From assembly GCA_024137785.1 (NCBI GenBank), contig JAHRHZ010000271.1:24069131-24133130 (forward strand): a stretch of DNA of 64,000 nucleotides, read 5' to 3'. This document shows positions 1-64,000 of this stretch, in pieces. A program made the position numbers and the translations under genes. The notes below the pieces were generated by a model. It saw only the letters and a program-made list of their open reading frames with translations. It had not been told where the DNA came from and did no database searches. This DNA is from Ginglymostoma cirratum. Taxonomy: Eukaryota. The first letter of the stretch is position 1. Each line of letters opens with the position of its first letter.

Positions 1-1075
1 TTATATGGTCCCAGAATCAAAGTTGTGTTTTTAAGGTAAAATAGAATTTGTATATATCTCTGTTTGGGGGATGCAGGGGTGGCAAATTCCACGGGAATAT
101 TGTGTGGGGAGAGTTTCAAAGAATGGAACAGACTAATTTTTGAAGGTGGTAACAAAGATACTACAGACTTAACTCAGAAGGCTGTAAGAAATTATTTGAG
201 TACTTCCTCAGAGACCATTAGAAATCAAGGATGCCCTGACCTGAAGTCACAAGCAGAAACTGAGAGTGGGGCCAACACTTGGAATGAAAATTCCATGTGC
301 ATGAAGATTTAAAACATATCAAATTAGATAATAAGGCCTGTGCAAGTGATCAGTAGTGGCATCTTCATGAACAGAAAAGGCTTTGGAAGTTAAACGTCGG
401 TCTGTGAAGCTGAGGAGTGTCCAAAGAGGATTCCAAAGAGCAATGGAAACTATGGTTTGAACTTAAGATAACTTAAATAACCCTCAAGATCCTGATTTGG
501 AATAAAAACACATGCTTTGTTTAATACGTGTGCAGTAGAAGTAGTGCGTAAAATGTGAAATCTTGTAACTTCTCTTAATAAAAAGAAATTCAACCACCCA
601 GTTAAAGGTTAATGACCTTTCTCAAATCATGATAGTACTCAGTTGAAGAGCACCAAGAACAGTCAAAAACAATTAATAGCTTTATTTCTGATTCATTGCT
701 CATAAATGGATATTTATTTCTGGGTTTTGAGTTAGGAATAGTAATTTCACTTGTTATTGCCCTGCAATGGAAGAGTGAAGGAATTATTCGAGTGATTTTC
801 CTGTTAGAGTGGTTTTATCCATATAATGACAGTGGATGGAGAATGTTCATCAGATTAAATGGGAAAACCATAATTTTCAGGAATCTAGGTTAAAAGAAGT
901 CAGAAGTCAGATTTACACCTTAGGAGGTAAAAGTGCATAATGAGCACTTGCCATCAATATTAAAGCATGCACTTCCCATAATTTTTGTTCACAGGGTTTA
1001 TTTACAGGATCCATGTTTATTTACAGGATCTGCAATTTATGTTTGTATAATGAAGAAATAAAATAACAATCATAC

Positions 1076-1126
1076 CTTTAGCTCTTCCTCCATTTCAGAA
1101 ACCTTCCTTTCCAAAGCACGTTTTTC
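1076..1126 (-). CDS. PPP1R12B: Coiled-coil exon (51 nt): EKRALERKVSEMEEELK
   Basis: Acceptor ttggtctttgacag|GAA, donor AAG|gtatga; RALERKxSEMEEE motif. The following leucine-zipper exon is not seen in 1-1075. Confidence 0.95.
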
Positions 1127-2570
1127 CTGTCAAAGACCAATTATACCCACATTAAAATACCAAAAACCGACGAGCATCGCCAGCTGTAACTTTTAAGTGT
1201 GTGTTTTGTTCTAAGTTTTTCACTGCTCTTGAAGCCAATATACAACTTTAGAAAATTAATTAATCATGATAGGTTTAGTCAGATATAATTCAGAAGGTAA
1301 TGAAGTCCAGAAATGCATGACCCCTACTTGCTTTGTGACCTTTAAGTCCATAATTTTGTGGGCCTTCAACAATTACATAAATTTTCTCAATCTAATGGAT
1401 ACAAGTTGACAGAAGGTGCAGGTTAGTTCACGTTAATTACAGAAATCTGATCAGATTTTGTTAACCTAAGTCCATTAGGCAGGTGCAATAAAATACTTTG
1501 ATTACAACTGTAACTTTTGTAATAACACCCTGAGTGGTGATGTGCAAATATCAGTGCACTCATTCAAATGAGTCATGACATTAAAACCAAATCACTCAGG
1601 TCTATACATCCTTTTACATTTCTGAATGTTTCATATATTGGGATCAATATCAATCGATCTGAAAAATAAAATGAAGCCAAAAAAAGAAATTTAAAGGGGA
1701 ACGGTATTTCAGGCAACATCTTACAGAACAGAGAGAAGAGAATGGATTCATCACAGCCTAACTAGATGGCTTATGCTCTCTCTCGCTGATTCTCTCAAGC
1801 TTCCTGAAGAACAATGTCTGGTGACAAAGCAAGATGGAGAAAAATCTATTGATGGAGAATTGAAAGATATCTACAAATTTTGCTGTGACTGAAGGTAAAA
1901 CATTAAACAATTGTGGTGTCAGATTAATATTTAACATTTCATCGACTACAACAACATTTCTACTGCCCATTTTTGATCTTCCTTTTTGTACTGGATACCA
2001 TTCCCTTTTTAAACTTTATACTTCTGTTTACATGGTATTTGATATCATGACATTATTTCTCTTGGGTTAGTATGGAATGAAATTCCCGTTTCTTTCATTT
2101 AAGTAAACCTTGTACTTGGTTTAATTTTGACCATAATATGTTTTATTTGAACAACTACATACCTGCATGAAGAGAATTTAAAATCTTTCCCGCGACCCAT
2201 ATGGGGTATTAGATAGTGGTAAACTGAGTCACCCCTCCTCACATGGTCATAACACAACAAGGGAGATGTGGGAATCATTCATGCAGTTACCTTTGTCATG
2301 CTCAATGAAAAGCTTACTGAGTTTTGATAGACTGCAGAAGTGATTGGTAACCCGGCTTTTTAATCAAATACAATAAAGCTTTTCTTACACCTCACCTAAA
2401 TAGCTATTGTCATTAAGTCATTCTTTATAATGGTAAAGTATTTGGTGAACAGTTTCAATTGGAAATTTAAGCTGCTGATAAACTATCTAGTAATGAACAG
2501 ATTTTTGTCCAGGTAATTCGATGCTTAGAAATTTATGGTGATTATTGGGGTGGGGGATAACAAAACATAC

Positions 2571-2621
2571 CCTTTTTTCCATCTCCAGCATTGAAGACTT
2601 ATCAGAAATCCGGTCTTGTTT
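2571..2621 (-). CDS. PPP1R12B: Coiled-coil exon (51 nt): KQDRISDKSSMLEMEKR
   Basis: Acceptor tgcatttcag|AAA, donor AGG|gtatgt; LEMEKR motif. Confidence 0.95.
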
Positions 2622-2739
2622 CTGAAATGCACAAGTGTCAATGTTAGCTGGTGCTAAATTATGAACAGAAATTTTCCACAGCATAGGAGTTACAGTGAAA
2701 AACACAACTCCATGAAAATCTCTTGTAATCTCTCTGAAC

Positions 2740-2844
2740 CTGTGTAGCTTTCTCCAGCTGTGTTTTTACTTCAGTGAGCTCCAGCTGTGCCTCCTGCAGT
2801 TTGGCTTTAAGTTTCTCATTTTCAGTCAAGGCCTCTTCATATAA
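2740..2844 (-). CDS. PPP1R12B: Coiled-coil exon (105 nt, phase 0/0): [35 protein letters not shown]
   Basis: Acceptor tttgttttacag|TTA, donor CAG|gttcag; KLQEAQLEL is MYPT2-type. Confidence 0.95.
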
Positions 2845-3529
2845 CTGTAAAACAAAATCAATGATTAAAACAGCCATATATTCTGAATTTTAACACAAGC
2901 AGCAAATTTTATTCACAGACACAGTACATTAACAGCATTTTAAATTGCATGTTCTTTAAAAACACAAAGTTCGCAGCTGTAATTATTTCAAAGGTAATAA
3001 ATTGGAATTGCTACTTTTAACGGGAAGAACTACCTGACCCAGCCTATCATTGGTGCAGGTTTTAATTTAAAAACTTTGCTACTTTCAGAAAACGTTCACT
3101 GGTGAGTATGGGGCATAAGTCTATCCTATCTAGTAAAAATTTAGAAAGTGAATTATGGCTTCGAATTAATCAGCTCGCATACTCAAAAAAAACCATGCTT
3201 GCAATCTTCCTGGCACATAGATTGTCCGACTGTCTGACTTTATTGACAGGAATTGGATCCCTGTTGTAAAGCTAATGATAGAGAAGAAACTAAGTACAAA
3301 GAAAACTAAGTTCACAGATCACAGAAAAGCTGATTTTGATGGGCTGAGAAGGCAACATTTTGACAAACAACCACGAAGAACAGCATTAGGAAACATTGTA
3401 ATTAAAATGTTCACAGTGCAGGAATACACGTTCCACTAAAAGAATTAATTAAGCACTCTAGGACTCCACGCACAAATAAAGACTAAACAGACAACTGAGA
3501 GTTCAGAAAAAGGCACATAAAGCACAATT

Positions 3530-3715
3530 GGCTGGACAACCAGAAGTCTGGATTCAATTCCTGTGCCGGCTGACGTTACCATGAAGGACTCTCCTTCTCA
3601 ACCTCTCCCCTCATCTTAGGTCTGGTGACACCAAGGCTAAACTCACCACCACTTGTTTCTATCTAATGAGAGCAGTACTGTGGCTCTGCTAGAACTATGG
3701 CAGCCTGACTTTTTT
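3530..3715 (+). mobile_element. SINE fragment (tRNA-derived head)
   Basis: Degenerate B-box ggattcaattcc followed by a body resembling recurrent elasmobranch SINEs and a T-rich end. Confidence 0.45.
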
Positions 3716-3799
3716 TTTGAACCAGAGAATAGAACAGATCAACATGACACTGAATAATGAGATGAATAATGAGATAAAGGCACTTAAAATTATAAAGAG

Positions 3800-4720
3800 G
3801 AATATATTGAATAAATTAATCAAATTCAGGATAAAACTCTTGGTCCAGACAGACTGCATTCACTTAATATACAAGAATCTAGAGTAGAGAAACCAGAGGC
3901 AATACTGCACAGGAAAAATAAGTTGTACCAGAATACTGGAGATCAAAAACATATAACTCCTATATTTAAGAAATGGACAACATATGTTATAGACCAGTAA
4001 TCTGAACACTAGTGGTAAAACAAGAGAAACTTTTCGTAAAGGATAATTGAAGAACATTAAGAAACTATGCCAAATGCTTGTATGGATTTTCAAAAGGAAT
4101 GGGAGTCTGTGTAGACAATGGTAATGGAATAGGTGTAATTTATCTTATTTCTCATAAGGCACCTAGAAATAGAATGATGAATAATGTCAGAATATGGAGC
4201 CTGGGGTAGAATGGAATGCTATCTGCTCTCAAGACAGAATGAGGTAAGAAATGGTGTGCTACAGGCATCAGCACAGGGATCATTACTTTTCACAATCTAC
4301 ATTAGAGCTTTGCTCAAATGATAAAACATTCTGTTGAAGCCTTTTGTCTTGCATCCATCAGTATAAGTGTTGCTTTTGCCCTTGAATTAATATCCTTGCA
4401 AAATGCCCTGATGCATGCAAAATAAAAAAAACTTTGACAAAACTGTGTCTTTATCTCAGCATAGATTGAGTATTTCTGTATAATGTTCAAATATTCAAAG
4501 TTAGCTTGCAAAAAAACTCATGGCATGAAGACCTCATGGCTTGCAAACAGGAAGGAAAGAGGGATAGAAAAACATGGAAGATTAGAAATGGAAAGATAAA
4601 ACATGCACATTTTAAATGAAAACAATAGGCAAAGATATTGGGCGACTCTTAATAGAAATTGGCTGTGTCCATTTTCATGAGTTTCATGGAGAGTTTCTCT
4701 CTGCAAGGCCTAGGTTTCTC
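3800..4720 (+). mobile_element. Highly decayed CR1-like LINE remnants
   Basis: Traces of RT-region motifs (ggtccagac...gcattcac, tatagaccagt, atggattttcaaaaggaa); no open frame. Confidence 0.4.
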
Positions 4721-4779
4721 ATGCTGCTTTCCCAAACTCGCCTCATTACCTACACACCATGCCACTATTGTGCCCCACA

Positions 4780-4880
4780 GGTTCTGAGGAAGGGTCACCG
4801 GACCTGAAACGTTAACTCTGTATTTTCCTTCACAGATGCTGCCAGACCTGTTGAGCTTTTCCAGCAACTTTGTTTTTGTG
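4780..4880 (+). ncRNA. Penelope-type terminal repeat fragment with an intact minimal hammerhead ribozyme motif
   Basis: ggtt CTGAGGA a GGGTC accg GACCT GAAAC GTT aact (4780-4817): CUGANGA and GAAA core, stem II, palindromic AACGTT stem III, short stem I. Confidence 0.7.
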
Positions 4881-5983
4881 CCCCACTTGTTGTATTCTCC
4901 CACTTGCCATAGGCAGAAATAGTCACCATTACCAGGATATCTCAGGCTACCAGGCACCATACTTAAAAGGCTCTTGCACACTAAGTCAAGCATTAGCAGT
5001 CCAGGGCTGCCCTGCACAGTTCATGTTATTTGCCCGAGACAGGTATTCATTCTGACCTTCACACTGAGGAATTGTAGCCATCCAGTTTTAATTGGCAGGA
5101 AGTTGATTCAGAAACTCCATATGATGTTAGATTAGGTAATAATGAGATGTCAAATGAATAATAATACATGCAGATAGGCCTCTCGCTGCTCACTGGTGAG
5201 AATCTCGCCTTGTCGTTTGACACGTGGCTGGAAAACGAAACTTTGTTTTCAAAATGTTGAGAAACTACTTGTTGGCCACATAGACCTATTTTCCTAACTT
5301 TCTTGTCAATGTCCATTTCATTCAATGCCTGGGTAGATTCAAGTATTTTTTTTGCCAGGATATACAGTTGAGTGGGTGTTTCATAGCAACATTGTAAGAG
5401 AAGAACTGCCCAGTAATTGAATGGATTGTTAAGGACCATGCCTATTTTAAGTTTTCTGAAAAGAGCACTTCTTCCACTAAACCGCAAGTCAATTTGGGTG
5501 ATTTATATCTGTTTACAAATGGAATACTCAGCATATCGACTCTTGTTACTTTATATGGAATTAAAGGAGCAATTACATTTAAGATGGAGCTAGTACAAAC
5601 CACAAAGTGGTTGAAACTAGACATATGTATACTTGTGCAGCAAAATAAATGTTGTAAATTACTTGCAGGTTTCTATAAAGATTCTTAATTTTCAGATGAT
5701 ACAGCCACCCATAAATTATTACTGAACTGTTTTGGATAAGATCCTCATAGTTTTATTCCTTCAGTTTGTTTTAAAGGATACTGTTAGTGTACTTAAAATT
5801 ATACATCATACAATAGTGGGTAATGTTAACATTTACCTCTAGGATTTGGTTTAAAGTATAGACCTAAATTTCCATTCCTAGACATTTAAATCTAGAACAA
5901 AAACGAACATTTCTCTAGTCCATAGTCAGAATTTGACCTTCCAAAAATTGGCTCCTAAACAGTCATGATATTTTCAGGTTTAT

Positions 5984-6235
5984 GAACAAAAACAGAAGTT
6001 GCTCAAAAAGCTCAGCAGATCTGGCAGCACCTGTAAATAAAAAAAAAAAAAAAAAAAAAAAATCACAGGTAACGTTTTGGGTCCTCAAAGTTCTGAGGAA
6101 GGGTCACTAGACCCAAAACATTAACTGTGGCTTTTTTTCTTCACAGATGCTGCCAAACCTTCCGAGCTTTTTGAGCAACTTCTGTTTTTGTTCCTGATTT
6201 ACAGTATCCATAGTTCTTTCAGTTTTTATTTCAGA
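5984..6235. mobile_element. Palindromic Penelope-derived short element with an A-run
   Basis: aacaaaaacagaagttgctcaaaaagctc ... gagctttttgagcaacttctgtttttgtt inverted arms around a degenerate hammerhead (6093-6126); poly(A) at about 6039-6062. Confidence 0.75.
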
Positions 6236-7126
6236 TTTATTCCTGACTAGGGGTCACATGGGTGAAACACAGGATGTTTTTCCTCTGGTACATTTCAAGT
6301 CATATTTGGTCATTTTTAAATGAGTTACAATGAAGAAAACGCTGTCTGTCAGCATCAAAGCTTCAATTTAAAATGAAACGTCTTCCAAGCCTTGCAGCAA
6401 AACTACTGGCACAATTATAAAGTAACATCGGATTTTAACAAAAAGCATGCAGGGCATCTCACAGGTCACCACATAAAGCATTCTCGAAAGGAATTCAGAA
6501 AAAAGTAAAAGATACTTCCAAAATTGAGACACTGCAAAATTAAAATCAACATGGATTGGAACCTCACACTAACCAAGGTTTTTCACTGACCAAATACAAC
6601 TCAACATTCTGCTTCCTTATTCATTACACCATTAATTACAAAGCATTGTGCCTGAGAGTTTCCAAGTTTTAATGAATTTTACGATAAAACATATTTCCCT
6701 ATTATAGTGTGTATAAACAAGGACACATTAAAAGGGACTGAACGAGGACACGTCCCCAACATCAACCTTTTCCCATTAATTTGGTTTTGCTGTGAGTAAA
6801 CCGTACACGTTAAAAGGATAATTTGGGAATTTTGAGCAAGATGCAATTTTGTAGTCGTTCAATTAATTGAAGTAGGAAATGTCTAGACTTATAGAATATT
6901 ATAATCTTAATACAAAATTCAACTTCACAAAAAGAAGGTGGAGCCGGATCTGGAAAGGCTAAGATACAACCTCTGCATAGGAATGAGCAAGAGGATAAAG
7001 TGCAAGGCCAAAATGAAGATAAACAGTTTTTTTCATATTAGGCTGCCCAAATACATATCCAAGAATCTACAAATCATTATGAATCTGACATCAACTCACA
7101 CCCTAATCCAAGGAAAAATCACCTAC

Positions 7127-7274
7127 CTTCTTGTAATCCTTTACACTGTCTTCCTGTTCTACTTTGCTAAGGGATGACAATCGATTCTCCCTGCGTGTGT
7201 ATGAACTGGCTCGACTTAATAAACGGTCACTGTAACTGTCAGCTGTTGAGGAATTTGATGATCCTGAATCCAAC
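7127..7274 (-). CDS. PPP1R12B: MYPT2/M20 coding exon (148 nt, phase 2/0): (R)LDSGSSNSSTADSYSDRLLSRASSYTRRENRLSSLSKVEQEDSVKDYKK
   Basis: Acceptor ttttatgtttag|G, donor AAG|gtaggt; RLDSGSSN...DSYSDR...DYKK matches MYPT2 RLESGGSN...DSYGDR...RDYKK. Confidence 0.93.
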
Positions 7275-8139
7275 CTAAACATAAAAGCTGCAATTAAATG
7301 ATGTTACATATTGGAACATACAAAATGCAGCCACTAACCAACTTTGTATTAATGCAGTCGTAAATCAAATATCTATATTAAGTAATGCTATGGTTGCAGC
7401 ATTTCAGAACTGATAACAGATTCCGAAAATGGTCAATAAAGTTCTAATATTACAAAATGGTCCAACATGTTTCTCTGTAATAAAACAAAATATAACATCA
7501 GTCCAATTAACAAGGTGCAAGAGCAATTAAAAATATAAATAGCAACAAGAGTAGGCCACAAGCTCGTAACCCTGCTCTGCCAATTAATAAATCGCGGCTG
7601 ATCAAATCCTCCCCTCACTTTCACTTTCCTTCCTGTCTCCACCTCCTCCAACAATCCTCAATTCCCTTGCAGGTCACAAAGATTGGTGTGACTCAGTCTT
7701 GAGTATATTCAACAACTCATTCTCCATGGCTTTGTCAGAGAATTCCACACACTAGCAATCCTCTAAGAAATTCTTAATCTATCTTAAATGGAAGACCTCT
7801 TCGAACTTAGCCCTACTCCCCTCCACTGGAGTTCTAAACTTTGATTTTGTATAGACCCGAGGCATGGACCTTGTCAAATATTTTACTAACAGACCATACT
7901 GAATAATTTTAAATTAGCTATAAAGATACTGCGACCAATTACGCAACAATTCTTTAAATAACATAGCGTCTTTTTAAAACAGCTCCCAAAAATTATTTGT
8001 CAAATCATCCAATAAAAAGTAGATAACTAAAATATTATTTATACACATGTACAATAGTGAATAATAAAAAAAATTAAGCTATTTTATTTAACGAACACAG
8101 ATGTAGATTTGGGCCACACAATATGACAAAGGTTCTTAC

Positions 8140-8156
8140 CTGCTGATTCGATCATG
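8140..8156 (-). CDS. PPP1R12B: 17-nt microexon (phase 0/2): HDRIS(R)
   Basis: cttttttttt ctcttatttttcag|CATGATCGAATCAGCAG|gtaaga; supplies exactly the phase needed by the next exon; equivalent to mammalian HERLSR. Confidence 0.9.
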
Positions 8157-9346
8157 CTGAAAAATAAGAGAAAAAAAAAGCCTTTTAGGATGTCGCTGAG
8201 TGCTAATGAACAACATTGTGAAATCCAGGCTAGTGATTTTGGGTTGTAATTAAACTTTGTTTGCAAGAGAACAGTTTCAGTCTGTGCTTACAAGATATAT
8301 TACAAAAATGTGCAATATTATCCTGGAGAAAGAGCACCTTGCAATTACTTGCTACTGATGCAGTTCACTGAGATCTTTCCTGCTGTATCTTTTGGTCAAA
8401 AAACAGCTGCCTTGATGATGTGCCTGATAGAAGGTTTGGAAGGTTGCCAGCAAGTTTGCCCTTCTGGATACGTTCTGGGAATAGACTCTCAGCCAGAAAC
8501 AAATTTTACAGTTTTTTGCCTGGACGAACAGGCATGGTGATGCCAGCCAGGGAATGAATTGGTTAAGTTACCATCACTTATCTTTTAATGCTACAGGTCT
8601 AAACACAGCAACAACTCAAAATAAAATACAATCTCTCAGCTGGGAGATAGAAACAATATGAAGCGAAAGACAACTTTCAGCAAAAACATTTGTTTCCTCT
8701 TTCTTTGTAATAATAGTTTATATTAATTTCAATTGCTTATCAAATTCTGATCATGTTTCACTGTAAAATTACCTTGTTTTGTATTTAAGCAAAAATTCAA
8801 AATATCTTCATTGGCTTATAAAATAACTAAGCCACGCAGACCAAGTGAAAACAAGTTAGTTCTGTTAATTTTTTTGCAAGTGCAGTACAGTTGGCCCCCT
8901 TGGCATTGAGAAGTGTAGAGTTGCCCACAAACTTACAAGTCAACCACAAACTTACAAATTCCACTGAAAATATACGTGCTCTATAGAAAAATATAGTAAT
9001 CACGGTAATGAAGCCTACTGCAGCCAAAGTTCTCATATGAAGACAAAATTTAGCACAGAGAACTCATTGCTGTCGAAACAATTCTCCAGTCCATACTGTT
9101 TTCATAGAAAGAATACTGGCCTCTGTATTACCAGACAGGAGCTACAAACCATTAGTTATTACTGCAAACAGAAAGTCAATGGGCTACAGAATAAGTCACG
9201 CACTGTTACAATGCTTTTACACTATTATGGGATCTTCCACGAAAATCCCATGTAAATGACAATAGTTAAATTATACACATGACTTCTGTAGTTATTGTTG
9301 AAGGTACTTAATTTTAATTTGTTACATTGTAATTTTGAATTTGTAC

Positions 9347-12300
9347 AAAAAGAACAAAGAATAAGAGAAGTACAGCAGAGGAACAGGCCCTTCAGCCCTC
9401 CAAGCCTGTGCCGATCATGCCCAAACTAAATAAAAATTTTCTGTCCTTATTTGGTCCGTATCCCTCTACTCCCTCCCTATTCATGTAACCATTGAGATGC
9501 CTCTTAAATGTCGCCAACACGCCTGCTTCCACCACCTCTTCTAACAGTGCGATCCAGGCTCCTACCACATTCTGCGTGAAAAACTTACCTCGCACATTTC
9601 CCTTAAACATTCCCCCTCTCGCCTTGAACCTGTGTCCCGTTGTAATTGAAACTTCAACCCTGGGAAAAAGCCTCTGACTATCCATCCTATCTATGCCTCT
9701 CATAATTTTGTAGACCTATATCAAATCTCCTCTCAGCTGCTGTCTTTCCAGTGAAAACAACCCTAGTCTTTTTAACCTTTCCTCATAGCCAATGCCCTCG
9801 TAACTGGACAACATCCTGGTAAACATTTGCTGCACTCTCTCCAAAGCTTCCATGTCCTTCTGGTAGTGTGGCGACCAAAACGGCTCACAATGCTCCAAAT
9901 GTGGCCAAAGAAGGGTTTTGTATAGCTGCAAAATGGTTTGCCAACTCTTGTATTCCATGCCCTGGCCGATGAAGGCAAGCGTGTCATATGCCTTCTTGAT
10001 TAGTTTGGCCACCCGTGTTGCCACTTTTAGGGAACTGTGGACCTGCATGCCCAGATCCATCCGTATGTTAGTGTTCCTATGGGTTCTGCCATAATGGTAT
10101 AATTCAGACCTAAGTTTGATCCTCCAAAATGCATCATCTTGCATTTGTCTGGATTAAACTCCATCTGCCATTTCTGTGCCCAAGTCACCAATTTATATCC
10201 TGTTGCATCCTGTCACAATCGTTGGCACTATCAACAACTCCACCAATCTTCATGCCATCTGCAAATTTACGAATCAGACCACCCGCATTTTCATCCAGAT
10301 CATTTATATATATTGCGAACAACAGGAGACCTGAGACTGATCCCTATGGAACACCGCTAGTTACCAGTCTCCATTCTCCATCCTTCCACCGCTATCCTCA
10401 GTCTCCTATGACCAAGCCAGTTTTGTATCCATGTAGCCAGCCCACCCCGAATTCCATGTGGTTTCAGTTTTTGTACCTATCTGCCTTGTGGGACTTTACC
10501 AAATGCCTTACTAAAGTCCAGATAAATCACATCCACAGCTGTTCGCTCATCAGTTGTCTTTGTCGCCTCTTCAAAATTTCAATCATCTTGGTGAGACATG
10601 ATATTCCCCATACAAGGCCATGCTGTCTATCACTAACTAGTCCATTTTCTTCCAGATGTGCATATATCTCATTCCTCGGTAGCTTCTTCGAGAGCCTCCC
10701 CACCACAGACGTTAGGTACACTGGCCTATAATTCCCTGGATTATCCCTGCTTCCTTTCTTAAACAAGGGAACAACAATGGATAATCTCCAGTTCTCTGAA
10801 ACCTTGACTGTGGTCAAGGAGGATGTGAATATATCTGCTAGTGCCCCAGCTCTTTCTTCCCTTGCCTCTTGCAGTAACCTGGGATAGATCTCATCTGGCC
10901 CTGGGAACTATTCTACCTTAATGCAATTTAGGATACCCAAAACTTCCTCCTTATTTACATTCGACAGAGTATTCACACACTCATGCCTAAGCTCAACATC
11001 AGTCATGTCCTTCTCCTTGGTGAATACCGATTCAAAGCAGTCATTAAGGATCTCTCCCTCTTCCAGTGGCTCCACATGCAACCTCCCTCCTTTGTCCTTG
11101 AGTGGGCCTTTTCTTTCCCTTGCTATTCTCTATCTTCTAATATACGCATAAAAAGCCTTGGAATTCACCTTGACCTTGTTTGCGAAAGACACTTCATGGC
11201 TCCTTTTAGCCTTCCCTAATTCTGCATTTAAGCTCCTTCCTAATTTCTCTATACTCTTCAAGGGCTTTGTCACTTCGTAGCTGCCTAGACCTATTGTATG
11301 CTTCTTTTTTCCTTTTGACTAAGCTTACAATTTCCATTGTCATCCATGGTTCCTGAATCCTGCCATTCCTACCTTTCCATTTTGCAGAGACATGCATGTC
11401 CTGCACTTTAATTAACTGGTCTTTAAAAGCCTCCCACATGCCAGACGTAGATTTGCCCACTAATAACTGCTCCCAATTCACATTCCCCAGTTCCTGCCTA
11501 ATTTGGATGTAATTGGCCCTTGCCCAATTAAGCACCCTCACCCTAGGGCCAGTCTTGTCCTTGTCCATGACTACTCAAAATTTTATGGAGTTGTGGTCAC
11601 TAAGTCCAAAATGCTCTCTTGTTGAGACATCGATCACTTGTCTTGGCTCATTCCCTAATACCAAGTCTGGCATGGCCTCCTCTATGGTTGGAATATCAAC
11701 ATACTGTCTCAAAAAGCTCTCCTGGACACATCTAACAAATTGCTCTCCATCCAAGCGCTTGGCTCTAAGACGGTCCCAGTCAATAAGAGGAAAGTTGAAG
11801 TCACCCCGCCCACAGCTACCCTGCTTTTTACACACCAAACAACTACCAACATTGCGATTTCACCCTTTCTATTCCTGAGCTCCACCCATAATGCCACTGC
11901 AAGATCCCTTTGAGGTGTCCTCCCTCAACACAGCTGTGATGTGATCCCTAATCAGCAATGCAACACACCCCCTTTTTGTTTCCCTTTCTGTCCCTTCTAA
12001 AACAGTGAAATCCTGGAATGTTAAACTGCCGGTCCTGTCCCTCCCTTAACCATGTCTATGTAATGGCAATAACATCATAATTCCATACATTAATCCGTGC
12101 TCTTAGTTCATCTGCCTTACCGGTTATATTTCTTGCTTTAAAGTAAATGCACTCCAGACCTCCAGTCCCTGAGCCCTCCGACTTCCTTCTGCCTGCTTTT
12201 ATTCTGCACTAAGCATATCTCAGTCTTTTTTGTCCCCAGTCCCTGCACTTACTGGCCTGTTGTTCTGGTTCCCAAGCCCCTGCCACACTAGTTTAAACCC

Positions 12301-13260
12301 TCCTGAAGACCTCTAGCTAACCTCCCACCCAGGATCCTGGTGCTCGTCCAGCTGACGTGCAACCTGTCCTCCTTGAACAGATCCCAACTTCCCCAGAAGA
12401 CATCCCAATGAGCCATATATCTAAAGCCCACCGTCTGACACCAGCTCTGAAGCCACATGTTCAACAGTACTCTCTTGGTTCCAAGCACACGGCACAGGTA
12501 GTAATCCTGAGATTACTACCTGCTGGTCTTGCTTTTTAGCTCCCTACCTAACTCCCTGAATTATCTTCGCAGGATCGCTCCCTTCTTCCTACCCATGTCA
12601 TTTATGCCAATGTGGACAATGACTTCTATCTGTTTTGGCCTCCCGTTTCAGGATGTCCTGTTCCCACTCAGACATCCAGGACTCTGGCACTAGGAAGGCA
12701 ACACAACATCCTAGGACTTTGTTCACAGCCACAGAAACGCCTGTCTGTGCTCCCGGCTATCGAGTCACCTACAACTATTGCTCGCCAGGACTTTGCCCCA
12801 CCCTGGTTCTGCTACAGAGCAGTTGTGGTGCCACAGGTCTCGCCGCTGCTTGTACTATCTCTTAAGAGGCTATCCCCTCCACAAATCCTCAACAGTATCC
12901 AAAATGGTATACCTGTTTGAGAAGGGAATAGCCACAAGAGATTCCTGCACTACATGCCTCCCTCTCCTGGCAGTCACCCATCTATCTATCTGGACCTGTG
13001 GTGTGACCATGTCCCTAAAGCTAGTGTCTGTTACTCTCTCTGCCCCCTGTATGCACCGCAGCATGTCCAGCTGAACCACGCAGACTATGAGGAGCTGCAG
13101 CTGGTCACACTTCCAGCAGATGTAGTTGTGAGGGACACTAGACTGCTCCCTGATTTCCCACATCTGGCAGGAGGAGCATACCACTGCCCTAACTGCCATC
13201 TCCGCCCTTGTACCGTTTGCTACAGTTTACTCCAGTTTAAAGTTTGCATTTACCACAAGG
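9347..13260 (-). mobile_element. Near full-length, decayed CR1-clade LINE (ORF1 zinc finger/esterase, ORF2 endonuclease and RT)
   Basis: ORF1 MAVRAVVCSSCQMWE...ICWKC at 13199; endonuclease GDFNFPLIDW and SDHNSI; RT PLFKKGSRDNPGNYRPV; C-terminal LERVQ...RLGLFSLE; short-repeat 3' tail at about 9350; many frameshifts and deletions. Confidence 0.92.
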
Positions 13261-13409
13261 CATCTAAAGGTCTAGCAGTATGATAAAATCTGAGCAAAGT
13301 ACTATGGCTGGCTTCAGAATTAGTCAGTGTAAAGATATTATACTGATATATCCATAAACAGGCAGTAAATTCGGGAAATGGTCAGGGTGTTAAATGCTTC
13401 CACCATCAG

Positions 13410-13540
13410 CTGTTCTGATGGAAATTAATTCATAATGGAGGATAACACTGTTTCTTTCCACAGATGCTGCTTGACCTGCTGAGTATTTCTGTGTTCTGTT
13501 TTATTTCAGGGTTCCAACATTTGCAGTATTTTCTTTTGTA
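13410..13540 (+). mobile_element. Decayed Penelope-type terminal repeat fragment
   Basis: ccacagatgctgcttgacctgctgagtatttc...ttccaacatttgcag, shared with the other short elements. Confidence 0.6.
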
Positions 13541-14234
13541 AAAAAAGTTCAGAACACTAATTAAGATTTAAACTTCTACCACTAAAAGATACAACTCATG
13601 CACAGAAGGAACAACAGCAATTCAGAGAAATTCAGAATAATATGGAAGTTGTGCTGAAAGGTATTTCACTTTAACAACAACTTGAATTCAAATTATAAAG
13701 TAAATTACTTGCCCTGATAATTTTCACTATCAGCACATTCTACCCTTCACTCCTGTGATCTAACTCAGAGTATATAAAATACACGTAACTATACAAGGCC
13801 AGTTTTCTATAATTCAGACTTTAGTTAATTTGGTACACTGGTATTTCCCGGGACTGATACTTCTTTTGAATTAGCTTTATACAATTTATTTCAAAACAAA
13901 TTTTGATAAGGCATTTCTGTAACAAGTTTCACATCAGCAATTTACAGTAGAAAACACTAATGCCAGTTTATCGTCTCTTGCAGAAAGTTATACTGATCAA
14001 GATTATTTCCTTAAAATCTGTTTCCTGTTTCTAACAAAAGCTCATTCACATCAGTAAATACAGACACTAGCCAATAAACAGGAATTTAAAGGACTTGTAT
14101 CAGTGAGTCTCTAAGATTACTTTACAAGGAGCATCTTAGTACTGTGAATTTAGTCTTTCATTTGCAGTTAAAGTTAGAAATAACAGTCTTCTGTGCACCA
14201 ATTCTTGGTCTTTCATCAGTGATGCTTAAATAGA

Positions 14235-14478
14235 TATAAAAACAAAGAACTGCAGATGCTGTAAATCAGGAACAAAAACAGAAGTTGCTGGAAAAGGTCT
14301 GGCAGCATCTGTGAAGAAAAATCAGAGTTAATGTTTCAGGTCTGGTGACCCTTGCTGAGAATTCGTTGACCTGAATTTAGCACAGAGAACTCACTGCTGG
14401 ACCCGAAGCATTAACTCCGATTCTTCTTCATAGATGCTGCCAGACCTGCTGGGCTTTTCCAGCTACTTCTGTTTCAGT
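14235..14478. mobile_element. Palindromic Penelope-derived short element
   Basis: aaacagaagttgctggaaaaggtctggcagcatct ... agatgctgccagacctgctgggcttttccagctacttctgttt inverted arms; same family as 5984-6235. Confidence 0.8.
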
Positions 14479-14689
14479 CTAAATAGATTTAGTTCTTTGA
14501 AGGCAAGCCAATAACAAATACCATAAAATCAGGCATATTCTCTTGTGTCTAAAAAAAAATCCAATTTCCTGAACTTTACTTCTAAACAGTACACAAAGAA
14601 GAAAAGTACACCATAAAAGTACGAAAGCATTCACAAATACAATTCAAAATAGTACAAGATTACAACAGAACAGAAAGTTTCGGCTTTGT

Positions 14690-15500
14690 TGATTACATGC
14701 AGGGACAAACTGTAAATTTAAGATCCGCTGGCTCAGTCGTATACTTGCAGTCTCTACATTGGGGAAACAAATTGCAGACTGGGTGAATGCTTTGCAGGAC
14801 ACCTACGTCTTGTCTGCAAAAATGACCCTGAACTTCCATTTTACCTGCCACTTTGACACATGTTCCCTGGCCAATATCTGTCTCTCAGGCTTGGTGCAGT
14901 GACGTTCAGCCAAGCTGAAAGAACAGCAGAGATAAAAGGTACTGCAGATGCTGGAGGATCCGAGATAACAAGCATGGGGCTGGATGAACACAGCAGGTCA
15001 AGCAGCATCATAGGAGCAGGAATGCTTGACCTGCTGTGTTCATCCAGCCCCATGCTTGTTATCTCTGAAAGAACAGCACCTCATTTTCTTCTTGGGGACT
15101 CTGCAGCCTTCTGAACTCAATATGGAGTTCAATAATTTTACAGCCTACACATCATCTCCCTTGTCCTTACAACCCGCACCAGGCCTTGTCATCACATGGG
15201 TTGCTCCCACAAACAACCCATTGTCAACTATTAATGATCCCTATTAGCAGTTATTCATTCTCTCAGGCTGACCTTCACTCATTCTTTTCTTCTGCCTGTT
15301 TTTCTCCCCTTCTGGGCTCCATTTCCACTTATCATTTTCTCCTTCACCCTTCCCCACCCTTTCTTTAACAAATATATTAACCTCTTCCTAGTCACTAGCA
15401 GTTCTGAAGAAGGATCACTGGTCCTGAAACATTGACTCTGCTTTCTCTTCACAGATGCTGTGTTTTTCCAGCAACTTGTTATTTTTTTCCAGTCTGAATA
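14690..15500 (+). mobile_element. 3' fragment of a Penelope-like element (GIY-YIG remnant plus terminal repeat)
   Basis: 14752-14808 translates LYIGETNCRLGECFAGHLR; hammerhead motif CTGAAGA...GAAAC at 15404-15430; interrupted by the 14929-15065 insert. Confidence 0.8.
14929..15065. mobile_element. 137-bp hairpin insert with target-site duplication
   Basis: Perfect 43-bp inverted repeat (14962-15004 / 15023-15065) flanked by tgaaagaacagca at 14916-14928 and 15066-15078. Confidence 0.9.
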
Positions 15501-17004
15501 CTCATTACATCTAAGAAAGACGGTTGAAGTCAAAGATGGGAAGGGGAATAGTGTTGGTCGGTTGATAGTGATGTGGCGAGGTGGTTGGATTATTGTAGCA
15601 AGAAAGGAGAGTGAAGAAGCTTCAACATAAAGATCCTAAAATGTAAGAGCTTATTGTGAGGAGCAGCACACCCAATAGTTTTAATATACTGCAAAAATGA
15701 AAATCAATTAACATTCTCAGAATAAATGTCACTACCTTTTCCTCTTACTTCTTCCTTTAGTGTGCCCAGGTCATGGGAAGTAATGATAGTTTGAAAAACA
15801 ATGAGCAAAAGCACCTATACAGCACAAAAACAGGTAATTCAACCTAGAAGATTCATGCAGTGTTTATGTCTCACACAAGTCTCCACCCATCCCCTTCCAT
15901 CTGACCTCATCAACAAATCCTTACATTCCTTTGTTTCATGTGTGCTAATTAAGTTTCCCCCAGAATCCATCTGAGACAGTAAGAAGAGAAAGGCATTTGT
16001 AGAAAGTAAGAACAACACCTGAAGATCCTAGCCTGATAAAGGAAAAAATGAACAGTGTGGAAAAATAACCTTTTGGGGCAAAGTTATTTGTAAAATAGAG
16101 GAAAATTCTACTTAGAACAACAGTACTAAGTGTGAACAAATTTCAGCAGTTGATTAAAACCAGTGAAGCACCAGGCAGAAGTCATTCACAAATTTTAAAA
16201 ATTTACCAACATTTCTGGAGCATTTCAAACACTTAAACGTATCAATTGCTGTTTGTTTATTTCAACTTCCAATGTGAAACACAAGAATCAACATTTGTTT
16301 TGCTGTAATACTAAACTATGACACTCTTACAATCAAGTTAGGTTAGAAGAAATCAGAACAGCCGATTTCATATACTAAGATTACACCAGAAGGTTTTTCT
16401 TTCACTGAAGTGTTTTTTTTTTCAAACTCTGCTCACTATACTGCATATTTGTCAATTAATTTGTTTTTTGCTGTCAATTACTTTGGTTATCTTCTGTCAG
16501 TGAACTACAAACAACATGAGATTTAAAGTGCTACTAGCACTCTCAGTAAATATCTAGATAGAAATGTTCTTTGGTTTCAATTTAAGTCCGATCCATCTCC
16601 ATAACTAAGTAGCCTGTTCTGGGTCATCCTGAAACTGGCCTTGTGGTTAATGAGCCCTAATTTGCAATTTCTTCTTTGATGCAATGAAATAAATGGGTTT
16701 GACAGCCTTTCAGTCTTCACTGAATATTTTTAAACCAACGCAACTCTAACTCATAAAACAAAAATCTCTTTCTGCACTACTCTAAACTGCAAGTATTGCA
16801 GACATAATGTCTCCAGTTCTTTAGCGAAGTAATCCCACTTACTGTTTAACGATCTTGTCTTTCTAACTGTTAAGATCTTATTACAAAATGGACCCAACCT
16901 TTTAAATGCAATAGATGCCAAGCATATTTTGTTTGCATTGATCTAATTTTCTACAATTAAATTTAATTACTGAAACTAAAAACTAATATATCAAAAGACA
17001 TCAA

Positions 17005-17308
17005 TTTGTATGTAGATCTCAAAAGGAGCTGTATCTGTTGTATGGTTAGTGAGGAAACAGTGTTGCGCAGTGCATGAGGAGGAACCCGAGCTTCGTATTG
17101 CCCCTTGCAGTTGAAGCTTTGAGGTCCAGTTCAACAATCAAACAGATTGAAATGTAAAACTGAGACCCTGTTTGGTTGTTGAACTGGACCTCAAAGCTTC
17201 AACTGCGAGAGACAATATGAAGCAGAGATTCCTCCTCATGCTCCACACAACACTGTTGCCTTTCTAACCATTCAACAAATCCAGCTCCTTTTGAGATCTA
17301 TGTGCAAA
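17005..17308. repeat. Long imperfect inverted repeat (141-bp arms, 22-nt spacer)
   Basis: 17005-17145 aligns without gaps to the reverse complement of 17168-17308, with 22 mismatches by manual count. Confidence 0.95.
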
Positions 17309-18660
17309 CTAGTTCCACCGTCAACCTAGACAATATTGATTATACTTTTATTTCTTGATTGTGATGTATTTTGGGATGAGTTGAGGATATGGTAAGGTCC
17401 TTTTTTTTTTAAATTGGAAGCATTTTCAAATAATTTCTTCCACGACAAGTTGGTAACATATTTCAAGAGTATTTTTCAACATGTATTTTCACTAAATTCA
17501 CTCATTTATGGTATTTGTACACAGAGAAAATCTAATCAAAGTGGGTTCTTTAGTCAGTTTTGGATCAAACTATAAAGGCCTTTTTCTTAATAAACTTAGA
17601 TTTGCAAAGCTTTTCTTAAAAAAAATCATAATCAGTTTAGTCTAAAGCTAAAGCTCCTTTATTTGGTAATTAGAGCACAATATCATAATTCTCAATAAAA
17701 ATTGTAAATTTTGATACTTGGCTGAACTATTAAGACAGGCTTCAAGTGATTCAGAAAGGTACACTCCTCTGCTCGAACAATTGTGTTGTCCCACAGCTGC
17801 CCTAGCCAAAGACCAATGCAACGTGCCCTCATATAGCAGAAAAGACTTAATAAAGAACAACTCAGTTCATTCTAGTTTGGAGAGCCACCAACATAATACC
17901 CATACAGTTTCTGCACAGACATTCTGAATTGTTAATGGTACACTGAAATGTGGTGTCATTGGCTGACTAAGAATGTTGTCTATTTTGGTGGAGATGACGA
18001 ATTAGGAGTAAGAAACTGAAGGAGATGTTCCAGTAAGGCAGCCGTAAAATTGCACTACAATTTTGACCATGAATACATTCATACAAAAGCTCTTAACTGC
18101 TAATTTGAAAAATGAAACCCATTTATTTTAAATGGACTAATGATATTATTATACAGAACAACCTCATTTATACAATTACAATTTATTTTTAAAAAAACCT
18201 TTATTTTTGTGTTTTGCGAACATGTATAAATCTGCTAAAAATGCTGCAGTACACAGACAATAAGCACACCATTGTGCATTCATCCATATTGCGCTAACTG
18301 TTACCAAAGCTATTGTTAATTCTGGTCACCCACTTGGGCACAACAATCAATTTGTATTAAATCAAAACTCCAAGTCAAATAATCAGCAGAAAACTTCCCT
18401 GAAAATCTGATGACCTAAAATAGGCCACTCCAATAACAAGAAAGGATAACATTGGCAGGGGAATCCGAATAGCCAAAGCAATTCAAACTTATTGTTTTTT
18501 TAATGTCCTTAAAATAATATCGTTCAGCACTCATTTTAACAACATATCTCTGGCTTTTGTGTCAAGTTGCAAATTCCACAGAGGGAGTGAGGCGAATAAG
18601 TGAGCAAAACGGAAATTCTTACTTTTCTGTAACAGATTTCTTTTATACCTTGAGAAAGGG

Positions 18661-18670
18661 CCAAATATGG
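18661..18670. promoter_or_regulatory. Consensus CArG box (SRF site) in the first intron of the M20 transcript
   Basis: CCAAATATGG = CC(A/T)6GG; function inferred from position only. Confidence 0.3.
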
Positions 18671-20869
18671 ACAGCACTGGTAACAATTTATCCACTCTCT
18701 CCCTTTTTACATCTGGACTGGTCTAATTTAAATTGTCAATTAAGAAGAGACAACTTTAGTAATTATTTTTAAATCTATGGTGTTAGGAAATTACCAATTT
18801 TCACTGGAGACTTTCCATCTCAAAAATGTGCTTTGACAAGTCTGATTCAGCTAGTGACAATTATTTCTGCAATTTGATTTGGCAGAATGGGTAACAACTT
18901 GCAGGGCCAAAGTAGTACAAAAGCATTTGGTTATACTCCTCCACTTTCATTACTGCCCAGTATGTGAATACGTCCAACTGACAGACCATTATCTACTCAG
19001 TATTTTTAATGTTAAAGCTCCTTTATGGTATATATTAGAAACAAAACAGCATCTCTTAGTTATATAAACGAGCCACTTAATGCCTCACTTATGATTGCTG
19101 CATACAACAACTAAATCTGAAGAGAAGCCGAAGTCAAAGCTGGTCATTGACTGAACTGAAAACTTTAATATGTCAGTGTGACTATAATGTTTAAGTTGCC
19201 TTACTTTTGACTTAACAATAGAATCTAATAGTTCTGTGTGCTCATTATTATATTTACCAAACTTATTACAGTAGATAAATGAGCTGCACCAATATTAATA
19301 ATTCTACATTGAATTCATAAAACACCAAAGTTTAAATTAAAAATTGTTGAGTATAGAAGACTTAAATGAAGAAATATAGGATTAATTAAAAACTAAGTTT
19401 TAAAAAAATAGTAATTCCACTGTTTGGGCGGTAATCCATTGTAAGGGGGTAGAATGGAGGGAAAGAAAGGAAGAAATAGTTAATTAAGTGGAAAGAAGTG
19501 GAAGGCTGTGTGCGAGAGAACTAACACAAACATCAGAACTGATTCTACTTACAGCTGAGTTACCTACTCTCATGCTCATGATTACCAACTGGATGAAAAG
19601 GTACTGCGCCTGGCTGCAATGATCATATTGAATAAGAAACCCTCCAACATTCACAATCCATTTTCATACAAATGGGACTGCCACTTAGTTTGTGCACCTC
19701 AAGGCAGTTGGTGGCCACAAAATCTCGAATTTTATTTTGGCTAATGACCGACACCATGTTTTAGTGGTGTCTGAAATGTAATTCTTTGTCAGATGAATGT
19801 TTTAAAATTGGCACGTTTAGTGCATGCGGCATCCCTTGAATATCAAAAATACTTTGAACTTCAATTCATAAACAATGCCATCATCCACATCGGTAAAGAA
19901 TGAAATTATACAATAACTAAAGGCAACATGGAATTATCAATTGGGTGTAATGCATCAAAATCCCTTGATTTGACAAAGTACAGTTTCCATGAAGACGAAA
20001 ACTTTTCTTCAAACATCCTTGATAAAATTAATGTACAGTTGCTGCAATAATTTCCCTTCCATTTAATCAAGATTTCTTTCAGACTGTTAGTTGGTATTCC
20101 AGGCTGTGTTTGTTTGGCAAGTTTTGCCTGGGCCCCAAACTCCACTTTTTCATGCACATTAAACTGCAGAATATCTGCTCCACAACAGCTGTTGCTAATT
20201 ACAAAGGACTTCCACAACAACCTCCCACAAACTGTTCCTGTATATACTTAAAGAGACCACACAATCAGATTTGGGATCAACTGAAGCTAGTTAAGACTAC
20301 TATTAAACAATAATAAAACATCACTATTGGCTTTTTCACCCTATTAGCCACCCTGCTATACATTTAATATGCAGATCAAGAGCCTGGGGCATACATATAT
20401 GCCACTGCTAAAAACAGATGGAAACATGAGTTCAGCTTTTTAATGCAACATTGAACAGAGCAATACAAGTTGCACTTTAAAAAAAATTGGGAAGTATACA
20501 AAAAAATACATTTGACTATCACAATTGCTACTATTTGTATGCTTCTAAATCATTCAGTCCATTTGTCAAAATTAGGAATTGTAACAACAGAGTTAATCAG
20601 AGGGAGAGCAAGTTTCAGTTGTTTTTTTTCTTGAATGTATATTTAACTTCAAAATGAGATCTCAATTCATATTTTGCTTTTTTCTAAAACACTCAAAAAC
20701 ACAAAACTGTCAAATAGAAAACGGAGGATTTTCAAGCTTCTACATGCATTCCATGGGTCAGGATTTTAAAAATCCTACCACCTACAAATGACATTACTTG
20801 CTGCATTGTTGTTAGGCCTCTTTTAATACCATATCACAGCATTAAAATTAAAGTCAGTGATTTTCTTAC

Positions 20870-20971
20870 TCTGAATGTCTTGCTTGTGGGTGAAGGTGAA
20901 CAAGGTGGTGTCTCTTGCTGCGGTTTCTTGTTCCTCATCAGATCCTTATTCCTAGAATACAGCGCTGACAT
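20870..20971 (-). CDS. PPP1R12B: Alternative first coding exon of the small subunit M20/M21: [34 protein letters not shown]
   Basis: ATG at 20971 with A at -3, upstream in-frame TAG at 21016-21014, phase-0 donor AGA|gtaaga in frame with the 8156 microexon; 20/34 identical to the recalled mammalian sm-M20 N-terminus. Confidence 0.9.
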
Positions 20972-22129
20972 AGTTACCAAATCCAAAGAGTTCAAGAACT
21001 GATGGATACTGTACTATATTTACTTTTCCGAGCAAGATTTTTTTCTATGTTCAAACACGTTGCCTTCAGAACTGATTTTCCGTGTCCAAAGCTGCAATTG
21101 TTGAGATTTGCTTTACAAAAGTGCAGATTGACAGGCAATATGAAAATAGAGCTGTTAGACGAATTGTTGGTCTTCAAGCTGAGATCTGTTCTTGTTTAGC
21201 TGGATCAAGAGCTCAGCACATTTAAAAAGAAACAGAGGAAGGCATCAAATAAATCCCAAAGGAGTCTTTCAAAACACCAAGCCACAACAAAGCGGTTTTC
21301 AATTTACCTGAACTGCATCATAAGACGAAAATGAGACAGTCATCAAAACATGATCGTTCATTTTGAAACTTTGTACAGTTCAAGGGGTGGAGCGCTTCTT
21401 GATGATGTATTAATACAGATAAGTTTCATTTTGTTCTCATTGCCTTAGCTGGGCTGCTTCACGCACTGCTTTCTTTCGGCATGTCAATTTTTTTCTGACT
21501 TGAACAGGAATGCTGGAATGAAGCCAAAGGCATCATTCGCTTTCAGCTGGGAATTAGTGATTTTTTTCCTCTGAGGAAGAAACTCTTTAAAAATTCTTTA
21601 TCAGACATCTGGATTTAACAAGGAAGCCAGTACTTTAGAACATAGGAATTCTTGGATTTACACAACATCGAACAACATCACAAATTCACTTTTGGAATGA
21701 CCTGCCCATCATTCTATTTAAACCAATCTCTCAATACAACAAACTTCATTCGGAAACAATGAACTACTTGGTATAACTAAGTGGTCCATGCCAATAGTTT
21801 CATGATACAGACATGATTATTTATTTCAACTGGTTACTTTAGTTGAAACTTTGGCTATAAATACTTTTTTCCAAAATAACTTCTGCTTTTTTCTCATCAC
21901 AAAGAGACTACTTGGTTTAACAACAACCACAGTGAAAAGCAGAGTGGAATTTTACAAAATTTGCATTCTGAACAATTCTTTTAGTAAGGTATTAGATTGG
22001 ATTCGTAGCTAGATTATATTAGTATTAACTATTAGGATTATTCACAGATTGAATATTGTATATTCTTTAAAAGCAGGGACGGCAAATGGCCCCAAAATAA
22101 TAATCTTTAGTTTTGTCCTCAGCACAGTT

Positions 22130-22860
22130 CCACCGTAACTAGTAACGTATACTTTCCTGTTGCATTTGATCTCTCAAAATGCATCATCGTCCACATATCC
22201 CTCAAGTAGCCATCCAAGTTGATAGGGTTCTTAACAAGGCGTATGGTGTACTGGCTTTCATTGGCAGGGAATTGAGTTTAAGAGTCGCAAGGTTATGCTG
22301 CAGCTCTAAAACCCTGGTTAGGGCACGCTTGGAATATTGTGTTTAGTTTTTGTTGCCTCATTATAGGAAGGATGTGGAAGCTTTAGAGAGGGTGCAGAGG
22401 AGATTTACCAGGATGCTGCCTGGACTGGAGGGCAAATCTTATGAGGAAAGGTTGAGGGAGCTAGGGCTTTTCTCATTGGAGCGAAGGAGGATGAGAGGTC
22501 ACTTGATAGAGGTGTACAAGATGATGAGACTCATGGATAGAGTGTATAGCCAGAGACTTTTTCCCAGGGCAAAAATGACAATTACGAGGGGGCAAAGTTT
22601 TGAGATGACTGGAGGAAGGTATTGGGGAGATGCCAGAGGCGGGTTGTTTACACAGAGAGCGGTGGGTGCATGGAATGCGCTACTGGCAGCGGTAGTGGAG
22701 TCAGATACATCAGGGATATTTAAGCGACTCTTGGATAGGCACATGGATGGTAGTAAAATGAAGGGTATGCAGGGTAGTCTGATCTTTGAGTAGGAAACTA
22801 GGTTGGTACAACACTGTGGGCCAAAGAACCTGTACTGTGCTGTACTGTTCTGTGTTCTCA
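22130..22860 (+). mobile_element. 5'-truncated CR1 LINE with a short inverted 5' piece
   Basis: ORF 22350-22793 PHYRKDVEALERVQRRFTRMLPGL...; tail gtactgttctgtgttct; 22130-22190 is upstream CR1 sequence in opposite orientation. Confidence 0.9.
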
Positions 22861-23004
22861 GATGTTTGAGGTGATGCATTTAGGTGTGAAGAGTATTGAA
22901 AGATGATATAATTTTCAGTAAAATAAAGTGATATTTACATTGAAAAAAATTTGTTTTTAAAACGCAGCAAATTAGAATTGAACAAAAGTTAACTGCACAA
23001 CAGA

Positions 23005-24330
23005 ATCACAGAAGTGTTACAGCACAGAGCCGGCTATTTGGCTCATCATCTCACATTAACTTCCCAAATAAACATCATGACTTCCTGGTCCTTATACGAA
23101 TGGAAACAGTTTGTCCTTATTTACGCTACCTAGGCTTCTTCATTTTTGAAACCGGTTATCAGATTTCCTCTTAGGTTTCTTTTCTCCGAGAAGAACAATC
23201 CCAACTTCTTCAATCTATGCTTGTAACTGAAACCTCTCATCTCTGAAACCACCCTTGTAAAGTGTGGGACCCAGGACTGCACACAAGCTGGAGGTCTAAC
23301 AGGTGTTGTATACAAGTTCAGCATAACCTCTTTGCTATTGTGCTCCATGCACCCATTAATAAAGCCCAGGATACCGCACATTAACTGCTCTCAACACCTG
23401 TCTTACCATATTCAAATGAGTTGGACACAAAACACTTCGGTCACTCTGCTCCTGCACTTGGGTATTGCATTGCAATCCTAAAGCAAAAGCATTACCTCCA
23501 ACTTCTGAGGTGATGCATTTTGAGAGATCAAAAGGAACAAGAAAATATACAGTAAATGGTAGCTATCTTAGGAACATCAAAAAACAGAAAGATCTTGGAG
23601 TGCAAAGTCATAGTTCCCTGAAAGTAGCCAAACAAATGAATCAGGTGGTAAACAAGGCAGATGGCATGCTTGCCTTCATCAGCTGGGACACGGAGGATAA
23701 AAGTTGGTATGTCATATTGCAACTGTATCAAACTTTAATTAGGTCACATTTGGAGCATCGTGTGACAACTAGGACTGCTCACAATGGGAAGGATGTGGAA
23801 GCTTTGGACAGACTGCAAAACAGAATTTACCAGGATGATGCCTGGATTGCAGTGAAGTAACCAATCTTTGAAATTGTCCCTGTACAACAAGATCTAGATC
23901 ATGAATATATAGCAGGAAGAGCAAGGATCCACCCCTGGGGAGCTCGACTAAACATCTTCCTCCAGCTCCAAAAAGATCCATTGACCATGACTTGGTTTCC
24001 TGTTACTCCCAATTTTGTTATCACTTTGCGACTGTCCCTTTTATTTCATTAATCTCTATTCTTTTCCCACAAGTCTGTCAATGTGTCACTGCACTGAACA
24101 GCTTCTGGAAGTCCTTGCACACCATAATCAACAACATAATCTTTGTCCACCCTTTGTTATCTCTTCAAAAAAAAGACTCCAGCAAGTTAGTTAAACAATA
24201 TTTTCCCTACAGAAATCTATGCTGTCTCTTCGTAGTCAACCCAACTTCTTCCACATGATTCTATTCTAAAATAATTGTTTCTAGAAGCTTCCCCACCACT
24301 GAAGTTAAACTGACTGGTCTTTCATCTTTC
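23005..24330 (-). mobile_element. Decayed CR1 LINE (minus) interrupted by a plus-strand CR1 fragment at about 23505-23860
   Basis: Minus ORF 23130-23381 (GILGFIN...EVMLNLYTT...LKKLGLF) and plus ORF 23465-23860 (KDLGVQSHSSLKVA...GMLAFIS). Confidence 0.8.
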
Positions 24331-25971
24331 TTAAACTGAAAAAAACAGAGCAAAAGACTGCAGCTTCGTTAGATGAATGTAGTATGGTCAAATTTGGAAA
24401 GAGCTTCAAATTTAAGTAGGCTATAAAGTTCCTTTTTTGAAAGAAAGGAAACAAAATCATTGCTTCATCAAAAATAATAGTTTTCAAACTTTTACCACTT
24501 AGATTATGCATGAGATGATTCATACTCCAAAAATGATACATCTCAATATCCCTTATTAATTCACTGTTTCTTATGATAAGACATGGTCGCATACCTGTTA
24601 AACTCAATCTTTTCCTCGAAGCAAAGTATTTATACACCAACAATTCTGTAAAAACAGTGAACATCTGCTGCATAGCATCAAAAAAAAAAACTCTGATCCT
24701 ACCTCTACAGATGGATTTCAAATCAGTAATCAATAATTATTTTCTAATAGCAAATGCAAAAGGATGGATTTCCAAATACTATGGTCCAAACTTACATGAC
24801 CAAACAAGTCAAGGAAATTATCATAAAGATAATGTCCACTTTGACTTCTCTCTTTGAACACTATCAGACAGTATTCATGCTACACTCACATACTCCCTTG
24901 ATTTATTGAATGGCAATGCTGGATCTGAGGATATTTAGGGTCACTGGAAAGTACACAGTGGAAAACTGAACCCTTTGAAATATAAACAAATGACCATAAC
25001 ACCTGGGTTTGAAATATAAAGATCTGTAGTAACATTTAAAATGAAAACTGAATATGTGCTTGAAAAGAAAAAAAACTGCAGGGCTATGAAGAAGCAGCAG
25101 AGGATTGTAACAAGCTGGGTTAGCTGTTTAGAAGGCCAGCACAGTCACAATAGGCTAAATAGGCTACTCCTGTGCTGTACAATACCAAAATTTATTGATC
25201 ACCAACTTGGTTTCTTTGAAAAAAACAAATTATCCTGCATTCTGATAAAACTTCCCTTTAGGGAAACAAACTATCAGTTGATATGCTGTAGACCTCCAAG
25301 CAATATATTATGGCAAACAACAAACAAGCTTTTGACTGCATTAAAATTATTTCAGAATGGTAAGTAGAAGTTGAATCCTTCCCCCCACGCCCCCAAATAC
25401 AATATATACATACTTCAAAGGTCTTAGATACAAGGTAATAAAAATTACATTTGAATCATGAGTTAGATACAAGTTGGCCAGTGATCTGTCAAATGTTGCA
25501 CGAGTTGTGTACCCAACAACACAAAGCCAGGTAATCCGCTTTGTGCGTGCATCTAAGATATTAAAATAATTATCACTTGGACTCGAGGTTTATTTGGAGA
25601 TTTTAAGTCAAGAAGAATACTGATCTGTTCAGCAAAGGGGTACTAACATTAGTTTACAAATTCAATGATGGAGAAGTTCAATAAGGCATGGAAAGGTATA
25701 GCAACGCACAGTCAACCCATGTCAGTTAGTTCTAATGCAGGGAACGCACAAATTTATTGTTGAATTACTGCAAATTTGAGAGGTGCTGGCCCACAAAGCT
25801 CAGATACCCCTTCTAAATGATGAGGTACGCTTCGAATGGAGCGGGTATTAGAATTGTTGCAGGAAGTGCTAAATCATACTATGGCAGACAAAAGCTCTAG
25901 GATTTTGAGAAGTTGCAGGAAATAACTCGATTGAGCAGATGCACAAAAGGAATCACGTTTCAGGAGAGAAG

Positions 25972-26104
25972 GTGTTTCTGAAGAAGGGTCCAGACCCGAA
26001 ATGTCAGCTTTCCTGCTCCTTTGATGCTGCTTGGCCTGCTGTGTTCATCCAGCTCTACACCTTGTTATCTCAGATTCTCCAGCATCGGCAGTTCCTACTA
26101 TCTC
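25972..26104 (+). mobile_element. 133-bp Penelope-derived insert starting at a hammerhead motif, with 12-bp TSD
   Basis: CTGAAGA a GGGTC ca GACCC GAAAT GTC at 25978-26005; tcaggagagaag at 25960-25971 and 26105-26116. Confidence 0.85.
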
Positions 26105-26439
26105 TCAGGAGAGAAGTATGTCATCCAAAAATTCTGGATACCCTGTCAGAAACAATGGGAACAGATAGCTGTGGCAGGAAAAGATGGGAATTAAGGCCTC
26201 AACAACAATAAGAACTTTGGATGTCCATTTACATTCAAGTCCAGATGCTGCAGTGTGCCTGAATGGGCTTTAGAAGAGCCCACACATTAATACTACTGCA
26301 ACCTTTCATTTAGAAACTTGGATTAACTGCTTGCAACAAACATTGAATTCAATTTTTCTACATTTAAAGACACACAGACCTCTTAGAATGCATCCCTTTT
26401 AACCCAAGAATAAACATGCTCCTCTGGATGGTCCTTTCC

Positions 26440-26810
26440 TCTCAAGGTTTCTCCAATGCATTGCTGAAAGTACTGCACATTTGGAGATACCAGCTTTCAG
26501 ATGCAACATTGAAGCAAGGCCCCATCTGTCTGCTCCGGTGGACATAGGAGAACCCATGGCATCATTTCAAAAAAGAGCATGGGACTTATCCCAGGTGTCC
26601 TGCCCCGTAGCTCGCTCTCAAACAACATCACAAAAACAGATTATCTGGTCAATATGCCATTGCTGTTTCTGACCGCTTGCTATAAACAGTTTGGCCAAAA
26701 TGTTTATTCCATTATAACAAAGGTTACTCTTCAAAATATTTCAGTGGCTGTAAGCCACTTTGATACATCTGGTTGTCATGAAAACTATAATATCGTTGCG
26801 AGTCATACCA
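26440..26810 (+). mobile_element. DeuSINE (SacSINE1/AmnSINE1-like)
   Basis: Recognisable Deu-domain strings aggccccatctg, cccatggca, ggtgtcctg, aacatcacaaaaacagattatctggtca, cttcaaaatatttcagtggctgtaa. Confidence 0.75.
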
Positions 26811-27714
26811 TATTTTTTTACAATCTGCTCGATACGAATGCTTTAAGTGCACATTCCCTTTTTCGACTTTAATGATCTACCTAAAACGGTGCGCTCCAAA
26901 GCGCACACAAAAAGTACGCAACACAAGGTGGACAGCACTTTAGATTAGAAATATGACCCAGAGCAGGAATCCCCTTTTTTCCCCATCGTGACTCAATCGA
27001 TGAGTGTAGGAGCTGATTTTAGACCACAATTCTGTTACATAGGCCTATATTACGATTGTGAACTACACTGATTCATTGGAATGTATGGTAGTGGGTGGTC
27101 TTACAGAGTTTTGGGATCGTATATTCACTGTGGTTATCTGTGCACTATGATTAAAGGCAGTTTCTTGAACAAAGATTGAATGCAGATGACAAATAAGTTG
27201 TTGGCAAACTTGAGAAAGTGACCTACCTTGTTTGAATATTTGTCTTTTAAAGTGCTTATGCTCACTTAACCATTGAGGAATTTGAATTTTGCTTGACTTT
27301 TTCAAATGGTACTATTTGCTTGGATCTTCTAAGTGCACAATATTTCTTCAATATGCATTGTTCAGAAAGCCTCTTCACACTTAGTCATAATGAAATCCAT
27401 TTCTGTATGTCCCTTTACTGCACACCAGATACTGTGAAATCTGGATTAATGGTTCCACTCCCATAACAGAAAAATACAGAATCAGATGCATAGGAACACA
27501 CCACATGCAAGTTCTCCCTTAAGCCACATGCATCCTAACACAGAACTGTATCATCATTCCTTCACCGTTGCTAGACAGAACCAACTTCCTGGCAGCACGG
27601 TGTTGGTCACTTCACCTCAAGGACCAAAGCAATTCAAGACAACAACTCACCGCCAATTTTACCATGGTAACTAATGATGGACAATAAATGCTATTCTAGC
27701 TACTGGCATCATAT

Positions 27715-30700
27715 GACATAGACGCAGAAGTAGGCCATTCAGTTATCTGATCTGGTCTGCCATTCAATGAGATCATGGTGATCTGATAATCATCAGGTCA
27801 ACTCAACTTTCTTGCCCATACCCCACAACACTTGAATTACTTAACAGATTAAAATGTGTGCATCTCAACCTTGAATATAGCTAATGACATTGCCCCTACA
27901 GCTGGCACAGCTCTTCATCTGTCTTAAATGGCTGACCGCTTATTCAGAAGTTGTGTCTGCCAGTCCTAGACTCTTCTAGAAGGGGAACCAATCTCTTACC
28001 CTATTAAGTCACTTCAGAACCCTGTATGTTTCAGTAAGGTCACCTCTCATTCTTCTGAATGCCACGGAGTACAGCCCAACCTATTCACTTCACTCATCCA
28101 AATCATTACTCTATATTGTAAATAATTGTGGCCCTGGCACTGATTACCCCTTTAGTTACAGTCTGCCATTCTGAAAACGCACCATTCACCAACCCCACTG
28201 CCCGCAGCCGCTTATCCCAACCCAATGCCTTCTATCAGTTAGTTAATTCTTTATAGAACACAGAATATAGAACAGTACAGCACAGTACAGGCCCTTTGGC
28301 CCACAATGTTGTGCCGAAATTTTACACTAATCCTAAGGTGCATCTAACCTCCACCGCTACCTTATACTATTATCCATATGCCTATCTAATAGCCGCTTAA
28401 ATGCCCCTAATGAGGCCGACTCCACTACCCTCTCTGGCAATGCATTCCGCGTCCCGACCACTCTCTGAGTAAAGAACCTACCTCTGACGTCTCCCCTATA
28501 TCTATCTCTGCTCACTTTAAAACTATGCCCCTTCGTAATAGCTACCTCCACCCTAGGAAAAAGTCTCTGGCTGTCCACTCTATCTATACCTCTGATCATT
28601 TTATACACCTCTATCAAGTCACCTCTCATCCTTCGTCATTCTAAAGAGAAAAGCCCTAGCGCTCTCAACCTTTTCTTGTAAGACCTTCCCTCCATTCCAA
28701 CATCCTGGTAAATCTCCTCTGCACCTTTTCCAACACTTCCACATCTTTCCTGTAATGAGGTGACCAGAACTGGACACAATACTCCAGATGTGGCCGAACC
28801 AGGCTTTTGTATAGTAGGAGCATAACTTCACGGCTCTTGAACTCAGTCCCTCTATTAATGAAAGCTAACCCACCATACGCCTTCTTAACAACTGGCCACC
28901 TGGGTGGCAGCTTTCAGGGAACTGTGAAAATGAACCCCAAGATCCCTCTGCTCCTCCACACTGCCAAGAATCTTTCCGTTAACCCTGTATTCTGCTTTCA
29001 AGTCTGTCCTTCCAAAATGAATCACCTCACACTTTTCAGGGTTAAACTCCATCTACCACTTCTCAGCCCAGCTCTTCCTATCAATGTCCCTTTGTAACCT
29101 AGACCAGCCCTCTGCACTGTTCACAACTCAACCCACCTTTGTATCGTCCGTGAACTTACTAATCCACCCTTCCACTCCTTCATCCAAATCATTTACAAAA
29201 ATCACAAATAGAAGAGGATCCAGAACAGATCTTTGTGGTACACCACTTGTAACTGAGGACTATGTTGAATATTTTCCGTCCACAACCACCGTTTGTCTTC
29301 TAAGAGTCAGCCAATTCTGAATTTAATCAGCCACATTTCCCCCTATCCCATGCCTCCTTACCTTCTGCATGAGCCTACCATGGGGAACCTTATCAAACGC
29401 CTAACTTAAATCCATGTATACCACATCCACTGCTCTACCTTCATCCACGTGTTTGGTCACCTTTTCCAAGAATTCAATAAGGTTTGTGAGGCATGATCTA
29501 CCCCTCACAAATCCATGCTATCATGAATCAAACTGTGCTTTTCCAAATGATCATAAATCCTATCTCTTAGAGCCCTTTCCAATAATTTGCCCACCACTGA
29601 TGTAAGACTAACTGGCCTGTAATTTCTGGGGTTATCCCTATTCCCTTTTTTGAACAAGGGAATGACGTTTGCCTCTCTCAAATCTTCTGGCACTATACCA
29701 GTGGACAGTGAGGACGAAAAGATCATTGCCAAAGGCCTAGTGATCTCCTCCCTCGCTTCCCATAGAATCCTTGGATAAATCCCATCAAGCCCGGGGGACT
29801 TATCTATGTTCAAGTTCCTCAAAATTCCTAGTACATCTTCCTTACTAACATCAACCTCCTCTAGCCTACCAGCCTGTTTCACACTGTCCCCCTCTACAAC
29901 TAGGTCCCTCTCAGTTGTGAATACCGAAGAAAAGTATTCATTAAGGACCTCTCCTATCTCTTTAGGCTCCATGCACAAATTCCCTTGACAATCTTTGATC
30001 GGCCCTACCCTTTTTCTGGTCATTCTCTTATTACTCACGTACGTGTAACAATCCTTGGGATTTTCCTTGAAAACTTTATCCATGCCAATATACCACTAGT
30101 AATGCCTAATACATGGGTTGTTAACCTAAGCAGCCTAATGTGAGGCACCTTATCAAACACCTTCTGGAAATCTAAACATATTACATCCACTAGTTTCCCT
30201 TTGTCTACTCTGCTTTTTAGCTCTTCAAATGCATGTAAAATTCGTTAGGCATGATTTACTCTTCTTGAAGCCATGCTGACTTTGCTTGATTAGATTAGGT
30301 GTTAATAAATGCCCTGTCATTACATCCTTTATAATAGATTCCAGCAATTTCCTAAAAACTGCATTCAGCTTTTGACTCTTATTTAATGCGTTTGTTTTTG
30401 AAAAAGTGCGGTCCAAAGACAAGCAGTTTTCCAATCCTCCAGGACTTTTCCAGAATCTAAGGGTTCTTGGAATATTATCAGTGCATCCATTATCTCTGTA
30501 GCTACTTCCCTTAATATCTTAGGGTGCATTGCATCACTTTCAGGGGACCTCTTGGCCTTAAGTCCCATTAGTTTTCCTATTCATTTTTCTGTACTGATAG
30601 TTACTGTATTTATTTCCTTTGCCCCTCAATATTTTTAGTAAATTTGGAATGCTATTAGTGTCTTCAACCGTGAACACTGATGCAAAAGTACTTGAACCCT

Positions 30701-31230
30701 CTGCCATTTCCTGGCTCGCACTAATTTCCAGGCTTCGTATGTCAACAAGTATATGTTCACTTTGTCTTCTCTTCGCCTTTTTATATGTTTGAAGAAGCTC
30801 TTATTATTCAGCATGAGATTATTTTCAAATTTGCCCTCAGTTTTTCTTCTTTTTTTTGAGGGGGGGGTTGTAGGGTCATCTTTTGTTGGCTTTTGAAACC
30901 TTCACAATCATCAGGCTTATCACTAATCTTTGTCACATTGTATGGTTTTCTTTCAATTTTAGCAATCCTTAACTTCCTGGATAATCATGGTTGGCTTATT
31001 TCCTTCCTGGAATTCTTTTCTTACCAGAATACATCTTTGTGTGAGTCACAAATTTTTTTGAAATCATCTGTCATTGTTCCTCAACTATCTTTGCTGCTAA
31101 ACTCCTTTCCCAATCCTCTCCAGTTAACTGTGCCTACATTCCTTTGCAATTGCCTTTACTTAAGTTTTGCACGGTTGTTTCTGACCCAGGTTTCTCATTC
31201 TCTATCTGATGCTCATGTTATGGCCACTGT
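27715..31230 (-). mobile_element. Older CR1 LINE (27715-28250 and 30085-31230) with a younger CR1 nested inside
   Basis: Minus ORFs SPESDAMHPKILREVATEI and KLLESIIKD...QSQHGFKKSKSCLTN; 3' tail near 27715. Confidence 0.8.
28254..30085 (-). mobile_element. Young 5'-truncated CR1 LINE
   Basis: ORF 29505-30083 (KSPGLDGIYPRILWEAREEI...PLFKKGNRDNPRNYRPVSLTSVVGKLLE); ORF 28357-28629 C-terminus; tail tagaacacagaatatagaacagtacagcac. Confidence 0.93.
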
Positions 31231-31319
31231 TTTAGACCATAAAATATAGGAGCAGAATAAGGCAATTTGGCCCAGTGAATCTGCTCCATAATTCAGTCAG
31301 AGCTGATATGTTTCATTTT

Positions 31320-32465
31320 TATGTTAGAATTCTTTGAGGAGTTAACAAGTTAGATGGACAAAGAAGAGCCACTTAACATGATCTATTTGTATTTCTAGAA
31401 GGCTTCTGACAAGGCACCGTCCAGGAGGCTGCTAAATAAAATAACAGCCCAAGGTTTTAGGGGCAAGGTACTAACATGGATAGAGGATGGGCTGGCTGGC
31501 AGATGGCAGAGAGTGGAGATAAAGGGGTCTTTTTCAGGGTAGCAACTGATGACTAGTGGAATTCTGCAGAGGTCTGTGTTGGGACCACAACTATTGAAGT
31601 TATACATTAATGATCTGGACATTTATGAAGGAACTGAGGGCATTGCTGCTAAATTTGCAATTGATACAAAAATATGTGGAGGGGCAACTCGTGTTGAGGA
31701 AATGGGGAGGCTAGTGAAGGATGTGGACAGAAGACTGGGCAAAGAAGTGGCAGATGGAATACAATGTGGCAAAGTGTGATGTTATGCACCTTGGCAGGAA
31801 GAGGGCATAGGCTATTTTTTAGACGGGGAAAAGCTTCAGAATCTGTTGCATAAAGAAACTTAGGAGTCCTAGTTCAGGATTCTCTTCAGGTTAACATGCA
31901 GGTTCAGTTGGCAGTTGGGAAAGCAAATGCATTGTTAGCATTCATTTCAAGAATGCTAGAATACTAGACAGATGTACCACAGAGGCTGTATATGAATCTA
32001 GTCAGACCACATTTTGAATATTGTGCGCAGTTTTGGGCTCTATATTTAAGGATGGATGTGCTGGCTTTGAAGGGGTTCCAGAGGATGTTTACAACAATGA
32101 TCCGAGGGACGAAGGCTATTTATATGAGGAACAGTTGAGGACTTTGGGTATGTACTCAGAGTTTAAAAGGATGAAGGGGCACCAGACTGAAACATACTGA
32201 ATATTGAAAGGCCTGGATACAGTAGATGTGGAGATGAGGTTTCCACGGGTAGGAGAGACTAGGATCCAGGGACATGGCCTCAGAGTGAAGGGATGACCCT
32301 TTAGAACCGCAATGAGGAAGAATTTCTTCAGCCAGAGGGTGGTTATTCTATGGAACTCATTAGCACAAAGACTGTGGATGCCAGGTCACCGAAAGCATTC
32401 AGGAAAGAGCTAGATAGGCTTTTGATTGGGAAGAGGATCAAAGATTATGGGGAAAACTTGTTGAG
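31320..32465 (+). mobile_element. 5'-truncated CR1 LINE
   Basis: RT motifs SGILQRSVLGPQLLKLYINDLD and KFAIDTKI (degenerate FADD); CR1 C-terminal region follows. Confidence 0.88.
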
Positions 32466-32469
32466 GGTG

Positions 32470-34175
32470 GGGACCAGTGCCGCCAAGTTTTCCTTTGGTT
32501 CGTTGTAAGTGGGAGGAATCAAAGGGGTGGCTACGGGCACCTATACGGGCCCGAGCTATGCCTGCCTCTTTGTAGGATTTGTGAAACTATCCCTCTTAAA
32601 CAACTACACCTGCACTATCCCCCACCTCCTCCTCCATTATATTGATGACTATTGGTGCTGCTTCATGCTCTGTGAGGAGGTTGAACAGTTCATCAACTTT
32701 GCCAACACCTTCTACCCCATCCTCAAATTCATCTGGGCCATTTCTGACACCTCCCTCCCCTTTCTGGACCTCTCTGTCTTCATCTCCGATGACCAACTCA
32801 TGACTGACATCTGTTTCAAACTCACGGGCTCCCACAATTACCTCGGCTACCCTCCTCTCACTCACCCTCCTCCAAAAATTCATGCTCAATTTCTCCGCCT
32901 CCACCGCATCTGCTCCCGGATGAGGCGTTCTACTTTGGGACTTCCCAAATATTCTTCTACTTCAGAGGCCATAGTATCCCTTCCTGTTATTAAGGATGCC
33001 CCCAAGCGCATCCTCCCCTTTTCCCGTGCTTCTGCCCTCAAACCCTTCCCCCCGCAACAACAATTAGGAGACAGTCCCCTTGGTCCTCACATATCACCCC
33101 ACCAACCTCCAAAGGCATCATCCTCTGACATTTGTGCCACCTACAATCAGACCCCACCACCAAAAAGATATTTCCCTCCCCACCCCAGTCCGCTTTCCAC
33201 AGGGACGATTCAGTCCCCAACTCCCCCATCAGCGCCACACTCCCCACCAACCCTTCCACAACACTCGGTACCTTTCTCTGCAACCGCAGGAGGTGCTACA
33301 CCTGCCCCTATACCTCCCCTCTCACCTCCATCCGAGGCCCTAAACAATCCTTCCAAATCCAGCAGAGAGTCACCTGCACTTCATCTAACCTCATCTACTG
33401 TATTCTTTGCTCCCTATGTGGTCTCCTCTATATCGGAGAGACCAAATGCAGACTTGGGGACTGTGTGTAGAGCATCTGCGCTCTGCATGCGCCAACCAAC
33501 CTGACCTTCTGGTTGCTGTCCACTTTAACTCCCCTCCTACTCCACTAGTGATGCCTATTCCTTGGGCTTCCTCCACTGTCAGAGTGAGGCCAAATATAAA
33601 CTGGAAGAATAACACCTCATATTTTGCCTGGGGAGCTTAAAGCCCAATGGCCTGATTATTGACTTCACCAGCTTCAAATCTCTCCTTCCCCCAACCTGTC
33701 CATCTTCTGACGCACCTATCCACTCCACCCTTCTCAAATGACCAACCACAATAACCCCCTAGGTAGACAAACAGGAGGCTTGAAGAATACAGCAGGCCAG
33801 GCAGCATATGGAGGAAAGGAGAAGTCAATGTTTCAGGTATTACCCTTCTACAGGATAATAACCCCCTACCTGCATCACCAGCTTCAAAATCTCTCCATCC
33901 CCAACCTGTCCATCTTCCTACTCACCTATCCGCTCCATCCTTCCGACTGACCAATCACAATAACCACCTACCTGCATCCACCTATCTCCATCTCACCTAC
34001 CCCCCCCCCCCACCCCTAGCCCCAGCCCCAGCCCCTATTTATTTCTGGGCTCCCTTCCCCATCCCTGAAACATTGACTTTCCTGCTCCTTGGATGCTCTC
34101 TGACCGGCTGTGCTTTTCCAGGTCCATGTTTATTGACTCTAGATTCCAGCATCTGCAGTCCTTACTGTCTCCAAG
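32470..34175 (+). mobile_element. Penelope-like retroelement, 5'-truncated and frameshifted (RT plus GIY-YIG)
   Basis: RT motifs KGVATGTYTGPSYACLFVG, HYIDD, LPFLDL; Cys linker CNRRRCYTC; GIY-YIG NLIYCILCSLCGLLYIGETKCRLGD; 3' terminal repeat; about 100-bp internal duplication (33665-33760 / 33876-33975) and an inverted insert at 33762-33856 flanked by aataacccccta. Confidence 0.92.
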
Positions 34176-34329
34176 TTCAGAAACGTTTCGAATGGCACAT
34201 TCTCAGATTGAACATAGTTTGATGTTGTTCTGCTCACCTGTGCAGACCATTGATGTCTTCCTGCAATATACAGTTTTCTTCCTCATTAACAGACAATTTA
34301 TTTGCCTATAATCTGCAAATCACACCTTT

Positions 34330-35280
34330 TACATTTAAAGCCAAATTGTTAAAATATACCATGAAGGACCAGTTCTGAGCATTGTGGAATCTTAGGGGAA
34401 ACAGCCTCCCAACCATAACATCCAAATGTAACCTGTCACTTCCTGACAATGAAGAATTCTGGATCAAACTTCTCCATTAGAAAATTTAAAGCTGAGGTTA
34501 ACCAGTCTGGCACGTGAAACTTTGTCAAAAGATTTTTTTAATAAGTATGTAAATTACATCAAATATGCCTTCTTCATCAATCCCTCTGTACCTTGTCAAA
34601 ACATTCAATCAAGTTGGTCAGACAAATCCATGCCATCTGTCTTTTATTAACCCATGCCTCTCTAAATGATTACTTATGTCGTCTGAGAATTTCTTCTAAT
34701 AATTTGCCCAATATGTTAGGCTGATTAGCCTGCATTCACTGAGGCTATTCTTTCCAACATTTTACAATGTTAGCAATTTTCCAGTATCTGCCTGTAGCCA
34801 GAGAGGATTGAAAAACAATGACCAAAGCTCCCATCATGTCTTTCATTATTTCCTGAGCAGTTTGGGATTAATTTCAACTCAGCCTCAATTTTATCTATTT
34901 GGAAAGATAATACTTATTTGTATTTGTTATCATATCCAACATTTCACACTCCTCAATTGCTCCTTTGACCCTCTCCTCTGTGAGGACAGACAGAAACCAG
35001 GCCCACGTTTCTGCCTCCATACACTACCTTTTTAGTCCCCAGTTGGTCATACATTTTCCTCAGTCATCCTCTTCATATTTTACTAAAATATCTTTGGGTC
35101 CTACTTGCCAATTGTTTTTCATGCCTTCTCTTTGCATCTCCATGTCTTAAAAAAAAAACAAATTTACCTCTCTTCTTTTCACACTCATCTATACTTTCTG
35201 CAGTGATGTGATTTCAACATCTGATATCATTTTTCTTTGTGTAAGACTACTCTATGTTCTTTGACTTCCAGGTGTTCTAG
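34330..35280 (-). mobile_element. Highly decayed CR1-like remnant
   Basis: Traces such as acaaatccatgc, aataatttgccca, gttaggctgattagcctg resembling minus-strand CR1 RT copies in this window. Confidence 0.5.
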
Positions 35281-38200
35281 ATTACTGAGCCCCACGTTTT
35301 TTTTACTTTGGAACATTTTGAAATAAATCTTTTAAACATATCTTGTTAAATCTTGACTTCAATATTTTAATGAGTCAAAGACATTTCAGACTTTTTTTTC
35401 ATTGTTAGCGACACTTCAAAAGTCTTGAAATAATCTAATTTTCAACCTAGATCTTACACTTCATTTAAAAAAAATGTTCTAAATATCTTTAGCAATAAAT
35501 CTGGTAACTTCTGTTTCTACCAAGTCTTCACAATTAATTAATAATCTGACACTATACTTATATTTTACTTACTGTTCACCTATTCCATGACCTGCATCCA
35601 AACAGTAAGCTCCACTTACTGCCCAGACATACCTTACCATATTTGGAAATCAGCTGGGTAACCAGTGTATCCAAGACGAAGCAGCTCTATACCTAGAAAG
35701 GGCACAAATGAACTATATCCTAACCTTTCACATTTCAATGAAACAGCATTTGAGAATTTTAGAATACAAAGTGAGCCTTTCTGAAACAAAGGTCATATGC
35801 TTTTTAAGCCGTCAGATAAACTGCAGTGACATGCTGTACATGGAAAGAAATCAAAATGTACATTGTGTACAACGCAGGGTATTAACATTTTATGAATATT
35901 TTTAGAAACAGATAAACATGTTCTATTTTCTTTTCTAATTGGGCTGGTGCAAGTATACTGACGTTATAATAAGTATGCTAAGTTACACAGTTTCTGCTTT
36001 ATCTGCACTAAGTTAGTTTCGGTTATATATAAAAAAATGAAATTAGACATTTAAACATCGGATATTCAAGTTATGCTTTTTGCAGAACTAAATGTTCCAA
36101 ACCAGTGTACATATTCAGCTGGTGCCGACATTCATATGAATATTTAACTATTTGTAGCATGTATAAAAGAAAATTTTATTACTCAGCTAAGATGCAACCA
36201 AGTTTGAAAGTAAATTGAATTCTAACTGGATAATCCAATTGCTAAAGCCAATAGCACAAAAATTTGCAGGCTCATAATTCAACAACTTTGATGAGATAAG
36301 TTAGGTAGAACAAAGATAGTGGCAGAAGGGTCACTTAAATTTGAACTACAACAATGCTGCTACTCTCTCTAAAAACATGACCTGCATATCAGCTAGTCAA
36401 ATACAAAACTGCTTTATGCTCCTAAGCAGCAATGTAGAAAATGGCACCTAGGCAATAATAGAAATAGAAATAACACAGTTCATATATTTTGGAGTCAGAT
36501 CTGAAACACCAACAGTTCAAGTTGGTTACCAACGGCAGAACAGAAATTGCATTCTGCTACTGAAAATGTTTAAAAGGTTCTAGTCTCAATTTGAATACTG
36601 AGCTCAGTCTGTTACACTCCTGAGCCTGGCCTCGACAAATCATGCTTATAAGGCATCACCTCTCCATTTGCTTCACGGCATCTACATCATGGCAAGATAG
36701 CACCAGATAAGAGACAGTAAAAGCATAGGTCAGACTAAAGGTAAAGTAGACAAATAGATTTAGGAGAAGATATGGCTGGGGCACGTATCAAGAAATTCAG
36801 ATTCTCATCCTGCCAAAGCAGTTGTCCATAAAACAGTGAAAGGAATGCAGCGTACAGGAAGTATCTCAAAAGTCAGTGTCAAGAAGCTCTTGGAAAAGTG
36901 GACATAAACAAATGGATAGACATATTAAGCTGTACAGAAAAGTTCAAATCAACGAAGCATATATTGTGTGGTAAAGCCTCCATCTTGCTATATATGCCAA
37001 TAACATATCTTTGCTTTAATGACAGGCATCTCTTTCTGCTCTTCCTGTGCTTTCAAGATCAACAGAAATGTGCAATAATAATGTTTAATCGCTCAAGGAA
37101 CACTGAAGAAAGTTTTTTTTCTTGCTAATCTTGACACCAAGATACACAAGCAAATATTAAGCATAGGCATCCAAACGTTTGGTCAAAAAGGACAGAGATC
37201 AAAAAGATAAATGGTTTAGTGTGGGAATTGCAGCACTTAGGCCCAAGACTGTGAAAGACACTAATGAAGGAGAGAAAAAAACTGAGTTGCACAAGAGGGC
37301 AGAATTGGAGTAACACAACACTTTCGTAGAACTTTAGGACATGACTGGGGTTGGATAAAACAAGATAATGGAGACATTCGAACGCAAAAAATGAAAATTC
37401 CATATTTTGGTATCACCAAGTTAAGAGACAATGTAGATCAGCAAACACAGGGGTGATCAGTTACAGGGCCTTAGAGTAATAAATTCAGAATCTTCCAAAA
37501 CCACACAGAAGACAAGGGTACAGATTCACATGCTATTAATTTTAATTGCTTACAAATATATTCCTGAATTATTAGCTTCTATTTGCAAATAACTACTTCT
37601 AAGAGGAAAAGAGAGGGATACAAACATGGTTTTAGAAATTTTTTTGGTCATAAACTTTAATTAGCTGGAAGTCTGAAAGGACTCCCAATTCTTTAAAACA
37701 AAGCACATGAACTTTGGCTAAGATTCAACAAAAAATTCAAATCGATTCAACTGGATACAGTGTTTATAGATCAATTTTTAAAATATTCATTCACAAGATG
37801 AGGGCGGCACTGGCTGGGCCAGCATTTATTGCCCATTCCTAAACTAGTGTCTTGCCTAATGAGTTATGTGTTGATTAATAATACGTCTAAATGTACCAAG
37901 AAAATTTCCAGTTGACCCCTGACTTCAGATAGACTAGCAGAAAGTATATTTGTACTCGCCCGATTGTTGCTCAGGTGAGGAGAAAACCAGCTACAACTTT
38001 TGCTATGCTGCAACAGCAGCTGTATAAGCATGTGACAGAGAACAGATGTGACTCTGAATTGTGATGCTTCCTGCCAACTCAATGTTAAAGCCCATATATG
38101 AAACAAACAGTTGAGCAGACTGTAGAAGGGCATTTCTACTTGTTTGATATATAGCAGCTGGTGGTTAACGTTTTTTAAGGTTGAAAAGCAGGAAGAAAAC

Positions 38201-39765
38201 CGGTGATGTAAATAAAGACATTTCTAACAATATACATTTCACATTAAATTGAATCAGCACAGCTGCATATAAATTTTGCTTAAAAGCTACAGAAACATGC
38301 AGAATGAGTACAACTGCCACAATTTCCCAAATAGTTTGCAGCTCTTTCAACTACATATTCTTGAATGTGACAGTAGTCTTGGTTTAAAATCAGAAATTTT
38401 TATTTAGCAAAAAGCAAGAGCTAGCTTTGTGCTCAGTTCATTTCAAACAGCCTAAAAACACAATAACAAAGTCAATTCAAGGGATGCAATAATTTTGGAT
38501 CGAAACCCTATGCTACAAACCCATTGAGGGCACTCATAATGCAATTAAAAATGAATAATACATTATATAAATAACTGTAATCTATTCTATTTTACATTAA
38601 ATGCAGAACTCATTAGAAAACTGTAAAGTAGACATAGATAAAAACAACCTTAGAATGGTTCACAAACAACATTTGACTTTCAGCAAAAACAAAGACAGAT
38701 GGAAATCAAGAGGTATAACATTTAACATGAGCGAAGCTTAACATTTGAATAATCAGAAGCGTTAATAAATTGGTGTTTCTGTATAATTTTGTGAAGAGAC
38801 TTGGCTACATTATACAGACATTGTCCGATTAAAGACACAGAGTTTTGCTGAATACTTTATGTCTTGACTTACTGTCATTTGATCAGGTAACACTGAAGCA
38901 GATTATGGTGATTGGTGACAGAAGCTGGCAGATGTGGAAAACCACTGGGTGGCAGAACAATCAATGACACCAGACACATTACTTTCTCACTTCTCAGAAC
39001 TCTTAAAATACCTGGACTAAAACAAGTCTAACCAACATTATTGTGAAGCTCAGTAATAACTTGTTTGTGACCCTGAATTCCTGTTTAATGGTCATGATTT
39101 TATTCTTGTAGACTTGTAAAAGAAAAAGATCACCCATGCTTGACTAACCTTTGAAGTTTTTCAATGAAAATCTCAATTTGTGTCGATTTTGCAGCCACTT
39201 CCTCTATGCTTATTCCACGAGTATTTAAATAATCAACACAACACATTGAATGTGCTGCAAGATTCAGGGTTAGGAATTGTTATTACTGCCTCCAGTTTTA
39301 AGATGATTCCAGCAGATTACTGCTGTCCAACAATGAAAAGGAGAAATCTAGTTGTTTAAACTTAAAACAACAAGCGATTGAATGGGTGATGTTATTTAGG
39401 TTAGAACAGAAGCAGAGGGATATAAAGAAAACCTTTAAGATCAGAGAAAGGAGGGAAATAGTACACTAAAGTAAATAAAGATAAGACTGCTCAACTTGTA
39501 AACTTACATTATATTTTGCTTTAATAAGGATGTTGAAGTAATAAATTATTTGATATGTTAAAATAGCTTTATTATGCAAGGGGTTTCCTTACACTCCCCA
39601 CCCTGGGACAAGTGGCAATACTCGAGCAGCAAACATTAAAGAACCTGTTCACAGATAACAATATTTACTTGCAATGCAACGATTCAAAAAAATAGCATCA
39701 AAACGCTGTCATTAAAAACTAAAAACCTAAACACAAGTCAAAACAAAAGCCTCTTTCAAGTCTAT

Positions 39766-40354
39766 GAGAGATAATAGGAACTGCAGATGCTGGCGAATAC
39801 AAGAGAACAAGGTGTAGAGCTGGATGAACACAGCAGGCCAAGCAGCATCATAGGAGCAGGAAGGCTGACGTTTTGGGCCTAGACACTTCATCAGAAATGG
39901 GGGAGGGGAAGGNNNNNNNNNNNNNNNNNNNNNNNNNNNNNNNNNNNNNNNNNNNNNNNNNNNNNNNNNNNNNNNNNNNNNNNNNNNNNNNNNNNNNNNN
40001 NNNNNNNNNNNNNNNNNNNNNNNNNNNNNNNNNNNNNNNNNNNNNNNNNNNNNNNNNNNNNNNNNNNNNNNNNNNNNNNNNNNNNNNNNNNNNNNNNNNN
40101 NNNNNNNNNNNNNNNNNNNNNNNNNNNNNNNNNNNNNNNNNNNNNNNNNNNNNNNNNNNNNNNNNNNNNNNNNNNNNNNNNNNNNNNNNNNNNNNNNNNN
40201 NNNNNNNNNNNNNNNNNNNNNNNNNNNNNNNNNNNNNNNNNNNNNNNNNNNNNNNNNNNNNNNNNNNNNNNNNNNNNNNNNNNNNNNNNNNNNNNNNNNN
40301 NNNNNNNNNNNNTGCTTGGCCTGCTGTGTTCATCCAGCTCTACATCTTGTTATC
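39766..40354. mobile_element. Penelope-derived inverted-repeat element spanning the assembly gap, with 14-bp TSD
   Basis: Arms tgtagagctggatgaacacagcaggccaagca / tgcttggcctgctgtgttcatccagctctaca; cctctttcaagtct at 39750-39763 and 40355-40368. Confidence 0.85.
39913..40312. other. Assembly gap (400 N)
   Basis: Run of N. Confidence 1.
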
Positions 40355-53249: not shown

Positions 53250-53573
53250 GGGCGGCACGGTGGCTCAGTGGTAAGCACTGCTGCCTCACAGTGCCAGAGA
53301 CCCAGGTTCGATTCCACCCTTGGGTGACTGCCTATGTGGACTTTGCACATTCTCCCCATGTTTGCGTGGGTTTTCTCTGGGTGCTCCAGTTTCCTCCCAC
53401 AGTCCAAAGATGTGCACACTAGGTGGACTGGCCATGCTAAATTGCCCCTAGTGTTCAGGGATGTGTAGATTAGGTGGGTTCAAGGGAGATGGGTCTGGGT
53501 GGGATGCTCTGAGTGTCGGTGTGGACTTGTTGGACCGAAGAGCCTGTTTTCCACACTGTAGGGATTCTATGAT
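53250..53573 (+). mobile_element. Full-length HE1 SINE
   Basis: gggcggcacggtggctcagtggtaagcactgctgcctcacag...ttccacactgtagggattctatgat; collinear with the 51762 copy. Confidence 0.92.
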
Positions 53574-53785
53574 CACGTAGAATTTAGATACGGTGATAGA
53601 TAAGGTGAATTAGCAATGGTCTTTTCTCGAAGGAGGGGTAGTTTTTAAAGGTGAGAGGAGAAAGATTTAAAAGGGACCTGAGGGGCAACTTTTCTCAGAG
53701 GGTGATTCATATGTGGAATCAATTGCCAGAGGAAGTGGTAGAAGCAAGTACAGTTACAACATTTAGAAGACATTTGGACAGGTAC

Positions 53786-53826
53786 ATGAATATGAATATG
53801 AATATGAATATGAATATGAATATGAA
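53786..53826. repeat. (ATGAAT)n microsatellite, about 7 units, expanded within a CR1
   Basis: Direct reading; gives MNMNMN in ORF 53651-53869. Confidence 0.95.
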
Positions 53827-54189
53827 AGGTTTAGAGGGATATGGACCAAATGCAGGCAAGAGGGACTAATTTAGTTTGGGGAACTTGGCTGGCATGGACA
53901 AGTTAGTCCGAAAGGTCAGTTTCTGTGCTGTACGACTCTAACTTTATAACCTAAAGACTCAATAATGGATCACATCATTTTCCTTCAAAATGGGGAGGAG
54001 TGAAATTATTGCACGTAATTTCAGGATAGTCACTATTTGAAATGAATTAGCAACTGTGAAAATACACTATGTAGTTAAATAGTGATGAATTATACAATCA
54101 CCTAGTACACAAACGAGACCTTTTCAATTGTACTTTCTCTTTGAGGAGATAAAAACTTGTTTTGAGAATGAACAATTCTTCGATGAAGC

Positions 54190-54900
54190 ATTGCAACTTT
54201 TCCTTCCTCTGAACATATCTATTCTCTGTACTCAAAATATCCCCTTAAATGGATGCCACTGCAGCTTTATTGAACATTCCCTTAATCAAAATGTGCCAGT
54301 TCCCTTAAAGCAGTTTTGCTTTCATGCCCTCATAATTGCCTCTATTTAAGTTTAAAATATTCGAACTGGATTCATTCCTCTCCCCCTCACATTGAAAGGG
54401 GTGTTCCCTATGAGGTTATTAACTAATCCTCTCTCATTGTACAAAACCAGCATGAGTATATTCTGTTCTGTGGTCAGCTCCACTACATTTTGTTCCAAGA
54501 AAACATTCTATGAACTCCTCTGCTTGGCTATTTTTGTCCATTTGTTTTTTTCCCTGTCTATATGTAAATTAACTCCCCCCATGATTATCACCATACTTTT
54601 CTGACAAGCCCCCACTATTTCATCCTTTATATTCCATCCTACAATGTAGTTACTCTACACAACTCCCACAAGTGAATTTTTGCCTCTGTAACTTCCTTCT
54701 CAACCTAAACCATATTCACTTCCTTGGTTCCTAAACTCAGTCCTCCCTCTCTGTTGTGCCAGCATGGTTATTTAGCACAACCACTCCTCCATCTTTTCCT
54801 AGCTTCCTTTCCTTCCAAAATATCGTCTAAACTTCAATATTCAGATCCCAATCTCTGTAATGGCTATTAGATTATATTTAGTTATTTTGAGTTGCTTTTT
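54190..54900 (-). mobile_element. Decayed CR1 endonuclease-region remnant
   Basis: aaattaactccccccatgattat (minus IIMGGVNL, GDFN-like), cctacaatgtagttactctac. Confidence 0.5.
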
Positions 54901-55051
54901 CAGTTCATCAGTGGGCAAAAATTAATTTAGCTTTTATAGCAACTTCAAGCACTTTTAGCATCATGACTTTTAGCATTATAACTTTTTTGACTGTTCCAAA
55001 TTCTTCATGTACTCCAGTGTTAGAAACAGACAATCAATCAATTCAACATAC

Positions 55052-55249
55052 TTCTTCCTCTTGGTTTCTACTTGATTTATGCTTGTACTCTTCTATATCT
55101 TGTGTTGTTAAAGGCTTTTCTTTCTCATCTTGCTTCTCCACATCTTGCTTCTCCTTCTCGTCCTTCTCCTGTTGTTCCCGAGCTCGTCTCTCAGCTCGAG
55201 ATCGACTGAATGTCTTTTCAGCTTCCTGCAGGTCTGTTAGTGTTACACC
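55052..55249 (-). CDS. PPP1R12B: MYPT2 coding exon (66 codons, phase 0/0): GVTLTDLQEAEKTFSRSRAERRAREQQEKDEKEKQDVEKQDEKEKPLTTQDIEEYKHKSSRNQEEE
   Basis: Acceptor aaaatag|GGT, donor GAA|gtatgt. GVTLTDLQEAE is the MYPT-family segment after the inhibitory RRSTQ site; TFSRSRAER is MYPT2-type (MYPT1 has TIGRSRSTR). Confidence 0.93.
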
Positions 55250-56979
55250 CTATTTTAACAAAGCAAATTACAGCATGTGCAATGTACACACAAAATTACA
55301 AATCATTCAAATTTGGTTTAGAAATCATGCACTAATGCAGTAAGACACTTCAGAATTTGGTTTCAAATCAATCGGAGTGTAATTCTCTTCTAATGTACTT
55401 TCCACCGCTATTGGTTGGCTGCAGTGACTTATTTTCTGAAAAGGTTTAGGCGAACAGCTTTAATCTCATTCGGAAGGGCTACACTATGACTTCCATCTTG
55501 GTGAACATGGGAATCAGTGCAAAACACTGCAACCACCTTGTAACCCACAGCTTTATATTTAAGCCCCAACAGCCTGCAAGTGATCAACATGATCTTTATT
55601 TCCAAGAAAGAACTAGTGTTCGGGGCTCAGAAATCTTTGAAACTCTCACAGCTGTGTTGAAATGATTACAGTAAATGACAATGCTGTAATTCACCAACTG
55701 TTACCTACTGGCAAAACTAGCTGCAGATATATGATGACCACTTTGTGATGTGCTAAAGACACACTTTAGAATTCTGTATTGTCTAATGACTTGCTATAGA
55801 CATTAAAAGAATGTTTCTTAAGCAATTAATAATCCTGGACAAGAATATGAAGTGCTGTATACTGAAAACAGAATTTCTGAATCAAAGAGAATGAGGTGTT
55901 TAACATACGAGAGAAAGCTACATTTTCACTTGCTTTGCTGACATGCTTTAGATTCCTCACCTTTGATTAATAAAGATTGGATACATTGGGGTGTATGATT
56001 CTATAACACTATTTGAAAAATTTTCCTGATGTTCCCACTACTGTCAAAGACAGACTACGGCATAACTTCTTATGGAATCTAGCTTGTATACCCTCAAGTT
56101 TGCTTTCATTTCAAAAGTGATGTTATGAATATCTAGCTCATGGTTCATGGGTTTCGGTATAATTCTTAAACACAAAATTTACTATGAAAATGGGAAAAAA
56201 TGCAATTGGGACCTTCAAGTCTAGTGCACTTGGAAAAGTTAGGTTCACCTTACTACAAGAGGTTAACAGGAAGACAAGGCAATTAAAATGCTGGAATTCA
56301 GTATTAGTGGAACAGCTAAAACAAAAATCAGATCAGAGCATTACCCAAATTTAAAAGAATTGAAATAGCAGAAATGTAGCTACTAAAATAGCAGGTGGCT
56401 TACTCAGCTGGATACTTAAGATCTACAAAACGTGAAGCAATGGCAGTCCAGAGGGAGTTAAAGCTGAAATAGGTTACAAGTATTCAGGAAACCCTGATTG
56501 TCAGGCTAAGGAGCCCAGGGTGGAGTACAATGTCATGCAAATTGGTGCTTTTTTTTGTCTGGGTGGGTTTGCTGGGAGGTTTGGGGTGTACTTGAAGCTG
56601 GGAAAGTGCTGAAGTGTAGTGGCTTCAGGCAGCACAACTCCACTGAGAGTAGATTCCAGGCAGATAAGTCACTGAAAGATCCCTACAACTGAGAGGAAAG
56701 GCAAATCGAAATAAAATGGTACTGAGCGAGAGAAAAGAGCATCAAGTGAGCCAAGTCAGGGAGGGGGAGGCTGAGCACCATGACTCCTCTTTTCTACAAA
56801 GTGGGGTGTGAGAATAGTGTAGAAGGGGTTAGAAGCAGCAGGGAGGCTGACAGAGCTCTTAAGGAGTTCCAGGTTATTGGTTTGGAATTGGTGATGGAAT
56901 TTTAATGTAGTTGCAAATTAGGACAGTGCAAAACCTGGAAGGGAACTGGAAGGGAATCACCTTCTCACTAGGCCACTTA

Positions 56980-59810
56980 ATCAGTAGACATTTAATCCAA
57001 AACTCAGCTAATGTTCTGGGAACCCAGGTTTAAATCCTGCAATGGTAAAATGGTAGAATTTGAATTCAATAAATATCTGGAATTAAGAGTTCAATGATGA
57101 CCATAAAACTACTATTGACTGTTGGAAACACTCATCTGGTTCACGAAATGTCCTTCAGAGAAGGAAATCTGCCATGCTTCCTGATCTGGCCGACACATGA
57201 CTCCAGGCTCACAGCAATGTGGGAGATTCTCAACTGCCCTCTGAAATGGTGTAGCAAGCTACTCAGCCGTGACAATTGCTATGAAGTCTCAAAAAAGAAA
57301 TTAAACTAGACTGACCGCCAGGCAGTGACTCAGCACCGGAAATTACAATGGCAGAAACAGCTCTATCAACCCAGCAAACAAACAAATCCGACAAATCCTT
57401 ATTAACGTCTTGGGGCTTGTGTCAAAATTGGGATGCTGCCTTACAGACTAGTTGAGCAATAGCCTGACATGGTCATATTTACACTCATGGAATCATACCT
57501 AACAGACAATATTCCAGATATTGCCATTACCACCCCGGGTACGTCCGGTTCCATTGGCAGGGAAGACCCAGCAGACGACAGCACAGCGATAAACAGAGGA
57601 TCAAAGTTGAGGACTTTTGATCCTCGAACACCATGAAATCTGATGGTGTTAGGCCAAACATGGGCAAGGAAACTTTCTGCTGATTACCATGTATTATCCA
57701 CCCTCAGCTGATGAATCAGTTGCTGACTCATTGATGCTGAATAACACTCAGTGGGTGGAAAGGGTGCAGAATGGACTGTGAACAGGAGATTTTAATGTCT
57801 AATGACCAAGCTGGTCAAGTCCTAAAGGATACTGTTGCTAGACTGTGACAGGTAATGAAGGAACCAAGAGGGGAAAAACATACTTGACTTCATCCTTCCC
57901 AATCTGCCTGCTGCAGATTCATCTGTCCGTGACAGTATTAGTAAGAGTGACCACCTCACAGACCTTGTGGAGAGTCCCACATTCACAAAAACACCTTACA
58001 TCAGGTCATGTGTCACAAGCACCATGCTAAATGGGACAGACTTTGAACAGATCTAGGAATGCAGGACTGCGCATTCATGAGGCGGTGTGGGCCATCAGCA
58101 GCAGCAGAATCATACTCCACTACAATCTGTAACCTCATGGCCTGGCATATCCCTAGCTCAACCATTACACCATGGGTTCAGTGAAGAGAGTGCAGGAGAA
58201 CATGCCAGGAGTAGCACCAACCATATATAACGAGGTGTAAACCTGGTGAAGCTACAAAATAGGACTACATGCACTCCAACAGCATAAGCAGCAAGTAATA
58301 GACAGAGCTATATGATACCATAATCAATAGAACAGATCTAAGCTTTACAGTCCTGCTGCATCCTATAATGAATAGTGGTGGATACAATCAAACAACTCAC
58401 TGGAGGAAGCACCTCCACTAATATCTTCATCCTCAGTGATGGGAGAGCATAGGACATCAACACAAAAGATAATGCTGAAGAATTTGCAACAATCTTCAGC
58501 CAGAGTGCAAAGTGGATGATCCATCTCGGTCTCTTCCAAAAGTTCCCAGCATCTCAGGTGCAAAACATCAGCCAACTTGATTCACTCCATGTGAAATTAA
58601 GAAACAGTTGAAGGCACTGGATTCTGCAATGGCTAGGGCATTCTGGCATTAGTACTGAAGACCTGTGCTTCCAAACTTGCCGCTCCCATAGACAAGTTGT
58701 TCCAGTACAGCTACAACACTGACATCTATCCAACAATACGGAAAATTCTCCAGGTATGTCCCACACACAAAGCAGAACAATCCACCATGTCAAATTACCG
58801 CCTCATCGGTCTGCTCTTAATCATCAGGAAAGTGATGGAAAGTGTTATCAACAGCTCACTGACACCCAGTTTGGGTTCCGCCACGGCTGCTCAGCTCCTG
58901 ACCTCACTAACTTGGTTCAAACATGAACAAAAGAGCTCAATTCCAGAGGTAGGGTGAAAGCAACAGCCCTTAACATTAAGGCCACATTTGACCAAATGTG
59001 GCATCCAGGAGTCATGATAAAATGGGAGTAAACGGGAATCAGAAGGAAAATGCTCCAATGGATGGAGTCATACTTGGCACATAGGAAGATAGTTGTGGTT
59101 GCTGGAGGTCAGTCATCCCAGCTTGAAGATATCTCTGCAGGAGTTCCTCAGCACAGCACAGCACAGCGTCAGAGGCCCAGCCATTTTCAGCTGCTTTGTC
59201 AATGGTATTTTCCATCTTAAGGTCAAATGTGGGAATGTTGCACAATGTTCAACATCATTCATGATTTCTCAGATATTGAAGTATTCCATGTCTAAATGCA
59301 ATAACTCTTGGACAATACTGGGGCTTGCTGACAAGCGGTTCAAGTAACATTCACACCACATAAATACCAGGCAATGACCATCTCCAATAACAGACAATCT
59401 AGCTATCGCCTGTCGACATTCAATGGTATCGCTGTCACTAAATTCCCCACTAACATCCTGGGGGTTACCACTGACCAGAAACTAAACCGGACCTGCCATA
59501 CAAATAAAATGGCCACAACAGTAGGTCAGAAGACAGGAATACTGCAGCCAGGAACTCGCCTCCTAACTCTCCAAAGCCTGTCACCTATTCAGCACTACTT
59601 AGGAATGTGATGGAATACTCCTCACCTGCCTGGATGAGTGCAGCTCCAACAACACTCAAAAAGCTTGATACCATCCAGGACAAAGCAGCCCACTTAACTG
59701 GCACTACATCCACAAACAGGCTCAGGAAGGTGACACATGACTGGCTTCTCAAGGGCAACAGATGCTGATCCAGCCAGTAATATCCACATTGCATGAGTGA
59801 ATAAACAAAA
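56980..59810 (+). mobile_element. Decayed LINE (CR1/L2 group) with a SINE-like 5' end
   Basis: Endonuclease traces (PDMVIF..ESYLTDNIPD near 57460-57520); RT traces SNYRLIGLLLIIRKVMESVIN and VRGPAIFSCFVN; tail catgagtgaataaacaaaa. Confidence 0.8.
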
Positions 59811-60639
59811 ATGTAGCCGTGTCAGCGGCCCTTAATCTTCTAGGTTTGAAAGGTGTGATCAATGCAACCTTGGCCGCTCACTACTGTGCAGTTTCGAGAT
59901 GGTATACATACTAATGTCACTGTATTCTGTTGGTGAAAGAAGTAAAGGTTTAACTATTTTGTTCTGTGTAGGACTGAAGTGCGTACTCATTCAGGCAAGT
60001 GAAACATTACACACTTCATGCCTTGTAGATGCCTTTGAGGGGTCAGAAGACAAGAAACCTGTTGCACAATTCCCAATTTCTTCCCTACTTCTTTTAGCCA
60101 CAGGATTCTTGCACTCAGTGTGTCCAACATGCTTATGTGATGTGTACAGTAGGTGGGTGAAGAGACTAAGAATACTTTCTCAGTTTGCTTCTCTTTTCCT
60201 AGCTGGAACAGCTGGCTAGGAACCAAGTGAGGAAGAAAACCAAAGATCCAAGTCTTTTCCCCTCTCTTGTTTGGAATAGTCACTCCTTGTCACTTCTACG
60301 CTATTACTGTCGTGGTCTTGCTGCATAAAGCTATGGGCTGCTTCAGTCTGAGGAGTTTCAAATATATTGTTGTATTTCCGAGAGTTGCAAATCCCAGAAA
60401 ATAAAATTTCCAAATGCATCACTGGAAATTAACACTTCTGACACTCAGATTTTGTGTGTAACTCAACAAACAGAAGTTGATCTAATTAAGAAGAACACAT
60501 GTCCCAGGTGTACACTCAAAATAGCTTCTTGCTTACCATTCTAAAGGTTTGGAGACTGCAGCTCAATTAACATACATAAAAAAAACTGCAGAATCAAATA
60601 ACCTCAAAATACCAGTAAAAATTTGGCATTCCATAATAG

Positions 60640-62650
60640 AATTTAGAACATAAAAACTAGAAGAATAGACAAATTCTGTCTCTTGAGCCTGCTCTGCCAT
60701 TTGTTACTATCATTGCTGATCTCATCTCAGTCTCAACTCCACTCTCCTGCCCACTCTTACATTAACCCATTACTAATTAAAAATCTGTTTCTCTCTTCTG
60801 TGAAATTACTCAATGTCCCAGCATCTACTGACTCTGGGATACTGAAATCCACAAATCCACGACCCTTTAAAAGAAGTAATTTCTCCTCATCTCGGTTTTA
60901 AATCTACTACCCCTTATCCTAAAACTATGACCTCTCATTCTAGATTGCCCCACGAGGAAATATCTCTGCTACATCTAATTTGACAATCCCCTTTAATGTC
61001 TCATATAGCTCAAATTAGATCTCTCTTCTTCAGAACTTCCTTTAGCGATAAATCCATTTGTCTTCTCTATCACCTGTTATACCTGCAGACTAATTCTCTG
61101 AGATTAAATGAACAAGGGCTCCCAAGATCCCTCTAACTGCGGAGTGCTTCAATACAATCTCCATTTAGATACTAATTCCATTCCTCCAAACAAAACGGAT
61201 AACCTCACACTTATCCACGCTAAATGGCATCTACCAAATTTTTGTCCATTCAACTAACCTATCGATATCCATTTGCAAACTTCTTTTTTTTTATTGAAAC
61301 CTACTTTCTACCCCCACATCTAAATCATCAACATAGACTGTAAATAGTTAGGGCCCCAAGAACCTGTGGCAGGCGACTCATTACGTCCTGTCAACCAGAA
61401 AAAGATCCATTTATCCAGACTCCTTGCTTTCTGTTGGTTAGCCAATCCTCTATCCAAGTTAATAAATTATTGAAAGCCCCCTGTTAGCTTACTTTGTGTA
61501 TTAATGTTTTGTGCGACATTTTATAAAACGTCTTCTGGAAGTTTAATCTACAGAGTCACCATAATCCATATTGCTTGTTACAGCTTCAAAGAACAAATCG
61601 GTCAAACATGACATATCCTTCATAAAACCATGCTGACTCTGATGGATTGTAATTTGACTTTCCAAATATCCTGCTATTACTTCCCTAGTAATGGATTCCA
61701 ACAATTTCCCAATGACATTAAATTGAATGGACTGTAGTTTTCTACTTTGTCTCCCTCCTTTTTTGAATGAGGATGTTAGCAGTTTTCAAATCCACTGGAA
61801 TCTTCATTGGATCCAGGGAGTTTTGGAATATTATAATTACTTAATCACTACCTGCACTATCACTTCTTTTAAGACCCTACGTTCTAGGGTCATCAGGCCC
61901 TGGGGACCTTTCTGCCTTCAATCCCAATTCTTTGTTCAGTACTATTTACCTAGTGCTGACAACTGTTCTAAGTTCCTCCCTTCCTATTACCTCTGCATTA
62001 GTTGTTATTACTGGGATGGTATTCGTGTTCTCCACTGTGAAAACTGGTGCAAAGTATTGATTAAGTGACTCCACCATTTGTATTCATCATTATTAATGCC
62101 CTTGTCTCATCCTCTAAGGGACCAACATTCACTGTAACTACTCTCTTTCCTTTTATATACTTATAGAACATTTTGCTGTTTTGATATTTTACATTAATTT
62201 TCTTCCATAATTTCTCTTTGCCCTTTTTATGATGTTTTTTAAGAGACCCATTATTAATCTAAGTTTCCTAATCTTCAAGCCTGCACTTGCCTTTGCAATA
62301 CATTATGCTTTAGTTTTTGTCTTTTTACCACGCTCCCCACCCCCTCACAAACAGTCTTTCTTCCTTTCTGCAATATATTTTAGTTGGGAGCCTTTAAATA
62401 TCTGCCACTGCTCATCAACTGTCCTAGTTTTTTATTCTTCCTGCCCAGTCCACCAGGGCCAATCACCATCTGTCTTCATGCCTATGCAATTGCCGTTGTT
62501 TAAAACCAGTTCACTAGGGTGTGACTCAAATTGCTCAACCTCAAACTGAATTTGAAATTCCAACATACTGTAATCATTCTTCCCCAGAGGATATTTTATG
62601 ATAAGACCATTAATTAATCCCACCTCATTACACAATACCAAACACCGAAT
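60640..62650 (-). mobile_element. Decayed CR1 LINE
   Basis: ORF 62432-62641 VLCNEVGLINGLIIKYPLGKNDYSMLEF; aaaaccatgctgact (minus SQHGF); tail tagaatttagaacataaaaactagaag. Confidence 0.8.
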
Positions 62651-62664
62651 ATCCTACGAAAATT

Positions 62665-62900
62665 GAACAATGAATGCTGGAAATGTGAAACACAAACAAA
62701 TATTGCTGGAGAAACTCAGCACGTCTGGCACCCATTCTGGCGAGGATGTAAAAGTTAACCTTTCCGGTCCAGAAGACCTTCTTAAAAACTCAGAAATGTT
62801 CTGAAGAAAGTTCACTAGGCTGAAACATTAACTCTACTTTGTCTTCATAGATACTGTCCGATCTGCTGAGTTTCTCCAGCAATTTGTGTTTCTGTTCCAG
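62665..62900. mobile_element. Palindromic Penelope-derived short element
   Basis: attgctggagaaactcagca ... tgctgagtttctccagcaat inverted arms; CTGAAGA...GAAAC at 62801-62826. Confidence 0.75.
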
Positions 62901-63149
62901 AATAATCTGCTCCCCGGTTTCCCAACATATTATATACAGATTGTGGCAAGGTCTACATGTGGATGGTTCTGGAAAGAGTTTTATTTTATCTGGAGTTTGA
63001 AAGCTAAATGTTGGATTATTTGAGAAGGGGTTGCTTTTTCGTTTGTTCAGCTAAATGTTTGATTTCTTTTTAATATTTGTGTGTTAATTTTTTTCTATGT
63101 TTTGCTTGCTTAATATTAAAGTCTGTGGGTATTGGGAGGTGATTTATTT

Positions 63150-64000
63150 TTATATATATTAGGTGCTATTGAGGGCTTCTTTTTAGGCTTAGTGTCTCTT
63201 GTATGGCCTCAATGACACTGAGTGCTATGACAAGTAGATTTAGAGAAGTCATTACACAGCAGGATCACTCAGATAGATAGATGACTTCAGGAAAGGTAAG
63301 ATGGTAGTTCAGAAGTATCCTATGGCTATTCCTCTCTCAAACAGGTGTTCTGTTTTGGGTACTGTTGAAAGAAATAGTTTTTCAGAGGAAATAAGCACGA
63401 AGAATGAATCTTATGTTAAAAGGGGTTTGGCAAAATTTGCAAGAATAATTGTTACAGGAGACTCTCGTGTCAGGGGCACAGACAGACAACTGTGTGGCAG
63501 TAGACGTGGATCTAGCATAGTACGTTGCTTTCCTGGTGCCAGGGTTAAGCATGTCTCAAAATGTTTGAAGCATATCGTCAAAGGGGAGAATGAGAAACCT
63601 GAAGTTGTTGTACACATTGGTAAGAATGACATAGCCAGGGAAAGGGTAAAGGCTTTGCAGAGTGAATATAAGAGGTTAGGTAGAAAGTTAAAAAACAGAA
63701 CATTAAAAGTAGTATTCCAGGTCCAAGTTCTAATGAAGGAAGGAATAAAAGGATAGGGGAGATAAACCAATGGCTGAAGAGATAGTGCAACGAGCAGAGA
63801 TTCAGTTTCTTGAATCATTGGGGTCTCTCCTGGCACAGAAAAGTTCAGAAAGGGTGGGTTTCATGTGAATTGGAAAGAGACCAATATCCTGGCAGGGAGA
63901 TTTGCTAGTTCTAATTCAGGAACATGTAAACTTCTAGAGACAGGGATGGGGCCTTCCTAAGAAAAAGTGAAAATAGAAAGAAAGATAAGAATGGTTCTGA
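63150..64000 (+). mobile_element. CR1 LINE ORF1 (SGNH esterase-like), decayed, running off the window
   Basis: ORF 63301-63756 IPLSNRCSVL...IIVTGDSRVRGTDRQLCG...CFPGARVKHV...VVVHIGKNDI. Confidence 0.85.

What the first reader, a model, noticed from the sequence alone, without database searches (positions are those of the whole stretch)
20870..20971. Internal first exon for the M20 small myosin-phosphatase subunit, hidden in a 38-kb intron of a cartilaginous-fish PPP1R12B
Seen: ATG with A at -3, upstream in-frame stop, 34 codons and a phase-0 GTAAGA donor in frame with the 17-nt microexon. It is absent from the ORF track and gives 158 aa within the window. Known (recalled): amniote M20/M21 is made from an internal PPP1R12B promoter and starts MSSLYTRSKEFTRNRKSQSDSPPASPSPTAKTLR, same length, 20/34 identical. 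A typical 28-aa last exon would give about 186 aa, the recalled M21 size. Inference: the nested two-product gene and the PPxSPSPTxKT motif predate the shark/bony-fish split.
Basis: partly seen in the sequence, partly recalled or inferred. Interest (0 to 1): 0.72.

Follow-up and report, generated by a model that had tools for sequence, protein, structure and literature searches.

The report
Shark M20 myosin-phosphatase subunit exon
A short exon deep inside a shark's myosin-phosphatase gene PPP1R12B is spliced into RNA and likely starts the small M20 subunit known from bird and mammal smooth muscle, so this two-proteins-from-one-gene layout is probably as old as jawed vertebrates.

Summary
Confirmed. 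On the minus strand, 20971-20870 holds ATG plus 33 codons and a GTAAGA donor inside a 38,200-nt intron. The junction to the 17-nt microexon (8156) is seen in 3 of 4 runs, from three studies. Coverage runs unbroken to 21319, with no upstream junction seen. With the shared downstream exons it gives 186 aa, the length of chicken M20/M21. The same locus holds a full-length ankyrin-bearing MYPT2 (exon 1 at C271:24.283 Mb). A tree and synteny place it with PPP1R12B. The exon is 20/34 identical to primate M20. Automated RefSeq models already carry it in 8 shark and ray species and across bony vertebrates, unnamed as M20. It was not found in the three paralogous loci searched. Added here: none of 32 long teleost-type 12B models examined matches the N-terminal 560 residues (PP1-binding ankyrin half). 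The shark/amniote nested gene therefore looks ancestral and the teleost gene reduced. Start site, tissue, protein and MYPT1 binding were not shown in shark. A known system in a new lineage; modest interest.

The parts
20870..20971 (-). Coding part of the M20 exon, 34 codons (P0001)
20972..21479 (-). Transcribed 5' leader: one contig runs unbroken to 21319, a second covers 21318-21479; 9 upstream ATGs, all closed by stops; start site not mapped
20864..20869 (-). GTAAGA splice donor, used
20951..20953 (-). Internal acceptor (AG 20953-20952) used by a Hemiscyllium model; gives an immediate stop in the MYPT2 frame; use not seen in this species
21155..21201 (-). Candidate acceptor at 21199 in the leader and the short stop-ended frame that matches the tail of a Heterodontus truncated MYPT2 model
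8140..8156 (-). 17-nt microexon, first exon shared by MYPT2 and M20
7127..7274 (-). Shared exon, 148 nt
2740..2844 (-). Shared exon, coiled coil (PF15898 start)
2571..2621 (-). Shared exon, 51 nt
1076..1126 (-). Shared penultimate exon, 51 nt; last exon lies outside the window at G000:C271:24.0604 Mb
46357..46398 (-). MYPT2-only exon before the 38.2-kb intron, 42 nt, phase 0
48315..48436 (-). MYPT2-only exon
49791..49974 (-). MYPT2-only exon
55052..55249 (-). MYPT2-only exon following the inhibitory-Thr exon

Best explanation
The 34-codon exon is spliced to the shared microexon in RNA and is likely the first exon of a transcript from an internal promoter of shark PPP1R12B, which would make a 186-aa M20 subunit predicted to bind the tail of MYPT1 in smooth muscle. 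Shown: the exon, the splice, the open 186-aa frame, a full-length ankyrin-bearing gene on the same strand, and conservation of the exon across jawed vertebrates. Inferred: a promoter at or above about 21320-21480; translation from ATG 20971; smooth-muscle expression. The product keeps the coiled coil and leucine zipper but lacks the PP1c-binding N-terminus, the ankyrins and both inhibitory threonine regions, so it cannot target PP1 itself. By analogy with human M20, it would pair with the MYPT1 coiled coil, block MYPT1-MYPT1 dimers, slow autodephosphorylation and so hold the phosphatase partly inhibited (review PMC13755552, section 12). The basic, Ser/Pro-rich 34-mer is the only M20-specific part; it is a candidate for the Ca2+-sensitising activity that the review assigns to M20's N-terminal half.
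For: Junction 20870 to 8156 and on into 7274 in contigs of X2 and X4 and in 3 raw poly(A) reads of X12: 3 of 4 runs, 3 studies. Leader contiguous to 21319 across the candidate acceptors, no loose end upstream. [quoted passage not shown] Same exon and join in RefSeq models of 8 chondrichthyan species. 120 of the 120 listed near-length relatives carry the exon; Met 1 is invariant in the 103 equal-length ones by selection, R7, K9, R13, P22, P23 in 101 of 103. Full-length gene at C271:24.283-24.060 Mb. Shark '12B-like' proteins group with marsupial 12B, SH-aLRT 95. Internal start in rat arteries (PMC4552530 passages).
Against: RNA support is thin: 3 raw reads and 2 contigs, tissues unknown. X3 showed no junction, X13 had no coverage, X1 showed unspliced intron pieces. 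No start site mapped; no CArG box within 20500-23500. Nine upstream ATGs in the longest leader. Two shark models and one salmonid-type protein use this exon region as an internal or terminal exon of the long transcript. The shark has KKP at 15-17 where most relatives have RKS. No shark protein or binding data. The tree is the quick version, midpoint-rooted, without a labelled 12C.
Confidence: 0.85

Rival explanations
1. The stretch is mainly a cassette or poison exon of the long MYPT2 transcript, entered through acceptors at 21199, 20998 or 20951, and has no promoter of its own.
For: A Heterodontus model ends in a peptide matching window 21193-21155 (score 49, next best 26). A Hemiscyllium model joins exon 46398-46357 to the acceptor at 20951. 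P0317 carries the exon in frame inside a long teleost-type protein. An in-frame acceptor exists at 20998.
Against: Contigs run through 20951 and 20998 (X2) and through 20998 and 21199 (X2, X4) with no loose ends. 0 of 120 long proteins contain the exon. A poison exon would not keep an ATG and 34 conserved codons from sharks to mammals.
Confidence: 0.07
2. M20 is made, but the ATG exon is the second exon: the true start is a non-coding exon further up the intron or the leader is spliced.
For: The two X2 contigs meet at 21318-21319 without the usual overlap, and a donor-like CAG/GTAAAT lies at 21307. No recognisable smooth-muscle promoter element nearby.
Against: No loose ends upstream in 4 runs; coverage fades between 21170 and 21479 as at a transcript end. 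Low depth limits this.
Confidence: 0.06
3. The locus is not PPP1R12B but a fourth PPP1R12 ohnologue with a parallel exon.
For: The genome has four PPP1R12 loci, and RefSeq names these proteins 12B-like or 12A-like.
Against: Tree; last-exon peptide identical to bony-vertebrate 12B and unlike the other three loci; a myogenin-type gene on the same contig and an SYT1/2-class gene tail-to-tail 85 kb away (gene order recalled from human 1q32); 71-73% identity to gar, eel and newt M20.
Confidence: 0.02

Closest known systems
[quoted passage not shown]
   Same: 186 aa, unique 34-residue start, shared MYPT2 coiled coil and leucine zipper (PF15898), nested in a full-length PPP1R12B.
   Different: 17-20 of 34 identical in the unique exon; RKS at 15-17 replaced by KKP; one Q instead of QQ in the coil; promoter, tissue and binding untested in shark.
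RefSeq 'PPP1R12B-like' short isoforms of sharks and rays (XP_072419346.1, XP_048408971.1, XP_072886477.1, XP_069797754.1 and others)
   Same: Same exon, 28-34 of 34 identical in the four compared, same join.
   Different: Automated models, not named M20; no paper found on them.
Teleost ppp1r12b
   Same: Keeps the M20 exon and 180-185-aa product.
   Different: Long models examined are 185-494 aa, start at or after shark residue 561 and lack ankyrins.
Heart-specific HS-M21
   Same: Short product of the same gene sharing the C-terminus.
   Different: A separate variant; by recall it starts further upstream and does not use this exon.

Membership tests
sm-M20/M21 | Encoded within PPP1R12B (full-length MYPT2 at the same locus) | tested here: met
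   synteny
sm-M20/M21 | Unique 34-residue N-terminal exon homologous to bird and mammal M20 | tested here: met
   17/34 and 20/34; bony-only profile E=1.2e-14
sm-M20/M21 | Spliced in frame to the shared C-terminal exons, about 186 aa, PF15898 present | tested here: met
sm-M20/M21 | No RVxF or ankyrin region in the product | tested here: met
   orthologue P0010 has only PF15898 above cut-off; ankyrin exons lie over 160 kb upstream
sm-M20/M21 | Own internal promoter | tested here: inconclusive
   unspliced leader, no upstream junction, but low depth and no capped ends
sm-M20/M21 | Smooth-muscle expression | not testable with these tools
   run tissues not given
sm-M20/M21 | Binds MYPT1 C-terminus in a trimer with PP1c | not tested
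   no complex prediction run; known for chicken and human
Poison or cassette exon of MYPT2 | Junction from exon 46357 into the exon | tested here: not met
   none seen in 4 runs at low depth; present in models of two other sharks

The most novel reading that the evidence does not exclude
The last common ancestor of jawed vertebrates already had one PPP1R12B gene making both full-length MYPT2 and M20; the M20 exon arose only in the 12B copy after the vertebrate genome duplications; and teleosts secondarily lost the PP1-binding ankyrin half while keeping M20. M20 would then be the part of the gene under the most lasting selection, and the M20-centred fish gene is a reduction, not the primordial state. 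A 2014 bioinformatic study, recalled and not readable here, suggested the reverse.
Probability: 0.7. Interest if true: 0.45.

Novelty: new member of a known kind. Interest (0 to 1): 0.33.

Why it matters
M20's role is still called largely unknown (PMC13755552, section 12), and its Ca2+-sensitising activity maps to the N-terminal half. A 34-residue segment kept at near-constant length from sharks to mammals points to the residues worth mutating: M1-S2, R7-x-K9, R13, PPxSPSP, K31, R34. The shark gene also sets the direction of change: nested MYPT2 plus M20 first, teleost truncation later. That matters for anyone using zebrafish as a model of MYPT2. The system itself is known and the isoform is already in automated annotations.

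Tried and rejected
Seven look-ups found no held text (for the 2014 subunit-diversity study; 25, 56, 80 for three other papers), so the 2014 'primordial M21' remark is recall only. Seven literature searches listed no paper on M20 in sharks or on its age; subscription journals are mostly not held and no supplements were read. M20-like exon in paralogues: none in C8 14.65-14.73 Mb, C20 2.29-2.36 Mb or C62 54.30-54.35 Mb, best E=1.7 and 2.8; older divergence could hide one. Cyclostomes: no lamprey or hagfish name, but only 10 of 150 representatives were named and no cyclostome genome was searched; the four divergent M20-like representatives that carried names were teleosts, one had no name. Chimaera: full-length 12B present, M20 not among the listed hits; untested. 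KDM5 synteny search gave no match on C271. No CArG near the exon; 8 in the window, nearest at 18661, not tested against chance. The sigma-70 scan does not apply to a vertebrate. The 15-kb lay was swamped by repeats. The run index listed no holder on record as RNA, which is no evidence either way. PDB holds only the MYPT1 coiled coil 5HUZ as a relative. Tails of P0199 and P0200 could not be placed firmly.

Full report
Observation. The feature is on the minus strand. ATG begins at 20971 with A at -3, an in-frame stop lies 15 codons upstream, 34 codons follow, and GTAAGA starts at 20869. It lies in the 38,200-nt intron between a 42-nt exon (46398-46357) and a 17-nt microexon (8156-8140). Joining it to exons 8156-8140, 7274-7127, 2844-2740, 2621-2571 and 1126-1076 gives 158 aa without a stop. 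The last exon at G000:C271:24.0604 Mb adds 28 aa, total 186. Three of 73 GT(A/G)AG sites in the intron have a similar ATG-to-donor frame, so the layout alone is uncommon but not unique. Homology settles it: a profile from 26 bony-vertebrate sequences hits this frame at E=1.2e-14 among 11,270, next best 1.4.

RNA. Six runs were laid. In one search, contigs of X2 and X4 and three raw poly(A) reads of X12 stop at 20870, and their 30 loose letters equal the microexon plus the first 13 bases of the next exon as computed. That is 3 of 4 runs, from three studies. X3 gave only unspliced pieces. In one search, X13 had no coverage and X1 gave intron pieces, with its loose ends mostly hidden by repeats. 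X2 runs unbroken from 20870 to 21319 and a second contig covers 21318-21479; X4 covers 20961-21233. No upstream junction appeared. A 5,241-nt X2 contig starts 15-17 letters before the 148-nt exon, as expected if two upstream exons converge on the microexon (inference). Depth is low, tissues are not given, and contigs cannot show a start site.

Host gene. A 925-aa Stegostoma protein maps exon by exon to C271 from 24.283 to 24.060 Mb on one strand, with the KVKF-type motif region and ankyrin repeats. The genome has four PPP1R12 loci. In a quick ML tree of 15 rows (careful search unfinished, midpoint root, no labelled 12C, window gene represented by its Stegostoma orthologue), chondrichthyan '12B-like' proteins join marsupial 12B (SH-aLRT 95), the C20/C21 locus joins 12A (99), and C62 and C8 fall outside. 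A myogenin-type gene is on C271, 12.7 Mb away, and an SYT1/2-class C2B exon lies tail-to-tail 85 kb downstream. Gene names and the human 1q32 order are recalled, and the PDB search could not separate SYT1 from SYT2. The organism is probably a carpet shark: the 34-mer is identical in Rhincodon and Chiloscyllium punctatum.

Distribution. RefSeq models with this start and join exist for Stegostoma, two Chiloscyllium, Hemiscyllium, Rhincodon, Hemitrygon, Hypanus and Narcine. Of 616 near-length hits, the best 120 were listed and all 120 carry the exon; they span bichir, sturgeon, gar, teleosts, coelacanth, amphibians, reptiles, birds and mammals. The list is ranked by likeness to a query holding the exon, so it shows breadth, not frequency. 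No like exon was found in the matching introns of the three paralogues. Chimaeras and cyclostomes remain untested.

Teleost reduction. A profile search of 1.84 billion representatives and naming of 10 of the 150 listed gave long teleost 12B models from salmonids, Menidia, loaches, Merluccius and Pimephales. Of 32 examined (31 named, one unnamed), 31 align to the shark protein only from residue 561 onward and one gave no alignment. Ten of ten scanned have no ankyrin hit, while three control full-length proteins do. Many share a similar short new start across three orders, which argues against random annotation splits. These clusters were picked by the C-terminus and no teleost genome was searched, so a full-length teleost copy is not excluded. 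With sharks, rays, chimaera and amniotes all holding the full gene, loss in teleosts is the simpler reading.

Other uses of the exon. A Heterodontus model ends in a peptide matching leader 21193-21155; a Hemiscyllium model enters at 20951; both stop the MYPT2 frame before the coiled coil (one search tested the second join one base off, one search has it right). P0317 includes the exon in frame in a long protein. These look like side products of a long transcript crossing a strong donor; they were not seen in this species.

Mechanism and literature. Read: PMC13755552 abstract, passages and section 12: M20 comes from an alternative MYPT2 promoter, binds the MYPT1 C-terminus, prevents super-dimers, lowers autodephosphorylation; its role is largely unknown. 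Passages only: PMC4552530 (internal start site in rat arteries), PMC10851227, PMC4819859, PMC5087845, PMC3770619 (nothing on 12B evolution in the passages shown). The 2014 study by Dippold and Fisher and the 2026 PNAS paper were not held; the first is recalled, the second known through the review. Shark function is inferred from these.

Verdict. Real, spliced and conserved; a new member of a known kind, already in automated annotations of relatives. The added value is the age of the nested design and the likely teleost loss. Interest 0.33.

Noticed in passing
G000 C62:54.31-54.47 Mb and C8:14.66-14.73 Mb: Two further full-length PPP1R12 loci besides 12A and 12B, so four in all where mammals have three. 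C62 also carries a MYOD-type gene 17 Mb away; C8 is a long branch. One may be a fourth ohnologue.
   Followed up: partly
P0348, P0322, P0309 clusters: Long teleost ppp1r12b models start at the exon carrying the inhibitory Thr site and lack ankyrins; several salmonid ones end in a Chromo-domain piece, probably from a retroelement.
   Followed up: partly
G000 C283:40512162-40512654: Intronless, stop-riddled copy of the PPP1R12 C-terminal region, 51% identical; probably a retrocopy.
   Followed up: no
G000 C271:24066170-24066226: Weak (E=0.06), stop-containing match to the duplicated alternative last exon seen in shark 12A and gar 12B; possibly a decayed copy.
   Followed up: partly
No evidence of a separate start.
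   Followed up: no
window 39913-40312: 400-base N gap inside the 38-kb intron, flanked by overlapping long frames suggestive of simple repeats.
   Followed up: no
window 8988-15448: High-copy repeats with very deep coverage in all laid runs, strongest at 14-15.4 kb; LINE-like fragments also near 28.5-30 kb.
   Followed up: no
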